Source: a virus
Virus record (IMG/VR): IMGVR_UViG_3300036886_000043
Location: 1-64,000 of that record
Reading direction: 5' to 3' (one strand)
DNA: 64,000 nucleotides
Below the pieces are notes generated by a model. The model saw nothing but the letters and a program-made list of their open reading frames with translations. It had not been told where the DNA came from and searched no databases. The position numbers and the translations under genes are program-made. Each line of letters starts with the position of its first letter. Within the stretch, counting starts at the first letter, position 1. This document shows, one piece after another, positions 1 through 64,000 of this stretch.

Positions 1-50
1 CGCGAAACAACCGAACGGAGCACAGTGGAGAGCTTTTCGATAGGGGCGGT

Positions 51-245
51 ATGAGCGAGGAAGTTAAGTACGTAAATCCCATTCTTATAGTGCTGGGTCT
101 TGCGTTATGCACATGCCCTGCTGCCCATGGACTGGTCTTCTTCCCCCACCCTCATAGGCCAGAGATTGATCCCAGCTTGGCGATCAGCGCCCTCACGCTG
201 CTCGCAGGCTCACTCGCAGTGCTGAGTGTTCGGCGCAAGAAGTAG
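51..245 (+). CDS. Small exported protein with VPEID-CTERM-like (PEP-CTERM variant) sorting signal
   Basis: Hydrophobic N-terminus; C-terminal PEIDPSLAISALTLLAGSLAVLSVRRKK = PEID motif + TM helix + basic tail. Confidence 0.6.
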   Translation: MSEEVKYVNPILIVLGLALCTCPAAHGLVFFPHPHRPEIDPSLAISALTLLAGSLAVLSVRRKK

Positions 246-328
246 CTGGAAGCCAAAACAGCAGTAGCAACCGGCGCACATCATAGTCGTTTTTATGCTA
301 TGATGCCGCTTGACAGGAGGAAATAGTC

Positions 329-943
329 ATGGTTGAGGGACAAAAGAAGAGGCAGATCGGAAAGGGCATGAAAACCAGGGGAACTAAACGAGTTAAGTCG
401 CAGAGGGAGACGAAAGAGATGACAGCGCAATCCACGAATGAGGGACAGCATACACCTGTTCCAGAGGCAGTTTTGGAGCCTCAAGAGGGGAACGAAACCC
501 CCGGTAACCTAGAGCTCGAAAAAGGCGAAAATTCACTCCAAAATTTGGAAAGTTCTGAGGCGATTGTTGCACATGATGAAGGACTCGAAGCGGCCCTAAA
601 TGAGTCGGCGGGCGAGGTAATCGACGCTGAATTTCGCGAAGGCTACGAACCGGAGCAGGCAAAGCTGAACGTCGAAGCTCTTCAAGCGGCTTATGGGAGT
701 ATGAGGTTTCCCGATCCTCCAAGTGAGGCGGCGGTCAACATGGACATCCGTGGAGTCCCGACTAATTTCCATATTGGTCTGCAACCAGACGGCACCACCA
801 AGATCATCGTGACGATCCAGGAGGGCTACTGGGAAGCCGTGCAGCAGTGGGCTGAAGCGGACGGCGTTCCCGTCGAGCGTTGGCTCTCAGACAGGCTTTA
901 CGAGTACATCAGCACCTACGGGGAACCGGCGAAGGGCAGATGA
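329..943 (+). CDS. Hypothetical protein, acidic N-half, possible RHH-like C-terminus (start may be 419)
   Basis: 204 aa ORF, GGAGG upstream; stop overlaps next start. Confidence 0.6.
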   Translation: MVEGQKKRQIGKGMKTRGTKRVKSQRETKEMTAQSTNEGQHTPVPEAVLEPQEGNETPGNLELEKGENSLQNLESSEAIVAHDEGLEAALNESAGEVIDAEFREGYEPEQAKLNVEALQAAYGSMRFPDPPSEAAVNMDIRGVPTNFHIGLQPDGTTKIIVTIQEGYWEAVQQWAEADGVPVERWLSDRLYEYISTYGEPAKGR

Positions 944-1212
944 TCGTCATAATCATTGTCCGGCGGGCAGTCTGCGAGGTCTGTCAGAAGACTTGGGACT
1001 TGGAGTGGGGCGAAGATCCGCCGTCCAAGTGCAAGCTGTGCGGGAGCAAGGACTGGGAAGAGGCACCGGAGATCCGGGACGCCATCTACATCCGCAAGGG
1101 CATCACGAAGAAGAAGCGGCGGCTGAACCCAGGGGCCGCGTCAGGGGCCAGGCAGGAACGCGGGAAGAAGCAGTGGAGAAGGTTCAAAGACAAAGAGGGC
1201 AATCCTGTCTGA
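940..1212 (+). CDS. Zn-ribbon protein
   Basis: ATGA overlap; CEVC-x3-W...P..CKLC motif. Confidence 0.65.
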   Translation: MIVIIIVRRAVCEVCQKTWDLEWGEDPPSKCKLCGSKDWEEAPEIRDAIYIRKGITKKKRRLNPGAASGARQERGKKQWRRFKDKEGNPV

Positions 1213-1312
1213 GCGAAAGCCGCAGAGAAGCGGGTTGACAGCGGTTCGGAACCATCGTAGGATGTAGGCATATTGTCCTAGCCCGAAAGAGACTAGGTGA
1301 AGGGGAGCAAAG

Positions 1313-1420
1313 ATGACCGACAACTACCGCACCGAGAAGACCACCGAAAAGCATGACGACGCTCAGGGCGCCGAGCCGGCCAAGGACAGCCGAACCACCG
1401 ACGTAAAAGAGAGCAACTGA
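1313..1420 (+). CDS. Small hypothetical protein (35 aa)
   Basis: GGGGAG RBS; MTDNYRTEKTTEKHDDAQ...; below ORF-track cutoff. Confidence 0.4.
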   Translation: MTDNYRTEKTTEKHDDAQGAEPAKDSRTTDVKESN

Positions 1421-1524
1421 TTCCTGGCCGGCAGCGCCGACAGTGAAGTGAAGCACAAGCGGGGGACTTCCAAAAGTGAAGTTCCCCGTTGTGTTTTATG
1501 CCTGATTAGAGCGACAATGGAGCC

Positions 1525-1923
1525 ATGCAGCCCCTCTTCCCTTACGAAGTCGGCATCATGCGCAACGGCGGATACGTCAACGGCCTCCAAGTGTTCACAC
1601 AGCCAGGAGGACCGGGAACGCCGGTGTCTCCGCAGCCTCCGCGGACAAATCCTCCGAGTAACTGGAAAAACCAAGGCGGAATCCCCGTATACCCCACGGC
1701 GTTCGTAGGTTTGCTCAGTTGGGGATGCGGGCATTGGACGAACACGGCGGAAATTGTGACCGTGGACAACCCATACGACGATTGCCGCGCCGCACTTGTT
1801 TGTTGCCCGTGTTGTTCCTATATACAAGAAATCATTGAGCCCGCTTCGGATTGGTGGGTCGAGTGGTACTCGCTTTTCCCTGTTGGCGTGAAACAAAATG
1901 CTTTTTCTCAAGTCGAAGCCTGA
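1525..1923 (+). CDS. Hypothetical protein, Cys-containing
   Basis: GGAG RBS, 132 aa. Confidence 0.6.
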   Translation: MQPLFPYEVGIMRNGGYVNGLQVFTQPGGPGTPVSPQPPRTNPPSNWKNQGGIPVYPTAFVGLLSWGCGHWTNTAEIVTVDNPYDDCRAALVCCPCCSYIQEIIEPASDWWVEWYSLFPVGVKQNAFSQVEA

Positions 1924-1962
1924 TGTATACTTAAGGGGATGCTTGGGCGAAGAGGAAGCTCA

Positions 1963-2232
1963 ATGATAAGAGTTAAGGCGGTATGGCAATGCGATAGGTG
2001 TTCACTGCAATGGATCGCCGACACCCCGCCTGATACCTGCCCAAAATGCGTCCGACACTTCAGTGGCCCAGTCACAATCCGGCTTGCCGGCCGCGATATA
2101 GAAATCTCGTCCGTTCGCCTTTACGGCGACAATCCATTGAAGAAAGCCGCAACCGGCCTTGATTCCCTACGTCTTGGGATACGCTGCCCGCATAATTGGA
2201 TTGCCCCGCATCTTTGCCCAGAGTGCGGATAA
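1963..2232 (+). CDS. Zn-ribbon protein
   Basis: WQCDRCSLQW...PDTCPKC motif. Confidence 0.6.
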   Translation: MIRVKAVWQCDRCSLQWIADTPPDTCPKCVRHFSGPVTIRLAGRDIEISSVRLYGDNPLKKAATGLDSLRLGIRCPHNWIAPHLCPECG

Positions 2233-2255
2233 TCATTAGTGCAACAATAGGCCCC

Positions 2256-2284
2256 TTGACACAGCCCACTTCTCCCCCTATAGT
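2256..2284 (+). promoter_or_regulatory. Sigma70-type promoter
   Basis: TTGACA-17bp-TATAGT. Confidence 0.7.
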
Positions 2285-2341
2285 GAGTTTGCATGGAGAT
2301 ATGCAGGCAGTATTCCCAATGCAACTAAAAGGAGGGTACAC

Positions 2342-2548
2342 GTGAAGGTTGAAATTGTAGGGGACAATTTGGTGGTGACGGCGCCGATCAGCAAGGCGCT
2401 GTCGAGCAGTGGCAAAAGTTTTCTACTGGTAACGTCCAGCGGCAACATCACAACCGACTGCACTTTTGAGGGGCAGAAGGTGGTTGTAGGATTAAACGCC
2501 TACGTGCCCAATCCGAACTACGTGGCGCCGGTAAAGGCCAAGAAGTAA
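2342..2548 (+). CDS. Small phage hypothetical protein
   Basis: AGGAGG RBS, GTG start; SSSGKS..V.SSGN...VGLNAY pattern. Confidence 0.7.
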   Translation: MKVEIVGDNLVVTAPISKALSSSGKSFLLVTSSGNITTDCTFEGQKVVVGLNAYVPNPNYVAPVKAKK

Positions 2549-2709
2549 GACTGGCAGGCTCGTCCTGCCCAAGCCGCTACAGTTCCTCACCAACCGAGAG
2601 GCTGATGGAACATTCGCATAGCAGAACAAAGCCGTCGAACCTCAAGTAGCGGCTTGGGCAGGGCAAGAATTCCAAAATTTGGAAAAACAGGAAAGGGAGG
2701 GAACAAGAA

Positions 2710-3570
2710 ATGGCAGACCGTTTTCAGAGTGTAGGGGAAGGGAAGATCGAGGGCCGGAAGCTCGACCCGCGTACCATCATCATCCGCAAGGATTTCAACT
2801 ACCGCGACCTCTCCAGTGAGGCGACTCAGAAGCATATCGCATGGCTGAAGGAGTCGATCAAGGCCGAGGGTGTCGAGATACCCGTCAGGGTCCAATTCAT
2901 CAGCGGCAAGGTGTATCTGGTCGATGGCCAGTGCCGCGTGGAAGCCTGCAAACAACTCTTCAAAGAAGGCGAGAAGGTGCCGTACAAAGGCGGCGGCTTT
3001 GGACCTCCGCTGGTGCCGGCGCTGGCAGTGGCTGGCGATGAGGCCGACATGCTGGCGGCTTCGATGGTGGCGAACGGATCTCTGCCTCCGACGAAGATTG
3101 AGTTTGGGGTAGCGGCTGACCGGCTGCTGAAGCTGGGCTGGACGGTGGAGAAGGTCGCTCTCTACATTCCGTCGCACGTGGGCGTGAAGGGCTTCAAGGC
3201 GGCCCGGTACGTCAAAGAGGCTGTGGAGCTTCACCATGCACCGATCAGCGTCAAAAAGGCGGTACAGGAAGGCAAGGATGGGGTGAAATTGAGCGCATCC
3301 GCTGCCTTGAAGATCGCCAGGGAGAACCCGCTGGACCCGGAACCCGCAATTCAGGCCGAGGTTGACAAGGCCAAAGCCGCAGGGAAGACGGAAGCGAAGA
3401 GGCCGAAGGGCGCCGGCGAAGCAACGAAGGCCAAGGAAGCAACCAAGGCGCAGATCGACAAGTGGCTTGAGAAAGCCGATGCGTTGGCGGAGATTGCCCT
3501 TGACCTGACGCTGGGCCGGGATGAAGTGGTGTCTGCCGCGGATTCCTACGTCAGAAGCCGGGGGCGTTGA
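2710..3570 (+). CDS. ParB/Srx N-terminal domain protein
   Basis: FNYR...LKESIKAEGVEIPVRV...YLVDGQCRVEAC ParB-type motifs followed by helix-turn-helix-like region. Confidence 0.8.
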   Translation: MADRFQSVGEGKIEGRKLDPRTIIIRKDFNYRDLSSEATQKHIAWLKESIKAEGVEIPVRVQFISGKVYLVDGQCRVEACKQLFKEGEKVPYKGGGFGPPLVPALAVAGDEADMLAASMVANGSLPPTKIEFGVAADRLLKLGWTVEKVALYIPSHVGVKGFKAARYVKEAVELHHAPISVKKAVQEGKDGVKLSASAALKIARENPLDPEPAIQAEVDKAKAAGKTEAKRPKGAGEATKAKEATKAQIDKWLEKADALAEIALDLTLGRDEVVSAADSYVRSRGR

Positions 3571-3679
3571 CTTGCGCCAGTCTGGGGTTAGAGTAATGAG
3601 GTGGTTGATGCGGCTGTCTTTTGTGGCAGCGATTCTTTGGGGGTTAACCAGGTAGGATTTTCCAAAGTTTGGAGTCTTT

Positions 3680-3940
3680 ATGGAATGTCCAGTTTGCAAC
3701 GGGGATCAGTTTCTCAAGCGGCAGGTAGATGTAAGCGAAGTCTACGGCAAGCCGACCAATGCAACGGTTACGAGGATATGCCCGAACTGTTTGGGCAGCG
3801 GGGAAGGGGAATTGCCGCTATCTGGAAAAGATTTGGCGGCAGGAGGGGGTATTGGGGATGGAGAGCGACAGAATTTGTCGGGAGGAGTTCCAATCGGCAG
3901 TGGGGAACGTGATGGCGGAACTGTACAACACCCACGATGA
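3680..3940 (+). CDS. Small Zn-finger protein
   Basis: CPVCNG...CPNCLGSG; GGAG RBS. Confidence 0.55.
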   Translation: MECPVCNGDQFLKRQVDVSEVYGKPTNATVTRICPNCLGSGEGELPLSGKDLAAGGGIGDGERQNLSGGVPIGSGERDGGTVQHPR

Positions 3941-4067
3941 GTTTCGGCATGACCGTATCAGCCGAGACGCTTATGTGCAACGAGTAGCAACGCTGAGGCA
4001 GGTTGGGCAGCGGTTTCAAACGGAGTTCAGGCAGGGGCACCGCATCATGGCGGCGCCGACGAGGTAA
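3912..4067 (+). CDS. Hypothetical protein
   Basis: ATG downstream of GGGGA; 51 aa. Confidence 0.4.
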   Translation: MAELYNTHDEFRHDRISRDAYVQRVATLRQVGQRFQTEFRQGHRIMAAPTR

Positions 4068-4091
4068 CCGGCCGCACTGGAGGAAAGCACG

Positions 4092-4295
4092 ATGGCAAGG
4101 TACAAGAAAGCAGTACAGTCTAAGGGCGATTACGTCCTTGATTATGTCGAATCGTTTCGCGGCATCCGCCCCTGTCTTTTCATCGGAAGGGGACGTGTGG
4201 CGGGCAACACCAGCTCCATTCCCAGCGGCCTTCACTCAACCCCACGTAAAGCATGGGAAGCCGCTGCGATGGCATTGAAGCTGAAGGCAGTCTAA
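4092..4295 (+). CDS. Hypothetical protein
   Basis: GGAGG RBS. Confidence 0.6.
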   Translation: MARYKKAVQSKGDYVLDYVESFRGIRPCLFIGRGRVAGNTSSIPSGLHSTPRKAWEAAAMALKLKAV

Positions 4296-4415
4296 CCCCG
4301 ACAGGCTTGCCCTGCCCAGGCTGCTAGACGCTGAGGCTTGTAGGAGGTGGCCGAAATGTCAACCGATTGCTTTCCTAGCAGCCTGGGGAGCGCAAGATGC
4401 TCTAATGGAGGGATT

Positions 4416-4778
4416 ATGGCACTGATGATTCACGATACGACGGGCACTCAAACGGACTCGGTAGCTCCTTTGAGCCGGAAGAAGCTCAAGCAGTTGATGC
4501 GGAAGAATCCCAATTTGACGGCGGTTACTTTTCAGGAGAGATTCGGACGCCGCATCGGGCTCGGTTTCTTCTCCAGGCTGAACAAGAAGCGGCAGGAGAG
4601 GGCCAACAAGCGCCGGCTGCACGCCAAGCGGTCCTTGCCGGATGGCACGGCTTTCCAGTTGCTTCCGACCGTCGCGGATCTCGAAGTGATGAAGCCGACG
4701 ATCTTCGAGCGTATAGGCTCGATGTTCAAGAACCTTCGCCGGCGTGCGGAGCGCGAGAGCGCAAGGAAGGGAGCCTGA
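4416..4778 (+). CDS. Basic hypothetical protein
   Basis: GGAGG RBS. Confidence 0.6.
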   Translation: MALMIHDTTGTQTDSVAPLSRKKLKQLMRKNPNLTAVTFQERFGRRIGLGFFSRLNKKRQERANKRRLHAKRSLPDGTAFQLLPTVADLEVMKPTIFERIGSMFKNLRRRAERESARKGA

Positions 4779-5094
4779 CTTGTTCAATTATTTGGCGACT
4801 TTGCGATTGAACAACGGGGCTTTGATGGTTGGCCCCAAGCGGCGCGTGGTCTTCGCTAACGGGGTCCACTCAAAGGATTACCGCAGCAACGGCGGGTCAG
4901 CCACGCGGTATGAGGTCAAGAGGGCTTTGGCTCCTCTGTCCGGGTACTGGTCGAAGCCGAGCGAGGCCGATCATGTACCGGGAGCTCCAGTCCAAAAGGA
5001 TGTGCCGGTGATGTCTTTTTACGAGTTCCGGCTGAAGGCGAAGCGTCTTTTGACGGACGCGGGGCTGCTGCGGCCTACGCCGGCCGAGGATTAA
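4744..5094 (+). CDS. Hypothetical protein (start uncertain)
   Basis: ORF followed by terminator. Confidence 0.5.
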   Translation: MRSARAQGREPDLFNYLATLRLNNGALMVGPKRRVVFANGVHSKDYRSNGGSATRYEVKRALAPLSGYWSKPSEADHVPGAPVQKDVPVMSFYEFRLKAKRLLTDAGLLRPTPAED

Positions 5095-5112
5095 GTGCAA
5101 CCCTTTTGAGCG

Positions 5113-5142
5113 AGGCCCTGCTGAGTGCGGGGCTTCTTTTTC
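5113..5142 (+). terminator. Intrinsic terminator
   Basis: AGGCCCTGC-loop-GCGGGGCTT followed by T-run. Confidence 0.7.
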
Positions 5143-5178
5143 TCTGGAATAGTGAAACAATAGAGGTACGGAGGTAGT

Positions 5179-5532
5179 ATGTCGATCAAGCTAAATTCCA
5201 TCGTTTGCGATGTGTGCGGCATTGAGAAGAAATCAGTTAATCATTGGTGGTGGCTTCATCTGGAAGGCAGGAAGTTTGTCTCCGGTTCGTTGAAGAATCA
5301 GAGGGTGCCGCGTGAGGAAGACCACCACGCCTGCGGCTCGGATCATGCGGGGACTCTCTACCAGCGGTTTATGGCAAACGGCAATCTTGACAAAGAGATG
5401 CACGAGCGCCGGATTCCTGAGCCGGTGGGTTTGACTGAAGCTGGCGCATTGGGGAAGGAGCCGGCGGTCGAAGAATTACACGAGGAGGATGAGCAAACCG
5501 CAACCGAGGGGCTGGAAAAGAACATCCAGTAG
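5179..5532 (+). CDS. Hypothetical protein with CDVC motif
   Basis: GGAGG RBS; CDVCG...HACG..H. Confidence 0.65.
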   Translation: MSIKLNSIVCDVCGIEKKSVNHWWWLHLEGRKFVSGSLKNQRVPREEDHHACGSDHAGTLYQRFMANGNLDKEMHERRIPEPVGLTEAGALGKEPAVEELHEEDEQTATEGLEKNIQ

Positions 5533-5583
5533 GGGTCTTGCTTTCTCGTTACAAGCTGCAACAATAGAGGTATGGAGGGCGGT

Positions 5584-5814
5584 ATGACTTCTTTGGGGAA
5601 GAGGAAGACCCGTCTGATTTTTACTACCTGCGACACCGTGCGAGAGCGCGGCAAGTTGCGCGAGGTTGTGATCGAAGCACAGACGCATTATGCGGTTGTG
5701 CGACTGGCCGGGATGAGAAAGCGTTTCCCAATCAGCTATGCAACCATCTACCAAACAGCGGCGAAAATTGCCGCAGAGCGGTTGAGAGCTGAGAAGAAAG
5801 CAAAGCGGAAATAG
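5584..5814 (+). CDS. Hypothetical protein
   Basis: GGAGG RBS. Confidence 0.6.
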   Translation: MTSLGKRKTRLIFTTCDTVRERGKLREVVIEAQTHYAVVRLAGMRKRFPISYATIYQTAAKIAAERLRAEKKAKRK

Positions 5815-5865
5815 TTGGAGGCTGGGGTCTTGTAAAAGGCTCTGGCCTTCTCTATTGTGGGGAGC

Positions 5866-6309
5866 ATGAGAAACCGGCGCAGGACAATCGAATCTCTGAA
5901 GCGGCTTGCGGAGCGGCCTGGAACCAAGGCCGAAGGGGAGACTGCACGACGGCTGCTTGAGCAGATGGGTGTGAAGCCGAAGCGCAGTTTCCCAGTGGTA
6001 CAGTTCAATCCCAGCACGTTCCCGCTAGGGACGCGCATCTTTTACTGCTACTGGTGCTACCCCAACGATGCCGGCACTGTCCGAAAGCTACCGCCGCGCT
6101 GGATTCAAGGTAAGTGGTGGGTTCACATCAAGTTCGACAGGTTAAAGCAGCCGCGATGGGTTCCGGTGACGAGTGCGAAGGGATGCCATATTGCGACCGA
6201 GCCGTTTACTGGCGAATTTGCCCGCTGGATGGAATTGACATGGACTGAGGACTTGGAAGATCACGATGCCCAAATGGAAGAATTAAGGCGGGCATGTACG
6301 GGGCATTGA
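5866..6309 (+). CDS. Hypothetical protein, DUF2786-like N-terminal helix pair
   Basis: IESLKRLAERPGTKAEGETARRLL; promoter TTGTAA-17-TATTGT ends 7 nt before ATG. Confidence 0.55.
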   Translation: MRNRRRTIESLKRLAERPGTKAEGETARRLLEQMGVKPKRSFPVVQFNPSTFPLGTRIFYCYWCYPNDAGTVRKLPPRWIQGKWWVHIKFDRLKQPRWVPVTSAKGCHIATEPFTGEFARWMELTWTEDLEDHDAQMEELRRACTGH

Positions 6310-6364
6310 CAATCTGCAACGATGCGTCATTATGGGGGAGTCGGCAACTAGCCGAGGAGGAAAT

Positions 6365-6700
6365 ATGGGAATCAAGGTAAAGATTCAAGTCAAAGGTGGA
6401 GTGGCGGAAGTGGTCGAGTGTCCGCAGGATGTGGACGTGGAGATCGAAGACCTGGACGGGCAGGACGAGCCGGAGACGGGCGACGGCAAGGCAGTATGGG
6501 AAAAGGACCATCCCCCGCTCTCCGCCGAAGTGGTAGCGGCCCGCGCCGGGATACTCCCTCACGACCCGCAGGACGACGAGCCGGAAGGGGAACACGACCC
6601 GGTGACGTGCGGCTGTGCGTACATGGGGAACGACTGCTGGAGTTGCGGCCACATCGACAACGACACAATCAGCAATCTCAGGCCGCAGGAAGCGGAGTAG
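6365..6700 (+). CDS. Acidic hypothetical protein
   Basis: GAGGAGG RBS; V.GGVAEV...DVDVEI.D.D pattern. Confidence 0.65.
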   Translation: MGIKVKIQVKGGVAEVVECPQDVDVEIEDLDGQDEPETGDGKAVWEKDHPPLSAEVVAARAGILPHDPQDDEPEGEHDPVTCGCAYMGNDCWSCGHIDNDTISNLRPQEAE

Positions 6701-6936
6701 GATTCCAAAATTTGGAAAGCGGGGGGCGGTCGAGGCCGCTCCCCCGGAGGGTAGGGGCATGATGATGAGAACGCGATTCCCGAAACGTCGGGATGATGGC
6801 AAGCGGAGCGCCCGGAAGCGTTATCAGGCAATAGGGCGGAAGCTGGCACGGAAGGCGAAGGCCGCAGCGTAACGAACCAGGGCGGGGGATTGAAAAATCC
6901 CCCGTTTCTGTCAGTATGGGGATGGAGGGAAACACA

Positions 6937-7311
6937 ATGTTCGCAATACGTAAAGGGAACACAATCACAATCGCACCGTTGGAAGATGCTCTGGTGGGCT
7001 TGCAGTCCGGCTGGGCTATCCGTTTCGCCGATAAGCCTCAATTCCTCTTCCACATTTCGCGCAAGAACCTTGACGGCTCGAAAATGACAATGGATCGGGC
7101 AATTGAGAACTGTGCGCGTATCGCCAGACGCGAAGGGCTTGATCTTCGCTCCAATGCCTGTGACGCGCAAGTCTTTGAGTTGGCTACCGATGGAGAGCAC
7201 AAGGCGTGTGAGTTGCTCGGCATCCCATTTCCACCCGCTGATCGTCTTCTCCCGGCTGTGACGCTAGTGCGAGATCGCTTGGCCGCGCTGGAGGCTCCAT
7301 GCAGAATCTAG
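6937..7311 (+). CDS. Hypothetical protein
   Basis: GGAGG RBS. Confidence 0.6.
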   Translation: MFAIRKGNTITIAPLEDALVGLQSGWAIRFADKPQFLFHISRKNLDGSKMTMDRAIENCARIARREGLDLRSNACDAQVFELATDGEHKACELLGIPFPPADRLLPAVTLVRDRLAALEAPCRI

Positions 7312-7447
7312 TGTGGAGAGTCCGCTGGAAGAACCTTGAAGGATGGCAGTATTCACCCAAAACTTTCACATCGGTAGACAAGGCGCGGAAAGAAGCTGAC
7401 AGAATTCCCGTTCCATGGCCGATTGATATTGTCCCGGAGGTTAGGTC

Positions 7448-7675
7448 ATGACACTTTCTGCAATCGAGTACCTCTACCGCCCGATGTATCGCTCCGCGCA
7501 CAATTCAGCCTTTCCGCCTGATGTGACCTGGGATTACGTCGAAGCCCCTGCCTCCGATCCGATGATTGCAGTTCGGCGCGGCCTGCCACTGTCCCGTCAA
7601 CCGTTCGGCGTGATCGCCTTGAATCGCCGGCTAACGTCTCAAGAGCGCACAGAATACCAGATGGAGATCGTATGA
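7448..7675 (+). CDS. Possible DarA C-terminal-like (defence-against-restriction-related) small protein
   Basis: Y.YRP...FPP...FGVIALNRRLTSQERTEYQM resembles the DarA_C pattern as recalled. Confidence 0.4.
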   Translation: MTLSAIEYLYRPMYRSAHNSAFPPDVTWDYVEAPASDPMIAVRRGLPLSRQPFGVIALNRRLTSQERTEYQMEIV

Positions 7676-8412
7676 AAACGGCAGCTCAGAAATACTCCGA
7701 ATCCAATGCAGAGGCTATCCTAGCCTACTTTCGCGGCGTAGACGGTACGTTCGTTCCCACTCCCGCGCATCCTTCCCCCCGGTATCCGATGGTTGACGAT
7801 ACTGTCGGGATTCACACCGTCCGGCTATCACAGAGCACACTCGCCGGGTACTTGGAACAGGCGTTTGTAGCAGGCGAACGGGCAGAGTTCGGCAGGATTA
7901 CTGGAAAGAAGTCTCCCTTTAAGCGAGAAGGCTTGCACTCTCATGAGGAGCCGATGCCCGGTCGCCATTCTCCCTGGAATCGTGATTGTCCACAGTGCGT
8001 TGCCGACAAGCTGATTTCGCAAGGGAACGTACCCGGCGTTGAGGATTCATGCGTTGAGGAACCGGAGCAGCTCACTGGAAAGCCACTCCCTCCAATCGCA
8101 ATAACCATGTTAGAGAGAATGTTAGCACGGCAGAACGCTATCGCCATAATCTCCGGGAAGGATGAGAAATGCGAGGTATGTGGAGGCGATCATAAGGATT
8201 ACATGGTTCATGGGGCTACTCTGCCAACGCGCAAATTATCTAATGCGGTTGACGAACTGATCCGCCACGATGAATCACGCACTGACGAAAAGCTCTTACA
8301 GGCAATTGCAGCGGCGGACGCGGAGGCAGATCGTTTAGAGGGACGCACTCCAAAACACGGCCTGAATCTCGGAGCCTACCGGAACGTGTTCGATGCGGAC
8401 GGTGAACAATGA
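7672..8412 (+). CDS. Hypothetical protein
   Basis: 246 aa, overlapping start/stop chain. Confidence 0.6.
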   Translation: MKTAAQKYSESNAEAILAYFRGVDGTFVPTPAHPSPRYPMVDDTVGIHTVRLSQSTLAGYLEQAFVAGERAEFGRITGKKSPFKREGLHSHEEPMPGRHSPWNRDCPQCVADKLISQGNVPGVEDSCVEEPEQLTGKPLPPIAITMLERMLARQNAIAIISGKDEKCEVCGGDHKDYMVHGATLPTRKLSNAVDELIRHDESRTDEKLLQAIAAADAEADRLEGRTPKHGLNLGAYRNVFDADGEQ

Positions 8413-8717
8413 ACAACGACGAAATGGTAGTCAAGACAGTTTGGAAAAGCGCCCATGCGGTGCGGGATTGGCCGGGTAAGGTAACGATCCGCCGCTTTAG
8501 CCCATTCAAGAACGAAAAGATTGAAGGCGAAGGCGCAACGGAAGCGGATGCTTGGAAGAATACGGCTGACAAGATTCGCGCTCTTTGGAAGCCTGAGTGG
8601 GTTGTCGATGTTATTACGTCAGAGCAACAGGCGATTGCCGATGAAGCCGACTGGCAGGCAATGGTTAACGAAAAGGAAAAACAAAGACGAATTGCGAATC
8701 GAAAGGAGAACCGATAA
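8409..8717 (+). CDS. Hypothetical protein
   Basis: ATGA coupling. Confidence 0.6.
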   Translation: MNNDEMVVKTVWKSAHAVRDWPGKVTIRRFSPFKNEKIEGEGATEADAWKNTADKIRALWKPEWVVDVITSEQQAIADEADWQAMVNEKEKQRRIANRKENR

Positions 8718-9064
8718 TGAAGCCCATCGACAGAATGTGTCCAGCTTGCAAGGTTCCTCCTGGCGTTGGTTGCCTACCGTTTGGCGTTAAACCCGGCTGT
8801 GGGTATCCGATGAAAGGGTTCCACTGGGAACGGCGCAATCAAAGGGAAACAAAGATTGCCTACCCAACGCCGAGAGATTTGCAGGATTGGCGCAAGGCTC
8901 TGGCCGATGATCGCGAGAAATATGTCAATCAACCGCGAGTTAAAATCTTGGCCCTTATTGATCGTATCGCCATGCTGGAGCACAAGTTACGCGGTGCAGT
9001 CCTGGCCGTGGATATTCTCGATTACACAGTCACAGAACAGGAGAAAACAGCAAGATGCCTATGA
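8717..9064 (+). CDS. Hypothetical Zn-finger protein
   Basis: CPAC..PPG..C...H..R; AAGGAG RBS. Confidence 0.6.
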   Translation: MKPIDRMCPACKVPPGVGCLPFGVKPGCGYPMKGFHWERRNQRETKIAYPTPRDLQDWRKALADDREKYVNQPRVKILALIDRIAMLEHKLRGAVLAVDILDYTVTEQEKTARCL

Positions 9065-9300
9065 ATGAAAACATTGCCGCCGGTCCTATTGAAGGCCCCG
9101 GTCGGTGCGAGATCGAAATTCGCTGGAACGCGCAGGCGAGAGCGTTCTTTGTAGAGTACGGCAATGCGCGCTTTTCGGTGACGAGGTTAGGCGCGATTAT
9201 CCTCGGAGACGCTTTGCGTGAAGCTGTAAGGACTCTAACGGTTGCTCAGTATACCGGCCATGAAGAGAACAATTTACTGACATATACCGAGGAGGATTGA
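9061..9300 (+). CDS. Hypothetical protein
   Basis: Coupled ORF. Confidence 0.5.
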   Translation: MNENIAAGPIEGPGRCEIEIRWNAQARAFFVEYGNARFSVTRLGAIILGDALREAVRTLTVAQYTGHEENNLLTYTEED

Positions 9301-9506
9301 CAATGGATTGCACATCAGCATTTCGGCAGTGGTGGGACGATTTAACACGAGAAGGCGACCCGATGCGCATCCCTAACCCTTGCGCAAAAGGATTCACGGC
9401 AGGCTGGTACGCTTGCGAACGGGAACATGAACGCCAGAGGGAAGAAACGCTCCGCCAGAGAGAGTTTGTAGAGCGTCACGTCGAGGGAACAGCCACAAAA
9501 GCGTAG
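9297..9506 (+). CDS. Hypothetical protein
   Basis: GAGGAGG RBS. Confidence 0.55.
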   Translation: MTMDCTSAFRQWWDDLTREGDPMRIPNPCAKGFTAGWYACEREHERQREETLRQREFVERHVEGTATKA

Positions 9507-9546
9507 GGGCATTGCAACGATGCCCCTGTAGCTGCATTATGGGGAA

Positions 9547-9867
9547 GTGATGAAAGCAACAGCCCACAACACGCATTTTAGAATCATTCCGCACGATGTA
9601 GTGGAGTGGTGCCAACGCTGCCACATGGAAAAGCCGCAGGATGTAGCCGTAGCTTTCCAGCGTGACGGTACTGCAACCTTTCGGTTCCTGTGCGCGAAGT
9701 GTGAGCGTATGGAGCGCAGCCTAAACCAGCCGCGATTGTTCGGGAAAGATACGCCGATGTTGACGTTTGCGGACCCGGATGAGGCAATCGAGGCCGTGGA
9801 GGAGCCGGAGCCTGTCGAGTACGAGAGTCCGCAACTGAGCTTATTTGGTGGGGCCTTTACATTTTAG
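9547..9867 (+). CDS. Hypothetical Zn-finger protein
   Basis: CQRC...CAKC; promoter TTGCAA-17-CATTAT directly upstream. Confidence 0.6.
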   Translation: MMKATAHNTHFRIIPHDVVEWCQRCHMEKPQDVAVAFQRDGTATFRFLCAKCERMERSLNQPRLFGKDTPMLTFADPDEAIEAVEEPEPVEYESPQLSLFGGAFTF

Positions 9868-9928
9868 GAACTGCAACGATACTGAAAATGGGCGGCTAGA
9901 TCCGAAAGCCGCAGAGAGAAAGGGAATC

Positions 9929-10072
9929 ATGGAAAACTGGCAACCACGGAGACAGACACGAGGCGGGGATGTAGTTGGGTTGGCAATGCTGTTCTTGCTT
10001 ATCATCATCGGCTCTGGCTTGATCTGGCTCACAGTTCACTACGCTGCAACGATTGACGGCTGGCATTTCTAA
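9929..10072 (+). CDS. Small membrane protein
   Basis: One hydrophobic segment; purine-rich RBS. Confidence 0.5.
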   Translation: MENWQPRRQTRGGDVVGLAMLFLLIIIGSGLIWLTVHYAATIDGWHF

Positions 10073-10101
10073 GCCGCAATGGAGAGGGAGAGGGCAAAAG
10101 T

Positions 10102-10476
10102 ATGAAACTGGTATTTGACGAGCACACGTTAGGGACAGGAGCCGAAGGGCTTGAAATCAGCGTCAAGGGTTTCAAGAGCAGCCCCGCGGACCACGAGAGC
10201 GACCCTATCCAAGTTTTCATCGAGCACTATGATGGGAAGCTCCGCATCCACACCTGGGACGGATCGAGCCAAGACCCGGCCAGTGTCGTGATCGACCCGC
10301 TGCCCGGAGACGTAAAGTACACAGTGATCGTGGATTCTGAGGAGTACGGCGGGGAGACGCACGGCCCTTACGACTCCCCGGCAGAGGCGGTAGCCGCGAT
10401 TGAACGGCTGAAAGAAGCCGCAACAAAAACCGGAGACGGCGTGGAACGGAGCTATGCTATCGAACCCGCAAGCTAA
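10102..10476 (+). CDS. Acidic hypothetical protein
   Basis: Purine-rich RBS, 124 aa. Confidence 0.6.
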   Translation: MKLVFDEHTLGTGAEGLEISVKGFKSSPADHESDPIQVFIEHYDGKLRIHTWDGSSQDPASVVIDPLPGDVKYTVIVDSEEYGGETHGPYDSPAEAVAAIERLKEAATKTGDGVERSYAIEPAS

Positions 10477-10533
10477 ACCGCAACCCGGCGAAAGCCGCAA
10501 CGAAGAGAACTCAAAGGAAAGGTAGAAAAGCAA

Positions 10534-10758
10534 ATGGAACAGACGAGAGAAGAAGCAGCGTGCGCAGCAATGCTTTTAGCTTATGCCAATTCTTGCAAAC
10601 GGAGCGAGACGAGACAAAAGTGGACTATGAACGATCAACGGACTCACGAACGGCTCAAGGAAGCATTACTCCTCTTCATGGATGCCGATAATCTCGAAAC
10701 TTCTGTTATGCAGATTCGCGGTATTGGCCTAATATGTGAGCAGCCTCAAGTAGCCTAA
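10534..10758 (+). CDS. Hypothetical protein
   Basis: RBS; followed by terminator-like hairpin about 10780-10815. Confidence 0.55.
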   Translation: MEQTREEAACAAMLLAYANSCKRSETRQKWTMNDQRTHERLKEALLLFMDADNLETSVMQIRGIGLICEQPQVA

Positions 10759-11034
10759 ACACTCTAATCCTCAACACCTGGCCCGCCTCTCTTCACAGTC
10801 TGCGCGGGCCTTTCTCTGCCTTAAACTCCCCGCATTGCCTCCGCTCTGCCATTCCTTGCACCTTTTCCCTATGGTTGCAGCTCACCGGAAACACCCGCCC
10901 CACACTCCAAAGAAAAACTACGCGAGAGATGATGTCCCCGCCGTCGCCGCAGCGCCCCTCCTAAAGCCCTTGGATGTAGCGGGACTGTTATACGGGGGGC
11001 ACAATGTACCAGTGTTATGAGGTACAATGTACCA

Positions 11035-11352
11035 ATGGCGAGAGTAACGATAGAAGCGTGGAAATGCGACGTGTGCGCGTGGACGTGGATACCGGAGAGC
11101 ACGAGCGAACCGGCAAGGTGTCCGAGCCGGCAATGTAGATCGAGCCGATGGAACGCTGGCAAGATCGAGAGGCCGAAGCCGGAGAAAATGATTATCTTGA
11201 AACCGTGCGAGACGGAGAAGCCGAGAGCGCAAGAGATCGAGAGTCCGAAGCCGGCAGCGCGAGAGATACCAGCGCCGGCAGAACCCCGGAAGTTTACCAT
11301 CTGCCCGAAGTGTGGAGCATTGAACGGAAATCATTTTAGGGGCTGCAAGTAG
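11035..11352 (+). CDS. Zn-ribbon protein
   Basis: WKCDVCAWTW...PARCPSRQC...CPKC. Confidence 0.65.
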   Translation: MARVTIEAWKCDVCAWTWIPESTSEPARCPSRQCRSSRWNAGKIERPKPEKMIILKPCETEKPRAQEIESPKPAAREIPAPAEPRKFTICPKCGALNGNHFRGCK

Positions 11353-11408
11353 GGGCCTTGTACCTCTAGCGGCTTTGGGGCATAGTAGGGACATTGGAGG
11401 GAAACACC

Positions 11409-11615
11409 ATGAAGCTATGCATCCACATCGAATATGGGAATGATGCTATGCAGTTCCACGAGGACGCCGCGCCGGTACTCCGCGAATGTGCAGACGCCCT
11501 AGAGGGTTGCAATTGGAGCGGCAAGAACGCAAAGCCACTCTACGACATCAACGGAAACCGCGTCGGAACTATGGAGATGATTGGCCGTGACAAAGCAAAA
11601 GCGCAAAGCCGTTGA
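11409..11615 (+). CDS. Hypothetical protein
   Basis: GGAGG RBS; GNDAM...LRECAD...LYDINGNRVG pattern common in phage early genes. Confidence 0.65.
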   Translation: MKLCIHIEYGNDAMQFHEDAAPVLRECADALEGCNWSGKNAKPLYDINGNRVGTMEMIGRDKAKAQSR

Positions 11616-11799
11616 GTCTCACATCTTCGACGGCATGAAGACGGCCGTCACAGAGCAAGCGCAAGCCGCAGTGGAGCACAACGCGGCAGAGCTAACGGCC
11701 CGTCTGATTGAAGACCGGCCAACCATCGACGCAAGGGCAGGGGAAATGGAACGCAACAGCCCCTTGTTTTTCGGAACCATTCACCCGACACTGTTCTAA
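11581..11799 (+). CDS. Hypothetical protein (start uncertain)
   Basis: ORF fills gap. Confidence 0.45.
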   Translation: MAVTKQKRKAVESHIFDGMKTAVTEQAQAAVEHNAAELTARLIEDRPTIDARAGEMERNSPLFFGTIHPTLF

Positions 11800-11818
11800 G
11801 ACCTTGGAGGGTCGAACC

Positions 11819-12445
11819 ATGACAGCACAGAGCAAGAGAACCGAATCGTTACAGAACAAGCTCACCAGTCTTGGCGCTCGTCACCGCGCCATGACCACGG
11901 GCCCGGACAAAGGCCCACTGGACTGGTACGAACTGAACAGCCAAGTCGTGATAGTCCACCTGTACGCAAAGGGAGGCTATGAGGTTTACGCGCCAGTGGC
12001 AGGAGCCAGCTTGTCAGTACAAGAGACACTCGACGCGCTGGACAGGATAGCGGCCAGCAACCCGGCACCGCTGAGCGTGGACAGGCAGGACTACGCACAC
12101 ACAACCCAGGTAGTAAACCGCATCATTGACGAAGTCGCCGGCACGATCAGGACAAACGGAATACAGGAACTTGACCACGAACAGCGCGGCGGCATGAGCA
12201 CCTACCTGTATGTAGTCGATTGTCTGGTAGCGACAGCCTACAACGCTTGCCGCGCCCTGCCAGGGTTCGCGCTGAGCTATGGCGAATTTCACACCAGGGC
12301 AACGGCAAAGCCGCAGCCCACAGCCGCAGACCGTGGAGCCGCAAGGGGAGTAATAGCGGAGATGGAGCACGGACCGGCCATGAGCGGCACAATGGAAGAT
12401 GAAGTACGCTTGCCGAGCTATCAGCGGTACGCGGCCACGCACTGA
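11819..12445 (+). CDS. Hypothetical protein
   Basis: GGAGG RBS; followed by palindrome and terminator. Confidence 0.65.
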   Translation: MTAQSKRTESLQNKLTSLGARHRAMTTGPDKGPLDWYELNSQVVIVHLYAKGGYEVYAPVAGASLSVQETLDALDRIAASNPAPLSVDRQDYAHTTQVVNRIIDEVAGTIRTNGIQELDHEQRGGMSTYLYVVDCLVATAYNACRALPGFALSYGEFHTRATAKPQPTAADRGAARGVIAEMEHGPAMSGTMEDEVRLPSYQRYAATH

Positions 12446-12472
12446 GCGGCTTCCCAAACTTTGGAACGAATC

Positions 12473-12500
12473 GGCCTCATCTTCGGGTGGGGCCTTTCCT
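12473..12500 (+). terminator. Intrinsic terminator (related copy at about 12926-12955)
   Basis: GGCCTCATC-TTCG-GGTGGGGCC then TTTCCTT. Confidence 0.65.
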
Positions 12501-12557
12501 TTGTCCGGCAGCGGTGAGATATTGGGGATGCGGTCAAGGCCGCAGGAGGGTAACAGG

Positions 12558-12905
12558 ATGTCCCAGGCAGCGTTAAGGAATCGAATCAGGATTGAGGAGC
12601 AGATAGTCGAGCGGTGTATAGCTGACCTGCTAGCGGCTGGTTACAGTCTCGGAGTGCATGACGGGGAAGAGATAACCATCCACCACAGCCAGGATGCCGC
12701 AGCGGTCAAAGCCGCAATGTTCACCACTGACGAGGCAAGACTATTCGTCTACAAGACAGACGGCCCGCAAGGTAAGCGCGACTGGTTTGGATGGGTGTTC
12801 TTTGTCTACGGTAATGATGGGTGGGACGTAATCAACGATCACACCTGCAACCTTGAGGACGCATTGAAGGGAGTAGACGAGTACGCCGAGACCTTCGAGC
12901 GGTAG
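12558..12905 (+). CDS. Phage hypothetical protein
   Basis: AGGAGG RBS; V.DGEE...GWVFFVYGNDGWDVIND pattern. Confidence 0.7.
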   Translation: MSQAALRNRIRIEEQIVERCIADLLAAGYSLGVHDGEEITIHHSQDAAAVKAAMFTTDEARLFVYKTDGPQGKRDWFGWVFFVYGNDGWDVINDHTCNLEDALKGVDEYAETFER

Positions 12906-13277
12906 ACGGCAACCAGGCAGGGAATCGGCTCATCCTTCGGGATGGGCCTTTTCTTGCTCCAAACGGCCTCACCACTTGCCCCAGGACGCGCTGACAGGGA
13001 ACCGGGCAGCCTACCCTATGGCAGAAACGCCCAAGGCCGCCAGCCCCGCGCCCCTGCCCGCTCCTCAGCCGCTCAGCCCCGTGCGCAAGGGGGTGGGGGT
13101 GCCTCAGCGACGCGACGCGACTAACCCAGCGAAAATAAACCGGCAAATCTTAAAAAGGAAAAAGATGTAGGCAGTTTGGTTTGTCAAGGTGTGCGAAAGA
13201 AAAGGGTGGGTGTGGTATTTTACAATGTAGGCAGAATGTAGTAAGGTGACGATGTAGGCAAAAAGGAGGAATCGAAA

Positions 13278-13490
13278 ATGGCAAGAGATGGGGGGGTATT
13301 AAAAACAGAAACAGTAAATCCGATCAAACTAAACATCAAACAAATCAACGGACAAAGGCTTGAACGCTGGTGCCACTACTGGAACATCTCTTCTACTGAC
13401 ATTGATTTATTTGAAGTGAAGGACGGAAGGATTGAACAAGTAGCAGCAATAGGGAATATCGAGTCAATCGAAGAAGTAGCAAACATATAA
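13278..13490 (+). CDS. Hypothetical protein
   Basis: AGGAGG RBS. Confidence 0.6.
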   Translation: MARDGGVLKTETVNPIKLNIKQINGQRLERWCHYWNISSTDIDLFEVKDGRIEQVAAIGNIESIEEVANI

Positions 13491-13828
13491 CACAACGACG
13501 CCCGCTGACGCGGGCTGGCGGTTTTCGGGAGTCGAAAATGTCTGAGCGATTAGTTTGGTTTGAGGTTCGGGAGAAAAGGCGGTTCCGCTGGCAGTGGTGG
13601 GGCTGGAAGAAGGTTGATGCCAAACCCGTGCCAGAAGATCAAGTCAGTTTTTTCATTCAGATTGCGATGGCTCCGTATGTGCTGCAAGGGGTCGAGTACA
13701 GGTTGAGGTCGGCGTGAGCGGTTTAGGGGAGGGTTAAAATGTGGAATCCGCTTTGCATTGTGTTCGGCCACCGTAAGGTGAGTTGGAAGACGGGATCAAT
13801 TGATTTATTTGAAGTGAAGGACGGAAGG
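13401..13828 (+). repeat. 30-bp exact direct repeat (13401-13430 and 13799-13828)
   Basis: ATTGATTTATTTGAAGTGAAGGACGGAAGG occurs twice. Confidence 0.85.
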
Positions 13829-13975
13829 CACGGGAGCCGGACTGGAACGGTAGTTACCCACCAAAAGTGCATACGGCGGTTTTGCGGCTGGAGCCGGGAG
13901 TGGTGGAAAAGACTGCCAGCACAGATAGTAAAAGAAGAGTTGAGCGGTTTTGGATTCCAAATTTTGGGGGAATGA
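13739..13975 (+). CDS. Hypothetical protein
   Basis: GGAGG-like RBS; LCIVFGH...C.R.C. Confidence 0.55.
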   Translation: MWNPLCIVFGHRKVSWKTGSIDLFEVKDGRHGSRTGTVVTHQKCIRRFCGWSREWWKRLPAQIVKEELSGFGFQILGE

Positions 13976-14226
13976 TGGACGAAAAGGATACGATGGATGG
14001 CATCACCAAAGATTCTCCTAAGATCAAGGCACAGGGTCTTGTTTTTAGGAAGCACACAGATGAAAAAGGTCTTATCTCTTTGATCTGTTTTCGAAGTGAT
14101 AACTCCTCTCATGAAAGCACCGATAGGGTGTTTCATGATTACAATTTACAATTTGGAGACGAGGAAAGTATTCCAGTGATGGCAGAGAAGTTGGCGAAAT
14201 GGTATCGATCATTTGATGTGAAATGA
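13972..14226 (+). CDS. Hypothetical protein
   Basis: ATGA coupling. Confidence 0.55.
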   Translation: MMDEKDTMDGITKDSPKIKAQGLVFRKHTDEKGLISLICFRSDNSSHESTDRVFHDYNLQFGDEESIPVMAEKLAKWYRSFDVK

Positions 14227-14251
14227 TTCCAAATTTTGGAATAGGGAGGAA

Positions 14252-14491
14252 TTGATGCAGAAGTTCAAAATAAGAAGCACGGTCACATGGAACACTGGCG
14301 GGAAGAGATGCACAGCGTCCTGCTATCAGCGGACTGGGGTGGTCACGGAAGTTGTGGCTGCATGGAAGATTCCGACTACCTACACGGATGGAAAATACAC
14401 GGTAGGATCACGGGACCACGAGTCCTATGTTGTAACAGTCGGAAGTCATAAATACTGGCCGCGAGTGAACAATTTGAGCGAGAAGGCGTAA
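14252..14491 (+). CDS. Hypothetical protein
   Basis: GGAGG RBS. Confidence 0.6.
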   Translation: MMQKFKIRSTVTWNTGGKRCTASCYQRTGVVTEVVAAWKIPTTYTDGKYTVGSRDHESYVVTVGSHKYWPRVNNLSEKA

Positions 14492-14702
14492 GGAGGGTAG
14501 GATGAAGGCTCGATTGACACAAAAGAATTTGGTGTTCGGGATCTACCGCGGCGCGAAGGGGTCGTTGAATCCCGGCTTGGTATCTGGTTTGCCGGCCACT
14601 ACATCTGGCCGTGGGAGCGGAAGCATGGAGAGCAAATGAAGAAGACTCAATTCACTGGCGGTCATAGTCCGCTAGTCAAACCGCAGGAAGAGGCAGGAGA
14701 AC

Positions 14703-15047
14703 ATGGCAACTGAGAAATTCGCAAACGAAGTAACGAAGTACGAGAACATCGCGCTTGAGCAATGGAACGATCTCAAGGCCGTTCTCTTGAAAGCCTTTCG
14801 ACTTCCCATCCAGCAGAACCAAGCGAAGGTGCAGTGGGGCTCAACGGTTTACGAGTGGGATACCGGAGTGTTCGAGTGGGACTTCCACCAGAACGACAAC
14901 CCGAACCCGGACAAGATTCCCAACACCTACTACCTCGAAATCCGCATCAAGCGGCGCCCGGCTGACCCGGCGGAGTTGGCAATCGAGAGCACGATTGCCA
15001 CGTTCTTCAAGAAGGTCACCGACAAGCAAAAGCGCAAGGAGCCCTAA
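14703..15047 (+). CDS. Hypothetical protein
   Basis: AGGAG RBS. Confidence 0.65.
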   Translation: MATEKFANEVTKYENIALEQWNDLKAVLLKAFRLPIQQNQAKVQWGSTVYEWDTGVFEWDFHQNDNPNPDKIPNTYYLEIRIKRRPADPAELAIESTIATFFKKVTDKQKRKEP

Positions 15048-15301
15048 TGCGTTGGGCCGTCTGCGTCAAGAACATCGAAGTCGGGAAGATGATGCTCATC
15101 ACGCCGGATATGTCGGTGGATGTAGACGACCCGCGCCTCGGCGATGAGGTCCACATCGTTCCTGTCGTGGAGGACCAAAAAGACCCGGACTGGCTTTCAT
15201 TCGGGGTCCACGATTTTGTTCGAGACTGCTACTGCCATCCGAAGATCCAAGAACAATGTTACGGCCGTACAATCATCTCGCACAGCGCAACGGTAAATTG
15301 A
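15047..15301 (+). CDS. Hypothetical protein
   Basis: TAATG coupling; H...C.C.P motif. Confidence 0.6.
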   Translation: MRWAVCVKNIEVGKMMLITPDMSVDVDDPRLGDEVHIVPVVEDQKDPDWLSFGVHDFVRDCYCHPKIQEQCYGRTIISHSATVN

Positions 15302-15588
15302 TGGAACCTATAACCACTCACGAGCAGTTCATGCTTGCGGTCCAGAATCATTTGAAGGAGCGCGAGGGATGTCCTGTTATGGTTATCGTGCATTCTCCTA
15401 CGGGCCTGGAGATGCAATTCAACTTCATGGACTATGCACTCCAGATGGGGATTCTCGACGTTGCCAAGATGTCAACAATGATCGCCTTTGAGCGACAGAC
15501 GCGAGAAGGACTCAAGACCGGAGAAAATCAAATTATGGTGTCGAACATCAAGGACGCCATTGATTCTGAAAAGAAGAAGGTGAACTGA
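15301..15588 (+). CDS. Hypothetical protein
   Basis: TGATG coupling. Confidence 0.6.
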   Translation: MEPITTHEQFMLAVQNHLKEREGCPVMVIVHSPTGLEMQFNFMDYALQMGILDVAKMSTMIAFERQTREGLKTGENQIMVSNIKDAIDSEKKKVN

Positions 15589-15786
15589 ATGGCAAGTCTG
15601 AAACTGAAAACCGGAACGCCGGTTGAAGTGAAGAAGGGATTCGTTGATCTCAACGGACCATGCGTTGTGCTCTACGAAACTGTAAAGGGCAACTTGGTTG
15701 AGGAGCACATGGTGCTGGCCTATCATCTCCTACCAGGAGAAATCGTGAGACGTGCGGGGGATGGTGATTATGCCGTCGAATATTAA
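15589..15786 (+). CDS. Hypothetical protein
   Basis: Abuts previous stop. Confidence 0.55.
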   Translation: MASLKLKTGTPVEVKKGFVDLNGPCVVLYETVKGNLVEEHMVLAYHLLPGEIVRRAGDGDYAVEY

Positions 15787-16222
15787 GTTCATTGACCGGC
15801 GCGGAGATAAGGAAAAAGCGCCAGCCTTGGTTGCCGAAGTGGTTCCCGAACCCGCAGCCGACAGGTCATCGTGGAAGAACGTCGGCTACATGATCTGTTT
15901 GATCCCGAGCAATGCTGGCCCAATCGTGGCCGGCAGAGCGGTTGGACTGAGGTCTGATGGGAAATGCTTCATCGGAGACTATTTTCTGTCGCAGATTTAC
16001 CCCGAGCATTTTGACTGGACAGTTGAATCTCGAAAGCGGCTCGACACCTATCTTGGATGCGACTGTGCCGTAGGGATTCAATGTGCTGTCCACAAGACGT
16101 ATGTGCCGCAGTGGATCAAGGCTGACACGCAGCGGCTTGAATTGATTGGGAGTTCTCCTGTACCCGAGGCAATCGAGGCAATGGTCAAGGGGCAAAGGTC
16201 AAGCATACTTAAACCCAGGTGA
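15770..16222 (+). CDS. Hypothetical protein
   Basis: Coupled ORF. Confidence 0.55.
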   Translation: MPSNIKFIDRRGDKEKAPALVAEVVPEPAADRSSWKNVGYMICLIPSNAGPIVAGRAVGLRSDGKCFIGDYFLSQIYPEHFDWTVESRKRLDTYLGCDCAVGIQCAVHKTYVPQWIKADTQRLELIGSSPVPEAIEAMVKGQRSSILKPR

Positions 16223-16833
16223 CGGGCATGTACTTTGAAAGAAAGTTCAGGCTCTTAACCTATGGGCCGGAGATGAACAATACTCTCTCGAAGCCGATTG
16301 AAGAGGCTGAATGGCCGGAGATTCCGAGGCTGTTTGGGTACATGGCCGAAGTTTTGTGGAAAGCTGGTGGGGTTGGGCTGGCGGCTCCGCAGATAGGGTG
16401 CTTTAAGCAGTTCGTGTTGATTGCAAGGAGCCACGGATCGATAATTGGTTTGGTGAACCCGGAGATCACGCGATTGTACGGCAAGGAGATTGAGGGGAAT
16501 GAGGGGTGTTTAAGTATGCCTCCGCCGGGAAATATGTGTAGGGTTCCACGACTTGAGATCGTCGATGTTGAAGCATCTCTTGCGGATACCCCGGATATAC
16601 GCAAGAAGTTGACATTTCATGGTGGAATGGCAAGAATCGTTCAGCACGAACTCGATCATCTGACGGGAACATTCTTTATCGACCGTGTTCCAGAGCGACG
16701 AGGGAAAGAGGTTCTGGGGCGATTTCACAACTGGAAAGCAATGCGCAGGGCGCAAATAAGAAGAAGCGAGGAAAATGAGTATGTCGATGCCGGAGCTTTC
16801 GCCGCTAGTCGCGGCCAATCTCGTATGTCATGA
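16219..16833 (+). CDS. def: Peptide deformylase
   Basis: All three signature motifs: GVGLAAPQIG, EGCLS, QHELDH. Confidence 0.95.
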   Translation: MTGMYFERKFRLLTYGPEMNNTLSKPIEEAEWPEIPRLFGYMAEVLWKAGGVGLAAPQIGCFKQFVLIARSHGSIIGLVNPEITRLYGKEIEGNEGCLSMPPPGNMCRVPRLEIVDVEASLADTPDIRKKLTFHGGMARIVQHELDHLTGTFFIDRVPERRGKEVLGRFHNWKAMRRAQIRRSEENEYVDAGAFAASRGQSRMS

Positions 16834-17023
16834 GTGCGGAACCATTCTGAAGCCGAAGGTAGTGATGGGCCGCAAGGGACAGAAACAGGTTGTCGATCAC
16901 CTGGAGTACGTTTGCAAGAACCCGAAGACCGGGTGTAACTACAAAGTGCAGTCAACCATCATGACCTCAATGGAAATGCTGGCGCTGCGTGATGACGGCA
17001 GTGAAGTGAGGATCGGAGAATGA
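16775..17023 (+). CDS. Small Zn-ribbon protein
   Basis: CHECG...CKN...C. Confidence 0.55.
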   Translation: MSMSMPELSPLVAANLVCHECGTILKPKVVMGRKGQKQVVDHLEYVCKNPKTGCNYKVQSTIMTSMEMLALRDDGSEVRIGE

Positions 17024-17532
17024 ACAGCATAATCTGGCTCTACATCATCGGCGGCTTTTTTGCGCTGCTCGGCGCCTGGACGTTCGTGAGAAAGGTTGTG
17101 TTCATCTCCCGGACTTTGTTTGGCACGATCAATGACCTTGCCAGCACGTTGAAAGATGCAACCGAGATAGCGCGGGCCTACCGCGAAGACCTTGCTATTC
17201 TTCGGCAGATGGCTCAGTCGGGACAAATTCCGAATCCTGGCGATGAGCCGGAATCGATTATTCCGCAGGCTCCAGCGGCTCCGGCCACAATGCCATCGCC
17301 GTATTGGGGCCGCTTCGCAACCAAGACCGAAGAGCCCGATGCGCCGGCTGAATCGGCTGGAGCGGTCGATGTAACCGCAACCGAAGAAGAACTTGTGGAT
17401 CAGGAAAGAAACGAAGCCGCGGTGGACTTTGAGGTAACCGAAAGACAGAAGGCCGCAACTCGTGAAGCGGATCAGGCAAGGGTCAAGGAACTTGCGGACC
17501 TGGGCATCAACGCGAAGCCGGAGGACCAGTGA
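17020..17532 (+). CDS. Membrane-anchored hypothetical protein
   Basis: N-terminal TM segment, acidic tail. Confidence 0.6.
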   Translation: MNSIIWLYIIGGFFALLGAWTFVRKVVFISRTLFGTINDLASTLKDATEIARAYREDLAILRQMAQSGQIPNPGDEPESIIPQAPAAPATMPSPYWGRFATKTEEPDAPAESAGAVDVTATEEELVDQERNEAAVDFEVTERQKAATREADQARVKELADLGINAKPEDQ

Positions 17533-18140
17533 AGTCGAGCTACACAAAAGCTCTCTCCACTCGCAACATGCGCGACCCGCGTCATCTGATGCGGCTTGTG
17601 AAGTTCCGGGTTCTCACAGGAACCGATGTCGAACGCATAGCGGCTATTGCCAAGTCCGAAGGCGTGAGCAAGGAAACCATCAAGGCTTCCGTTCGCCAGA
17701 TGGAGATGTATAGCGAACAGAACAAAACCTTCAATGTCGATTTGCGCATAAACGAATCGATTCTCAGGGTGATTCCAGCGTTTGAGAACAGCATGGCTGG
17801 GCTTCTTGCAGCGACAGAGTTGGTCGAGATTAACGATACCAAGACCGGGACGAAGAAGGTTGTCAAGCAGGACGACAAGACTACTCGCCTTGAAGCTAGC
17901 CGCATCGTGAAGGACATCATCGTTGCCAAGCAGCCGAAGGGGCCAATCGCGGAAATCAATGTCAATCAGACGAATCAGGTTGCGAATCTGAGCACAGCCG
18001 AGACAACAGAAGAGCGCATGGACCGCCTCAGAAAGAAAGCGGCTGAGGCCAACTTGCTTCCTGCTGAGGTCGCAGCGGTCCCTGGCTACCTTGACCGCGA
18101 TGAAGAGCCGGACGATGAGGACGGGGATGAAGAAGAATAG
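17529..18140 (+). CDS. Candidate terminase small subunit
   Basis: Helical 203 aa with HTH-like IAKSEGVSKETI, two genes upstream of TerL. Confidence 0.45.
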   Translation: MKSSYTKALSTRNMRDPRHLMRLVKFRVLTGTDVERIAAIAKSEGVSKETIKASVRQMEMYSEQNKTFNVDLRINESILRVIPAFENSMAGLLAATELVEINDTKTGTKKVVKQDDKTTRLEASRIVKDIIVAKQPKGPIAEINVNQTNQVANLSTAETTEERMDRLRKKAAEANLLPAEVAAVPGYLDRDEEPDDEDGDEEE

Positions 18141-18573
18141 CGCCTTCAAACTTCAAGCATCGGAAGTAGAACGAATCCGAGAGATGGTCCCAACCGTAGA
18201 CGAGTTGAGGATCATCGACTTAATGAGGGATTACCGCTCTATACGCAAGAACTATTTTGGGAACAGCATCCCTCCAACTGAAGAGATTCTAATTCGGTTT
18301 CTCCCGCGCAATGAGATGGGCAGACTCAGCGGATCTAAGGATCGGGATACCGATGGATATTGCTCATGCGGGAAACATCATGGAACTCCGGTCCCGCAAA
18401 CATTATCCTTGGTAGACGATCTTGATGTTAACCAGACAAGGATCACTCTCCTTCATGAAATGGCGCACATGAAGGTAAACACGAAGTTCGGCCGCGCCAT
18501 GAAACATGGTAAGAATTTCAAAAAAGAACTGCGGCGGCTTATGGCGGCTGGCGCATTTGATGATTGGTTGTAA
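18127..18573 (+). CDS. SprT-like zinc metalloprotease
   Basis: YFGN...TLLHEMAH...HGKNFK. Confidence 0.8.
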   Translation: MKKNSAFKLQASEVERIREMVPTVDELRIIDLMRDYRSIRKNYFGNSIPPTEEILIRFLPRNEMGRLSGSKDRDTDGYCSCGKHHGTPVPQTLSLVDDLDVNQTRITLLHEMAHMKVNTKFGRAMKHGKNFKKELRRLMAAGAFDDWL

Positions 18574-18575
18574 TC

Positions 18576-20792
18576 ATGTCGATCATTCGAGCCAATAAGT
18601 ACCTCGGCGAGATCATTGAGATCCTCGACATGCACCGGCAGAAGTATCGGGCCGGGGACATCGGGGACGACGAAGCGAGAGCCTCGTTATCATCTGGCGA
18701 CAACGAGTGGATTGACGGCGAGATGTACCATAGCCTGACCGACACGCGATATTTTCTATCCAACTACTACGCCATCCGAACCGAAGATAAAGGCTTCCAA
18801 GGTCTCTACCCATTCTTTGACAGCCAAGAGATTCTCTATGAGGAACTGCGGAAGCTGGAAAAGAAGAATGGCCGTGTACGGGCAATGGTTGCCAAGGCCC
18901 GACGCATGGGGTACACGACTTACATGGTTGGGGAATTCCTTCACAAGACAGTTATACGCTACAAGCACACCGACGCAATCATTGTGTCCCAGGACGAAAA
19001 GGGCGCGAAATACAACATGGGAATGTACGAATCGGCTTTCGACTTCCTGCCGTGGTGGATGAAGCCGAGAGTCAACCTGCATCAGACTGGAGCCCTCTAT
19101 AACTTCGATGAACCGGATGAGAACTTACGAGCACGGCGCCCAGGATTGAAGAACTGGGTGTATGCCGACAACGCTAATCGACCTTCGGGCGTTGGCCGCG
19201 GTCAAGGATTCCGCTGCGGGATGTTGGATGAGTTGGCTTTCTGGAAGAATTCCTCTCAGCTTTCAAAGTCACTGTTGAGGACGTTTGTCGCCCGAGACGG
19301 TTTCTACGTGATGGGATCGACAGGAAACGGTCGTAACGATGCGTGGCACAACTTGTGGAGACGTGCCGAGGCGGGATCAATCGACTGGAATCCGATCTTC
19401 ATTCCGTTCTATCGTAGGCCGAAAACCTACTCGCTTCCGATTCCGAAGGGAGAGGTCTTTGAACTGAGTCCCGAAGAGAAAGAAATGGTGGAGCAGGTTA
19501 AGCAAAAAGAGAACTTCACCATCTCAAAGGAAACGATCAACTGGATGCGGAAAACCAAAGAAGAATTCGTTGCAACGGACGGCGACGACATGCTCTTCTC
19601 TCAGGAATATCCGACCAACGCAGAAGATAGTTTCCAGAACGCGATTATTTCCGCGATCCCGAGAGGCATCATAAATCGCTACAGCAAGCGGACTGTACAG
19701 CCGGTATGGATTGGGGAAATTAGTTTCGACTTCGTAAAGTGGCTTCCCCATCTTTACATGAAGGAACTGAAGCCGGGAGAAGAAGCGCTCTATCCCGAAA
19801 TAGAAAATCGGCTGCATCTTTGGGAAAAGCCGCAACCGGGAGAGAGATATTGCGTCGGTGTAGACGTAGCTCTTGGCCAGAAAGGCGGAGACTATTCTTC
19901 ATGCACGGTGATGAAAATCAGCGCACGCGCACAATTAGACGCGCAGGTAGCGCAGTGGCATGGATACATGGACCCGCACAATCTGACGGACATCGTGCTT
20001 GCGTTAGGCTGGTACTACAACGAAGCTCTGATAGCCGTCGAAGTAAACTCGTTTGGTATGGCGACGAATACGCGGCTGATGCGCGACTACGAGTATGAGC
20101 AGATTTATCGGTTCAAGCGCATGGACCGCCTAAAGCATTTCATGACAGACATCGTTGGATTCTGGACTGATTACAAGTCGAAGAGGACGTTAATCTCCTT
20201 CTTCTCAAAGATGATGCTCGACGACCAAGTGCTCATTCGAGACAAGTACCTGATCGACGAATTGAGGGATTTCACCGAAGATGGAGCGGAAGGTGAAGGG
20301 GCACACGATGACCTGGTGATGAGCGCCATGATTGCTCTCTACTGCGGGCATGAAGGTGAATTTGAAGAGAGACGCCAGAGGCCGGCAGAGGCCGCAAAGG
20401 ACAAAAACAATTACATCGTCTACAAGATGCAGGTGATGGATGGGATGCAGATTCCAGTGAAACTATTTCAGTCTGCATCTCCATTCGAGGCTGAAAAGTT
20501 CGCAAAGAAAAAAATCGGCTCTTACATCATCAACGAGCATGGAGCGATGGCGGATTTGGTTCTCAAGCGAAAGAATGAAAAGGGAGAGTTGGAGTCGGTC
20601 ACAAAGCGCGTGCCAGCGGATTTTCAAAACACTGCGTACAGCCCAATTCACGATAGGCCGGGGACGCGGCAACGAATGTTTGATGAGGGGATTCCTGCCG
20701 AGATGATCGATTCAGAGAGCGCAGCGGAGTTCGATGCTCGGCAGGAAGACGAGGAATTAGTGAGCGATTCAGATTCATGGAAGTGGTCCTGA
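18576..20792 (+). CDS. terL: Terminase large subunit
   Basis: KARRMGYTT Walker A variant, LDELAFW Walker B, STGNG, FSQEYP, GVDVALG and HDDLVMS RNase H-like nuclease. Confidence 0.92.
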   Translation: MSIIRANKYLGEIIEILDMHRQKYRAGDIGDDEARASLSSGDNEWIDGEMYHSLTDTRYFLSNYYAIRTEDKGFQGLYPFFDSQEILYEELRKLEKKNGRVRAMVAKARRMGYTTYMVGEFLHKTVIRYKHTDAIIVSQDEKGAKYNMGMYESAFDFLPWWMKPRVNLHQTGALYNFDEPDENLRARRPGLKNWVYADNANRPSGVGRGQGFRCGMLDELAFWKNSSQLSKSLLRTFVARDGFYVMGSTGNGRNDAWHNLWRRAEAGSIDWNPIFIPFYRRPKTYSLPIPKGEVFELSPEEKEMVEQVKQKENFTISKETINWMRKTKEEFVATDGDDMLFSQEYPTNAEDSFQNAIISAIPRGIINRYSKRTVQPVWIGEISFDFVKWLPHLYMKELKPGEEALYPEIENRLHLWEKPQPGERYCVGVDVALGQKGGDYSSCTVMKISARAQLDAQVAQWHGYMDPHNLTDIVLALGWYYNEALIAVEVNSFGMATNTRLMRDYEYEQIYRFKRMDRLKHFMTDIVGFWTDYKSKRTLISFFSKMMLDDQVLIRDKYLIDELRDFTEDGAEGEGAHDDLVMSAMIALYCGHEGEFEERRQRPAEAAKDKNNYIVYKMQVMDGMQIPVKLFQSASPFEAEKFAKKKIGSYIINEHGAMADLVLKRKNEKGELESVTKRVPADFQNTAYSPIHDRPGTRQRMFDEGIPAEMIDSESAAEFDARQEDEELVSDSDSWKWS

Positions 20793-20827
20793 TGGGATTC
20801 TAAATTTTGGAATGAGGGAGAAGAGAA

Positions 20828-21433
20828 ATGCCAATCGTAAAACTGCGTTATGCCTGCCCTCAATGCGGGGCACAGATGCAAGCCGAGAACCGCCAACTGA
20901 TATGCTCTGCGAACCGCGCCCATGCGTGGAACGACATTGCAACTTTTCAAAGTCTTAACCCGCAGGTGAAGTATGAAGAGGCGAAGCCCCCGGTCATAGT
21001 CCAGCCGAACCATGTTAAGGTGGAGGTAACCGTACCTCCAAAGGTAAAGCAGGGGCTTGAGGCCAAGTTCGGAAATACTGCATCCTCTACGATTGCCGGG
21101 GTGCTTGGGATGCTGGCTGAGGGGGAGATCCTGATTGTTCCCGAGTCGGACCTTCAGCGGATGAAAGAGCGGTTTGGCAAGAAGCCGGAGAGCTCGGCGG
21201 AATTGTTTGGTCTGCTGTACTCGCTTTCAATGGACCTCGAAACCGCAAACCTGATAGCGACCAATGCTCAGAAGGACGTTCAGGCATACGAGGGCCGCAA
21301 TCCAAACTCCGTCCTGATTGACCTTGGGACAATGTATGGCCCAACGGTCGAGAAGGCCAAGGAAGCCAATGAGCCGCTGAAGCTATGGATCGAGCGAAAC
21401 CTGAAGACTGCCATTGAAAATGCGTGGTTCTGA
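20828..21433 (+). CDS. Hypothetical protein with N-terminal Zn-finger
   Basis: CPQCG...C...H. Confidence 0.65.
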   Translation: MPIVKLRYACPQCGAQMQAENRQLICSANRAHAWNDIATFQSLNPQVKYEEAKPPVIVQPNHVKVEVTVPPKVKQGLEAKFGNTASSTIAGVLGMLAEGEILIVPESDLQRMKERFGKKPESSAELFGLLYSLSMDLETANLIATNAQKDVQAYEGRNPNSVLIDLGTMYGPTVEKAKEANEPLKLWIERNLKTAIENAWF

Positions 21434-21479
21434 GATTTCCGTAGAAAACATGGCGGTTGAGAGATACGATTAAGACGAC

Positions 21480-23345
21480 ATGGCAGACTTTGAAGCTCCA
21501 ATCCCGAAGACCCCGGAAGTAGTAGACCAGTACCTCGTGGACTACTACACAAAGATGGGGTCGTTCCTTGACGGCTGCTACGAGGAAGGTGTAGCCCGCC
21601 AAAAGACCACACCTGAACTGAAGGCAATGGACGAGGCTATCGACTACCTAGCTGGAATCCAGTGGCGAGAGAAACTCCCGAGCTACAGGCCGAAGCCGGT
21701 GTCGAATGAGGTTCTATCGAACTTTTGGGAGACGATAGGATTGCTCACCGACACGAGGCCCATCTTCCACATCTCAGAGGTCGGGATGCCAGGGAACTAC
21801 TCGAAAACCTCCAAGATTCTAAACGCGATGGTCAAGGGTTGGGCTCGGAGAGACAAATTCAACCAGACGCTTGCATTCTGGACGATGTTCGGAATGTTCA
21901 CGACTTCTCCGGCTGTCCTCTACTGGAATCGGTTTGCCAGAGGGACAAGCGGCGATGCGGCCGATGCCGATATTTCTATGAAGCATCTGAGCCCGAAGGC
22001 CCTGATGCGGCTTGGGCCTACCAGACCTCACGACATCGAAGAAGACGAGATGGTGATCTACCGTCATCGGGAGACCCTTGACTGGATCAAACGAGCCTAC
22101 CCGAACATGGGAAAGCATGTTCGTCCAGACGAGGGGATAAGCCAGTACGGTGTCGAGCAGCAGGCTTCGCCACTCGTGATGCCACAATTATTCGAGCAGT
22201 TGGGTGCAGTTCAGAGACATCTCATAGGTGGCTCTGAGCAGTCAAGGGTGAGGAGTAGGTATCCAGAGGCGGAAGTCGTAGAGTTTTGGATGATCGATGA
22301 CAGCACGAACGACAGCCAAAAGACAATTTGGATGGGACCGGGGGATGGAATAGGTCCAAATAGCGCACCTTGGGGATACTGGGTCAAGCCCGGAGAAAGG
22401 CTCTATCCGCGGGGCCGGCTGGTGATCCGCTCGAACAAGGTCACGCTCTACGATGAGCCAAACCCCTACTACCACCGCAAGAGGCCGTTTGTTTTGATGG
22501 GGCTCCACTCGGTTCCGTGGCAACAGTACGCCATGAACGTGTTGAAGCCGTGGATGGATACGAACGACGTTCTCAACCAGATCATGGCTGGACTCTTGCA
22601 GGCCACGAAGAGAGCGTTGAGCCCTGCTTTAATGGCGCCGAAGTCTGCTATTCACCCGGATGCTTTGAAAGCCATTGATGCCGGCAAACCGAACCTAAAA
22701 ATCTCCTACAACTCAAACGCGGTTACAGGGCCGACCTGGCAGACACCGCCGAACATCGGCAACTACCCGATCCCGATCTACCAGGAACTCAAGCGTTCAA
22801 TCAAGGAGAACTCGGGGACCGAAGCGGTCAACCAGGCTCTTGCGAAAAAGCAAGTTCCGGGCGGCGACACACTCGACAAGATTCAGTTCTCGAAGACTAC
22901 TCCGATCCGCTTCAAGGCAGGAAACGTTGAAACAGGAGTCAATGAAATCGGAGAACTATGGACTGGGACAGCACTCCAATTCTACGACGCTGCAAGGCGC
23001 ATGGAGAGCCTTGGGTTGGATGGATTGGTGAAAGAGGACATCGACGACAGACCGGGGAGCCTGATCCCTGAAGGAGTAAACTCGGAATCGTATGTTCGCA
23101 AGTTCGGCTTTGAATGTGAACAAGGATCTTTGTTCAACTTCCAGAGACAGGACCGGATACAAATTGCGGCCGGACTGAGAAAGAACAGAGACTTGAGCCG
23201 TAAGCAGTTCTTCAAAATCGCAATTCCTGATTGGAACGTGGATCAGAAAGAGAACGACGACGAACTCATGGAAGAGGCAAAGCAGGCTGCGATGGCGATG
23301 GCGGCATCTGGCGTGAAGCCGGGAGCGCATCATGGCAGCAAATGA
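21480..23345 (+). CDS. Portal protein (P22/podovirus-like)
   Basis: 621 aa after TerL; Y.G.QW, VVEFW, PNPY....PF patterns. Confidence 0.8.
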   Translation: MADFEAPIPKTPEVVDQYLVDYYTKMGSFLDGCYEEGVARQKTTPELKAMDEAIDYLAGIQWREKLPSYRPKPVSNEVLSNFWETIGLLTDTRPIFHISEVGMPGNYSKTSKILNAMVKGWARRDKFNQTLAFWTMFGMFTTSPAVLYWNRFARGTSGDAADADISMKHLSPKALMRLGPTRPHDIEEDEMVIYRHRETLDWIKRAYPNMGKHVRPDEGISQYGVEQQASPLVMPQLFEQLGAVQRHLIGGSEQSRVRSRYPEAEVVEFWMIDDSTNDSQKTIWMGPGDGIGPNSAPWGYWVKPGERLYPRGRLVIRSNKVTLYDEPNPYYHRKRPFVLMGLHSVPWQQYAMNVLKPWMDTNDVLNQIMAGLLQATKRALSPALMAPKSAIHPDALKAIDAGKPNLKISYNSNAVTGPTWQTPPNIGNYPIPIYQELKRSIKENSGTEAVNQALAKKQVPGGDTLDKIQFSKTTPIRFKAGNVETGVNEIGELWTGTALQFYDAARRMESLGLDGLVKEDIDDRPGSLIPEGVNSESYVRKFGFECEQGSLFNFQRQDRIQIAAGLRKNRDLSRKQFFKIAIPDWNVDQKENDDELMEEAKQAAMAMAASGVKPGAHHGSK

Positions 23346-23493
23346 GAAGTTCGAGAATGAAGACATTCCGCTGATTCTCGCCACGCTCAAGAGGGCACAC
23401 GAGGTGAAGAAATATGCCCGTGTAACCGTTGATTTTAACAAGGACGGTGGGGTTGTTTCGGTGCAATTAGACATCAAGGATAAAGTGAAGTAG
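23332..23493 (+). CDS. Small protein (53 aa)
   Basis: MAANEKFENE...KYARVTVDFNKDGGVVSVQ; GGGAG RBS. Confidence 0.5.
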   Translation: MAANEKFENEDIPLILATLKRAHEVKKYARVTVDFNKDGGVVSVQLDIKDKVK

Positions 23494-23594
23494 AAAATAT
23501 TTTTATTTTCTTGTTGCAAAGAGCAAACGAAAAGGTTTATCACATTCACAGTGGGGCAAAGCAAGAGACACCGCAAAAGCGGATTGGACTCAGG

Positions 23595-23630
23595 CAGCCG
23601 TTAAGGATTCGTCCTTGGCGGCTTTTGTTT
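23595..23630 (+). terminator. Intrinsic terminator upstream of head genes
   Basis: AGCCGTTAAGGA-TTCG-TCCTTGGCGGCT then TTTGTTTT. Confidence 0.7.
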
Positions 23631-23748
23631 TGCACATGAGACCTCCGGTATCCATTCCGGGGATTGCACGTAGTACAGCGGCGTTTGGTCCGCAACCAGA
23701 ACATCGGCGAAATAAAAACCAAGGCGAGAGCCCGGAAAGGAGACCAAA

Positions 23749-23808
23749 ATGTTTGAACTGAAGCGCAAAGCGAAGCGTCATCCCGGCCGGTCCAAGAAGG
23801 CCCGCTAG
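23749..23808 (+). CDS. 19-aa highly basic peptide MFELKRKAKRHPGRSKKAR
   Basis: AAAGGAG RBS. Confidence 0.5.
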   Translation: MFELKRKAKRHPGRSKKAR

Positions 23809-23889
23809 TTAATCGCCGGGTAAAACCGGCATGAATCAAACGGGGCGGTTTTAGGACCGCCCCCAACACTTCCGAACTGAGGCTTTGAA

Positions 23890-24096
23890 ATGGCAAAAGA
23901 CGGAAAGGGAATGGCCGCACCCATTGCAGTAGGCGGTCACTATGATGCGACCTCGGCGCCGAAGTTACACAAGGGCGAGTTCGTACAAGTTGGAACTTTT
24001 ATCGACGAAGGGGACATGACCACTGTTGAGCCCCGCGGCGTGAGTGTCAACGTGAAGACCGGCAAGACGCAGGTCGGAAACTCGGAATTCGCTTAA
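23890..24096 (+). CDS. Hypothetical head-region protein
   Basis: GAGG RBS. Confidence 0.6.
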   Translation: MAKDGKGMAAPIAVGGHYDATSAPKLHKGEFVQVGTFIDEGDMTTVEPRGVSVNVKTGKTQVGNSEFA

Positions 24097-24449
24097 TGCC
24101 TCCAATCGACAGACCGCCGATGTCACCGCAAGCCCAGGCTCAGATGGGGCCTCCCGGTGGTCCGGGTTTCGGACCAGCAATCGGGAATGCCCAGGAGCAG
24201 GTGGGCAAGAACCAAGTTGACTTGGCGGTTTCAACGGTCGAAAAGATTTTGATGGGCGTACCGGACGACACGTTCCGAACCTACGTGACGAGAGCTATGG
24301 CGATCCTGAAGACCGGAGCGGCCATGGCGCAGCAGAAGGGTCCGCAATCGCAGCCAGGGGGAGTAGGACAGCCTCCGGCGGCTGGAGCAGGCGCACCCCC
24401 CCCACAGCAACCACAGTTACCTCCAATGCCGGGGCAGATGCCCGGATAA
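24096..24449 (+). CDS. Pro/Gln/Gly-rich head-region protein
   Basis: TAATG coupling. Confidence 0.65.
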   Translation: MPPIDRPPMSPQAQAQMGPPGGPGFGPAIGNAQEQVGKNQVDLAVSTVEKILMGVPDDTFRTYVTRAMAILKTGAAMAQQKGPQSQPGGVGQPPAAGAGAPPPQQPQLPPMPGQMPG

Positions 24450-24513
24450 TCATTAACGCCCGTAGCCCGTAGCCTCGACGGAGCCCGCAAGGGAAGCGAG
24501 GAAGGACAGGGAG

Positions 24514-25455
24514 ATGGCAGTCAAGACCTTTGAAGAGATTTACTCTGCGCTCAGTGCGCAAGAGAAGACGCTCATTGACAACCTTTTTGCAAAAGAACCA
24601 GAACTGAAGGGTGGGTGGCTTCGCCAAGACGACTACAGCCGCAAGCAGAACGAGTTGAAGTCGAAGGAAGCTGTATACGAGGAAGCCGTGGCGTACAAGG
24701 CAAAAACCGAGCCTTGGACGGAAATGGCCTACGACCGGATTCACAATCTGGAAGAGGCAGGCGTCATCGCTCCCGATGGAACAGTCCTTTGGACTGACCA
24801 GAAGGCACAACTCGAACAGCAACTTGAAGCAGCGAAAGCTCTTGGAGGAGACATGGACCCGAAGGTTTTGGATGATCTGGTTACCGCGAAGGTGAAGGAA
24901 ATCGCCAAGAATGCCGGCGGTTTGACGAGAGAAGAAGCAACCGCACTCTACGCGAAAGAAAGCAAGGATCTTGTTGAAGCTGGATTCAAGGAGCGCGAAG
25001 CAAAGTTTAACGCGGAAACCATTCCGTTTGTGGCTGGATTCTCCGCAGGGGTCGCGGTACTGGCAAGCCGCTACGAGCAGGAAAGCGGCGAGAAGTGGAC
25101 AGCGGAAAAGCAGAAAGAACTCTACAAGTTGATGAGCGACGAACAGAACTTCGACGCTTTCAAGGTTGAAGAGAAGTTTCTGGCACCGATCCGTGAGAAG
25201 AGCGCGGACAAGAAGAAGCGCGAAGCCGACATCGAGGCCGAAGTAAGCAAGCGGCTTGCGGATCGCGGAATGCCTGGTGGTGGCGGTGAGCGGTATATTC
25301 CTCAAGCCCCAGGCGGAGACGCTAGAGGTCTTTTGCAGAAGGCGTTGGAAGACAGCGCCGGAAGTAGCGACAAGGGTCCGGTTGATGTGCGCGACCTTGT
25401 GCAAGCAGGTGTTGTCGAGGGCGCGAGGGAATTGATAGAAGCAGGGAAAGTTTAG
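24514..25455 (+). CDS. Probable capsid scaffolding protein
   Basis: Charged helical protein with LRQDDYSRK immediately upstream of the major capsid gene. Confidence 0.65.
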   Translation: MAVKTFEEIYSALSAQEKTLIDNLFAKEPELKGGWLRQDDYSRKQNELKSKEAVYEEAVAYKAKTEPWTEMAYDRIHNLEEAGVIAPDGTVLWTDQKAQLEQQLEAAKALGGDMDPKVLDDLVTAKVKEIAKNAGGLTREEATALYAKESKDLVEAGFKEREAKFNAETIPFVAGFSAGVAVLASRYEQESGEKWTAEKQKELYKLMSDEQNFDAFKVEEKFLAPIREKSADKKKREADIEAEVSKRLADRGMPGGGGERYIPQAPGGDARGLLQKALEDSAGSSDKGPVDVRDLVQAGVVEGARELIEAGKV

Positions 25456-25638
25456 AGTTTTGCGGTTCTTTCAAAACCGTAACTGCAATCTGTAAGCGGG
25501 AAGCCTCGTGCGGAGCCCACTCGGGATTGGCAGGGATGAATCAGCAGGAAGCATTTTGCCGAACCTGTTGATGGATGAAGCGGCGCAAGCCGAGTTGTCA
25601 GCATCTCAGGCCCGAAGGGGCGGAATCGAGGCTTTAAC

Positions 25639-26619
25639 GTGCTCACCTACAACGATCTCACGAGCAAAACGCAAGACAAGATTGTGCCGCGCATTGTGGA
25701 CAATGTGTTCAAGAACTCTCCAGTCCTCACGCGGCTCAAGAACAAGAGGCGCTTCCAGTTTGAGGGCGGTCTTACGATCCGCCACAACATCATGTACGCG
25801 CCTCTGAAGGGCGGTTCGTATACACGCGGCCAAGCGTTCGATACCTCGGCAGTGCAAACGGACACCGCTCTCTACTTCAACATCAAGCAATACTACGTCA
25901 ACGTCACTCTCTACGGTTCAGATCAGGTTTTGAACCGCGGGCCGGAAGCCGCTTTGAGCTTCATCGGCTCGAAGATGATTAACGCTTCCGGTACGATGGC
26001 GCAGTTGCTTGCAACCAATCTGTACGGCGACGGCGGCGTGAACGGTTCGACCTCATTGAACTCCACGACCGACCTCGACGGCGCGGCAGCGGCCATCAAC
26101 ATCCCAGCCAACTACCCAATCTATGGCGGTACCACCAGAACCGACATCGCATCTGCGGCAAACACAGGCATCAACGCCTACTATGCGGCCCCAACGGCTT
26201 TCTCGCTTGGCGCTGTGCAGACGGCGTTCGGCGCAAGCTGGTTTGGCCAAGAGAAGCCGGATATGCTGGTGACGACTCAGCCGGTCTGGGACGCGATGTG
26301 GAACAAGCTCCAACCGCAGCAACGTTTCAATGACGAGACATCCGACGTTCACATTGGATTCCGCTCGTTCTTCTGGAACGGAGGCCAGGTGGTTGTTGAC
26401 CAGTACCTCAACGTACTCGGCGGCGCCTACCAGATGTACTTGTTCAACACCAACTACATCTTCCTCTACGTCTCGACGATTCCGAAGTACGCTTTTGGGT
26501 TCTCGGGGTGGAAGGAAGCGCAGAACACAGATGACGTGGCCGGCCAGTATTTCTATGACGGCAACCTCGTATTCGACGCACCGCGTCTGATGGGCAACCT
26601 GGCATTTAGCGCCCTGTAA
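25639..26619 (+). CDS. Major capsid protein
   Basis: 326 aa; IVDNVFKNSPVL, LYGDG, PDMLVTT, GF.SF.WNG patterns; strongly biased codons. Confidence 0.85.
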   Translation: MLTYNDLTSKTQDKIVPRIVDNVFKNSPVLTRLKNKRRFQFEGGLTIRHNIMYAPLKGGSYTRGQAFDTSAVQTDTALYFNIKQYYVNVTLYGSDQVLNRGPEAALSFIGSKMINASGTMAQLLATNLYGDGGVNGSTSLNSTTDLDGAAAAINIPANYPIYGGTTRTDIASAANTGINAYYAAPTAFSLGAVQTAFGASWFGQEKPDMLVTTQPVWDAMWNKLQPQQRFNDETSDVHIGFRSFFWNGGQVVVDQYLNVLGGAYQMYLFNTNYIFLYVSTIPKYAFGFSGWKEAQNTDDVAGQYFYDGNLVFDAPRLMGNLAFSAL

Positions 26620-26635
26620 AGAAAAGGAGAACGAA

Positions 26636-27277
26636 ATGGGACTCTTCAGTGTAAGCAATCAGCTTCTTCAGATCGACACAGGCGTAGTTCGGACCTATCT
26701 TTATAACCCCACGCTCGGCTTTGCCCCGTGGAAGGGATTGGGCGAGAACCAGGTGCTCGGTCAACGGTACATCGCTTCAGTCAACGCAACCAGCGGCGTG
26801 AACACGGCTGTGTTAAACCCAAGCGGCGCTCCGGCGATCTTCATGCTTGTCCAGTACAAGTCCACCGGGAAGCCCGCGCCTGTAGCGGGACCGGCTCCGG
26901 TCTACTGGACGGACGAGACCTACACAACGGTCTCCGGCGTCGAATCGGAAGCCCTGCTTGGCCTCAACGGAGCGGCTGGCTACCTGATGCTGAACACCAC
27001 CGACTACAGCGGCCTTACAGACGCGCTGTTGGAAGGGGCGTATTGCCTCATCCAAGTCGGCGGGTATCTTCAGAACGCTTGGGCGCCAACGTCTGGAACT
27101 CCAGGTGTCGGCAACCTGATTACGCCGCTGGCTGGAAACTGGGCATCGCAAAATGTTGTTGCAAGCGCAACGGCAGGCGGCGTGGCGTGCCGGTCGTTTG
27201 GAGTACAGGCAACCGTAATCACCACAACCCCCATCGCTGGCTTGTGCGATGTGCTCGTCAACTGCGACATCATCTAA
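26636..27277 (+). CDS. Probable capsid decoration/minor head protein
   Basis: Follows major capsid gene, strong RBS, Gly/Ala/Thr/Val-rich. Confidence 0.55.
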   Translation: MGLFSVSNQLLQIDTGVVRTYLYNPTLGFAPWKGLGENQVLGQRYIASVNATSGVNTAVLNPSGAPAIFMLVQYKSTGKPAPVAGPAPVYWTDETYTTVSGVESEALLGLNGAAGYLMLNTTDYSGLTDALLEGAYCLIQVGGYLQNAWAPTSGTPGVGNLITPLAGNWASQNVVASATAGGVACRSFGVQATVITTTPIAGLCDVLVNCDII

Positions 27278-27289
27278 GGGAGGCAAGCG

Positions 27290-27634
27290 ATGGCGTACAC
27301 AATCACGAAACTTGCCGACGGCGATCTGTCGCTCGGTAACCTGCGGGGCGAACTCGTCAACCTTCAACCAGCGTCGTCGGACTACCCAACCGGCGGATAT
27401 CTCATCCAGGGCATTGGTGGGGCGACCGAAAGCACTGGCAATGTCGGAATGGACAAGGTTCTGGCTGTGCTACCTGTGGGTGGACAGCAGGGTTATGAAC
27501 CTGTGTGGCAACCGGCAACCTCGAAGCTCGAAATGCTCTATAACGGATCTTCGGCTCCGGGTTCAAATGTTCAGGTTCCAGCCAGTACCGATCTGTCAGC
27601 CTTGACGTTTGAACTTCTTTTGCTTGGGTACTGA
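27290..27634 (+). CDS. Probable virion structural protein
   Basis: DYPTGG...DLS pattern, followed by terminator. Confidence 0.55.
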   Translation: MAYTITKLADGDLSLGNLRGELVNLQPASSDYPTGGYLIQGIGGATESTGNVGMDKVLAVLPVGGQQGYEPVWQPATSKLEMLYNGSSAPGSNVQVPASTDLSALTFELLLLGY

Positions 27635-27656
27635 CGGCCCTTCGCGGGGCAATCAC

Positions 27657-27695
27657 CGGAAGGGCGGGGGACACTCTCTCTCGCCCTTCCGTTTT
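27657..27695 (+). terminator. Intrinsic terminator after capsid genes
   Basis: CGGAAGGGCG...CGCCCTTCCG then TTTT. Confidence 0.7.
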
Positions 27696-27706
27696 AGGAG
27701 GCAGTT

Positions 27707-27928
27707 ATGGTTTACGGTGATGATGACCGCAAAGATCACAAGGATGACCGAAAGGATAGCGGCATCCGGGGCGGGTTGAAAGCCGCTGGCAAAAGCCTTA
27801 TGTCTAGCGGCCAAGACGAATTGGACCGTGCGGCCAGTGAGCGAATCACTCCGGTATCAATGAAGCGTGGCGGCAAGGTTCGGAAGGCGAAGCGCAAAGG
27901 GAAGAGACAAGCAAAGCCGAGGGACTAA
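27707..27928 (+). CDS. Small basic protein
   Basis: AGGAGG RBS; MKRGGKVRKAKRKGKR. Confidence 0.6.
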   Translation: MVYGDDDRKDHKDDRKDSGIRGGLKAAGKSLMSSGQDELDRAASERITPVSMKRGGKVRKAKRKGKRQAKPRD

Positions 27929-28077
27929 TGGCGACGAAAAGAAACAGGCCGGTTGTCATCGTTGCCCATGAGAACGAACGGGTGATACCGGCGAACAAGC
28001 GCAAGAAGGTTGAAAGGTTGATGAAGCGGTCGGGAATGAATCTGACCGACAAAACCAGGCGTGAAGGGAGAGAGTGA
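27928..28077 (+). CDS. Small basic protein (49 aa)
   Basis: TAATG coupling; VAHENERVIP. Confidence 0.55.
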   Translation: MATKRNRPVVIVAHENERVIPANKRKKVERLMKRSGMNLTDKTRREGRE

Positions 28078-28238
28078 TGGCAATATCCAGAGACAAGAAG
28101 GGCAACTGGGAGGCCGACAAGAAGAGCGGTGGTCCTCCGAAGTGGTTATCAGTTGTCAGCCCGATTTCTAATCTTGCCAGGTTGAAAAAGGGCGGCAAGG
28201 TTCGCTCCAAAAAGAAGCGGATGAAAGCGAGGTCGTAA
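28077..28238 (+). CDS. Small basic protein (53 aa)
   Basis: TGATG coupling; LKKGGKVRSKKKRMK. Confidence 0.55.
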   Translation: MAISRDKKGNWEADKKSGGPPKWLSVVSPISNLARLKKGGKVRSKKKRMKARS

Positions 28239-28402
28239 TGGCGTCGAGAGAAATCAAACCAGCTTTCAGTGAAAAGATGCGCAAGACCGTGCGCGGCGGG
28301 GCGCCCAAGGGCAAGGTTAAGGCCGCACTAACGCCTCCGAAAGAAGAGCGGCCAAAGAAGGACACCCGGAAGGTCAAGCGGGCTCTCGCAAGCGGCCGGT
28401 AA
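28238..28402 (+). CDS. Small basic protein (54 aa)
   Basis: TAATG coupling; Lys/Arg-rich. Confidence 0.55.
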   Translation: MASREIKPAFSEKMRKTVRGGAPKGKVKAALTPPKEERPKKDTRKVKRALASGR

Positions 28403-28423
28403 TTCCAAAATTTGGAGTAGACA

Positions 28424-29407
28424 ATGCCGGTTATCTTTAGCTCGCCCCTCTTTCCCTTCCAAGTTGGGAGTTCACCATATAATCAGTCATTTTCAACACA
28501 GCTAAATTTCGGCAGTATGCTTCGTGAAGTCACGAACTGGAATCCCAACGTAGACTCCGAAGTAGCCGGCCGAATGATTAACAACCGAATGCGGCAGATC
28601 ATCGACCGGAGATCCTGGTACGCAACCAAAGTCCGCGGCGTAGCCTCAGTGCCAAACATCCAAGTTGGGGGAACCTGTACAGTAACCTACAAAAGCAACA
28701 CAGTGCAGGGAATCGGAACTGCATGGACTCCGACTCTTGTCGGGCTCCAGTTCCGGCAGACGTTCACTCAGCCCTATCAGACAATCACGGCGGTTGACGC
28801 AACAGCACAGACGCTTCAACTGGACACGCCGTACCCCGGCCCCGCGTTCAGTGGGGCATTCTACATCGTTTGCGCCTATTTGACATTTGGAGGAAACGTC
28901 AAGCGTCTTCTTCATGCCAGTAATCAACTCTTCGGATGGCCAATGGAGATCGGAGTAAAACAGGAAGAACTTAACGCAAAAGATCAATGGAGAGCGTCTA
29001 TGGGTTGGGCAACCACGATGGCAACTCTCCCCCCAACTTCAGACGGGCAGTTCCAAGTAGAAGTGTGGCCAACCCCGTATGCGGCACAAACGTTCCCGTT
29101 TGAAGCCTACACAGAGCCGCCGAATATGGTTCTCGATGGAGACTCCCCGCAGGCTTGGATCAGGTCTGACGTTCTTGTTACTGGGGCGATTGCAGACGCA
29201 CTTCTTTACAGGCCAAAACAGAACTCCTACTACGACGTGGCATCAGCAATTCAGATTGCAGCCGGCAAAGCCGCTCAGTTCGAGAAAGACCTTGAGCAGA
29301 TGGAAAACGCCGATGAAGGGCTTGAGCAGCAGGCAGTCCAGTGGGACTATAACGCTGAGTGTCAAGAGAGCAGCGACTTCAGCCTTTGGGGGCAGATGCA
29401 CCGATAG
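28424..29407 (+). CDS. Head-tail adaptor/tail tubular-like protein
   Basis: Position; N-terminal helices, VWPTP, C-terminal helices; inserted beta domain. Confidence 0.55.
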   Translation: MPVIFSSPLFPFQVGSSPYNQSFSTQLNFGSMLREVTNWNPNVDSEVAGRMINNRMRQIIDRRSWYATKVRGVASVPNIQVGGTCTVTYKSNTVQGIGTAWTPTLVGLQFRQTFTQPYQTITAVDATAQTLQLDTPYPGPAFSGAFYIVCAYLTFGGNVKRLLHASNQLFGWPMEIGVKQEELNAKDQWRASMGWATTMATLPPTSDGQFQVEVWPTPYAAQTFPFEAYTEPPNMVLDGDSPQAWIRSDVLVTGAIADALLYRPKQNSYYDVASAIQIAAGKAAQFEKDLEQMENADEGLEQQAVQWDYNAECQESSDFSLWGQMHR

Positions 29408-29467
29408 CGGTTTTTGATTGAAGCCAGCCTGCCTGACAGCGCATAATGATTTTCAAGGGGACGTAGA

Positions 29468-29866
29468 ATGTTCAAAGGGAATTGGCCGTTTGGCGAACGA
29501 CAGGATTCATTCTGCGCGAATCCCCACTGCCGCTGGCATACGGAAGTAAAAGGCGGGAGCTTCTTCCAATCTGATCGGTATCGCGGGATGGTATGTGAAG
29601 ATTGCTTTAACGGCTTCGGGCCGCGTTTGCCGAATCAAGCCAAGAGCGCGTTTGATTTCGTGACGAGCACTATCACCGGCAAGCCGATTCGAGTCAAGAG
29701 TATGCAGCACCTTCAGCGGCTTGAGAAAGAGCACGGATGTTCGAGCGTAGTCCTGAACTGTGATCGGTCGAACTGGGATACACCGAAGAGTCCGAGAGAG
29801 AACTGGCAGCAACCGCCGAGAGAGATTTTACCTCACGGCGTCACAGTAGGGGAGGCAAGGCGATGA
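29468..29866 (+). CDS. Hypothetical Zn-ribbon protein
   Basis: C..P.C..H...CEDC; ITGKPIRVKS...LEKEHG. Confidence 0.55.
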   Translation: MFKGNWPFGERQDSFCANPHCRWHTEVKGGSFFQSDRYRGMVCEDCFNGFGPRLPNQAKSAFDFVTSTITGKPIRVKSMQHLQRLEKEHGCSSVVLNCDRSNWDTPKSPRENWQQPPREILPHGVTVGEARR

Positions 29867-30066
29867 AGAAACAGTCGAAGGAAATGGAAGCGGTGCGGCA
29901 GAGGCGGTATCCGAATGACGTTCTTGGGATGTCGAACTCGATTCCGCGGGATACGGAGTTCGACTTAAAGCCGGCGCCAAGCAGAACTCACTGCGGCTTT
30001 GACGAGTGCGCGTTCGAGTCACCGAAGCCAGGTAACGCGATGTGGGAGGAGAAGAACAGGCCATGA
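29863..30066 (+). CDS. Hypothetical protein
   Basis: ATGA coupling. Confidence 0.5.
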   Translation: MKKQSKEMEAVRQRRYPNDVLGMSNSIPRDTEFDLKPAPSRTHCGFDECAFESPKPGNAMWEEKNRP

Positions 30067-30608
30067 TTAGAACCTGGGGATTTCAAACGCTTACCGGAAG
30101 TGCGCAACCGTGGTTTGGAGATAAACTGTCTGCGGCCTTCAGTAATCTCAAGCAGCCGAACGGATTCTACTTTGTGGCGGTTGCCAATGCGGCCCTGTAT
30201 CAAAACGGGGACCGGATCATTCTCGGAGCCGGCGGATCGGCGGCGACAAACTGCCTGCTTGTCGGAGGAGTCAACACCACCACAAATATCCTGTCTTGTA
30301 CGTCCGAAGGTGACGCTCTGGTATCGGCATGGCCCATCAACACTCCACTTGCGCTCGACATTGCCTGCTATGGAATTATGATTCAGGCGGCTTTGGCAAA
30401 CGCTGGTCCGGTCTACCTTGGTGCTGATTCTACTGTCACAAATGCTGGAGCGGGGTCAGCGTTCTATGAACTTTACAACGTGGCCACTGCTCAACCTAAT
30501 GCGTGGAGTCTCTTTAAGCACGACGGCCAGAATCCTCTCCGCACTACAGAGGGCTGGATTGCAGGAACTTCGGGGCAGAAGTTTGCGGTAGCGGCGTTTA
30601 TCAACTGA
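30063..30608 (+). CDS. Probable virion protein
   Basis: Gly/Ala/Asn-rich beta-type sequence in structural region. Confidence 0.55.
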   Translation: MIRTWGFQTLTGSAQPWFGDKLSAAFSNLKQPNGFYFVAVANAALYQNGDRIILGAGGSAATNCLLVGGVNTTTNILSCTSEGDALVSAWPINTPLALDIACYGIMIQAALANAGPVYLGADSTVTNAGAGSAFYELYNVATAQPNAWSLFKHDGQNPLRTTEGWIAGTSGQKFAVAAFIN

Positions 30609-30629
30609 TTCCAAAATTTGGAGTGACCA

Positions 30630-30842
30630 ATGGCAACGCGACTAGATGCGACATTTGAAGCTAACAGTAAGAGGATGAACCGAAACTCTACTCGGATGTC
30701 CTCAGATACCGCATACAACAAAGGGAAGCCCGCAACCGAAGCTCGATTTACCAGACTGGAGCAATTGAAAAGATTGCCGCGAGGGAAGGCTGCAAGTGAA
30801 ACGTGGCGCCCATCTAAGCGCAGCAAAGACAGCGGGAGGTAG
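30630..30842 (+). CDS. Small basic protein
   Basis: GGAG RBS. Confidence 0.5.
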   Translation: MATRLDATFEANSKRMNRNSTRMSSDTAYNKGKPATEARFTRLEQLKRLPRGKAASETWRPSKRSKDSGR

Positions 30843-30844
30843 CC

Positions 30845-31147
30845 GTGGTTGAAGTTCCTAAGTATACGGACTTCAGCGACCGCTCAGAGTGGAATAAGCC
30901 AAACAGCCCTGCATGGGTCTGTCCAACCCAAGACGGCAAGACACTGAAGCCTGTAATCCGATGCAACTGCGGTCAGTGGTCTGGACTTGGCCTCCATCAC
31001 GTTCACGCCGACGGGACCGTGACGGCATCTTTCTATCACAAAAAAGGAACAAACTACGCAATTGGGGAAGACCCTAACGGCTGCGAGTGGCATGTCTGGT
31101 TGAAATTGCTAGACTACGAAGGCGGCGACTTTCCTCCAAGTGCGTAG
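30845..31147 (+). CDS. Hypothetical Cys/His protein
   Basis: RCNCG...H.V..DGTVT.S...CEWH. Confidence 0.55.
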   Translation: MVEVPKYTDFSDRSEWNKPNSPAWVCPTQDGKTLKPVIRCNCGQWSGLGLHHVHADGTVTASFYHKKGTNYAIGEDPNGCEWHVWLKLLDYEGGDFPPSA

Positions 31148-31160
31148 TCTAAGGTGAATC

Positions 31161-31880
31161 ATGGCACTACTGACGCTGGCGGACCTCAAAACCGATGTTT
31201 GCGGCAGAATCGAAGAAGATCCTAGTTCTCCCGTTTTCTGGAACCTGACCGGCGAGGTCTATCCGGCTATGGTGGACGGGATCTTCGAGGCGTCTCTGAT
31301 TACGGGCGTGGTGCAGCTTACAGGGGTGCAGGTAACGCTGGCGGCTAACCGGACATGGTTTCCCCTGCAAGCCTGTGTCGGCGGCTTAGGGAGCCTACCA
31401 GGGGGCGTTGTAGAGGGCATTGTGGCGCCGTTGAGGATGAAGGCGCCCTACGGGATCAGGAAAACGAGCCTGAAGAGCTTAGACGACATGAATCCCGGCT
31501 GGCAGAAGGAAGCGGCGGGTACGCAGATCATCAGTTGGTTCCCTCTCGGAGTCAGCGGTTTTGGCATCTACCCGCAGTTGAAAGCGGGGCAGAATGTGGT
31601 CATGGACTTCCTCTACAGCCCGATCAACGCGGCGCGGCCGTACACAGGCAACGAGACCATCCCTCTCCAGCAGGAATTCAGCGACCTACTGAGCAAGTAC
31701 GCGGCGGCTCAACTCAGGGCTAAAGAGGCCGGCGCCGAGGCTGAGGAAGCCGATACGGTCTTCCAAGAGTACCTCTCTGAGACGAAGGATTTGAGCCTCT
31801 TCCAACAACGGATAGACAGCCTGGTTTATAGTTCGGCGTATGGCGGCAGGAGCCAGGTGAACCCAAGGACGGCGGTGTAA
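31161..31880 (+). CDS. Adaptor/tail tubular-like protein
   Basis: L.DL...V...IEE...FW; GIYP; YAAA.L..KE. Confidence 0.55.
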   Translation: MALLTLADLKTDVCGRIEEDPSSPVFWNLTGEVYPAMVDGIFEASLITGVVQLTGVQVTLAANRTWFPLQACVGGLGSLPGGVVEGIVAPLRMKAPYGIRKTSLKSLDDMNPGWQKEAAGTQIISWFPLGVSGFGIYPQLKAGQNVVMDFLYSPINAARPYTGNETIPLQQEFSDLLSKYAAAQLRAKEAGAEAEEADTVFQEYLSETKDLSLFQQRIDSLVYSSAYGGRSQVNPRTAV

Positions 31881-32749
31881 TGGCTGCTCCAGTAGTAGGT
31901 GCCGGTTATCTTCGAGTCATAGACCGCTTGCAGGACACGAGCCTTGCTCTGTTCGAGCCGGTAGTCAACCTCCAGTTCCCGGTTACGATAGCCGCTGGAG
32001 TCCAGACAATCGGAGTTGGCGATCCGTCCATTTATGACGGATGCCTATTGGTCGCCGGCGTTACTGGGGGGAATCTTGAGGTCATCACGGTAACAGCTTC
32101 CACAGTAAATTCCTTCACGGCGACCTTCGCCAACGCTCACGCGGCCGGCGAATGGATCAACGGCGCCACGTTCCCGGTACGGTATCCAACGGACCCTCTT
32201 TTTACCCAGGCGGAGATGCTGGCGTATATCAGCAGCGCAACGGATGATTTTCTAACTGACGTTCCTCTAGCCTACAACCTTGCAGATTTGACGGTGAGCC
32301 CGACGCAACAGAACACGCCGCTGCCGGTGGATTCGCTGTTCCCTGTGAGGATTGCATACGAGTCCTACCCGCTGAGGGAGACGAGCCAGAGCAACCTCGA
32401 CAGCATGTTCTACGGCTGGACTCAGGCTCCACTCGACAAGCCGCGAGTGTACTTCAGGGACAAGATCCCGATTCAGAATGTTGGCATCTGGCCGCGGATG
32501 GGGAACACCGTTCCGTTGGAATGTGTCTACGCACAGCGGCAGACGCAGACGATGGGATGGGGGGACGGTTTCCTGGTGCCCGATCCATTCACGGTTGCGA
32601 TCCTGCAAAGAACGCTGTCGTTTGCCTATAGCAAAGACGGCGAGGCCCGTCAACCTGGGCTGGCGAAGTATTGGGCATCGCGCTACCAAATGTCAGTCAA
32701 GATCGCCAAAATGATTTTGGATGTGGTCAACGATCCCCAGATGCAGTAG
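31880..32749 (+). CDS. Adaptor/tail tubular-like protein
   Basis: FTQAEMLAYIS; GIWP; AYSKDGE. Confidence 0.55.
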   Translation: MAAPVVGAGYLRVIDRLQDTSLALFEPVVNLQFPVTIAAGVQTIGVGDPSIYDGCLLVAGVTGGNLEVITVTASTVNSFTATFANAHAAGEWINGATFPVRYPTDPLFTQAEMLAYISSATDDFLTDVPLAYNLADLTVSPTQQNTPLPVDSLFPVRIAYESYPLRETSQSNLDSMFYGWTQAPLDKPRVYFRDKIPIQNVGIWPRMGNTVPLECVYAQRQTQTMGWGDGFLVPDPFTVAILQRTLSFAYSKDGEARQPGLAKYWASRYQMSVKIAKMILDVVNDPQMQ

Positions 32750-32899
32750 CCGAAAATACCCAAAAAGGAGGCCCGGTGGGTAACCGGGCCTTGGAGGATA
32801 GGGATGCAACTAAAAGATATGGGCGGTGTAACGCCCCTATGCACAAAACAATCGTATCACACCTCCACAATTTCCGAAAATAGTAGTTGACAGGTACAA

Positions 32900-33359
32900 G
32901 ACTGTCCAGTACAGTCAGCATCATGTTTGCTAAAGTGTTCTTCCAAATCTTTGAATCATCGATCTCTGATGATTACTTGGTCCGCCATGTGTTTATGGAC
33001 TTGCTCGTACTCTCTGACGAAGATGGCGTCGTCGATAAAACCTCGAAAGCAATATCCCGCATTACCAACGTACCCTTGGAAGTCATAGAGATGGCGGTTG
33101 CCAAACTATGCGCTCCAGATCCACAAAGTCGAACTCCAGACCATGACGGCCGGCGGCTCGTCTTGATTGACGAGAATAGGGATTGGGGATGGAAAATTGT
33201 CAACTATCTGAAATATCGTCAGATACGAGACGAAGAGGCCAGGAGAATCTCCAATCGGTCCTACAAACGAGACCAGCGAGCAAAAGAAAAGGCCGAAGCG
33301 TTACAGTCGTGACATTCAGCATTACGTCCAGTACACGTTGCTGACTGTCCAGTACAGTC
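32900..33359. repeat. 17-bp dyad GACTGT-CCAGT-ACAGTC at 32900-32916 and 33343-33359
   Basis: Two exact copies; the first overlaps the -10 of the promoter TTGACA-17-TACAGT (32887-32915). Confidence 0.8.
32923..33312 (+). CDS. Phage replisome-organizer/replication initiator N-terminal domain protein (short)
   Basis: MFAKVF..IFESS...DEDGVVD...PDPQSRT...GRRL...DWGWKIVNYLKYR. Confidence 0.7.
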   Translation: MFAKVFFQIFESSISDDYLVRHVFMDLLVLSDEDGVVDKTSKAISRITNVPLEVIEMAVAKLCAPDPQSRTPDHDGRRLVLIDENRDWGWKIVNYLKYRQIRDEEARRISNRSYKRDQRAKEKAEALQS

Positions 33360-33532
33360 GGCGGATGTCAGCACAGGAAGAAGCAGAGGAAGAAGCAGAG
33401 GGAGATATAGAATCAGAAGAAGAAAATCCCCCGCAAGGCCGCTACGAAGTAGCGAGACTTGCAAGCTCAGCGCAGCGTAAAAGCCAGTATAGTGAAATAC
33501 GCGAGACACATTAGGAAAAACGGAGGGAAGAA

Positions 33533-33685
33533 ATGAAGGTCCGGGTGATAAACAAGTTCAGCAACAACTACGACAAGGTTGGAATCGCGGACGTAGCCGC
33601 ATGGGATCGAGACGATTTCTGGATTCCTGTAACCATCAACGGGGAAAGACACTTGGTTGCCAAGAGGGATTTGGTGGAAGCGTAG
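33533..33685 (+). CDS. Small hypothetical protein (50 aa)
   Basis: GGAGG RBS. Confidence 0.5.
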   Translation: MKVRVINKFSNNYDKVGIADVAAWDRDDFWIPVTINGERHLVAKRDLVEA

Positions 33686-33763
33686 CCATTCCAAATTTTT
33701 GAATTTGCTACCCTCTTGACGAAAACTGCCAACGTGGTACGCTTGTCAGGTGAAGGGGAATAA

Positions 33764-34069
33764 ATGGCGGCTGTCACGAAGAGTCAAAGACGGGTTCTCG
33801 ACTTCATCAAGGAGTTCATCGAGAAGAGGCAATACTCTCCATCGTTTCAGGAAATCGCGGATGGGCTCGGGCTGAAATCATTAGCAACGGTTTTCAAGCA
33901 CGTTGGGCACCTGAAGAAGAAGGGGCTGTTGAAGGATTCTTTCAATCGTTCGCGGTCTTTGGAGATCGTGGAGCCGGGATCTTTAGAGGCTCGGTTTGTT
34001 CTTAATGCTACCCACTCGCATCTTTGGGACAATGTTGAGAAGTGCTGGTGGGTGAGGGAGAAGCGGTGA
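33764..34069 (+). CDS. LexA-type winged-HTH DNA-binding domain protein, no peptidase domain
   Basis: TKSQRRVLDFI......YSPSFQEIADGLGLKSLATVFKHV..LKKKG. Confidence 0.85.
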   Translation: MAAVTKSQRRVLDFIKEFIEKRQYSPSFQEIADGLGLKSLATVFKHVGHLKKKGLLKDSFNRSRSLEIVEPGSLEARFVLNATHSHLWDNVEKCWWVREKR

Positions 34070-34680
34070 TGAAGAAAATCGATGTGACAGAAGAGCGAGA
34101 ACTGAAGTGGCCGGATGGTTGTGACCGCACGCGGATTCAGGATCGCAAGGGTCAACCGGCATGGAAGAAGAACTTGGCGCAGTACAAGGATGCGCTAGTG
34201 ACGGAATTGGGAAGGCTAGGCGCAACCTCTGTTCTGGTTTGCCGCGGCCCGAATGAGCGACTGGACCCCGGCGTAGCTGTATGGTTCTCAATGGCAACGG
34301 CCGACTTTGGTTGGCAGCAAGGATTAGGCATTGACAATCCCGCCCCGCGCTTGGAGGAGATTGACGCTGCCTTCCGTGAAAAAACGCGCTCTTGTCATCC
34401 TGACCGGCCTGACGGTGGGGACAGTGAACTATTTAAGCGGCTCGTGGACTGGCGCCAACAGGCAAAGGCTTGGGTGATGGGTACTCACGACCAGAAGCAT
34501 GACTACGTGATGGCGATTGACCAGTACACGGAGCAGCGGCTTAATCTGTGCGCCCTGCGTCTGGCCTTCAGTTATATTCGTGGGCTCAAGCGCGTGGGGG
34601 CGCCGGCGATTGTGACGCAGACCCTTGGAGCGTTCCGGGCGAAGTTGACAGGAGGTTCCAGTGCCGCAGCTACAGCTTGA
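34069..34680 (+). CDS. Phage J-domain-containing protein
   Basis: LKWPDG..RT, DPGVAVWF, AFREK...CHPDRPDGG (HPD). Confidence 0.75.
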   Translation: MKKIDVTEERELKWPDGCDRTRIQDRKGQPAWKKNLAQYKDALVTELGRLGATSVLVCRGPNERLDPGVAVWFSMATADFGWQQGLGIDNPAPRLEEIDAAFREKTRSCHPDRPDGGDSELFKRLVDWRQQAKAWVMGTHDQKHDYVMAIDQYTEQRLNLCALRLAFSYIRGLKRVGAPAIVTQTLGAFRAKLTGGSSAAATA

Positions 34681-35119
34681 AGGCCGTGTTGACGATCCCT
34701 ATCAGACCATCGAATCTCTGACGGAAGAACTGAGCCAAAGGGACGCAGAGTTACGTGCCGAGCGCAGAAAGAACGCTGGAGTTGAAGCGGGAGTCCGTGA
34801 CCTGAGAGGGATCCTCGGGCCTCTTTACAAGGCTCTGCGGCTTGTGTTTGGCGAGATCGAGGCGATGGGCGTTACAGATGGTGCGAATGGGGCGGCAAGT
34901 CCGCGAAACAGCGCCGCGTGGGAGCAGTGGAAGCAGCGGCTTGGCGGAGCGACGGCACGGGCAATCGATGCGCTGATGGTGCATGGAGAGATGAATCAGA
35001 CCCAACTCCGCATCATTCTTGGATGCGCTACGCGGACTGTTACGAATGTAGTGGCTGCGTTGAACCAGGCGAAGCTCATTGATAAGAACGGCGGAAAAAT
35101 CAGCCTCAAGCAACTGTGA
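34661..35119 (+). CDS. Coiled-coil plus C-terminal winged-HTH protein
   Basis: HGEMNQTQL...GC...V......L.Q..LI.KNGG. Confidence 0.6.
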   Translation: MPQLQLEGRVDDPYQTIESLTEELSQRDAELRAERRKNAGVEAGVRDLRGILGPLYKALRLVFGEIEAMGVTDGANGAASPRNSAAWEQWKQRLGGATARAIDALMVHGEMNQTQLRIILGCATRTVTNVVAALNQAKLIDKNGGKISLKQL

Positions 35120-35143
35120 TTCCAAATTTTGGAGAGAGTAAGA

Positions 35144-36355
35144 ATGTCGCGCACCCCGGTTCTCATCATTTCCGATAACCCAAACGGATCAACGGGTTTG
35201 GGCATGATTGCGCGAGAGATCGCAACCCGCGTTCAAAAGCACCTGTCTGACGTGTGCTATGTCGGAGTAGCGGGATACGGCGGGGATAACGAGAACAAAT
35301 TGCCTTTTCCTGTCTACCCATTTAGCGAATTGAGGAACTTGACAATCCCATCCTTACCGTGGATTTGGAGGCAGTTCGCCGGCGAACGCAAGGGAATCAT
35401 CATGACGATCTGGAACATTGCATGGCTTCCTTGGTTTGCGAACCCTGAAAATCTTCAAGTGAAAGACCGCAAAGACTTAAAACTCAAAGACTTTCTGATG
35501 TCAGAAAAGTTCAAGCTCTGGTCCTACGTTCCGGTTGATTCCGTGGGTCCGAACGATAGGCTATCGGTGCATGAAGAGAGGATTCTGAAGGGACTGAACA
35601 GGGTTCTGGCATACACGAAGTTCGGAGCCGACGCGATTGACCGAACTCTTGGAAATGATTTAGGGACGACTCCGCACATCTCGCACGGAACGGACCCGTC
35701 GATCTTCTATCCGCGGGACCGCAAGGAAGCCCGGAAGACGCTTTTGAGCCGCATTGGAAGGGGGAACGGCGTTGTATCCGACGACATCATCCTCGTAGGT
35801 ATTTTTGCCACAAACACTCCTCGAAAAGATTGGGCGTTGGGGATTGAAATCTGCGGGCGATTGGTCGAGAAGGGCTATAACATTGGCTTGTTGATTCACG
35901 TCAATGCTATGCAGGGGAACTGGAACCTCACAGAGTTGTGCTTAGGTTTTGGTTTACAGGGCAGGACGATTGAATCAACACGGCCGCTAGACCGCGAAGA
36001 CGTTGCGTGGCTCTATGCGGCTTGCGATGTGACATTGGGCATCGGCTCTGGAGAGGGATGGGGTCTGCCTCTCTCGGAGAGCATGGCGATGGGGGTTCCG
36101 GTTGTGCATGGCCGGTATGCGGGCGGGACCGGGTTCATGCCTGAAGAGTGGACCGTGGAACCCTGCGGGTGGAGATACGAAGGGCCGTTCTCGAACAAGC
36201 GGCCAGTGTTCAATCCCGACGACTGGGCAGAGGTTGTAGGAAAAATCATGATTCCAAACAACAATCCTCGCACATCGTTTCTCGGAAAAGAGTTGATGTG
36301 GAACGTGGTTTGGTCACAGTTTGAGAGGTGGATCAGGGATGGGCTCAATGGATAG
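35144..36355 (+). CDS. Glycosyltransferase, GT-B/GT4-like
   Basis: SDNP..STGLG, HGTD..IFYP, RK, LYAACDV, GEGWGLPLSESMAMGVPVV. Confidence 0.88.
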   Translation: MSRTPVLIISDNPNGSTGLGMIAREIATRVQKHLSDVCYVGVAGYGGDNENKLPFPVYPFSELRNLTIPSLPWIWRQFAGERKGIIMTIWNIAWLPWFANPENLQVKDRKDLKLKDFLMSEKFKLWSYVPVDSVGPNDRLSVHEERILKGLNRVLAYTKFGADAIDRTLGNDLGTTPHISHGTDPSIFYPRDRKEARKTLLSRIGRGNGVVSDDIILVGIFATNTPRKDWALGIEICGRLVEKGYNIGLLIHVNAMQGNWNLTELCLGFGLQGRTIESTRPLDREDVAWLYAACDVTLGIGSGEGWGLPLSESMAMGVPVVHGRYAGGTGFMPEEWTVEPCGWRYEGPFSNKRPVFNPDDWAEVVGKIMIPNNNPRTSFLGKELMWNVVWSQFERWIRDGLNG

Positions 36356-36908
36356 AAACTTCGAGTCTCTTTGGGAGCCAATTGCAGGCATCAAAGGAGA
36401 ATACGCCATCTCCAAGGAATCCTTGCGCTACGTGCATTCCAAAGCAGCCATCCCTCTCAATCCGGTGTTTTTGGAAATAGGCGTCTGTCATGGACGGACC
36501 TTGGCTTTTCTTAGTCAGTGGGCCGCGTCTGTCAGCGGACGAGCCTACGGAATAGATAACTTCCTTATGGTGGAGGGAAGCCTTGAAGGGGTATTTGTAG
36601 AGTTCGAGTCAAGAAAATTGACGAACTGGATAGTCATTGCGTCCGACACGCAGACGGCCCATTGGCGCTTGCCTATTGATCTTCTTATTGTCGATGGTGG
36701 TCACGCCGAAGAAGTTGTTTCAAGAGATATTGAAAAATATCTTCCATTTGTGAAATTCGGTGGGTATGTGTTTTTCCATGATTATGACGACCCTTACACG
36801 CGGGACAGTTGCCATTGGGCGATACGGTACTATGCGGATCAAGCCTGCAAAAAATGGGAAGATTTAGGCGCCAGAGTCGAGGGCCTGAAAGGATGGAGAA
36901 AGCCATGA
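36348..36908 (+). CDS. Class I SAM methyltransferase (Methyltransf_24-like)
   Basis: LEIGVCHGRT, IDLLIVDGGH, GGYVFFHDY. Confidence 0.85.
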   Translation: MDRNFESLWEPIAGIKGEYAISKESLRYVHSKAAIPLNPVFLEIGVCHGRTLAFLSQWAASVSGRAYGIDNFLMVEGSLEGVFVEFESRKLTNWIVIASDTQTAHWRLPIDLLIVDGGHAEEVVSRDIEKYLPFVKFGGYVFFHDYDDPYTRDSCHWAIRYYADQACKKWEDLGARVEGLKGWRKP

Positions 36909-37462
36909 TTCCAATTCCTTATTATCCGAAGTTCTATCGTGTTCCGCTCCGCTTGGCCGATGTCCCTACGGCTTGGGGTCCGAACGAGTCTATCCTCATG
37001 GATATGATTCAGCGGTTCGATATTCCCACAAACAGAGCCCTTGAGTTTGGGGTGGACTATGGGTATTCCGCGTCGGCGCTGGCAAACTACTTCGATGAAG
37101 TAATCGCTGTAGACCACTTCCAGGGAGATCCGCAGACCGGGGAACGGGACAACTTGTATGAGCAGGCTTTGAAGGCCCTTCAGAACTTTCCTAACATTCG
37201 TTTGGTCTGCCAAGACTATCGAGAGTTCATTAAGGTCGATAAAGACGAATACGGACTTATCCATGTAGACATGTTCCACGATTACGAATGTACCTACGGT
37301 GCCGGCCGGTGGGCCGCAGATCATGCCAGGGTAGTGATCTTCCACGATACTGAAGGGTGGGTAGAAGTGAAGGACGCGGCAGGGAAGATTTCTGAGGAGA
37401 CAGGGATGAAGTTCTACAACTACGCCGTGAACTTTGGTCTCGGAATTCTAGTGAGGCAATAA
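36905..37462 (+). CDS. Class I SAM methyltransferase (Methyltransf_24-like)
   Basis: LEFGVDYGYS, VDHF.GD, LIHVD.FH, IFHDT. Confidence 0.8.
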   Translation: MIPIPYYPKFYRVPLRLADVPTAWGPNESILMDMIQRFDIPTNRALEFGVDYGYSASALANYFDEVIAVDHFQGDPQTGERDNLYEQALKALQNFPNIRLVCQDYREFIKVDKDEYGLIHVDMFHDYECTYGAGRWAADHARVVIFHDTEGWVEVKDAAGKISEETGMKFYNYAVNFGLGILVRQ

Positions 37463-37980
37463 TGCACCCCTCGGCGCTGAAGAGCGGAAAGCAGTTTTTC
37501 GAGAAGTACGCCATCCGCGGCTCTATCGTGGAGATCGGAAGTTGCGTGGTCGGTGGGGGGAGCCTTCGGGATGTTTCTCCCGCCGGCTGTAAATATCTTG
37601 GCTTGGATATATGTGAAGGCCCTGGGGTAGACGTGGCGATGCCAGACCCGTACAGCTTTCCTATTCTTGACGGCTGTGCGGATTGTGTGGTTTGCTCCTC
37701 GGTTTTTGAGCATGTTGAGTTCTTTTGGCTGACCTTCTTGGAAATGGTCAGGGTCGTTAAAGTCGGGGGATTGATCTACGCGAACGCCCCAAGTAACGGC
37801 ATAGTTCACGGTTACCCTGTAGACTGTTGGAGGTTTTACCCTGATGCTGGACAGGCTTTGGCAAAATGGGCATTGAGGAGTGGTCTTCCGGTCGAAGTGG
37901 TGGAAACGTGGATAGGTCCGCCCGACGGGGCAGATTCCGCAAGGTGGGAAGACTGGGTGTGCGTGTGGAGGAAACTGTGA
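37462..37980 (+). CDS. SAM methyltransferase (Methyltransf_11-like)
   Basis: VEIGS, YLGLD...GPGVD, VFEH, YPVDCWRFYPD. Confidence 0.85.
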   Translation: MHPSALKSGKQFFEKYAIRGSIVEIGSCVVGGGSLRDVSPAGCKYLGLDICEGPGVDVAMPDPYSFPILDGCADCVVCSSVFEHVEFFWLTFLEMVRVVKVGGLIYANAPSNGIVHGYPVDCWRFYPDAGQALAKWALRSGLPVEVVETWIGPPDGADSARWEDWVCVWRKL

Positions 37981-39014
37981 TGGAAAACATTCTAGTAACG
38001 GGCGGCGCGGGGTTCATCGGGAGCCATTTGACGGACTACCTGCTCAACCAAGAACACAATGTTGTAGTCCTCGACGACCTCAGCGGAGGGTTCAAGAAGA
38101 ATCTCGAATTTCTACTTTCCGGCAAGTCGTCTGACGAGCCAATTGTGAGGAGGGACTGCATTTTTGTTAAAGGGTCCATCCTCGACGTTCCGCTGGTGGA
38201 CAAGTTGTTCGACCAGTATCGTTTTTCTCGTGTCTACCATCTTGCAGCATACGCAGCGGAGGGGCTTTCTCACTTTATCAAGCGGTTCAACTACCAGAAC
38301 AATCTTATCGGTTCGGTGAACCTCATCAACGCGGCCGTAAAATACGGGACGGAATGTTTTGTGTTCACTTCTTCAATGGCCGTGTACGGGTCGGCCCAAG
38401 TTCCATTTGATGAAAGCATGAGGCCGGCGCCGGAGGACTCCTACGGAATTGCCAAGTATGCGGTAGAGCAGGAATTGGCAATCAGCAAAGATGTGTTCGG
38501 ATTGGACTATGTGATATTCCGTCCGCACAACGTAATTGGAGAGAGGCAGAATATCGGCGACCCCTACCGAAACGTAGTCGGAATTTTCATGAATAAAACT
38601 CTCTTAGGGGAGCCCATGACCATCTTTGGCGACGGAGAGCAGGCCCGAGCTTTCAGTTACATCGGGGACATCGTTCCCACGATTGCGGACTCCCCCTCTA
38701 TTTCGGCGGCAAGGGGGAATATCTTCAACATTGGCGGAGACACGCCCTGCACCATCAATGAACTGGCGAATCTTGTTGCGGAGGCTATGGGTGTTGAAAA
38801 GAAAGTGGTTCACCTGGAAGAGAGGCATGAGGTAAAGTACGCCTACTGCAATCATGACCGAGCCGCCGAAACATTCAACTATGCGCCGCGAACATCGTTG
38901 CGCGATGGGATCTCTCTGATGGCGGAGTGGGTTAAGAGGCATGGTTCGCGGCGGGGAAAGGATTTTGACGGCATTGAAATTACAAAGAATTTACCGACTT
39001 TCTGGAGGAGATAG
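37980..39014 (+). CDS. NAD-dependent nucleotide-sugar epimerase/dehydratase
   Basis: TGGAGFIG, HLAA, SSMAVYG, YGIAK. Confidence 0.92.
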   Translation: MENILVTGGAGFIGSHLTDYLLNQEHNVVVLDDLSGGFKKNLEFLLSGKSSDEPIVRRDCIFVKGSILDVPLVDKLFDQYRFSRVYHLAAYAAEGLSHFIKRFNYQNNLIGSVNLINAAVKYGTECFVFTSSMAVYGSAQVPFDESMRPAPEDSYGIAKYAVEQELAISKDVFGLDYVIFRPHNVIGERQNIGDPYRNVVGIFMNKTLLGEPMTIFGDGEQARAFSYIGDIVPTIADSPSISAARGNIFNIGGDTPCTINELANLVAEAMGVEKKVVHLEERHEVKYAYCNHDRAAETFNYAPRTSLRDGISLMAEWVKRHGSRRGKDFDGIEITKNLPTFWRR

Positions 39015-39016
39015 GG

Positions 39017-39844
39017 ATGGAAATACTGCAAATGTCAGATAGGCCGCTAAGTAGTCGTATGCTGCTTGGAAGACCATCTGCGCGTTGGTTGGGTCAGTCA
39101 GAAAAAACCGGGGAAGGCTGGGGGTATCAGTCATGCTGGTTCTCGCATGATGTAACGGCCGCTAACAGGTATCCCATCTGCGAAGTGTATGACACTCCCA
39201 TGATGGAGGCGTACCAAAAGTGCTTTGAAGCGTCGTTTCGGGAGGGCTGTGAATTCGTTGGAATGATCCACGATGACCTCTCGATTTATGAAATGGGATG
39301 GGACTTGCGCGTTCTGGAAGAATTCGAAGATCCCGAGGTCGGAGCGGTGGGATTCTTTGGGGCGTTCTCTCATTGCCAGCCGCAACTTTATGATGAGCCA
39401 TGCAAGCCGGTGAACTTTACTCGCTCTGGGGTGGTTTCCAACCTGCGCCGCGACGCTCATTTTTGTGGGGAGAGGTACACGGGGTCGTGTGATGTGGCGG
39501 TGTTCGATGGACTGGCCTTGTTCATCCGGCGAGACGCATTAGTTAAGATCAACGGTTGGCCGGTTGGTACTGCAATTCAATACTGGGCGTATGATTATTG
39601 GCTGTCTATGGAGCTTCGACGTATAGGGTATCGCCTGCGCGTGGTTGGAATCGATTGCGACCATTGGAGCGGAAAGGGAATGCCGATCGCTAAACAACTG
39701 GCCGAAGCTGTCGGTAAAATCAACCCCTGCGGCGATGAGGCACACATTCTCGCTCATCAGTATCTCTACGACCTCTACAAAGGAACAGGCGTTATTCCGT
39801 ACACGGTTGTGGACCAACATCGAAAGGAGAAATCTCTTGGATAA
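39017..39844 (+). CDS. Glycosyltransferase-like protein (GT-A)
   Basis: MIHDD, VAVFDGLALF, YD..LS.E. Confidence 0.65.
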   Translation: MEILQMSDRPLSSRMLLGRPSARWLGQSEKTGEGWGYQSCWFSHDVTAANRYPICEVYDTPMMEAYQKCFEASFREGCEFVGMIHDDLSIYEMGWDLRVLEEFEDPEVGAVGFFGAFSHCQPQLYDEPCKPVNFTRSGVVSNLRRDAHFCGERYTGSCDVAVFDGLALFIRRDALVKINGWPVGTAIQYWAYDYWLSMELRRIGYRLRVVGIDCDHWSGKGMPIAKQLAEAVGKINPCGDEAHILAHQYLYDLYKGTGVIPYTVVDQHRKEKSLG

Positions 39845-40526
39845 TCAGGACTACGCAATCTTTTGCCCAGTAGTCAATCGATTTGACTTACTTGACGCGG
39901 CGGTAGCCAGCACTGCGCCATACAACATGACCGTCATCGACAACTCGAACGGGAAGTTAGGTGACCGCTACAAGGGCGCCGAGCATGTCACTGTCTATAT
40001 TCCGTCGGTTCCTCTTACGTTTCAACAGACCTCAAATCTTGAATGTTGGTTGGCGAAACAGCGTGGTGCGAAGTATTACGTTCACATGCACTCTGATGCT
40101 CAGTTCCCGACAGAGCGCATTGGCGAACTACTGGATATTGCACGCAGGGCCGATGGAAAGCGGTGGCTGGTAATCTTCACGCTCTATGACATTCTCTGCG
40201 TCTACAATGTCGCCGCGATGGAAGACCTGGGGGGCTATGACGCGCATCTCTTCCATCTTTACCACGGGGACAACGATCTTTGGCGAAGGGCGAAACTTTC
40301 CGGGTATGAGCGCATCGAGGCCGGTGGGGAAGGCATCATTCACAATGGAGGAGGGTCGGCAACAATCAACTCCGATTCGCGTTGGAAAATCTGCAACGAC
40401 AATCAATTTCCGTTATCGGCGGAAATTTTCAGGCGCAAGTGGGGAGGCAATCCCGAGCATGAGACTTACACTGCTCCCTTCAACCGGCCAGACGTATTTA
40501 CCGACATGAAGCCTGTCATCCCATAG
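39837..40526 (+). CDS. Glycosyltransferase-like protein (GT-A)
   Basis: TTG start after AAGGAG; VIDNS, MHSD, GGYD..F..Y..D.D, RKWGG. Confidence 0.65.
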   Translation: MDNQDYAIFCPVVNRFDLLDAAVASTAPYNMTVIDNSNGKLGDRYKGAEHVTVYIPSVPLTFQQTSNLECWLAKQRGAKYYVHMHSDAQFPTERIGELLDIARRADGKRWLVIFTLYDILCVYNVAAMEDLGGYDAHLFHLYHGDNDLWRRAKLSGYERIEAGGEGIIHNGGGSATINSDSRWKICNDNQFPLSAEIFRRKWGGNPEHETYTAPFNRPDVFTDMKPVIP

Positions 40527-40564
40527 GGTTCCAAAATTTGGAGTGGACGTTGAATCTTCAGAGA

Positions 40565-40729
40565 ATGACAAACCGGGATCTATGGAACGAATGGACTGAA
40601 GCCCTGGAGTCCGCGGCATTGGATGAGAGCAACGACTCCGCGAAGCGCCGGGAAGAGCAGTGCTTGAACGAGATCATCAGACGGATGCAGGAAGCGTCCA
40701 CGAGGCCGCTGGTGCGGCAGGAGGCATGA
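40565..40729 (+). CDS. Hypothetical protein
   Basis: Short ORF. Confidence 0.45.
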   Translation: MTNRDLWNEWTEALESAALDESNDSAKRREEQCLNEIIRRMQEASTRPLVRQEA

Positions 40730-41001
40730 TGGGAAATGAAGTCATTGTCGAAGAGCACGAGAACATACGGCCTACGTGGAAGGTGTCCTGTAATATCGGG
40801 ACATTGTTGTTTACTGGATGGAAAAAGGGGTGCGCTCAGTTACAATGGACTCCGCCTGATGATATTCATTGCTTGCAGTGTTACGTGAATTTCTCTCCGG
40901 CGCCGAAAATGTGGAGGATTGTCGAAATTCTGAATCGCTTTATACGCCAAGAGTCGCACAGAGAAGACATCGTGGTAAAGGCTCAGGAGGTGCAGGCGTG
41001 A
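40726..41001 (+). CDS. Hypothetical protein
   Basis: AGGAGG RBS. Confidence 0.5.
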   Translation: MMGNEVIVEEHENIRPTWKVSCNIGTLLFTGWKKGCAQLQWTPPDDIHCLQCYVNFSPAPKMWRIVEILNRFIRQESHREDIVVKAQEVQA

Positions 41002-41228
41002 GTCGTGAAGTTATAGTCCGCGACGAGTTCTATCGGTTAGGGAAAGAGGTTCGGCAACGCCGATGGATAGGCGGTGTGCTGATATTTGATATTGGTTCTC
41101 CGGTTGTCGCCGTGGACTGCTGGAACCTCCAGAGCGCGTGGACTACTCTTGTGAAGCTGCCAGCCGCTCTTATGAAAGAGGGACCAAAGTCCCTGATGAT
41201 TAAGAAATCTGTAGCATCTACGGCTTAG
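40998..41228 (+). CDS. Hypothetical protein
   Basis: AGGAGG RBS, GTGA coupling. Confidence 0.5.
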   Translation: MSREVIVRDEFYRLGKEVRQRRWIGGVLIFDIGSPVVAVDCWNLQSAWTTLVKLPAALMKEGPKSLMIKKSVASTA

Positions 41229-41247
41229 ACAGCGGTACGATACACCT

Positions 41248-44200
41248 ATGCCGGACGCTGTTTACAAAGAGTACCCTCTCATCTTCCAAAGCAAGGGAAT
41301 CTTCGCCCGCCAGGTCGATGACCTTGTGGACCCGCAAGGGCTTTTGAATGAGGATAATGTTGAGGAGTTGGCAGAAGGCGCTTATGCTCAAAAATTGGGC
41401 AGTGTCCTCGTAAACGCCCAGGGGACCATCGGCCAGCCGGTCTACCCGTTATCGGGGAAAGTGGTCAGCCTATCCAAATTAGGCCAGTTGGCGGGGGCAT
41501 ACGCAAGATATGCGGTTACGGCAGACGGGGCTCTCTGGCGCAGATCGTTGCTTTCGGCGGGGCAGTTCACAAAGATTTCTACATCCTTCAGCGGGAGCCC
41601 TTGCTCGATTCAGTCTTACTGCAACACGGATTTTACCTCAGTATCGACGGAATTTTTTGCAGACGCCGCAGGGATGTTCAAGGACGACGGAACCTTTGCG
41701 GCTCCACAGCAGATGGGCATCTTCCAGCCCCAGTTTCCAGTGCAGGCGCAGGCGCAGCCGCCCTCATCCGTGATACTTGACAACTATGTGACCTCGGCGG
41801 GGAGCTATTCATACACCGGGATCTCTGGAGGAACCAACGCAGGATACGTGAATACGACGATCCCTGCTGGAGTTCCCGCCGCAGGGCTTCAATCGGTAAC
41901 GGTGGTCGATCCTACGCAGCCGGGCCTATTCCAGCTTTTGACTGTTGACTCAGGCGGAAATGCGGAGACGGTCCTTGTCCTCTTAGTGACTCCCACGGGG
42001 TTTGTGGCGAACTTCACAAAGATTCACTCAAGTGGAGTCACGGTCACGAGCGCAGACCTCTCGGTTTCGGTTCCTGCAAGCACTACGGCAACAATAAGTG
42101 CCTCATTCGGCATCCTTCCATGTGGGGCTAAACCGATACTTGTGAACTGGCCCGTTACAAACCAGCCACTACAGCAAGCGGACTACCTTGGCTTGTATCT
42201 TTTTGTCAGTGATCCAACCCAGATACAGAGCATCACGCTCAAGCTCGATTGCGGGGATGGTTCATTCGATAGTGATTATTTCTACAAGGTCATTGCTCAA
42301 GGTCCACTCCAAAATTTGGTATCTTCGGCAACCTCTTCAACAGACCCAACAACTGCATTGACGGACGCGCTCCTGTCAGACAGCCTCAATCTCTACGGCA
42401 ACCAAGCCGGAGGGATCGGTGAACTGAATACCGGGCTCGACAACTGGACACCGCTCCTCTTTCAACTCTCCGACTTTGCCGGCTCAGGCCGTGCGGACTT
42501 CAACGATCCGGTCTACAACTGGGCCAACGTCAACGGCTACCAGATTCAGATTGTCACCAACGACAACACGAGCGTGACGGTCAATCTTGCGGCCCTGGTG
42601 CTCTTTGGCGGAGCCGGTCCAGATACGCTCGGAGGCGTAGCTTACGACTACGTGTGGACGTTTTTCAATCCGGTGGATGGAACAGAGTCAAACCCGTCAA
42701 TGATTGTGACGAACCAGAACCCGCCGAATCAGACGAACCGGGTCTATCCGCGGCGCCAGCCGGTGTTGTTGAACATGGACGTTACCACTTACGGACCATT
42801 AGGGCAGTTGCAAGACGGTCAGATCGGGTATCTGAGAATCTACAGGCGAGGTGGAACACTCGGGGACAACTTCCGAAGGGTAGATCAAATTCCGGTCAAC
42901 ATAGCGGCCGGGGGAATCGTCCAGTACATCGACACAGCGCCGGACTACCTAGTAGCCGGAGCAGATATTGTCTCGTTTACCAACGATGTTCCGGTCCCGA
43001 GCCTACTCCCGGTCCCGGTCAACACGACATTGATGACTCCGATCTATACAGAAAATCAGGTGACGAACGTCTTCCCTGTGTCGATGGCAAACATCTCTGT
43101 GCGCCAGCAGGTAACAATCGGAAGTCCTACTGCAATAGCAAACAACTTTGAAACCGTAATTGTTCTAACCCTCGACGAAGCAAGTTTTACTGCGTTTGTG
43201 CAAAACGCTCATGCGGCTGGAGAGCCGGTACAGGCAAGCTATCAGGTAGGCCAGCCGGTTTATGGAATGGTCATAGCCTTCAACAAGGCATGGTATTGGG
43301 GAGATCCGAATAACCCGTCTACCCTCTACTTCAGCACCGGAAATGCTCCGCAGTACGTGGGAGAGGCGAACAACGTCATTGTCTCCACCCCGGACGACTA
43401 CATCACAACAGTTAAGCCTTACAAGGGAAACATCTTCGTCAGTTGCGTCAAAAGCGGGTGGTGGATGATTCCTCCGGGCTCTCCTGCCAGCCAGCCGCCG
43501 TATCCTACGGCCTGCGTACATGGCTGCGTGGCTCCGTTCGGGGCCGTGGCGACAGAGGAAATGATTCTCTATCAGGCGGCGGACGGAATACGCGCTTTCG
43601 CTGGAGGGGCATCGGAGTATATGAGTCTCCCGATTGAATTCATTTTTCAAGGCGTGGGTTCTACTCCGATTGTCGAAGCGGATCAAACGAAGTTGTCTCA
43701 GACGGTGGCCGCGTATTGGAACTCGATGGTATTTTTCAGCTACATCGGGACGGATGGGAACCGGCATCGAGTGATTGCCCACGCTCAATACAAGAGGTTC
43801 AGGAATGACGACGTGGACGCTCAATGCCTCTTGCTTGAGGCCGACACGAATCAGTTGCTCTATGGAGACTCAAACGGACTGGTTCACATCGACCGTCAGA
43901 ACCTTCCCTATGACCAGGTAAACAGCGGCGGTGTGCTGGCCGCGGGACCGATTGCGATCAATTTGCAAACAGCCTATAGCTTCCAAGGAAGCCCCGCGAA
44001 CCAGAAACAGTATCAGGCCGTTCAGATCGACTGCAACACAGGGGGCCAAACGCTCAACGTCAACCTTCTCTTCAATGATGGAGAGATCACAGTCGCGCTC
44101 GGAACGATCAGCAATGCACAGCGCGGCAAGATCAATCTGCCAGTGAACTTAGGGTTGGGCCAACAGGCGTATAAGATTTCGCTTCAGATCACCGGCAACG

Positions 44201-44589
44201 TGTCTGCCTTCGCGTACCTCTATCAAGCCGCAGTTGAGGCTCTGGTGCTGCCGAGGACGCGGAAAACCGTAGATACCTACGACCTGAATTGCGGATTTGC
44301 AGACTCGAAATACTGCAAGGATTTTTGGGCACAGTACACGGCTACGGCTCCGATCAACGTGCAAGTGTATTATGACGACAACGCAACCCCAGGGTTCACT
44401 TTCACGATGCCTCAAGCCGGAGGCGTCAGGAACCCTCTTAGGGTAAGATTACCGGCAGTCTCATTCAGGACGATCCGCGTGGTAGCGGAATCGACAGGGG
44501 ACTTTCTCTGGTGGCCCGATACCTGTCTTTGGGTCAAGCCCCAGTGCGCTTCGAGGGGCTATGAGAAGGTGTTGATTGTTGAGAACTAA
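41248..44589 (+). CDS. Tail nozzle/tubular protein B-like virion protein
   Basis: 1113 aa beta-rich; Y.Y..TF....GTESNPS, IYRRGGT, LYFS, HGCVAP beta-propeller patterns. Confidence 0.7.
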   Translation: MPDAVYKEYPLIFQSKGIFARQVDDLVDPQGLLNEDNVEELAEGAYAQKLGSVLVNAQGTIGQPVYPLSGKVVSLSKLGQLAGAYARYAVTADGALWRRSLLSAGQFTKISTSFSGSPCSIQSYCNTDFTSVSTEFFADAAGMFKDDGTFAAPQQMGIFQPQFPVQAQAQPPSSVILDNYVTSAGSYSYTGISGGTNAGYVNTTIPAGVPAAGLQSVTVVDPTQPGLFQLLTVDSGGNAETVLVLLVTPTGFVANFTKIHSSGVTVTSADLSVSVPASTTATISASFGILPCGAKPILVNWPVTNQPLQQADYLGLYLFVSDPTQIQSITLKLDCGDGSFDSDYFYKVIAQGPLQNLVSSATSSTDPTTALTDALLSDSLNLYGNQAGGIGELNTGLDNWTPLLFQLSDFAGSGRADFNDPVYNWANVNGYQIQIVTNDNTSVTVNLAALVLFGGAGPDTLGGVAYDYVWTFFNPVDGTESNPSMIVTNQNPPNQTNRVYPRRQPVLLNMDVTTYGPLGQLQDGQIGYLRIYRRGGTLGDNFRRVDQIPVNIAAGGIVQYIDTAPDYLVAGADIVSFTNDVPVPSLLPVPVNTTLMTPIYTENQVTNVFPVSMANISVRQQVTIGSPTAIANNFETVIVLTLDEASFTAFVQNAHAAGEPVQASYQVGQPVYGMVIAFNKAWYWGDPNNPSTLYFSTGNAPQYVGEANNVIVSTPDDYITTVKPYKGNIFVSCVKSGWWMIPPGSPASQPPYPTACVHGCVAPFGAVATEEMILYQAADGIRAFAGGASEYMSLPIEFIFQGVGSTPIVEADQTKLSQTVAAYWNSMVFFSYIGTDGNRHRVIAHAQYKRFRNDDVDAQCLLLEADTNQLLYGDSNGLVHIDRQNLPYDQVNSGGVLAAGPIAINLQTAYSFQGSPANQKQYQAVQIDCNTGGQTLNVNLLFNDGEITVALGTISNAQRGKINLPVNLGLGQQAYKISLQITGNVSAFAYLYQAAVEALVLPRTRKTVDTYDLNCGFADSKYCKDFWAQYTATAPINVQVYYDDNATPGFTFTMPQAGGVRNPLRVRLPAVSFRTIRVVAESTGDFLWWPDTCLWVKPQCASRGYEKVLIVEN

Positions 44590-44615
44590 GGTGTATGCTG
44601 TATCTGAGGTGATTT

Positions 44616-44783
44616 ATGCTCAACATCATTTTGGTAATTCTGATGTTTCTGTGCGGATTTGGCGGATATGCGATCCCAGTTACGCAGCCGGCCGGTTTCC
44701 GGTATGGCGTCGGTCTTCTCGGCGCTGTGCTTTTTATCTTGTTTTGCCTCATCAACCTTGGCCTGATTCACCCAGGGCTATAA
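44616..44783 (+). CDS. Small two-TM membrane protein
   Basis: GAGG RBS; MLNIILVILMFLCG...GLLGAVLFILFCLINLG. Confidence 0.6.
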   Translation: MLNIILVILMFLCGFGGYAIPVTQPAGFRYGVGLLGAVLFILFCLINLGLIHPGL

Positions 44784-44786
44784 GCG

Positions 44787-44951
44787 ATGATTATCTTGCT
44801 CATCATTGTTCTAGTTCTGCTCTTTGGCGGCGGCTTCGGTTACTACGGCCACACTCAATGGGGCGCGAATAACGTCTATGCAGGGCCGGGAATCGGCCTT
44901 GGAACCATCCTGATTATCCTGCTGATTCTGTTCCTGCTCGGCGTCATTTGA
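44787..44951 (+). CDS. DUF3309-like small membrane protein
   Basis: MIILLIIVLVLLFGGGFGYYG...WG...GIGLGTILIILLILFLLG. Confidence 0.65.
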   Translation: MIILLIIVLVLLFGGGFGYYGHTQWGANNVYAGPGIGLGTILIILLILFLLGVI

Positions 44952-45046
44952 GTCGTGTCCGCATGTGCATGTAGGACAGTGTTTAGTCGTTCCCGCTCTG
45001 TGGAAATCTCTCCGGTTGTCGAGAAGGGGTTACTATTCAGGTAGCC

Positions 45047-45075
45047 TTGACGCAAATCATTTTCCGTGCGATGAT
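45047..45075 (+). promoter_or_regulatory. Promoter of tRNA block 1
   Basis: TTGACG-17-GATGAT with TGn extension; ATG 6 nt after the -10. Confidence 0.7.
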
Positions 45076-45081
45076 TTTGAT

Positions 45082-45153
45082 ATGAGATTTGACCGCAACA
45101 GTTTATGCCTCTCCTATTCACTCCTGTCGAGTGACGGGGAGGCTGCGGTCTGA
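45082..45153 (+). CDS. Attenuator leader peptide 1 MRFDRNSLCLSYSLLSSDGEAAV
   Basis: 11 consecutive Ser/Leu/Cys/Tyr codons; precedes terminator and the Leu/Cys/Ser/Tyr tRNAs. Confidence 0.8.
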   Translation: MRFDRNSLCLSYSLLSSDGEAAV

Positions 45154-45180
45154 TTCCAAAGTTTGGAATTTCAGCGAAGC

Positions 45181-45204
45181 GGCCTCCAGAAATGGAGGCT
45201 TTTT
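45181..45204 (+). terminator. Attenuator terminator 1
   Basis: GGCCTCCA-GAAA-TGGAGGCT-TTTT; alternative pairing 45138-45146 with 45179-45187. Confidence 0.85.
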
Positions 45205-45209
45205 GTTGT

Positions 45210-45293
45210 GCGGGATTGGCGAAACGGCAGCCGCGCCCGATTTAAGATCGGGTGTCTTAGGACGTGGGAGTTCAAGTCTCCCATCCCGCACCA
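45210..45293 (+). tRNA. tRNA-Leu(TAA)
   Basis: Cloverleaf, long variable arm, encoded CCA. Confidence 0.9.
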
Positions 45294-45294
45294 T

Positions 45295-45371
45295 GTATCG
45301 GAAGGTAAAGTTTTGGAACCAGTGGTCCGCAAAACCACTTTTAGCCGGTGGGACTCCGGCCCGGTACTCCA
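45295..45371 (+). tRNA. tRNA-Cys(GCA), atypical T-loop
   Basis: GTGGT-CCGCAAA-ACCAC; U73; CCA. Confidence 0.8.
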
Positions 45372-45383
45372 AAGTTTAGTAGT

Positions 45384-45462
45384 GCTCGCGTAGCCCAATT
45401 TGGCAGGAGGCACTTCATTCAAAACGAAGACAGTGCTGGTTCAAATCCAGCCGCGAGTACCA
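45384..45462 (+). tRNA. tRNA-Leu(CAA), short variable region
   Basis: Loop TTCAAAA; TTCAAAT T-loop; CCA. Confidence 0.85.
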
Positions 45463-45470
45463 AAATATGT

Positions 45471-45549
45471 GCCCCGTTAGCCCAATTGGCAGGAGGCGTC
45501 TGACTTAGGATCAGAACAGTGATGAGTTCGAATCTCTCACGGGGTACCA
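45471..45549 (+). tRNA. tRNA-Leu(TAG), short variable region
   Basis: TCTGA-CTTAGGA-TCAGA; CCA. Confidence 0.85.
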
Positions 45550-45593
45550 AAATTTAGATTGCAACGGGTACCAATCTACTGTAAAATATTGGT

Positions 45594-46193
45594 ATGAATG
45601 GTGATTCGAGTATTTGCAATGGATGTGGTTTAAGTGAGCCAGAAGTGAGATTTCGATTGCGGAAGGCGAACGGGAAAACTTACAGAAAACACTTGTGTAC
45701 AAAATGTGATGATGAATATCAAAAGAAGTACACTAAACCTCAAGGCGTAAAAGATAGGAATAGAAAATCGTATCTGAAAAGAAAGGAGAGAAGAGCACGG
45801 GGAGAAATAGTCGAGATTTTCCTTCTTGAGGACTGTCGAAGAATTGACAGAAAAAAAGGTATCAAATCCGATTTAGACTCTGAATATATTGCGGAGATAA
45901 TAAAGGATGGATGCGCGTATTGCGGAGATATAGAATCACGCATTGGGCTTGATCGGATAGATAATTCACTGGGCCACATGAAGGGAAATGTTAACGCCTG
46001 TTGTATGAGATGTAATCTTATTCGTAGGGATATGCCATACGAAGCATGGCTGATTGTAGCGCCCACGATGAAGATTGCGAGAGAATCAAAAGCGTTTGGG
46101 AATTGGAATGTGCTTTTTGGAAACAAGAAGAAAACGGAGCGCGGGCCGGACGATAAGGCAACGGGTTGCTACCCCGCACAGCCGCAAGGCTGA
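45594..46193 (+). CDS. HNH-type endonuclease inside tRNA array
   Basis: CAYCG...GLDRIDNSLGH...NVNACC..CN; AT-rich; own promoter TTGCAA-17-TAAAAT at 45559-45587. Confidence 0.8.
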   Translation: MNGDSSICNGCGLSEPEVRFRLRKANGKTYRKHLCTKCDDEYQKKYTKPQGVKDRNRKSYLKRKERRARGEIVEIFLLEDCRRIDRKKGIKSDLDSEYIAEIIKDGCAYCGDIESRIGLDRIDNSLGHMKGNVNACCMRCNLIRRDMPYEAWLIVAPTMKIARESKAFGNWNVLFGNKKKTERGPDDKATGCYPAQPQG

Positions 46194-46221
46194 CTGAGTT
46201 TGACTCTCAGGCGCTCCGCCA
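46136..46221 (+). tRNA. tRNA-Ser(GCT)
   Basis: Long variable arm, G73, CCA. Confidence 0.85.
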
Positions 46222-46225
46222 GTTC

Positions 46226-46310
46226 GGAAGGTACCGCTGAAAGGTCGGCAAACGGTCCTGAAAACCGTGGCTCCTTCGGGATGGGCGTTCGATTCGTCTA
46301 CCTTCCGCCA
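46226..46310 (+). tRNA. tRNA-Ser(TGA)
   Basis: ACGGT-CCTGAAA-ACCGT; long variable arm; G73. Confidence 0.85.
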
Positions 46311-46315
46311 AGTTT

Positions 46316-46402
46316 GGGAGTGATGCTCTGTAGGGAGAGCAGCAGGCCGTAACCCTGCCGTCACTTGTGGCATAGGGGGTTCGATTCCCTCCACTCCCAC
46401 CA
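46316..46402 (+). tRNA. tRNA-Tyr(GTA)
   Basis: GCAGG-CCGTAAC-CCTGC; long variable arm. Confidence 0.85.
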
Positions 46403-46405
46403 TAC

Positions 46406-46434
46406 TTGTCAACACGGAAGAGTAGTGGTATACT
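46406..46434 (+). promoter_or_regulatory. Internal promoter for fMet/Asp/Glu tRNAs, no leader peptide or terminator
   Basis: TTGTCA-17-TATACT with TGn extension. Confidence 0.7.
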
Positions 46435-46439
46435 GAAAT

Positions 46440-46514
46440 CGCGGGTTGGTAGCGCAGCGTCATACGTCAGGCTCATACCCTGAAGATCCGGTGCAAATCC
46501 GGTACCCGCAACCA
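46440..46514 (+). tRNA. tRNA-Met(CAT), initiator-like
   Basis: C1:A72 mismatch; TCAGG-CTCATAC-CCTGA. Confidence 0.8.
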
Positions 46515-46515
46515 A

Positions 46516-46591
46516 GGTCACGTCGTCTAACTGGAAGGATACTTCCCTGTCTAGGAAGCTGGCGCGGGTTCGATTCCCGTCGTGATCGCCA
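46516..46591 (+). tRNA. tRNA-Asp(GTC)
   Basis: CTTCC-CTGTCTA-GGAAG; G73. Confidence 0.9.
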
Positions 46592-46597
46592 AGTTTA

Positions 46598-46676
46598 GCC
46601 GATGCACTCTGTACTGGATTCGGAGCACTCCCCTTCAAGGAGTTGGATGCGAGTTCGATTCTCGTCGTCGGCGCCA
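46598..46676 (+). tRNA. tRNA-Glu(TTC)
   Basis: ACTCC-CCTTCAA-GGAGT. Confidence 0.85.
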
Positions 46677-46684
46677 AGTTTTAC

Positions 46685-46761
46685 GGGGTCACCGTCTAAT
46701 TGGTCTGGACGCCAGATTCTCAATCTGGAAACTGTGAGTTCGATCCTCACTGGCCCTACCA
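46685..46761 (+). tRNA. tRNA-Glu(CTC)
   Basis: CCAGA-TTCTCAA-TCTGG. Confidence 0.9.
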
Positions 46762-46770
46762 GAAAATGAT

Positions 46771-46799
46771 TTGACAGAAATTGCGAACGGCGGTACAGT
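46771..46799 (+). promoter_or_regulatory. Promoter of tRNA block 2
   Basis: TTGACA-17-TACAGT. Confidence 0.8.
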
Positions 46800-46809
46800 A
46801 GAAAACGAG

Positions 46810-46878
46810 ATGAAAAACCGAGTCAATCACGGATTTACACCAGCGACGGCGCAACCGACGCAGGGTAATCCTATGTAG
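46810..46878 (+). CDS. Attenuator leader peptide 2 MKNRVNHGFTPATAQPTQGNPM
   Basis: Contains codons for all 12 downstream tRNAs; followed by antiterminator/terminator. Confidence 0.85.
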   Translation: MKNRVNHGFTPATAQPTQGNPM

Positions 46879-46903
46879 CGGCTCGTGGAGTTTGAAGCAA
46901 AGC

Positions 46904-46935
46904 GCCCACCGAGCCAATCAGCCGGTGGGTTTTTT
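46904..46935 (+). terminator. Attenuator terminator 2
   Basis: GCCCACCG/CGGTGGGT + T-run; alternative pairing 46880-46888 with 46906-46915. Confidence 0.85.
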
Positions 46936-46943
46936 GTTGATGT

Positions 46944-47019
46944 TCCAGCGTAGCAAAAAGGTAATGCGCCGCACTGTTAATGCGGAAATGTGCAGGTTCG
47001 AGTCCTGCCGCTGGAGCCA
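46944..47019 (+). tRNA. tRNA-Asn(GTT)
   Basis: CCGCA-CTGTTAA-TGCGG. Confidence 0.92.
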
Positions 47020-47028
47020 GTTTGAAGT

Positions 47029-47103
47029 TGCCCGTTCGTTCATGTGGCAGGACGGCTGACTCTGGATCAGCGGAGCGAGGTTCAAGTCCTCGACGGGCAG
47101 CCA
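47029..47103 (+). tRNA. tRNA-Gln(CTG)
   Basis: GCTGA-CTCTGGA-TCAGC. Confidence 0.92.
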
Positions 47104-47111
47104 AGTTTTAC

Positions 47112-47187
47112 AGGGAGATGGCCGAGCGGCTTAGGCGACAGCCTTTGGAACTGTCTCAGGTAGGTTCGACTCCTACTCTCCCTGCCA
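47112..47187 (+). tRNA. tRNA-Gln(TTG)
   Basis: Loop CTTTGGA; G73. Confidence 0.85.
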
Positions 47188-47188
47188 T

Positions 47189-47264
47189 GCGGACGTAGCT
47201 CAATTGGTAGAGCACAGCGTTGCCAATGCTGAGGTTGCCGGATCGTTGCCGGTCGTTCGCTCCA
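47189..47264 (+). tRNA. tRNA-Gly(GCC)
   Basis: CAGCG-TTGCCAA-TGCTG; U73; atypical T-loop. Confidence 0.88.
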
Positions 47265-47349
47265 AATTTTGGAGGTTGACATGCCGCACAGGTATCATTT
47301 CAATGCCGATCTCCGAGAAGTGTACAGAAGGCTGGCGGGACAATTTCGA

Positions 47350-47424
47350 GCACCGTTAGTTGAGTCGGCACAACACGACACTCGTAACGTCGAGGCTCCG
47401 GTTCGAGGCCGGGACGGTGCTCCA
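47350..47424 (+). tRNA. tRNA-Thr(CGT)
   Basis: Loop CTCGTAA; CCA. Confidence 0.82.
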
Positions 47425-47441
47425 GAATTGGAAGGTGAGTG

Positions 47442-47978
47442 ATGAATTTGATGCGGAAGCCGGTATTGCAGTTGAATGCAAGCTACGAGCCGCTTCGCAT
47501 CATCGCGGCAAGAAGGGCATTGACGCTCATAACCAAGGGCGTAGCCGTGGTGGAAGTGCCAACCAGCACAGTAGTCTATCCTGGCATCTACTTGCCCTCA
47601 GTGATTCGGTTGCGGACTTACCGGCATGTGCCTATTAGGATGCAGGTGATGAGCCGCAAGAACATTCTCCTTCGGGATGGCGGCCGCTGCATGTATTGCG
47701 GACAGAGGTCAAACGAATTGACGCTTGACCATGTGATTCCGCGTTCCCGTGGCGGATTGAATACGTGGGACAATCTTGTGGCTTGCTGCAAACGCGACAA
47801 TCACAAGAAGAACGACAGGACTCCAGAGGAAGCGGGAATGAACTTGATTCACAGGCCGCTTCCGCAAACGATCCACACGCCGCGGTTTGTTCTACGGTCT
47901 ATGGGTTTGGAAGTAAATGAGTGGAGCCCGTACTTGTGGGCCGACTCCGAAGGCGACAAGAAGTATGCGTTTAACTGA
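47442..47978 (+). CDS. HNH endonuclease (McrA/COG1403-like)
   Basis: VLQLNASYEP, PSVIRL, RD...CMYCG...TLDHVIPRSRGG..TWDNLVACC...N. Confidence 0.92.
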   Translation: MNLMRKPVLQLNASYEPLRIIAARRALTLITKGVAVVEVPTSTVVYPGIYLPSVIRLRTYRHVPIRMQVMSRKNILLRDGGRCMYCGQRSNELTLDHVIPRSRGGLNTWDNLVACCKRDNHKKNDRTPEEAGMNLIHRPLPQTIHTPRFVLRSMGLEVNEWSPYLWADSEGDKKYAFN

Positions 47979-48050
47979 GCCGGGTGAACATCGAATGTTG
48001 CGGGCGCTTGTATCGCTTGCTAGTGGGTTCGACTCCCACATCCGGCCCCA
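47979..48050 (+). tRNA. tRNA-Thr(TGT)
   Basis: GGGCG-CTTGTAT-CGCTT; short D-arm. Confidence 0.75.
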
Positions 48051-48060
48051 ACAAGTTCAT

Positions 48061-48135
48061 GGGGAATATCGTTCAGCGATAGGACGCTAAGTTGTGGCCT
48101 TAGTCACCGCAGTTTGATTCTGCGTATTCCCCCCA
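48061..48135 (+). tRNA. tRNA-His(GTG)
   Basis: G-1:C73; CTAAG-TTGTGGC-CTTAG. Confidence 0.88.
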
Positions 48136-48148
48136 AGTTTTAAGTAGT

Positions 48149-48223
48149 GGGCGTGTGGTGCTAATGGGAACACATCCGGCCTGCACCCGGAAGTTGAGAG
48201 TTCGATTCTCTCCATGTCCACCA
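48149..48223 (+). tRNA. tRNA-Ala(TGC)
   Basis: G3:U70; TCCGG-CCTGCAC-CCGGA. Confidence 0.9.
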
Positions 48224-48229
48224 AGTTTT

Positions 48230-48305
48230 GCCGACTTAGCTGATGAGGTCATAGCGGTCGCCTGAAGAGCGATAGAAGCCCGCTCGATACGGGCAGTCGG
48301 CACCA
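48230..48305 (+). tRNA. tRNA-Phe(GAA)
   Basis: GTCGC-CTGAAGA-GCGAT. Confidence 0.88.
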
Positions 48306-48306
48306 T

Positions 48307-48384
48307 CGGTGTGTAGCGTAGTCTGCTTAACGCGCTCCGTTCGGGACGGAGAGATCGCAGGTCGAAATCCTGCCACGCCGACCA
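48307..48384 (+). tRNA. tRNA-Pro(CGG)
   Basis: CTCCG-TTCGGGA-CGGAG. Confidence 0.9.
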
Positions 48385-48390
48385 GTTTAC

Positions 48391-48464
48391 CGGGGTGTAG
48401 TGTAAAGGAAACATCCGTGGCCTGGGACCACGTGTTGGGCTTTCGAGATGCCCCACCCCGACCA
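48391..48464 (+). tRNA. tRNA-Pro(TGG)
   Basis: CGTGG-CCTGGGA-CCACG. Confidence 0.82.
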
Positions 48465-48470
48465 ATTTAC

Positions 48471-48545
48471 GGCCCGTTCGTTCAATGGACAGGACTTCGG
48501 ATTACGAATCCGACAATCAGAGTTCGACTCTCTGGCGGGCTACCA
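48471..48545 (+). tRNA. tRNA-Arg(ACG)
   Basis: TCGGA-TTACGAA-TCCGA. Confidence 0.92.
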
Positions 48546-48546
48546 C

Positions 48547-48575
48547 TTGCAAGAAAAGAAAAGTTGATGTACAGT
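48547..48575 (+). promoter_or_regulatory. Promoter of tRNA block 3
   Basis: TTGCAA-17-TACAGT; ATG 7 nt after the -10. Confidence 0.75.
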
Positions 48576-48582
48576 GGAATTC

Positions 48583-48651
48583 ATGCAGATCAGGACCAAA
48601 CACGGAATAACCAGAATGACCAAGCGGGTCATTTGGGGGATCGTGTGTTGA
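48583..48651 (+). CDS. Attenuator leader peptide 3 MQIRTKHGITRMTKRVIWGIVC
   Basis: Contains codons for all 12 downstream tRNAs; stop codon overlaps antiterminator strand. Confidence 0.85.
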   Translation: MQIRTKHGITRMTKRVIWGIVC

Positions 48652-48677
48652 GGGTCTGAGCATTTTGGTACGCACAG

Positions 48678-48702
48678 ACCTTCGCTCAGGCGAGGGTTTT
48701 TT
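48678..48702 (+). terminator. Attenuator terminator 3
   Basis: ACCTTCGC-TCAG-GCGAGGGT + T-run; alternative pairing 48650-48658 with 48675-48683. Confidence 0.85.
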
Positions 48703-48718
48703 ATTGCTCTTTGAAAAT

Positions 48719-48793
48719 AGGGGAGTGCTGGCGGCACAGCGGTTGGTCTCCAAAACCAACGTCACGGCGGTTCGAGTCCGCTCTCCCCTGCCA
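48719..48793 (+). tRNA. tRNA-Trp(CCA)
   Basis: TTGGT-CTCCAAA-ACCAA; G73. Confidence 0.85.
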
Positions 48794-48798
48794 TTTTT

Positions 48799-48867
48799 GG
48801 CACGTACCCAAGGCGGGAAGCGATCCTCATAAGATCGTAAACTGGTTCGAGTCCAGGCGTGCTACCA
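48799..48867 (+). tRNA. tRNA-Met(CAT) elongator (or Ile2), compact D-arm
   Basis: CGATC-CTCATAA-GATCG. Confidence 0.72.
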
Positions 48868-48872
48868 GTTTT

Positions 48873-48966
48873 GGGCGATAGCACCGGCCGTGCGGCGGAG
48901 TCTTATAAACTCTGGAGAGCGCCAGATTAGCGCAACGGGAAGGATCGACACCTTCATCGCCTACCA
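48873..48966 (+). tRNA. tRNA-Ile(TAT) with long variable arm
   Basis: GGAGT-CTTATAA-ACTCT; extra GCGC/GCGC stem; CCA. Confidence 0.72.
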
Positions 48967-48969
48967 TGT

Positions 48970-49044
48970 GGGTCGCAGATGTTTTTGGCGGCATACCCGG
49001 CTCTTACCCGGAATGGCGGGGTTCGACTCCCCGGCGACCCACCA
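48970..49044 (+). tRNA. tRNA-Lys(CTT)
   Basis: Loop CTCTTAC. Confidence 0.85.
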
Positions 49045-49053
49045 TCTGTTTTC

Positions 49054-49127
49054 GGACTGCGAGTGTGATGGTGCATAACGCCCTTTTAAGGCGTTTGGAT
49101 AGAGTTCGATTCTCTAGCGGTCCACCA
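49054..49127 (+). tRNA. tRNA-Lys(TTT)
   Basis: ACGCC-CTTTTAA-GGCGT. Confidence 0.85.
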
Positions 49128-49128
49128 T

Positions 49129-49203
49129 GGCCCTATAGCTCAAGGGGATAGAGTGCGGTCTTCTAAGCCGTCGATCACCGTTCGACTCGGTGTAGGGCTC
49201 CCA
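49129..49203 (+). tRNA. tRNA-Arg(TCT)
   Basis: GCGGT-CTTCTAA-GCCGT. Confidence 0.9.
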
Positions 49204-49208
49204 GTTTT

Positions 49209-49285
49209 GCCGCTGTATCTCTCCGGTTTCCTAAACCGGCAAGAGTAGTTGGATGACGCCGGTTCGACTCCGGCCAGCGGCCCCA
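49209..49285 (+). tRNA. Non-canonical tRNA-Arg(CCT) lacking a 5' D-arm
   Basis: 7-bp acceptor, 7-nt linker, CCGGT-TTCCTAA-ACCGG, 18-nt extra region, canonical T-arm, CCA. Confidence 0.7.
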
Positions 49286-49290
49286 GGTTT

Positions 49291-49368
49291 GCTGCCGTAT
49301 TCGGTTCTGGTTCCGAACCAGAGGGCCGTAGATGGAGAAGGCAGGTTCGAGTCCTGTCGGCAGCGCCA
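49291..49368 (+). tRNA. Non-canonical tRNA-Arg(CCG) lacking a 5' D-arm
   Basis: 7-bp acceptor, 8-nt linker, TCTGG-TTCCGAA-CCAGA, 18-nt extra region, canonical T-arm, G73, CCA. Confidence 0.7.
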
Positions 49369-49373
49369 GTTTA

Positions 49374-49449
49374 GCCGGGTTCGCCCAAAGGCTTAGGGCC
49401 GATGGTCTACACCCATCTGATAGGGGTTCGAGTCCTCTACCCGGCACCA
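49374..49449 (+). tRNA. tRNA-Val(TAC)
   Basis: GATGG-TCTACAC-CCATC. Confidence 0.88.
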
Positions 49450-49454
49450 AGATT

Positions 49455-49528
49455 GTCGATGTAGCTCAGTGGTAGAGCACCGCAATGGTAATGCGGCGAC
49501 GAGGGTCCGATTCCCTCCTTCGGCTCCA
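49455..49528 (+). tRNA. tRNA-Thr(GGT)
   Basis: CCGCA-ATGGTAA-TGCGG. Confidence 0.88.
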
Positions 49529-49532
49529 TTTT

Positions 49533-49607
49533 GCCGATGTAGCTCAATGGCAGAGCATTCGCTTGATAAGCGAAAGGTCAGTGGATCAGTACCACTCATC
49601 GGCACCA
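49533..49607 (+). tRNA. tRNA-Ile(GAT)
   Basis: TTCGC-TTGATAA-GCGAA; atypical T-loop. Confidence 0.88.
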
Positions 49608-49613
49608 AGTTGA

Positions 49614-49688
49614 GCGGGATTAGCCAAGTGGAAAGGCAATGGGCTTCCAACCCATTATGCGTCGGTTCAACCCCGACATCCCGCTCCA
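49614..49688 (+). tRNA. tRNA-Gly(TCC)
   Basis: ATGGG-CTTCCAA-CCCAT; U73. Confidence 0.92.
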
Positions 49689-49719
49689 CTTTTCTGCCAA
49701 CAAGCGTTATACTACTTTC

Positions 49720-50655
49720 ATGCCGAAGTCGCCCAAACTCGGAAAGATTACATTCTCCTCTTTGTCTCTTCCAGAGCAAATCCAGATGAGCAACTTGCAG
49801 GATGCCGTGAACATCCTCGGCGGTCATTCGGGGGAAGTCGAGTTAAGCAATCATCTAAACCTCGGCGGGAACAAAATAACGAACGTGGCGGCGCCGGCCG
49901 CGGATAGCGATGTGTTGACGAGCGGAGCGGCAGAAACAAAGTATTCCGCGGCGGCTTTACGTCCGCAGCTTGAGTCGAGCGGGACGCATCCATTCGTAGG
50001 CTACAGACAAGTCAATAATCAAGGACAGCGCGAAAAAACCTCAAGCTGGCTCAACGAGCTTCTCTCTACCCCTCCGAACTCCAACAACATCAATCCCATC
50101 GTCAGTTCTTCGGGAGGCTCAACGAGCGTCACGATCCCGGCCAGCATCTTGCAGATGGGGGATGGAACCACGCGATACCTTCCTTCGCGGACGGACACGT
50201 TGACCAACCCGGCAAGCTACTCCATTACCTCGTTTACGATTGCTTTGGGAGTGGCAACGGTGGTTTTGTCCTCGACTCCATCGCCGGCTTTGGCTGCGCC
50301 TACGGTGGTGTACATTTCAGGGACGAGTGAGATTGACGGGACGTTCCCGATTGCAAGCATTGTCAGCCCGACGACGTTCACGATCAACGTAAGCAGTGGG
50401 GTGTCTGGCACTGGAGGGACGGTAGAGACGGGAGGAATCTGCTACTATTACCTCAACAAGTCATTCCAGAAGGTGATGCTATCCGTCCTTCCGTCATCTT
50501 CAGACACCCCGTTTAGGCGTCTCGGAATTTCTGGAGACGGATACCAGTTGCTTGCGGTTGTCAGCATCAATTCGAGCGGAACTGTCCAAGTGGGGACGGC
50601 CGGAGGGGGAACGCCGAGCGTCGTTAGCACAGCCAATGCAGGAAGCAGGTTCTAA
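49720..50655 (+). CDS. Probable tail/fiber-associated virion protein
   Basis: LNLGGNKITNVAAP motif; Ser/Thr-rich beta domain. Confidence 0.6.
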   Translation: MPKSPKLGKITFSSLSLPEQIQMSNLQDAVNILGGHSGEVELSNHLNLGGNKITNVAAPAADSDVLTSGAAETKYSAAALRPQLESSGTHPFVGYRQVNNQGQREKTSSWLNELLSTPPNSNNINPIVSSSGGSTSVTIPASILQMGDGTTRYLPSRTDTLTNPASYSITSFTIALGVATVVLSSTPSPALAAPTVVYISGTSEIDGTFPIASIVSPTTFTINVSSGVSGTGGTVETGGICYYYLNKSFQKVMLSVLPSSSDTPFRRLGISGDGYQLLAVVSINSSGTVQVGTAGGGTPSVVSTANAGSRF

Positions 50656-50840
50656 TGGGAATTCGAATTACAAAAGAACAAGAAGTCCATGATGGAGAAA
50701 AGCTATGGCGCATCAAAGCAACATGGGACTCTAAGCATGGAGGAACTGAATCTCATGTACGTTTTGCCAAAACTCTAGTTGCGCAGCGAAGGATAGTCTA
50801 CGGATTTAAGATGAAGTTCCGTATGGGGGAGTACGACTGA
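50655..50840 (+). CDS. Hypothetical protein
   Basis: TAATG coupling. Confidence 0.5.
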   Translation: MGIRITKEQEVHDGEKLWRIKATWDSKHGGTESHVRFAKTLVAQRRIVYGFKMKFRMGEYD

Positions 50841-50860
50841 TCCAAAAATCAGGAGGAAAT

Positions 50861-51505
50861 ATGGAAACGAAAATTCTCGAAGCGGTTGAAACGAGTAAGA
50901 TGTCAGTTTGTTCACCAGTCAAAGTATGGAAGTTCCCAGAACCGGGAAAGAACTACATCTTGTCGGCAGACCCCTGCTTGGGGACTGAAACAGATAGCTC
51001 CAATGCCGCAATCGAAGTAATTGATGCGGAGACTGGGGAACAGTGTGCAGAGTTTGCTCAGGTGGTGTCTCCTGAAAACCTAGCACCGATAATCTTCGAT
51101 TTGGCGAAGAGATACAATAATGCGGAAGTGGCGGTAGAGGTAAACAGTGTCGGCATGTTGACGAACAAACTCCTGATTCACAAGTTTAATTACGAAAACA
51201 TCTACCGCTTCAAACGGCTTGATCGCCTTCAAAATACCATGACGGACATCGTTGGATGGTGGACCGATTACAAGTCTAAGGCGCAAATGGAAGCCATATT
51301 CAGGGATTTTTTGGGGAATAATATAGGATTGATCCACAGTAAAAAATTGCTAAATGAGATTCTTTTCTACAACGAAGATAGTCCTAAACCGAATGATCGG
51401 TTTGCAGCCATGATGATTGCTCTGGCCGTTCGGGACGAGTTACTGAAGTCTAGGGCTTCTATTCTGAAGGCAGAAGAGAAGATGAGGAATAGGGGAGTGG
51501 ATTGA
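50861..51505 (+). CDS. Stand-alone terminase nuclease-domain paralog
   Basis: Aligns by eye to the TerL C-terminal domain: AVEVNS.G, IYRFKR.DRL...MTDIVG.WTDYKSK; AGGAGG RBS. Confidence 0.85.
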   Translation: METKILEAVETSKMSVCSPVKVWKFPEPGKNYILSADPCLGTETDSSNAAIEVIDAETGEQCAEFAQVVSPENLAPIIFDLAKRYNNAEVAVEVNSVGMLTNKLLIHKFNYENIYRFKRLDRLQNTMTDIVGWWTDYKSKAQMEAIFRDFLGNNIGLIHSKKLLNEILFYNEDSPKPNDRFAAMMIALAVRDELLKSRASILKAEEKMRNRGVD

Positions 51506-51706
51506 CGAACTGGAAGCGATCTGCCGAGCAGATGGATTGGAGCTTCCGACAATGTACGTGGCGTGGAATCCACGTTGCCCAGTCCACGGCTTTCCTGAAG
51601 GTTCCGAGGAATATCAGAACGCTGCAATCTTGTCTGAAACTAAGGTAATGGAGACGAAGTGGTATCAGCGTTGGCGTGACCTGATGGCAAAGGAAATGGA
51701 AGCCCA

Positions 51707-51961
51707 ATGAAAATCATCGTCAAAGACGTGAAGGTTCATCCGGTAACCGGCTACATGGAAGTGGACGTGGTGGCCGTGAACGATAAGGGCGTGGAGGGTC
51801 CGAAGAAGACGTATGGAACGGACGCTCATCAACTTCAATCGGCATACAGTGGGGACATTAACTTGTGGCTGGCATCGGTGAAGGGGACTCACGAACAGCA
51901 CCATGGGCACCACGAGGTTTTGGCCGCGCAGTTGTTGGGGATGAAAGGGAAGGAACTATGA
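51707..51961 (+). CDS. Hypothetical protein
   Basis: 84 aa, coupled. Confidence 0.6.
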   Translation: MKIIVKDVKVHPVTGYMEVDVVAVNDKGVEGPKKTYGTDAHQLQSAYSGDINLWLASVKGTHEQHHGHHEVLAAQLLGMKGKEL

Positions 51962-52152
51962 AGAAGTTTAGAGGCAAGCCGAATCCAACACGAACAAATA
52001 GGGCATTTGAGGCTTTAGCTAAAAACTTCTACACGGACACTCCAATGTGGAGGTTTGTTGCGAGGGGTGGTAGGGGGCGTAGGTTGATGATCTTGTATCG
52101 GCGGCTGAAGGGGAGTCGGAGGCCGCAGTGCTTTCGGCAGGATGTTTGGTGA
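51958..52152 (+). CDS. Basic hypothetical protein
   Basis: ATGA coupling. Confidence 0.45.
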   Translation: MKKFRGKPNPTRTNRAFEALAKNFYTDTPMWRFVARGGRGRRLMILYRRLKGSRRPQCFRQDVW

Positions 52153-52178
52153 TTCCAAAATTTGGAATGGAGGGTGAT

Positions 52179-52649
52179 ATGGGATTGATTTTCAAAGACG
52201 AAGTAACGTCATCGGAGCCGCTGGATATGCCTCCTGTCAATCGACGGATTGCAAAGAACTCCGTTACAGGCGAGGACTACATCCCTGGATATGTGATTGG
52301 CCGCGGCGTAAATGTTGGCACAGAAACCTGTATTTACAGTCTTGAACAAGTGGACGGTCAGCCGCCAATGACCGCGGCGCAGAAAGCATTCGGAGTTCTT
52401 TGGTATGGGGATCTAAAACCAGACCTCATACTTTCTTCTGAGGTATACATGAAGAAGATGGTCCGCCGCATAATTCCGAATCAGCGCAAGGCGGGGATGT
52501 ACGGCTGTAATTTTGGCTTCTTTCTTAACGGGGCAATATGGTCCTATAGCGAAGAGGTTGATTGCAGTGAAGGATGGGTGTTTATTTTGAACACGAAATA
52601 CCCGACAGCACCGCATCTCAATGGGTGCTATAAGGCGATGGAGGAGTGA
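52179..52649 (+). CDS. Hypothetical protein
   Basis: GGAGG RBS. Confidence 0.6.
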   Translation: MGLIFKDEVTSSEPLDMPPVNRRIAKNSVTGEDYIPGYVIGRGVNVGTETCIYSLEQVDGQPPMTAAQKAFGVLWYGDLKPDLILSSEVYMKKMVRRIIPNQRKAGMYGCNFGFFLNGAIWSYSEEVDCSEGWVFILNTKYPTAPHLNGCYKAMEE

Positions 52650-53257
52650 TGGACGGCTGGAAGTACATGACGAAGAATGCAGCGGTGGTTCCGTTCTCCC
52701 CCGGAACCGTGGTCTATCAAGATGGGATGCTCTCGACGCTTTACTACCGCAGCAAGGAACTTGGGCGTCTGGAGTATATGTTCTGTGGCGACAAGCCAGG
52801 TCATGACCAGTTCATCCGAATGTTCGACGAGTCCAAAAGGATTACTCAGATACTTTGCGAGGTTGAGAATCAGGGCACACCGCAGGAGGTTTGTCATCCG
52901 GCTGGATGTTCTTGGGTTGAGCTTTCAAAGGGCGTCGATGGCGAGAGAGCCGCAATGTGCGGGTTTGCGTTTATCAAGCGAAGCCGCTACATGGTTGATT
53001 TGGGGATGCTTGGAATTGCATATTGGATGGAGGGGCTGAAGATCGACGTTCTTCATGGCGTTTTGCTTGAGGAGAACAAGGCGGCGCAACACTTTGCTGA
53101 AAGGCTCGGGTTCAAAAAAGAAGGCGTAGTCCGACGTTTTCACTCCTACCGAGGCAAGTTGGTTTCTGCGGTTGCCATGATGATTGAGAAGGAATTTTTC
53201 CTCCCCGGATACGAAGAATGGTATGAATCGAAGAAAGTTGTAGAAACTGTAGAGTGA
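52646..53257 (+). CDS. GNAT-family acetyltransferase-like protein
   Basis: ENKAAQHFAERLGFKKEG motif; typical position before ejection proteins. Confidence 0.75.
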   Translation: MMDGWKYMTKNAAVVPFSPGTVVYQDGMLSTLYYRSKELGRLEYMFCGDKPGHDQFIRMFDESKRITQILCEVENQGTPQEVCHPAGCSWVELSKGVDGERAAMCGFAFIKRSRYMVDLGMLGIAYWMEGLKIDVLHGVLLEENKAAQHFAERLGFKKEGVVRRFHSYRGKLVSAVAMMIEKEFFLPGYEEWYESKKVVETVE

Positions 53258-53291
53258 TTTAACGTAACCTCCCATTTAGGGAGAGACTTCC

Positions 53292-53849
53292 TTGAGCAAG
53301 CCAACAGGCGAGGACCAGCAACTTCAGGCCAGTCAGGCGAATCTTGCCGACGTAATGAGTGCAACCGGCAAGCAATCGGCCCAAGAGGGTGCAACTCTCT
53401 TCAATCTCGGTCTGCCTGGATTAGAGAAGTCGGAATCGTATTATGGCAAACTGGCCAGCGGCGACCCGAACGCATTGGCAAGGGCAAACGCGCCAGCTAT
53501 CCAGTCGATTACCGGACAATCCGATCAACAACTCAAAAACATCATGCAGAACTCCCCGAGGGGGGGAGCGCGAGACCTTGCGGCCTCGGAAGCGGATTTG
53601 TCTAAGGGCGCTGGTATCAGCAACCTTACGACAGGCTCGTACACAAATGCCTTTCCGTCCCTCGCCAGCCTTGGAGGGCAGAACGTGGGGCAGGGGAATC
53701 AGGCTACGTCCACGGGCATTTCTGGTATGAATGCCGCGGCTAACCAGTACGGACAGTTGCAGCAGTTGAATAACGAGCAGAAGGCGACTCAGCTTGGTCT
53801 GTTCTCGTCCTTGGCCGGAGCCGGTGCATCGGCAGCGGGGGCGATGTGA
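53292..53849 (+). CDS. Probable internal virion/ejection protein
   Basis: Ala/Gly/Gln/Ser-rich, C-terminal GLFSSLAGAG. Confidence 0.6.
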   Translation: MSKPTGEDQQLQASQANLADVMSATGKQSAQEGATLFNLGLPGLEKSESYYGKLASGDPNALARANAPAIQSITGQSDQQLKNIMQNSPRGGARDLAASEADLSKGAGISNLTTGSYTNAFPSLASLGGQNVGQGNQATSTGISGMNAAANQYGQLQQLNNEQKATQLGLFSSLAGAGASAAGAM

Positions 53850-53850
53850 T

Positions 53851-55911
53851 ATGCCAGTAAACGCCGATCAGTTCGCAGTGACCCCGTACACCTCGACGGT
53901 GCCTCTTCTCCAGATCCCGCCAGGGGCGATAGAGCAGCAGAGCCGACCGGCGCAGCCGCTACAGGGGCAATTTGGCCGGAAGGGGACCGGCGCTCTTGCA
54001 ATCGGGGACTCTCTACTCAAGGGGTTTATGCTCGGCCACGAACAGAAGGAGCAGAGGAAAAACGAGCAGGCCAAGGCGACAATCAACGCGGCCGATGCCG
54101 CAAGCGAAGCGGCCTACCGGGCATACCAGGATGCGCTTACGAAGGTTGGAGGCAAGCAGGACGATCCGGCGGCTCAGTCTGCGTATGAGGCGTATAAGGC
54201 TACCTTTAATGCCGGAAAGCAGGCCAAGGCGCAGTTTGTCATTCCAGAGAAGGGGCAGAAGGGGAAGAAGAGTTCTTCAGATAGTGTTGGCTCAACGGGA
54301 ACTGGCGGCAAAGGCGGCAAAGACAAGAAACAGGCCAGTGCGGGCTTCAACAATATCAGGGAATTCTTTGAGGCGAACCCTCATATCGTTCCTCAGATTG
54401 CATTGATGACTATGCAGCCAAAGCCGCAGGGGCTTGAGCCGCAGCGTCAAGTCCAAAGTTTGGAATTGGATACAGCCCAGCGCCAGAACAACGACTTGAA
54501 GCAAAAAGATTCTGACCGAAACATGATCGCCATGTACGGCAAGCTGACCCCAGAGGAGATAGCCAAACTACCGGCAGACGTACAAAAGCAGATCAATGAC
54601 CCGCAGAATGGTCTTAAAGTTGCTCAGTCCCGGTATGCGATGGAGGCTCCTCAGAAGGGCAAGGACCGCATCTGGACGAACGGAAAGGGAGATTTTAGCT
54701 CTCTTCCTGAAGGGGAAGCTCCTCCAGTTAATTCTGGATACTACCCGTATGAGAAGACTCCAGCAAACGGCCCGAAGGGCGAGGAAGCGTTCGTTGCCGA
54801 ATATGCCACGAAGAACAATATCAGTCCTGCTTCGATGGACCCGGCAACCCGGAAGTACCTGCACGATGTTTGGACGTATCGGAACCCGCAGACGACTTCA
54901 TCGGTAAGCGGGGCTACGGTTGATGCGCAAGGAAACCGCACCGCTACGAACAGGTCTACTCGTGGCTCTGCCGAGCCTAGACCGCCATCGGGTGTGGCTC
55001 CTGTTAGCGGGATGGGCATACAGCCTCCACCGGGGGCAGCAGCGGCCCCTACAGCCCAAGGAGTACCACCCACAGCGCCTCAAGGATCGACTCAGTACAC
55101 GGTTGGAGAGAAGCCGCAAGGAATTGTCGAGGAAGGCAACCTACCGATTTGGAATCGTCCTACGGTACAGAATTCCGATGGTAAGCACAGCACTGAATAT
55201 TCGACATCGATGGAGGAGGACGGTAAAGAGGTTCTTGTCCCAACGGTGGTCAACGGGAAGTTTCTTACTCCAGACGGAAAGAAACCGAAAGAAGGTTCTC
55301 CGGAAGAGAAAGCCATGTTCAAGTCAGCATGGCAGCACTATAAGGACACCGGAGAAAATCTCGGAAAGTTCAAGAGCGCAAAGGATGCCAATGCATACGC
55401 GGACACTTTGCATAATCGGGGATCGGCAAAGTCTGATTCAAGGGGAGGTATCCCCCATCCTCCAACAGTGAAGTCGGCCTCTAGCGGGCAAGGAATTACT
55501 CGTCCTCCGCAGGCTGGAAAGACCGCAAAGGCTGGAATGACACCGCCGCCAAGAGGCAAGGAAACGGCCCTCACGGCTTCAGTGACCCGGCAGGCAGTCA
55601 AGGCTCAGCAGGAAGGCTACCGGAAGGCGGAAGCACAGTACACGAAGGATATTGCCGACGCGGACAAGGCATTTGCGACGATTCAGGAGAATGCTTCCAA
55701 GAACACCGATCCGACGATTCTCCAAGCCGCCCAACAGGCCAAGGATGCAGCCTACGCCAGAGCAAAAACCTTTCTTGAAGGAGCAAAGGCCAGTGTTGCA
55801 GAGGAGTACGATGCTGCCGTAAAGTCGATTAGGGGGACGCCGGGAGGCCAATCTGGAGGAACGGCGGGAGGGCAGCAACCGAGCGGTAATTTACCTCCAG
55901 GGTGGCAATGA
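53851..55911 (+). CDS. Probable internal virion/ejection protein
   Basis: 686 aa, low complexity, one globular insert at about 55120-55420. Confidence 0.65.
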   Translation: MPVNADQFAVTPYTSTVPLLQIPPGAIEQQSRPAQPLQGQFGRKGTGALAIGDSLLKGFMLGHEQKEQRKNEQAKATINAADAASEAAYRAYQDALTKVGGKQDDPAAQSAYEAYKATFNAGKQAKAQFVIPEKGQKGKKSSSDSVGSTGTGGKGGKDKKQASAGFNNIREFFEANPHIVPQIALMTMQPKPQGLEPQRQVQSLELDTAQRQNNDLKQKDSDRNMIAMYGKLTPEEIAKLPADVQKQINDPQNGLKVAQSRYAMEAPQKGKDRIWTNGKGDFSSLPEGEAPPVNSGYYPYEKTPANGPKGEEAFVAEYATKNNISPASMDPATRKYLHDVWTYRNPQTTSSVSGATVDAQGNRTATNRSTRGSAEPRPPSGVAPVSGMGIQPPPGAAAAPTAQGVPPTAPQGSTQYTVGEKPQGIVEEGNLPIWNRPTVQNSDGKHSTEYSTSMEEDGKEVLVPTVVNGKFLTPDGKKPKEGSPEEKAMFKSAWQHYKDTGENLGKFKSAKDANAYADTLHNRGSAKSDSRGGIPHPPTVKSASSGQGITRPPQAGKTAKAGMTPPPRGKETALTASVTRQAVKAQQEGYRKAEAQYTKDIADADKAFATIQENASKNTDPTILQAAQQAKDAAYARAKTFLEGAKASVAEEYDAAVKSIRGTPGGQSGGTAGGQQPSGNLPPGWQ

Positions 55912-55914
55912 TAA

Positions 55915-58900
55915 ATGGCAGACCAACAGACTTGGAATCCAGTACCGGAACTCAAGCAGAAGTATCCGGGCTTGAAGGACTGGTCGGATGAGAAAATCTA
56001 CAATAATTTGTCGGACCCGAATAAGTTTCGGTCTGCTTTCCCGCAGTACGCCAATCTTGGCGACGATGTAATCAAGCGGAACATTGACCATCTGAAGCCC
56101 TCAATCCAACCACAGGCCGCGCCAGCGAATGTACAGGCTCCGGTTATGCCTTCAAAGGCGCCTGAGCAACGCCCACCGGATGAATTGAGGGCATGGACTC
56201 CCACTCCGCTTCAAGAAGCGTCTATCTGGTTTCGCAACACTCAGACCGGCAAGACTCTGGCGAATTCTTTTAACGATATTCGCCAAATGGCAAGCAGCGC
56301 GTGGACTAAAGCTCAAGAGCCGTTCGGCGGTGATCCTGAAGATGTTGAAAACTTGCGTAAGAAGCAAAACCAGTTCATTGATGACTATTTTCCAGAGAGT
56401 ATTGCGGGAAGCAAAAAAGTCGCCTCTGCTGTAAGAGGAGGAGCTAAAGGGGCGCTCCAGTTTGGAGAAGAGCTGACCTCTCCGGTCCAGATCGGATTGA
56501 TGGTCGGGACGTTTGGCGAGAGTGCTCTTGCTCGGACTGCGGCTTCGATGGGACTACCGAAGTTGGTCCCAGCGGCTCGGGTAATGGGAAAGCTAATTCA
56601 GGCTCAGTTCATCTCTCAGATGGTCGAAGGTGGATACACGAGCATTCGTGATTCCGTGAAGACCTATATTAGCGGGGATTGGGACACGGCGACACAGCAG
56701 GCGGTAGTCGGATTGGGTAGCCTACTGATGGCAAGGGCTGGCATCAGCCACGCTGAGGCTACAGAGAAAATACACGCCGACTTGGACAAGACCGCTGTCG
56801 AAAAGCACGGCCAGAAATTCAATAAGCTCTCTCCAGAAAATCAAGGTCTGGTTATCGAAGAAACTGTCAATCGTTCGCCAGAGTACAAGGCGATGATGGA
56901 GACGGTTGACGCCAAGAACGCCGAAGTCGCAGACAGCATTCAGAAAAAGCGGCAGATGCAAGTTGCACGCTACTCTGGAATCGCATGGGATCAGGCGTGG
57001 AATCCAGATGCCGCGCATCGGGCGGTAGATGCTCTCCACGCGGAACGCGCTGAAACTGCGAGGAAGGAACAAGTACAAAAAGTCGTCGGAACAATCAGGG
57101 CCAGGGTCAAGCAGCGCACCGACGAGATCAAAGCGGAAAACGAGGAACGTCTGGCCGCTGCCCGTGAGGGTCGCGAAGAGAAGCGCAAGGCCGCGGCTGA
57201 GGATCGTGAATCCGTACAGCAAACCGCAGAGGAAATCATCAAAGGCAGAGATGAGACCTTCGCTGGACGACAGGCAATCGGTGAAATCCCAACTGAAGAG
57301 GAAATGTCGCGCCCAGTCGAGGCCGCAGTTGACAACTCAGGCCACGTCAGCTACCCGGTCCAATACTGGGGAGAGGAAAACAGGTTCGGAGTCGGAACTG
57401 ACGGAGAGAGGCATTCGGTTTACCGTCAGACTCCACGCGGAGTCGAGTGGCTGGACCGCAGCGGCAATTTCACTGAAACTCCAGAGGCGCTTTACTTCAA
57501 TACCGACGACAAGACTTCAGATACAGTTGCAAGACTCTCTTCGCTGAAACTTGAGTCCGACGGCGTAGCAGCGCAGCCGGAAGCTACTGCCGAGCAAGTT
57601 AAGGACGCTGAGACGCTGGGCGAGATTCGCCGGCAGTTGATTGAAGGGGAGATCAACGCAGCCGAAGCGCAGAAACGCGCCGGCATCGCAGAGAAGACTA
57701 CTCTTCCAGACGTGTATGCGGCGGCTCGGGAAGGCCGTCTCAGTGGACCCTTCAGTGAGAAGTCTGCAACGGATTACGAACATGAAGTTGTGTTGGAACT
57801 ACTCAACAACGGCGCCAGCGAAGAAGAAGTCCAGGCGACACTTGAAAGCCTGCCAGCACTCGCAAGGGTGGACATCGAAAGAAACCTTCATCACGTCTAC
57901 CAGCCGGGAGACTATATCATCTCGAAGCGTGACGTGAAGTGGACACTTGACGCAAAAGGCTTGTTGCATCCTTCGGATGGTGGAATATCTGTACCTTTAA
58001 TGAAGCGGGGAACGTACTCGAATCAAGCTATGCAACTTGCGGCTTCGGGCAGGGTTGGGTATGGTACGAAGACCCGGCTGGAGCGGAGAGCCGACTTCTC
58101 AAGAAACCGCGACATCAAGAGGCAAATCGCAGTCCGGCAAGAAGAGTTTGACCGGGAGATGCGGGTTGCTCAACAGAACGCCGGCCTGGAAGCAATTCCA
58201 CAGGAAGGCGACGTTCACTACGAAGGGGAGCGTGAAGAACGCCGCAAGCAGTTCCTTGGCAGACCTCCGGTTCCCGAGGAAACTCACAAGGCAAGAGTAG
58301 AACGCAGGGCGGCTTACAAAGCCTCGAACGATCCAAACAACATCATCAACCAACTGGCAAAGCAGTTTGGAGTGACACCGGATGAAGTGATGCGGATTGG
58401 ACTGTCTGAGAGGACTCCGACCATCGAGGCAAAGGTGGCTTCGCTTGAAGTCGGGGACAGGGTTTCAGATCCATTCAGGCCGGACAGACCTTGGATTGTC
58501 GAGGAGAAGAATGGCCAAACCTACCTGCGGTCTGGACAGGCCAACCCGATTCCGTTTGACAGGCTGAATCCGAGCCCTCGCGTTTTCCAAATTTTGGAAA
58601 AAGGCGACATCACGCATGACCGCGACTGGACCGCAGAGGAGAAGGAAAAAGTCGCGTTTGAGAAACCGTACCTGGTTCACCAAAGATTCCTCGTAGATGG
58701 CGTTCGGGACCGGATGGAGGGCAAAGTCGTTGACCCAGAGCCGAAGACACAGGTGCAGGCCGAAACGCAGGCGGCCGCGGCAGAGAGCCGGAAAGCCGCA
58801 GCCCACTCAGTGGCAGTGGAAGCCGCGGAGAAGGCCACAAATCCAGAGATTGCCCATGACGACACTCCAGAGAAGGCAGTAGCCAAGGCAGAAGAACTCG

Positions 58901-61900
58901 CAAGGAAGGCCGAAGACGCGAAGAAGGTAGCGAAGGAAGCTGTAGCTCAATCCGCGGAAGCAAAGGCTAAAACTGGACCGAAGGGGAACTTCCCGCAGCG
59001 TTATGTCCCAAATTATCCTCTTGGGAAACCGACGACTATAGATCAAAATGGCCGTCAGTTAAAAGCGCACTATCGTCTTGTTCCAGTGGGGGCGGTAATC
59101 ATTTCGCATACTTGGAAGGGTGACACATTGGTGCGGACGCCGGAGAATGAATATCCGAAGGTCTTGCAGCCAAGGGAGCCAAACGAAAGAACGATTCTCC
59201 AAAGACGCATCGACGCGCAGCGGTTTTCTCGATCTGAAGATGGAAGAATTTCTGGTTACAACTTCGACAAGTACGCAAACAAGACGATTGATGCTATGTC
59301 GGGGCCGACAGTAGTTGAGCATGGTCTCCGGTCGGTAGCTGGTACGGGTAGATTCCAGCGGTTCCTGATGCACATTCAAGTTCTCAAAGAGATACCAGAC
59401 GTTGAAGAGAGGGAGGGCGCCCTTGCCGTCCTGAAGGAAAGGTTAGTTAAACTCGCCGAAGATTCAGGATTTAGGGTTTATCCAGAGGACGGACAATTTC
59501 ACATTGTTGTTAGAGAATTAGACGATCCAATTCAGACAATGGAAGAGGCAACCAAACTCGGACTTCTCTTTAACGAATCAGAAGCCGACAACATCAGCGA
59601 CTCACAGAAAGGATTGGTCTACAGCCGCAGTTTCGATCAGGATGTAATCAACAAAATCGGTCGCATGGTGGAAGGCTCTGAAGGCGGAATGAACGCGGCC
59701 ATGCGTGACAATCCTCTCTTCTTCGCGGAGGTTGTCGCGTCGAGATTCGATATTCCGGTATCGCAGGCGTCCGCATGGTTCGTGAAAGATAAGATGGGCA
59801 ACGACGTTCTTACTGAAGAGGGAGAACGTCTGTTCCGCAGAGCCATGAACGGGTACGTCATACAAGACCCGGACTTACTGGCCGGCGTGGAGAATGAGGT
59901 TGCTTACAGGGCTTTTGAGAATGCCATCGGGTACATCTCGCGGCTGAAGGCGTTCCCCGAGTTGGACCTTACCGGAAAGATCAAGGAGTCTCTCGAAGCG
60001 GCGCGGTTGACAGGGAGCGTCAATCGGGATTTGGCGGCAAGCGGCGATCCTTGGGATGCGGTCTATCAGCCGAGCCAGATTGACTTGGCTGGAATGGAAG
60101 AAGAACCGCCGCCGGAACCGGATCGAATGACGGAGACTTTATGGAGATCACTCAATGCCTCTAAGGTGGCGGCTCCCCGCGTATTCAGCGACCGGATGAA
60201 GCGGTGGATTTCAGATGAAGATACTCAGGCCGGTATGTTTGATTCAACAGAGAAGGCGCTGGAGAAACCAGTTGACAAGTTCAACAGGGTATTCGCTCCA
60301 GAGTTGAAGCAAGTCGCTCTACGGCGCAATAAGGGGACGCCCAGAGAGGGAACACCGGACGGATGGATGCTTTCTCAGACCGAGTACGATGCGGCTATGC
60401 AGGGCCGTGAAGTGAGCGACGAAGAGAGGGTAGAGGAGAAGCCGGAAGCGACTCCAAAATTCGAGCACATGGATCTCGTGACGGTAGTTCGTGGGCCTGG
60501 AGATTTGACCACGAACGTACCGGGATGGGTCTCCGATGTCCTTCCAGACGGAAGATTGAAAGTTGTCCCCGACAGTAAACTTCACGGCGGAATGATGACC
60601 GTTCCGGCTGAGTGGGTCGTTAAGAGGGAAGAGACTCCAAAATTTGGACCTCCGCCCAAGGCCGCATCCACCGTTGAAGTTGGGAAGCGTGTTACGTTCA
60701 CCCCGACAAACTTTAATCACAATGAAATAGTCGGCGTAGTGCGAGATACCATTACCAGTACGTCTGGAGCCAAAGGCTATCAAATTGTCGATGATGCAGG
60801 CATCGAGCATAGGGTGTGGGAGAAAGATGGGACAATCGGCGCAGAGACGAAGGCGGTAGATCAAAAAGCGATCAACGGTCTCAATGACGAAGAAAGAAGT
60901 TTGCGGAAGCGGCAGGCGGTTTTGGAGGCCCAAGTCAAGAAGCCTTCTGGAATGATTCCTCCAGCTATTACGTCCGAACTAAACGTCAAGCGTAGCGCCG
61001 AGTTACATGATATTCAGAAGCGCCTCGATGCGATTATCGATGAACGGCGAAAGTTAATGAAGGGCGGCATCAAACCCCCGCCCGAGGCCGCATCTCCAGC
61101 GGTTGTCGCAGACCGCAAGATAGCAGCAGAGAAGACAGAGCAGGGGTACATCACCCCTCACACCTTTAAGGAAATGTTGAATGCTTTCCCGGTAACCAAG
61201 GAGAATGCTGGAACTATATACGACACTGCTAAGGCTTTGGCGGCAGCGAGATGGGAGCGCCGCAAACCGGAGGGAGTGGAGCATAAAGACGCCCTAGCAT
61301 GGGTATTGAAAGAAATTGGCTTCAAGGGTATCGAAAAGGGAGACGACCCTCGTCATCGCGGGGAATATGACTTTGCGACCGGGGTTATGCGGCTAAACAA
61401 AGCCGCAGACAAAACGACGGCTATTCACGAGTTCATCCATGCAATTTCTCCCCTTCTCGACGAAGAGGAGTGGGAACAAATCGATACAATCAAGGTCAAT
61501 AAGGCTGCTTACAAGAGGGAATACGGAAAAGATTGGGCCTACACAGGTCAAAACGAAAGGATGGAAAAACTGGCTTATGGAAGCGAGAAATTCTTTCGTG
61601 ACGAAAATGCGGTGGACTTTCAGCCAGGATTTGAACTGCGGAAAGTCCTCAAAGACATCAAAGAAATGTTCATCTCCGTCTATCGTAAACTGCAAAGTGA
61701 TCCTCTATCTCCGTTCAAACTCAGCGACGACTTCAGGCAGTGGATGGCAGACAACCTCGGAATTACCGGCTTCGATGTCGCGGACGATTGGCGTGAGGAA
61801 GTTAAGAAGGCCAGAGCAGCAGAGAAAAAGATTGTTAGGCCGGAAGAGCAGCCGCATCCCGTGGTCACATTGGCAAGAGAGCTTGGAGGAACGGGACTAA

Positions 61901-64000
61901 GGGAATCAATCGATGGAAAAGTTGTCGATGAGGTTGGGGACCGCGTAGACCCGAAGAAGCCGGTTGTGGTAATCATGTTCCCATCCGAAGAGGAGGCGAC
62001 TTCGGCAGTGAGCCGAATTGCCGATGGCAAGGACAAGATTAACGGCGCCGAACTGATTCATGGGAAAGACGGAACCTGGGCGATGAAGATCAGCGCTGCG
62101 ACGAAGATTCCGCGGGGAAGTTTGTTCCAAGAGTTGCCAAAAAGTGAAATTATGCTGGCAAACAGACGGCCAAATGTCGTTGTTCGCCAACTGAAAGACA
62201 TCGATGGCAATGTACTTGGACAAATTGTTGAACCCTATGATGGGACAGAGGAAGGAGCAATTAAAGCTGCTCGTATAACATACGACAAAATGATTAGACT
62301 GCCACGTTACGGTATGTCGGGGATGAGTAGAGTTGCGGCTACAGATGCAGAAGGAACCCCGAAATGGATGATTTCTCCCTATAGCAGTTCCGCCTACAAA
62401 GAAAGCATAGCGGAAATTGGCACAGATGAAGCTCGTGAGATGTTCGATTTTCCAGAGAAGGTAGGATCGAGAACAAGACGTGTTGATACACGCGCTTTAC
62501 TGGCTAAGTGGGACGAAGAAGCAAAACAGGCAATAGAAGCGAAGAAAAAAGATTTTCTCGAAAAGACGGCGCAGCGTTCACCGATTGCTCCGCCTTCTGC
62601 TCATCCATCTGCGGATGTTATGACGATTGCCGAGCGTCATCCCGGCCTTCAACTCGAAGACCTTGAGAAGCGGCTGCGCGAAACACCATCGTACAAAACA
62701 TTTGAGCGCCGGTTGGTTCAAGGCCAGATTGACAGACTCAAGGCGAGAATCAGGAACGAAGCAGGGCTCAATGAACCGGAGCCGCAGCGTGATCCTGAAT
62801 TGCCAAAACAAGTATTGCAAGAGGTGAAAAATGCCCAAGCATCCGACAGAGGAAGAACAGCGAATGATGACGCTCCTGGGATTTCAAAGCCTCCGCGAGT
62901 TGGAGGAATTCCTAAACCTCCCCAGTTGGGGGTGTCAGGATATGCAGGAGCCAAGCGTGGAGGGCCAACTCCAAGAAGCAGCGTACCAAGAGCGCCAGTA
63001 AACCTTGAGAACGTCAAGCCGGTGACTCTGGAGCCGCTGGCAGGCGTCCGCGGTGAGCCGGTAGGAATGACCACTGGCGAGAAGTTCGACCAGAAGGCGT
63101 GGGTTGAGAGAAAGAAAAAAGGTGGTATAGCTGAGGGCACGCCGTATCCTACGTGGGCACTTGAGCATAAGACTGCATCGCAATTGATGAGCGGACAGCC
63201 AGTAGTTGTCCAGACCGTGATGAGTGCGTTGGAACAAGGAGATGGTGTTGTCGTCGTGACGCCTCCTGGCACGGGGAAATCGAAATATGTTGGTCCGGCT
63301 ATCATCAAGGAATACTTGCGTAAGAAACCAGACGCGAACATCCTAAATGTGTCGATGAATAAGCGTCTGCTTAAAGAAGCAAAGAAGAGTGCTGCAAACA
63401 ATTTCGGACTTGACTATGATCTTGATCCCCCAAGTGGTGAGCCGGGAATCTATTGTGTGAGTTTTATGGGGATGCTAAACAACGAGATTTACAAGAATAC
63501 GAAGTGGGATTTGGTGTTAGTAGACGAGAGCGGTGGGGCTCGAAGGGCGCATGACGAAAATACGCAGTGGGGTCCAATGTTGATGGATGTGGTTGCTAAC
63601 TCAGAGAAGGCTGTCTACATGAGCGCCACTCCCTTCCACTCCCCAAATGAATACTTTTATATCTACGATAAGCTGAATCTCGGGCCGAAGGGACAGTTCG
63701 ACAAGTGGATTCAGGAGAACTTCGCTCACGAGAAGATTGGAGACAAGATCGTTGCGCGTCTCGACCCCGGCAAACAGGCGAAGTTGAGAGAGCAGTTAAT
63801 CGCGGATGGCCGGTTTGTTTCTCAGGCAATCTCGTATGACGGCTATAACGCGCATTTTGGAGTAGTGCCGGTCACTGACCACATGAAGCGCGGCCTCGAC
63901 CGCATCAGAGAAGGGTTTGACAGGGCCAGGGATCAGTTTGTGCGGATGGGCAAGCAGGGGCTCGCAAGGAAAGCCGCAGCGTTTGAGGCGGTTTACACGA
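55915..64000 (+). CDS. Giant polyvalent (DarB-like) protein, 3' truncated: DdrB-like ParB domain, zincin metallopeptidase, SF2 helicase
   Basis: Frame apparently open to window end (about 2695 codons; spot-checked, and no closed ORF in this frame in the track); YRLV...ISH...YPKVLQPRE near 59100, ADKTTAIHEFIH near 61420, TPPGTGKS near 63260, LVLVDES near 63520, YMSATP near 63620. Confidence 0.85.
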   Translation, partial: MADQQTWNPVPELKQKYPGLKDWSDEKIYNNLSDPNKFRSAFPQYANLGDDVIKRNIDHLKPSIQPQAAPANVQAPVMPSKAPEQRPPDELRAWTPTPLQEASIWFRNTQTGKTLANSFNDIRQMASSAWTKAQEPFGGDPEDVENLRKKQNQFIDDYFPESIAGSKKVASAVRGGAKGALQFGEELTSPVQIGLMVGTFGESALARTAASMGLPKLVPAARVMGKLIQAQFISQMVEGGYTSIRDSVKTYISGDWDTATQQAVVGLGSLLMARAGISHAEATEKIHADLDKTAVEKHGQKFNKLSPENQGLVIEETVNRSPEYKAMMETVDAKNAEVADSIQKKRQMQVARYSGIAWDQAWNPDAAHRAVDALHAERAETARKEQVQKVVGTIRARVKQRTDEIKAENEERLAAAREGREEKRKAAAEDRESVQQTAEEIIKGRDETFAGRQAIGEIPTEEEMSRPVEAAVDNSGHVSYPVQYWGEENRFGVGTDGERHSVYRQTPRGVEWLDRSGNFTETPEALYFNTDDKTSDTVARLSSLKLESDGVAAQPEATAEQVKDAETLGEIRRQLIEGEINAAEAQKRAGIAEKTTLPDVYAAAREGRLSGPFSEKSATDYEHEVVLELLNNGASEEEVQATLESLPALARVDIERNLHHVYQPGDYIISKRDVKWTLDAKGLLHPSDGGISVPLMKRGTYSNQAMQLAASGRVGYGTKTRLERRADFSRNRDIKRQIAVRQEEFDREMRVAQQNAGLEAIPQEGDVHYEGEREERRKQFLGRPPVPEETHKARVERRAAYKASNDPNNIINQLAKQFGVTPDEVMRIGLSERTPTIEAKVASLEVGDRVSDPFRPDRPWIVEEKNGQTYLRSGQANPIPFDRLNPSPRVFQILEKGDITHDRDWTAEEKEKVAFEKPYLVHQRFLVDGVRDRMEGKVVDPEPKTQVQAETQAAAAESRKAAAHSVAVEAAEKATNPEIAHDDTPEKAVAKAEELARKAEDAKKVAKEAVAQSAEAKAKTGPKGNFPQRYVPNYPLGKPTTIDQNGRQLKAHYRLVPVGAVIISHTWKGDTLVRTPENEYPKVLQPREPNERTILQRRIDAQRFSRSEDGRISGYNFDKYANKTIDAMSGPTVVEHGLRSVAGTGRFQRFLMHIQVLKEIPDVEEREGALAVLKERLVKLAEDSGFRVYPEDGQFHIVVRELDDPIQTMEEATKLGLLFNESEADNISDSQKGLVYSRSFDQDVINKIGRMVEGSEGGMNAAMRDNPLFFAEVVASRFDIPVSQASAWFVKDKMGNDVLTEEGERLFRRAMNGYVIQDPDLLAGVENEVAYRAFENAIGYISRLKAFPELDLTGKIKESLEAARLTGSVNRDLAASGDPWDAVYQPSQIDLAGMEEEPPPEPDRMTETLWRSLNASKVAAPRVFSDRMKRWISDEDTQAGMFDSTEKALEKPVDKFNRVFAPELKQVALRRNKGTPREGTPDGWMLSQTEYDAAMQGREVSDEERVEEKPEATPKFEHMDLVTVVRGPGDLTTNVPGWVSDVLPDGRLKVVPDSKLHGGMMTVPAEWVVKREETPKFGPPPKAASTVEVGKRVTFTPTNFNHNEIVGVVRDTITSTSGAKGYQIVDDAGIEHRVWEKDGTIGAETKAVDQKAINGLNDEERSLRKRQAVLEAQVKKPSGMIPPAITSELNVKRSAELHDIQKRLDAIIDERRKLMKGGIKPPPEAASPAVVADRKIAAEKTEQGYITPHTFKEMLNAFPVTKENAGTIYDTAKALAAARWERRKPEGVEHKDALAWVLKEIGFKGIEKGDDPRHRGEYDFATGVMRLNKAADKTTAIHEFIHAISPLLDEEEWEQIDTIKVNKAAYKREYGKDWAYTGQNERMEKLAYGSEKFFRDENAVDFQPGFELRKVLKDIKEMFISVYRKLQSDPLSPFKLSDDFRQWMADNLGITGFDVADDWREEVKKARAAEKKIVRPEEQPHPVVTLARELGGTGLRESIDGKVVDEVGDRVDPKKPVVVIMFPSEEEATSAVSRIADGKDKINGAELIHGKDGTWAMKISAATKIPRGSLFQELPKSEIMLANRRPNVVVRQLKDIDGNVLGQIVEPYDGTEEGAIKAARITYDKMIRLPRYGMSGMSRVAATDAEGTPKWMISPYSSSAYKESIAEIGTDEAREMFDFPEKVGSRTRRVDTRALLAKWDEEAKQAIEAKKKDFLEKTAQRSPIAPPSAHPSADVMTIAERHPGLQLEDLEKRLRETPSYKTFERRLVQGQIDRLKARIRNEAGLNEPEPQRDPELPKQVLQEVKNAQASDRGRTANDDAPGISKPPRVGGIPKPPQLGVSGYAGAKRGGPTPRSSVPRAPVNLENVKPVTLEPLAGVRGEPVGMTTGEKFDQKAWVERKKKGGIAEGTPYPTWALEHKTASQLMSGQPVVVQTVMSALEQGDGVVVVTPPGTGKSKYVGPAIIKEYLRKKPDANILNVSMNKRLLKEAKKSAANNFGLDYDLDPPSGEPGIYCVSFMGMLNNEIYKNTKWDLVLVDESGGARRAHDENTQWGPMLMDVVANSEKAVYMSATPFHSPNEYFYIYDKLNLGPKGQFDKWIQENFAHEKIGDKIVARLDPGKQAKLREQLIADGRFVSQAISYDGYNAHFGVVPVTDHMKRGLDRIREGFDRARDQFVRMGKQGLARKAAAFEAVYT

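Follow-up and report, generated by a model that had tools for sequence, protein, structure and literature searches.

Why phages carry tRNA genes has been debated for decades, and to our knowledge hardly anything is known of how such genes are regulated. The locus described here, part of a 64,000-nucleotide stretch of the genome of a peat-soil phage (IMG/VR record IMGVR_UViG_3300036886_000043; hereafter the window), raises the question in a specific form: what stands between a promoter and the third block of a tRNA array, and could it decide when those tRNAs are made? The 20 sequencing runs listed for the stretch, 19 from peat and one from a permafrost metagenome, are contig sets and apparently DNA, with no RNA run among them.

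Layout of the third tRNA unit

Block 3 contains, in order, Trp-CCA, Met-CAT, Ile-TAT, Lys-CTT, Lys-TTT, Arg-TCT, Arg-CCT, Arg-CCG, Val-TAC, Thr-GGT, Ile-GAT and Gly-TCC. The original prediction had counted 12 tRNAs, and this number holds: 10 of the 12 are found by ARAGORN under default settings, and the other two, Arg-CCT (~49209-49285) and Arg-CCG (~49291-49368), by other scans. These two genes are atypical and have no D arm; both are recovered by our own scanner for acceptor, T arm and anticodon, appear as partial versions in the mitochondrial mode of ARAGORN, and give weak matches to the tRNA clan in Rfam. The elements of the unit are collected in Table 1.

Table 1. Elements of the third tRNA unit, in window coordinates
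Element	Position	Strand	Composition or basis
Whole control region of unit 3	48547-48718	+	Promoter, 22-codon ORF, antiterminator/terminator; the 12 tRNA genes follow downstream
Predicted unit 3 promoter, sigma-70 type	48547-48575	+	Direct sequence reading
Leader 3 ORF, 22 codons and TGA; sensing element in the proposed model	48583-48651	+	Sequence, conservation
Region 1, first ORF codons; pairs with region 2 at the base of the long leader hairpin	48583-48600	+	MFE fold
Inner hairpin, tip of the leader rod	48615-48633	+	Hairpin scan and fold
Region 2, antiterminator 5′ strand, beginning at the stop codon	48649-48662	+	Duplex computation, homolog folds
Region 3, antiterminator 3′ strand; 9-nt overlap with the terminator 5′ arm	48671-48684	+	Duplex computation
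Predicted intrinsic terminator, 10-bp stem and 4-nt loop (hairpin 48676-48699), then T run	48676-48705	+	Scan and fold
boxA-like motif between terminator and tRNA-Trp	48705-48717	+	Pattern match, conservation
tRNA block 3, 12 genes	48719-49688	+	ARAGORN, own scanner, Rfam

The predicted promoter combines a -35 box, TTGCAA (48547-48552), with a -10 box, TACAGT (48570-48575), across a 17-nt spacer. Because the -10 box ends 7 nt upstream of the start codon, the leader 3 mRNA is probably leaderless. The same arrangement, a -35 box, a 17–18-nt spacer and a -10 box followed after 6–10 nt by ATG or GTG, is present in L040, L042, L048, L051, L052 and L060. As read from the sequence, a short ORF would thus lie between the promoter and the genes to be regulated, and an intrinsic terminator between that ORF and the same genes. 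Given this order of promoter, ORF, terminator and tRNAs, transcripts from the unit 3 promoter would reach the tRNAs by read-through only.

The RNA of the control region can form two sets of pairings. In the MFE fold, 48583-48600 pairs with 48649-48663, which gives a leader rod plus the terminator; the same rod is the MFE fold in most homologs, and the whole leader 3 element has a z-score of -4.4 against shuffles, the z-scores of the duplex between regions 1 and 2 being weak (mean -1.2). Alternatively, region 2 pairs with region 3 in a duplex of -18.6 kcal/mol in unit 3 and of -15.7 to -21 kcal/mol across all 15 homologs, in every one of which it is as stable as the terminator and overlaps the terminator 5′ arm by 7–9 nt. 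The pairing of 48650-48658 with 48675-48683 in the original prediction is borne out, the last bases of the latter segment being common to the terminator 5′ arm. By these computed structures the antiterminator would exclude the terminator, and it could be masked by a ribosome standing at the stop codon. In the consensus fold of the terminator stem, six of nine pairs carry compensatory changes.

The internal hairpin of the ORF (AATGACC/GGTCATT), likewise proposed beforehand, is found by both scan and fold, and its arms are almost invariant in the class-3 alignment. We note that third codon positions within this hairpin are invariant and that RNA pairing also constrains much of the leader, so that part of the conservation of leader codons is structural. 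The inner hairpin may serve as an RNA polymerase pause hairpin.

Downstream of the terminator, the segment 48705-48717 matches 10 of the 11 positions of GYTCTTTAANA, a consensus from gamma-proteobacteria (10.1101/091223). It is the sole match to this pattern in the window, where 0.34 would be expected by chance, and it is kept in every leader-3 unit and in unit B of L062, an AT-rich array from an unrelated phage. Nus factors may load at this motif. A TTGA(C/A)A motif after the terminator was considered as a -35 box and rejected, as no -10 box lies at usable spacing; the boxA-like reading fits better.

Leader codons and the tRNAs of the block

The leader reads ATG CAG ATC AGG ACC AAA CAC GGA ATA ACC AGA ATG ACC AAG CGG GTC ATT TGG GGG ATC GTG TGT TGA, exactly as first reported, with AGG, AGA, CGG, AAA, AAG, ATA and TGG occurring once each. 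Leaving the start codon aside, strict wobble rules allow the tRNAs of block 3 to read 17 of the 21 sense codons (18 if Val-UAC also reads GTC), and all 12 tRNAs have a codon in the leader, in agreement with the earlier count. Block 3 codons make up 26.6% of the codons in the phage's long ORFs; against this expectation the share in leader 3 has a binomial P of 3e-7, and 4.5e-5 of random codon strings cover all 12 tRNAs. By both measures the leader 3 ORF ranks first among the 285 ATG ORFs of 18–30 codons in the 97-kb genome. A few codons, CAG, CAC and the final one, seem to serve structure and not sensing.

The other two leaders in the window follow their own blocks as well: leader 2 with 16 of 21 codons and 12 of 12 tRNAs, and leader 1 with 8 of 22 codons where 13.5% is expected. 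Off-diagonal matches between leaders and blocks are at or below expectation. Pooled over the family, the diagonal of the leader-by-block matrix holds 162/314, 192/311 and 213/346 codons, counts built on related sequences, so that P values drawn from them overstate independence.

The match extends to synonymous codons. For threonine, class-2 leaders have ACA/ACG and ACC/ACT in a ratio of 37:15, and class-3 leaders in a ratio of 3:46; for glycine, the corresponding ratios of GGC/GGT to GGA/GGG are 21:8 and 4:32; for arginine, those of CGA/CGC/CGT to AGA/AGG/CGG are 23:5 and 6:37. Long ORFs have ratios close to 1:1 in all three cases. The synonymous codons used in each leader are those of its own block's isoacceptors.

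Leader content also varies with block content among relatives. Leaders contain on average 4.0 Asp codons where block 3 has Asp-GTC (n=3) and 0.15 where it does not (n=13), and 1.75 Glu codons with a Glu tRNA in block 3 against 0.25 without. In the cultured Tunturiibacter phage Tunturi_5, block 3 additionally holds Arg-ACG and Val-GAC, and its leader contains six CGC and four GTC/GTT codons. The same design is present in L062, in which tRNAs are partitioned differently: 21 of 27 codons of its leader A fall in the leader's own block, with 11 of 12 tRNAs covered, and its leader B covers 10 of 10.

The correspondence has exceptions. The original description of the leader as an index is only approximately right, homologs covering from 9/10 to 15/15 of the block anticodons. 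For Thr-GGT and Ile-TAT we found no covariation with ACC/ACT and ATA in leader 3: L014 has neither tRNA, yet its leader retains ACC, ACT and ATA, and four phages have Thr-GGT in block 2 with ACC still in leader 3. The leader of L056 contains Glu codons, and no Glu tRNA was found there. From the Glu/Asp tail of the L042 leader, Asp and Glu tRNAs had been predicted for its block 3; the complete block proved to consist of the window's 12 tRNAs, and these tail codons, which lie within region 2, are probably structural. Judged from sequence, the regulatory codons of leader 3 would be cognate to what the operon supplies, as in a leader-peptide attenuator.

The proposed switch and competing explanations

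We propose that unit 3 probably works as a ribosome-mediated transcription attenuator, in which the speed at which the block's codons are decoded determines the output of the tRNA operon. The attenuator reading put forward in the original prediction gains support from the conservation of the ORF and from codon content that tracks the block down to synonymous choice. In this model, host RNA polymerase would start at the 48547-48575 promoter, and the transcript, beginning at the start codon or beside it, could take up a ribosome once its 5′ end emerges; transcription–translation coupling and leaderless initiation in the host are assumptions of the model. If all codons are decoded fast, the ribosome would reach the stop codon and cover region 2, the terminator would form, and transcription would stop before tRNA-Trp. 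If no ribosome is loaded, region 1 would pair with region 2 and the terminator would form again. If a cognate charged tRNA is scarce, the ribosome would be delayed within the ORF and hold the leader rod open, leaving region 2 free to pair with region 3; no terminator would then form, and the 12 tRNA genes would be transcribed. The new tRNAs would relieve the ribosome's delay, closing a proposed negative feedback loop. Slow reading of those codons is probably the only condition under which the phage makes block 3 tRNAs. Scarcity could arise from low host supply, from high demand late in infection or from cleavage by a host tRNA nuclease, and the array would comprise three units of this kind, with leaders matched to their respective blocks.

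The switch could not distinguish a missing tRNA from an uncharged one, which leaves room for the same architecture having evolved to signal amino-acid starvation instead of the supply of tRNA molecules. Such a signal is the established behaviour of trp- and his-type attenuators, and a stalled ribosome is blind to the difference. However, a shortage of amino acids is not cured by extra tRNA, which would leave the loop without benefit, and the Thr, Gly and Arg codons partition by tRNA species, not by amino acid. We therefore regard starvation as an unlikely evolved signal.

Slightly less likely still is that the terminators do no more than insulate one tRNA transcription unit from the next, or work in processing or stability, and that the ORFs are untranslated by-products of a conserved RNA structure. 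The terminator does lie downstream of block 2 as well, where it would stop unit 2 transcripts, and some stretches of the leader show nucleotide-level conservation, but unit 3 has its own promoter upstream of the terminator, and the ORF bears signs of translation among relatives. The same unit, an ORF with its stop at the antiterminator, followed by the terminator and the tRNA block, is present in 14 related uncultured phages and in Tunturi_5, the leader 3 ORF being kept in 15 aligned units and in the latter phage; a lack of such conservation had been named beforehand as an outcome that would count against an attenuator. Two conserved landmarks within the ORF lie 33, 36, 39 or 42 nt apart. Indels are in frame inside the ORF only, the non-coding spacer downstream varying in length without a 3-nt period. 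In addition, the stop codon marks the start of the antiterminator duplex in 11 of 15 homologs, the codons of a leader follow its block where arrays are rearranged, and class-2 leaders retain composition, not order.

This last observation implies that conservation does not act on the peptide as such, and bears on the very improbable alternative that small functional peptides are made from the leader ORFs. Conservation is fairly good in the C-terminal half of the class-3 peptides, as it might be in a functional peptide, but the conserved residues are encoded just where the RNA forms the inner hairpin and region 2, the class-2 peptides are scrambled, and what sets the three peptide classes apart is exactly the amino acids of the tRNAs downstream of each. 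Finally, short ORFs are plentiful and another one, at 38758, reaches 67% block 3 codons and covers 11 of 12 tRNAs, but a chance match of a random short ORF to the block is rejected by the probabilities and rank given above, by the match of all three units to their own blocks, and by the persistence of the pattern in at least 16 phages. In sum, an attenuator responding to decoding speed remains the preferred reading of unit 3.

Implications and relation to known systems

If a demand-driven switch of this kind operates, phage tRNA supply would be homeostatic rather than constitutive, and there would be a mechanism connecting tRNA arrays both with mismatched codon usage and with host defences that cleave tRNA. 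Attenuation, a textbook mechanism, would be extended to RNA genes and to the sensing of single isoacceptors. From the leaders one can predict the tRNAs that are transcribed together as a block, and the leaders are potential natural reporters of decoding speed for chosen codons; a cultured pair, Tunturi_5 and Tunturiibacter psychrotolerans X4BP1, exists for testing.

More tentatively, the three units could act together as a three-channel monitor of the tRNA pool and an inducible counter-defence, in which a host anticodon nuclease or a tRNase triggered by the phage depletes a tRNA, the matching leader stalls and a burst of replacement tRNA follows, a possibility that we advance with considerable reserve. 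Some of these tRNAs have unusual anticodon loops or no D arm, and might on that account resist cleavage. If correct, this would be the first sensor known to alert a phage to immunity directed at tRNA. How phage tRNAs counter host systems that cleave tRNA is treated in parts of PMC10264068 and PMC11555353; the present array resembles what is described there in its near-complete tRNA set and in the RNA-repair genes that relatives carry at the same locus (RtcB, PNKP with an Rnl1-type ligase, or a Ro60-like protein). Those parts address what the tRNAs do, whereas the element described here would decide when they are made. In the phage's own genome RtcB (PF01139) gave no match, and neither did the Rnl1-type ligase profile PF09511, which also matched none of the control genomes, so that for this ligase absence is not shown.

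Searches of the literature on phage tRNAs and tRNA arrays yielded no paper in which tRNA genes are under leader-peptide attenuation. A blastn comparison with isolated phages returned scattered tRNA similarity only, and DNA-pattern scans of viral contigs returned no contigs beyond those already known. A parallel in behaviour is the long tRNA array (trn operon) of Anabaena sp. PCC 7120, which is induced under translational stress (PMC8421152) and controlled by the repressor TrcR at direct repeats over the -10 box (PMC10272220). Both are supernumerary arrays, the Anabaena one silent until translation is impaired, and an rtcB link is shared with this phage's relatives; control in Anabaena is by a protein repressor, however, and the words attenuation, leader and terminator are absent from both papers. 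As in rrn and lambda boxA–Nus antitermination (10.1101/091223), a boxA-like motif heads an untranslated RNA operon, but position 8 here is G, not A, the motif follows unit 3 only within the window, and the NusB/NusE site is putative.

T-box riboswitches likewise sense the state of a specific tRNA and choose between terminator and antiterminator. A T-box, however, binds uncharged tRNA directly and does not need the ribosome, whereas here a conserved ORF takes that place. Searches of 44500-50000 at E<=1 gave no match to the T-box (RF00230) or to the Rfam leader families (Trp, His, Leu and Thr leaders).

Close relatives in design are the attenuators of amino-acid operons (trp, his, leu and phe, and the multivalent thr and ilvGMEDA), which share with unit 3 a promoter, a short leader (translated there, predicted here), 2:3 and 3:4 pairings, an intrinsic terminator and, more tentatively, the 1:2 pairing. 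Their regulatory codons, too, are tied to the operon product, and the multivalent leaders mix codons for several amino acids. The pheST (pheM) attenuator applies leader-peptide attenuation to a component of the translation apparatus, phenylalanyl-tRNA synthetase, but it uses one amino acid, has a protein product and has no downstream tRNA genes. Unlike the amino-acid operons, unit 3 would regulate tRNAs in place of enzymes, from an mRNA that appears leaderless in many members; its leader samples about 12 codons one to three times each, with no single-codon runs, and discriminates between isoacceptors of one amino acid.

Unit 3 in the phage tRNA array

The genome whose initial 64 kb form the window is a complete tailed-phage genome of 97,230 bp with direct terminal repeats, has genes for terminase, portal and major head proteins, and in the stretch analysed here is present in many peat metagenomes. 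Its 35 tRNA genes, every one on the + strand, lie at 45.2–49.7 kb, flanked by two large structural genes and interrupted by two HNH endonuclease genes. ARAGORN defaults yield 28 of them; relaxed settings, the ARAGORN mitochondrial mode and our own scanner add seven, namely Cys, two Ser, an initiator-like Met, Thr-TGT and two Arg genes without a D arm. Arg genes of the latter type, which escape standard tRNA finders, also occur in L005, L014 and L048 (L-numbers denote contigs of other uncultured phages), and Arg(TCT) of L005 and L048 has the same architecture. The long tRNA-Ile(TAT) has homologs in L005, L048, L051, L054 and L057 that are often missed or miscalled, and in several arrays tRNA-Met and tRNA-Ile(TAT) are separated by a conserved, structured stretch of about 60 nt that is not a tRNA.

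Unit 3 comprises a promoter, a 22-codon leader ORF, an antiterminator/terminator and block 3, the 12 tRNA genes at 48719–49688. All elements of the original prediction are found where it placed them, including the competing pairing, in which the nine bases 48650–48658, overlapping the stop codon, pair with 48675–48683, the latter having bases in common with the terminator 5′ arm. Compared with shuffled sequences, the complete leader has a more stable fold (z = −4.4), and the terminator would also shield unit 3 from unit-2 transcripts. The boxA-like motif, absent from window units 1 and 2, is conserved directly 5′ of tRNA-Trp in L005, L014 and L039–L060 as well as in the unrelated array of AT-rich L062 (~14795–14806), and may load Nus factors onto read-through polymerases.

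Features of unit 3, the surrounding array and related loci
Feature	Sequence	Position	Description
Unit-3 promoter	window	−35 48547–48552; −10 48570–48575	17-nt spacer
Leader-3 ORF	window	48583–48651	
Inner hairpin of leader 3	window	48615–48633	
Unit-3 terminator	window	48676–48699	followed by T run
boxA-like motif	window	48705–48717	between unit-3 terminator and tRNA-Trp; consensus ~TG[CG]TCTTTGA[CA]AA
tRNA-Ile(TAT)	window	48873–48966	94 nt; very long variable region
tRNA-Arg(CCT)	window	49209–49285	no D arm; 18-nt variable region
tRNA-Arg(CCG)	window	49291–49368	no D arm; 18-nt variable region
Initiator-like tRNA-Met	window	46406–46514	C1:A72 mismatch; own strong promoter, no leader or terminator
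HNH endonuclease gene	window	47439–47978	between Thr-CGT and Thr-TGT; same place in most related arrays
~60-nt structured segment	L041; L051; L060; L040	15394–15455; 17418–17480; 13419–13486; 13631–13745	
Promoter + initiator-like tRNA	L002; L003	6190–6305; 15610–15720	sole tRNA gene; array-less relatives
RtcB	L005	18185–19411	
PNKP + T4 Rnl1-type ligase	L003	13575–15601	
Ro60-like TROVE/vWA protein	L014	17750–19662	~500 nt tRNA-like, possibly Y-RNA-like, sequence upstream

Leader codons and their tRNA blocks

Under strict wobble, the 12 tRNAs of block 3 decode 16 codons, which make up 26.6% of the codons in the long ORFs of the phage and occupy 17 of the 21 positions of leader 3 (binomial P = 3e-7). 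That the leader samples all 12 tRNAs, as originally proposed, is borne out (P = 4.5e-5 versus random codon strings), and among 285 genome ORFs of similar size it ranks top by both codon share and tRNA coverage. Second for block-3 codons (67%, 11/12 tRNAs) is a short ORF at 38758 (+), inside a nucleotide-sugar epimerase gene region, which is probably a chance match. Leader 2 (46810–46878) has block-2 codons at 16/21 positions and covers 12/12 tRNAs, leader 1 (45082–45153) is enriched in block-1 codons for Leu, Ser, Cys and Tyr, and none of the window leaders matches a foreign block more often than expected.

The same holds for the homologous leader classes of related phages. Pooled, 162/314 class-1 positions are block-1a codons, 192/311 class-2 positions are block-2 codons (two loci being without a defined block) and 213/346 class-3 positions are block-3 codons, with low off-diagonal counts in the pooled leader-by-block matrix; class-3 leaders cover from 9/10 up to 15/15 of the distinct anticodons of their own block. 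The strongest argument that codons match tRNAs comes from the codon usage of amino acids with isoacceptors in different blocks. Between class 2 and class 3, the ratio changes from 37:15 to 3:46 for Thr ACA/ACG to ACC/ACT (Fisher P = 7e-12), from 21:8 to 4:32 for Gly GGC/GGT to GGA/GGG (P = 5e-7) and from 23:5 to 6:37 for Arg CGA/CGC/CGT to AGA/AGG/CGG (P = 1e-8), P values that overstate independence because the compared leaders are related sequences; in long ORFs these ratios are about 1:1. Class-2 leaders retain both Gln codons, ACA and ACG, and CCA and CCG. Selection on the class-2 peptide is ruled out, since this codon set is kept while residue order is scrambled between phages.

Leader codons also follow block content. 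Asp codons in leader 3 average 4.0 where block 3 has Asp-GTC (n = 3) versus 0.15 where it does not (n = 13), and Glu codons 1.75 with a Glu tRNA versus 0.25 without. In the cultured phage Tunturi_5, block 3 additionally carries Asp-GTC, Val-GAC, Arg-ACG and two Glu tRNAs, and the 49-codon leader 3 contains 6 Asp, 4 GTC/GTT and 6 CGC codons plus Glu codons. L062, whose tRNA order is unrelated, has two units: leader A matches its own block at 21/27 codons (P = 6e-5) and covers 11/12 tRNAs, and leader B covers 10/10. Exceptions occur: the leader of L014 keeps the codons of Thr-GGT and Ile-TAT after loss of both tRNAs, four phages have Thr-GGT in block 2 with ACC still in leader 3, no Glu tRNA was found in L056 for its leader Glu codons, and the Asp and Glu tRNAs predicted for block 3 of L042 are absent.

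Relatives and conserved structure

Searching with the neighbouring 1113-residue protein leads to L005 (78% identity) and L014 (53%), both of which carry this array; in several closer relatives the array is absent, and only the initiator-like tRNA with its promoter remains. The HNH gene of the Thr-CGT/Thr-TGT interval is a marker for related phage tRNA arrays: its alignment leads to 39 viral contigs, 32 of which bear 6 to 39 tRNA genes each, in strikingly conserved order across most arrays. At E ≤ 1e-20 the endonuclease has ~2500 homologs, among them some from contigs >100 kb and one that its source assigns to an acidobacterium. A script that seeks a terminator immediately 5′ of a tRNA, with a short ORF ahead of the terminator, recovers the same three leader classes in most HNH-marked arrays. 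Tunturi_5 (PP885688.1), a jumbo phage of an acidobacterium, has the common array order and all three leaders, unannotated in that entry; its host is a lead to that of the window phage. At the array locus, relatives encode RtcB, PNKP with an Rnl1-type ligase, or a Ro60-like protein, RNA-repair or RNA-quality-control genes that fit a setting where tRNA damage matters. In the window phage's own genome, a search for RtcB gave no match, nor did one for Rnl1 ligase, whose query is uninformative, having matched no control genome either.

The unit-3 element is real and conserved. As expected from the original prediction, the leader ORF recurs in relatives, in 15 distinct aligned units (window included) and in Tunturi_5. 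Compensatory changes occur at 6/9 pairs of the terminator stem. In 15/15 units the 5′ strand of the antiterminator (region 2) forms a duplex of −15.7 to −21 kcal/mol with its 3′ strand (region 3), occupying 7–9 nt of the 5′ arm of terminator hairpins of −12.6 to −18.8 kcal/mol. Region 2 starts at the stop codon in 11/15 and slightly inside the ORF in the remainder. Most full-length folds show a long rod whose base joins the first codons to region 2; this pairing would explain the conservation of the second, third and His codons, none of which the block reads.

The distance between a pair of conserved nucleotide landmarks inside the ORF is 33, 36, 39 or 42 nt in 14/15 units, the exception having a non-homologous landmark, and the stop codon-to-terminator distance (30, 31, 32, 33, 35, 36 or 37 nt) has no 3-nt period; this stepping inside the ORF and not downstream is evidence for translation of the leader, as read from sequence. 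The −10 hexamer is separated from the ATG/GTG by 6–10 nt in many unit-2 and unit-3 members, others having a Shine–Dalgarno sequence instead; the distance is 6 and 10 nt in window units 1 and 2, respectively, and 6–7 nt in most class-2 leaders of relatives. These short distances suggest that leader mRNAs are often leaderless, which looks like a shared design feature.

Proposed mechanism and known systems

The anatomy of unit 3 is that of a classical attenuator, and we consider it likely that the element is a leader-peptide attenuator sensing tRNA supply. The terminator would form if the leader carries no ribosome or one positioned at the stop codon, whereas a ribosome delayed within the ORF would keep the leader rod open and leave region 2 free for region 3. 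The delay would be set by the concentration of charged cognate tRNA, and the unit would therefore measure the supply of exactly the species under its control, closing a feedback loop. In Salmonella hisR mutants, less tRNA-His derepresses the his attenuator; thus, attenuator switches respond to tRNA amount.

The unit region matches neither Rfam leader families nor the T-box, and no paper describing attenuation for tRNA genes turned up in our full-text literature searches. The description of Tunturi_5 reports 43 tRNA genes, and its passages on tRNAs give no regulatory element. The closest printed case is the tRNA array of Anabaena, induced by translational stress; there, with attenuation mentioned in neither paper, it is the repressor TrcR that acts, at the promoter (PMC8421152, PMC10272220).

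What the first reader, a model, noticed from the sequence alone, without database searches (positions are those of the whole stretch)
49209..49368. Two tandem tRNA-Arg genes with the D-loop apparently moved to the 3' side of the anticodon arm
Both have 7-bp acceptor stems, canonical T-arms, anticodon arms and CCA ends, but only 7-8 nt where the D-arm should be (TATCTCT; TATTCGGT). Both carry an 18-nt extra region with a D-loop-like TAG(T/A)TGGA. The short 5' linker can pair with that region (CTCT/AGAG; CGGT/GCCG and TTC/GAA). The sequences differ but the architecture is the same, which argues against decay. Leader 3 contains their codons AGG and CGG, suggesting they are functional. Inference: a rearranged tRNA fold that keeps the GG-A D-loop element (A20 is an ArgRS identity element) and may evade nucleases and tRNA finders.
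Basis: partly seen in the sequence, partly recalled or inferred. Interest (0 to 1): 0.8.

Follow-up and report, generated by a model that had tools for sequence, protein, structure and literature searches.

The report
Phage arginine tRNAs with rewired D-arm
These two phage genes are very probably working arginine tRNAs (anticodons CCU and CCG) that are not cloverleaves: one strand of the D-stem and the whole D-loop lie after the anticodon arm, a layout shared by many phages, missed or mislabelled by gene finders, and found in no paper I could search.

Summary
Window 49209-49285 (anticodon CCU) and 49291-49368 (CCG) each have a 7-bp acceptor stem, a normal anticodon arm, a normal T-arm and an encoded CCA. 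Only 7-8 nt lie where the D-arm should be, and an 18-nt stretch follows the anticodon arm.

ARAGORN misses both genes. Rfam's tRNA model matches only by deleting the D-arm.

They belong to a large family:
- 90 distinct members in viral contigs and in tRNA arrays of bacterial genomes.
- Relatives in cultured phages (E. coli 121Q, Klebsiella Roth37, mycobacteriophage Wildcat). There the gene is unannotated, or labelled tRNA-Leu or tRNA-OTHER.

Evidence for structure and function:
- A 3-bp helix that encloses the anticodon arm covaries, with all four Watson-Crick pair types.
- U8, A9, A14, G18G19, A20 and A21 are kept, and the 15-48 pair covaries.
- 89 of 90 anticodons are arginine.
- In related arrays each Arg slot (UCU, CCU, CCG) holds either a normal or a rewired gene, never both.
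- CGG and AGG are 41% of this phage's Arg codons.

Best reading: a working tRNA-Arg with segment order [1-9][22-45][10-21][48-76]. Function has not been tested. This scan has noted the same layout before on other DNA. I found no publication describing it.

The parts
49209..49285 (+). Rewired tRNA-Arg(CCU), 77 nt, CCA encoded
   Evidence: Model R1 scores 92.0 bits. RF00005 scores 33.8 bits with the D-arm deleted. Fold. ARAGORN does not call it.
49291..49368 (+). Rewired tRNA-Arg(CCG), 78 nt, CCA encoded
   Evidence: Model R1 scores 85.2 bits. RF00005 scores 30.4 bits. Fold. ARAGORN does not call it.
49219..49221 (+). Gene 1, 5' strand of the helix that encloses the anticodon arm (CUC; equivalent of D-stem positions 23-25). 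U at 49222 adds a fourth pair in this phage.
   Evidence: Pairs with 49243-49245. These columns covary in the family.
49230..49232 (+). Gene 1 anticodon CCT (reads AGG)
   Evidence: 7-nt loop UUCCUAA closed by a 5-bp stem.
49243..49245 (+). Gene 1, 3' strand of the enclosing helix (GAG; equivalent of D-stem positions 10-12)
49246..49257 (+). Gene 1 relocated D-loop. U13, A14 G15 U U G18 G19 A20, then U G A21 and C48.
   Evidence: G18G19, A20 and A21 are invariant in 90 sequences, but the search pattern required them. The 15/48 pair covaries and was not required by the pattern.
49302..49304 (+). Gene 2, 5' strand of the enclosing helix (CGG). U at 49305 adds a U-G pair.
   Evidence: Pairs with 49326-49328.
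49313..49315 (+). Gene 2 anticodon CCG (reads CGG)
   Evidence: Loop UUCCGAA closed by a 5-bp stem.
49326..49328 (+). Gene 2, 3' strand of the enclosing helix (CCG)
49329..49340 (+). Gene 2 relocated D-loop. U13, A14 G15 A U G18 G19 A20, then G A A21 and G48.
   Evidence: G15/G48 is one of the three combinations seen in the family.
49129..49203 (+). Ordinary cloverleaf tRNA-Arg(UCU) in the slot that holds a rewired UCU gene in relatives L008, L032 and L196
45210..49688 (+). The phage's single tRNA array. ARAGORN genes; the two rewired Arg genes and several other uncalled tRNA-like genes are also here. Two HNH endonuclease ORFs are interspersed.
48583..48651 (+). 22-codon leader ORF ahead of the array block that holds both genes. 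It contains AGG, AGA and CGG once each.
   Evidence: 17 of 21 codons are read by the block's 12 tRNAs. The ORF is conserved in L196 and L032. This is context, not part of the tRNAs.

Best explanation
Both genes encode arginine tRNAs whose core is wired in a different order from the cloverleaf.

In standard tRNA numbering the chain runs [1-9], then [22-26 + anticodon arm + 44-45], then [10-21], then [48-76].

How the fold would work:
- The short 5' linker supplies the 22-25 strand.
- After the anticodon arm comes the 10-13 strand, which pairs back. The D-stem equivalent therefore stacks directly on the anticodon stem as one nested helix with a small internal loop (the 26 and 44-45 equivalents).
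- The chain then runs through a normal D-loop (A14, R15, G18 G19, A20, A21). One nucleotide (48) follows, and then the T-stem.
- The three new joins (9 to 22, 45 to 10, 21 to 48) connect nucleotides that are already neighbours in the base triples of the classical tRNA core. The L-shape, the D-loop/T-loop elbow, and the ArgRS identity elements A20 and C35 can therefore all be kept.

Shown here: the layout, its covariation, its conservation, Arg-only anticodons, and slot-for-slot exchange with ordinary Arg tRNAs.

Inferred: the three-dimensional fold, processing, charging by host ArgRS, and decoding of AGG and CGG for a phage that uses these codons heavily.
For: Layout and model:
- The layout is present in both genes.
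- RNAalifold predicts the enclosing helix de novo on 13 members.
- The helix was not used to pick those members, yet it is 100% paired, with 2 of 3 pairs covarying.
- On 90 distinct members it is 98.5% paired. Pair 24-11 shows GC 39, UA 28, AU 13, CG 10. Pair 25-10 shows GC 43, CG 36, UA 5, AU 2.
- Model R1 separates the family (49.7-94.6 bits) from ordinary tRNAs (41 bits or less).

Tertiary-contact nucleotides:
- U8 and A9 are invariant in 90 of 90 sequences, although no search pattern required them.
- The 15-equivalent and the 48-equivalent covary: A-U 71, G-C 9, G-G 9, G-U 1. Fisher p is about 5e-18, and position 48 was free in the pattern.
- This pair switches inside orthologous lineages. 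The CCU gene is G-C in the window and L008, and A-U in L032 and L196.

Function:
- Anticodons are UCU 60, CCU 17, CCG 5, ACG 4, UCG 3 and CUU 1, from a pattern that left the anticodon free.
- The syntenic array Trp-Met-Ile-Lys-Lys-[Arg UCU, CCU, CCG]-Val-Thr-Ile-Gly fills each Arg slot with one gene, ordinary (c) or rewired (r). The window is c/r/r, L008 and L032 are r/r/r, L196 is r/r/c, and L036 and L031 are c/c/r.
- The whole 97-kb genome has no other tRNA with anticodon CCU or CCG.
- CGG is 23.4% and AGG 17.3% of Arg codons in 92 long ORFs.
- The relocated loop matches the D-loops of ordinary Arg tRNAs in the same arrays, for example AGACGGA.
- A conserved leader ORF before the block carries AGG, AGA and CGG.
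Against: - There are no expression, processing, aminoacylation or structure data.
- The 3D argument rests on textbook base triples recalled from memory, not on a model.
- Alignment A2 was fitted to the model's structure, so its pair counts lean towards that structure.
- The search patterns fixed G12, U13, A14, R15, G18G19, A20, A21 and the T-loop. Their invariance is therefore partly ascertainment.
- The folding z-scores of the single sequences are modest, -2.4 and -1.9.
- Gene 2 has G15/G48, not a Watson-Crick-type Levitt pair, and one extra linker nucleotide.
- Gene 1 has C73. My recollection is that E. coli ArgRS mildly prefers A or G at 73.
- The host is unknown, so the supply of host tRNA for these codons cannot be compared.
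Confidence: 0.8

Rival explanations
1. They are D-armless tRNAs of the mitochondrial kind. The D-arm was simply lost, the long variable stretch is a flexible connector, and the GG motif and the short pairing have no D-arm role. Such a tRNA would be floppy rather than a rewired L-shape.
For: Only 7-8 nt lie where the D-arm should be. D-armless tRNAs that work are known in animal mitochondria (review PMC7609411).
Against: U8 and A9 are invariant, and so is a fully canonical T-loop, though the search pattern required the T-loop. The 15/48 covariation and the covarying helix next to the anticodon stem point to a rigid, canonical-type core. Mitochondrial D-armless tRNAs lack these elements (PMC7609411).
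Confidence: 0.07
2. They are tRNA-like RNAs that are not used in translation. Possible roles are decoys or sponges for host tRNA-cleaving defence nucleases or other tRNA-binding proteins, or processing signals in the array transcript.
For: Phage tRNA arrays are tied to tRNA-targeting defences. For example, Septu cleaves tRNA-Tyr (abstract of PMC13096335). The odd fold could change which proteins recognise the RNA. No functional data exclude this.
Against: A decoy would not need an exact Arg anticodon set. It would not need to swap slot for slot with ordinary Arg tRNAs of the same anticodon. It would not need A20, an encoded CCA in 63 of 90 members, or a match to heavy codon use.
Confidence: 0.08
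3. They are decayed tRNA pseudogenes or chance tRNA-like sequence in a spacer of the array.
For: Gene finders do not call them. RF00005 scores are near threshold.
Against: 90 distinct members keep all four helices through compensatory changes: 97.7% of cells are paired, and 0 of 500 shuffles reach this. The layout is the same in phages of Proteobacteria and Actinobacteria.
Confidence: 0.02

Closest known systems
Ordinary class I bacterial and phage tRNA-Arg (Rfam RF00005), for example this array's tRNA-Arg(UCU) at 49129-49203 and tRNA-Arg(ACG) at 48471-48545
   Same: 7-bp acceptor stem, 5-bp anticodon arm with U33 and A37, and 5-bp T-arm with loop UUCRANY. U8, A9, A14, R15, G18G19, A20 and A21 are present, as is a 15-48 pair. 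The anticodons are Arg and the CCA is encoded. It occupies the same slot in syntenic arrays.
   Different: There is no D hairpin 5' of the anticodon arm. The 10-13 strand and the D-loop come after the anticodon arm, so the D-stem equivalent encloses that arm. It is 3 bp plus a U-Y mismatch rather than 4 bp. One nucleotide, not 4-5, separates the D-loop from the T-stem.
D-armless mitochondrial tRNAs (for example nematode mt-tRNA-Ser(UCU); PMC7609411)
   Same: A short connector lies where the D-arm should be. Standard finders miss them.
   Different: The mitochondrial forms lack the G18G19/T-loop elbow and have reduced T-arms. This family keeps every elbow and core nucleotide, only in another order.
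Permuted tRNA genes of Cyanidioschyzon merolae and relatives (from my own knowledge)
   Same: The order of the gene's segments differs from the textbook order.
   Different: Those are circular permutations of the gene. They are processed back to a normal cloverleaf through a circular intermediate. Here the 5' and 3' ends are in the normal place and two internal segments are exchanged, so the mature RNA itself must be non-cloverleaf.
allo-tRNAs and tRNA-Sec with 8/4 or 9/3/4 acceptor branches (PMC5389517)
   Same: Natural, conserved departures from the 7/5 cloverleaf, found by metagenome mining, some of them in phages.
   Different: Those change helix lengths but keep the order of the arms. Here the helix lengths stay canonical and the connectivity changes.

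Membership tests
Canonical cloverleaf tRNA (Rfam RF00005) | 7-bp acceptor stem, discriminator base, 3' CCA | tested here: met
   Both genes have these. The acceptor helix is 99.5% paired in the family.
Canonical cloverleaf tRNA (Rfam RF00005) | Anticodon arm of 5 bp with a 7-nt loop, U33 and a purine at 37 | tested here: met
   Loops UUCCUAA and UUCCGAA.
Canonical cloverleaf tRNA (Rfam RF00005) | T-arm of 5 bp with loop UUCRANY | tested here: met
   Loops UUCGACU and UUCGAGU.
Canonical cloverleaf tRNA (Rfam RF00005) | D-arm hairpin (positions 10-25) between the acceptor stem and the anticodon arm | tested here: not met
   Only 7-8 nt lie there. cmscan deletes the 15 D-arm model positions.
Canonical cloverleaf tRNA (Rfam RF00005) | Score at or above Rfam's gathering score of 29 bits | tested here: inconclusive
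   Neither gene is reported in the standard gathering run. With lax filters on a short stretch they score 33.8 and 30.4 bits.
Canonical cloverleaf tRNA (Rfam RF00005) | Aminoacylation and decoding on the ribosome | not testable with these tools
   The only support is indirect: slot exchange, codon use and Arg-only anticodons.
Rewired-D-arm tRNA-Arg family (unnamed; defined here by model R1) | R1 score well above that of ordinary tRNAs (41 bits or less) | tested here: met
   92.0 and 85.2 bits.
Rewired-D-arm tRNA-Arg family (unnamed; defined here by model R1) | A 3-bp helix that encloses the anticodon arm, followed by U-A-R-N-Y-G-G-A, two nucleotides, A, one nucleotide, and then the T-stem | tested here: met
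   Both genes fit. The helix covaries.
Rewired-D-arm tRNA-Arg family (unnamed; defined here by model R1) | Arginine anticodon | tested here: met
   CCU and CCG. 89 of 90 family members carry Arg anticodons.
D-armless mitochondrial-type tRNA | Loss of the D-loop/T-loop elbow nucleotides and a reduced core | tested here: not met
   G18G19, A14 and A21 are present together with a canonical T-loop, and the 15/48 pair covaries.
Class II tRNA (long variable arm) | The extra region forms its own conserved hairpin | tested here: not met
   The candidate hairpin inside the extra region is paired in only 33-47% of members beyond the 15/48 pair.
Permuted tRNA gene (circular permutation) | The 3' half is encoded upstream of the 5' half, and the ends are joined during processing | tested here: not met
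   The acceptor 5' and 3' strands are in normal order at the two ends of each gene.

The most novel reading that the evidence does not exclude
A natural, widespread, translationally active tRNA that is not a cloverleaf. Two internal segments (10-21 and 22-45) are exchanged, yet the classical L-shaped core is rebuilt from the same tertiary contacts. It would have arisen once, spread among phage tRNA arrays of many bacterial phyla, and diversified only within the arginine anticodons. It would still be undescribed, although it sits unannotated or mislabelled in cultured coliphages, Klebsiella phages and mycobacteriophages.
Probability: 0.6. Interest if true: 0.9.

Novelty: new variant of a known kind. 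Interest (0 to 1): 0.82.

Why it matters
The cloverleaf order of arms is treated as universal for cytosolic-type tRNAs. A conserved family that rebuilds the same core with a different chain path would change that view.
- It would show that the tRNA fold tolerates rewiring.
- It would give a natural test case for what ArgRS, RNase P, EF-Tu, modification enzymes and the ribosome really read.
- It would offer a new scaffold for engineered or orthogonal tRNAs.

There is also a practical side. tRNA finders miss or mislabel these genes, so the tRNA sets and codon-supply estimates of many phages are wrong.
- In this phage the decoders for 41% of Arg codons are invisible to ARAGORN.
- 121Q carries the gene labelled as tRNA-Leu(taa).
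- Wildcat carries it unannotated.

Members occur in phages that grow on laboratory E. coli and Mycolicibacterium smegmatis, so the question can be tested directly.

Tried and rejected
- A general pattern without the T-loop returned only chance hits.
- blastn of the window's own two genes against cultured phages found nothing. A CCU member from L004 gave only T-arm hits. The window's two genes therefore have no close cultured relative. Other subfamilies do.
- No match in 5,426 complete E. coli genomes. The coliphage members are not prophage-borne there.
- PHROGs and Pfam on neighbouring ORFs gave only HNH endonucleases, a glycosyltransferase and an epimerase, and no Pfam hits at all. No tRNA repair, ArgRS or modification gene was found near the array.
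- TerL is at most 27% identical to that of any cultured phage, so the host is unknown.
- The hairpin inside the extra region that appears in gene 1's minimum-free-energy fold was rejected on family counts.
- In-situ conversion of an ordinary gene into a rewired one was rejected. Ordinary and rewired genes in the same slot have unrelated acceptor stems, so whole genes were replaced.
- Eight literature searches and two papers read gave no description. The candidate RNA DNAVirus_2961 of PMC10690425 overlaps Aragorn tRNA-Arg calls and might be a sighting. Its data are not held.

Full report
**Setting.** The window is the first 64 kb of a 97,230-bp uncultured virus genome. The genome has direct terminal repeats and is rated complete. 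GC content is 54%. A large terminase lies at 18564-20792 and a portal gene at 21480-23345. The terminase is at most 27% identical to that of any cultured phage, so the host is unknown. All tRNA genes sit in one array at 45210-49688. ARAGORN there, and two HNH endonuclease ORFs are interspersed. The finding lies in a 170-nt stretch, 49204-49373, that ARAGORN leaves blank.

**The observation.** It holds.
- Gene 1 (49209-49285) reads: 7-bp acceptor; UAU; CUC-U; anticodon arm with loop UUCCUAA; CA-A; GAG; UAGUUGGA; UGAC; T-arm; acceptor; C; CCA.
- Gene 2 (49291-49368) has the same plan, with anticodon CCG.
- The minimum-free-energy folds extend the anticodon stem by four pairs across a 2-nt bulge.
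- Rfam's tRNA model misses both genes in the standard run.
- With lax filters it matches at 33.8 and 30.4 bits. It does so only by deleting the D-arm and inserting 15 nt in the variable region.

**Relatives.** An anticodon-free pattern taken from the D-loop-like motif plus the T-loop found the same layout in unrelated viral contigs.
- Thirteen members were chosen only for perfect acceptor, anticodon and T stems.
- In these, RNAalifold predicted a 3-bp helix enclosing the anticodon arm de novo.
- That helix was paired in all 13, with two covarying pairs.
- The covariance model R1 scores family members at 49.7-94.6 bits and ordinary tRNAs at 41 bits or less.
It gave 63 R1 matches at E of 1e-9 or lower in the 67 new loci.
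- In the genome collection, about 20 of 53 stretches are members. All of these sit in dense tRNA arrays of 13-24 tRNAs per 8 kb, in Bradyrhizobium isolates and in various MAGs.
- There are two size classes. One is 77-79 nt, like the window's genes. The other is 82 nt, with an 8-nt insert after the anticodon stem.

**Cultured phages.**
- The 82-nt form matches 279 records.
  - These include E. coli phage 121Q, where the gene is annotated tRNA-Leu(taa).
  - They include Klebsiella phage Roth37, where it is annotated tRNA-OTHER.
  - They include many rV5-like, Felixounavirus, Salmonella, Caulobacter, Streptomyces and Campylobacter phage records, mostly with no annotation.
- R1 confirms 121Q and Roth37 at about 63 bits.
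- The short form is in mycobacteriophage Wildcat. It is unannotated there, between two called tRNAs, and scores 67.3 bits with anticodon CCU. It is also in Streptomyces phages.
- Nothing matches in 5,426 complete E. coli genomes.

**Structure.** These counts are on 90 distinct sequences.
- The enclosing helix is 98.5% paired, with all four Watson-Crick types at two of its three pairs.
- U8 and A9 are invariant, although no pattern required them.
- The purine after A14 covaries with the nucleotide just before the T-stem: A-U 71, G-C 9, G-G 9, G-U 1. This is the pattern of the 15-48 Levitt pair, and it flips within orthologous lineages.
- A rival hairpin inside the extra region is not supported.
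- The relocated loop has the same sequence type as the D-loops of ordinary Arg tRNAs in the same arrays.

**Proposed fold.** From these facts I infer the chain order [1-9][22-45][10-21][48-76]. The D-stem equivalent still stacks on the anticodon stem: 5 bp, one internal-loop layer, 3 bp and a U-Y layer, which makes ten layers as in a normal tRNA. The three new joins link nucleotides that are neighbours in the classical core triples 9-[12-23], 45-[10-25] and 21-[8-14] next to 15-48. That last step rests on established tRNA structure recalled from memory, not on a computation.

**Function.**
- Anticodons are Arg in 89 of 90 members. The exception is one weak CUU member.
- Six related arrays share the gene order Trp-Met-Ile-Lys-Lys-[Arg UCU, CCU, CCG]-Val-Thr-Ile-Gly. 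Each Arg slot holds exactly one gene, ordinary or rewired, in every combination seen.
- The two kinds have unrelated acceptor stems, so whole genes were exchanged.
- This genome has no other tRNA with anticodon CCU or CCG.
- It uses CGG for 23.4% and AGG for 17.3% of Arg codons.
- In the bacterial-genome arrays the rewired anticodon is never duplicated by an ordinary gene in the same locus.
17 of its 21 codons are read by the block's 12 tRNAs, and AGG, AGA and CGG each occur once.
- The leader is conserved in two relatives. AGA and ATA are kept but sit at different places.

**Limits.** Nothing here shows expression, charging or the 3D fold. Some invariance is forced by the search patterns. Alignment A2 was fitted to the model's structure, so its pair counts lean towards that structure. 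The nuclease-evasion idea is untested.

**Prior knowledge.** Eight full-text searches and two papers gave no description. The 2020 review of non-canonical tRNAs lists nothing like it. Earlier notes of this scan describe the same layout on at least eight other genomes, and they also report finding no paper. I re-derived the structure independently.
- the 15/48 covariation;
- the slot-exchange series;
- the hits in bacterial-genome tRNA arrays;
- the named cultured phages with their annotations;

Noticed in passing
window 48583-48707; L196:617-691; L032 about 1524-1610: A 22-codon leader ORF (MQIRTKHGITRMTKRVIWGIVC) is followed by a GC hairpin and a T-run, just before tRNA-Trp. 17 of its 21 codons are read by the 12 tRNAs of the downstream block. 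The ORF is conserved in two relatives, and AGA and ATA are kept but at different positions. It looks like a translation-sensing attenuator of a tRNA operon.
   Followed up: partly
window 48873-48966: A 94-nt tRNA with anticodon UAU (Ile, reads AUA) has an extra 4-bp hairpin in the variable region, like a class II tRNA. ARAGORN calls tRNA-Ile(tat) genes of similar length (92-95 nt) in L008, L316, L328 and L299.
   Followed up: no
window 47979-48050: An uncalled tRNA-like gene has loop CUUGUAU (Thr UGU), one nucleotide between the acceptor and a 5-bp D-stem with a 3-nt loop, a 7-bp anticodon stem and a 2-nt variable region.
   Followed up: partly
window 46226-46306, 46441-46514, 45310-45371: Three further tRNA-like genes that ARAGORN misses. 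One is Ser(UGA)-like with a long variable arm (Rfam tRNA-Sec model, 34 bits). One is a CAT tRNA (RF00005, 22.8 bits). One is a short element with a GCA loop and an odd T-loop.
   Followed up: partly
L212:11000-11080 (-): The weakest family member (49.7 bits) has anticodon CUU (Lys) and a longer GG loop. The same contig carries three rewired Arg genes (CCU, UCU, UCG). It may be an identity switch out of arginine.
   Followed up: no
L186 (+ strand, 5' acceptor about 7900 to CCA about 7975) and L326 (- strand; offsets about 7600-7675 on the reverse complement as printed): These tRNA-like elements have a 7-bp acceptor stem, a GUAAKCGGA loop, a T-arm and CCA. Where the anticodon arm should be they have a 6-bp hairpin with a 3-4-nt loop, so they have no anticodon.
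   Followed up: no
L335:1495-1576 (E. coli phage 121Q, gene 124); L336:1201-1276 (mycobacteriophage Wildcat): These public records mislabel or omit the rewired tRNA-Arg. 121Q calls it tRNA-Leu(taa), reading the conserved CGUUAAU insert as an anticodon loop. Wildcat leaves it unannotated.
   Followed up: yes
window 45594-46193 and 47439-47978: Two HNH endonuclease ORFs lie inside the tRNA array. This fits the gene-by-gene replacement seen in the Arg slots.
   Followed up: no
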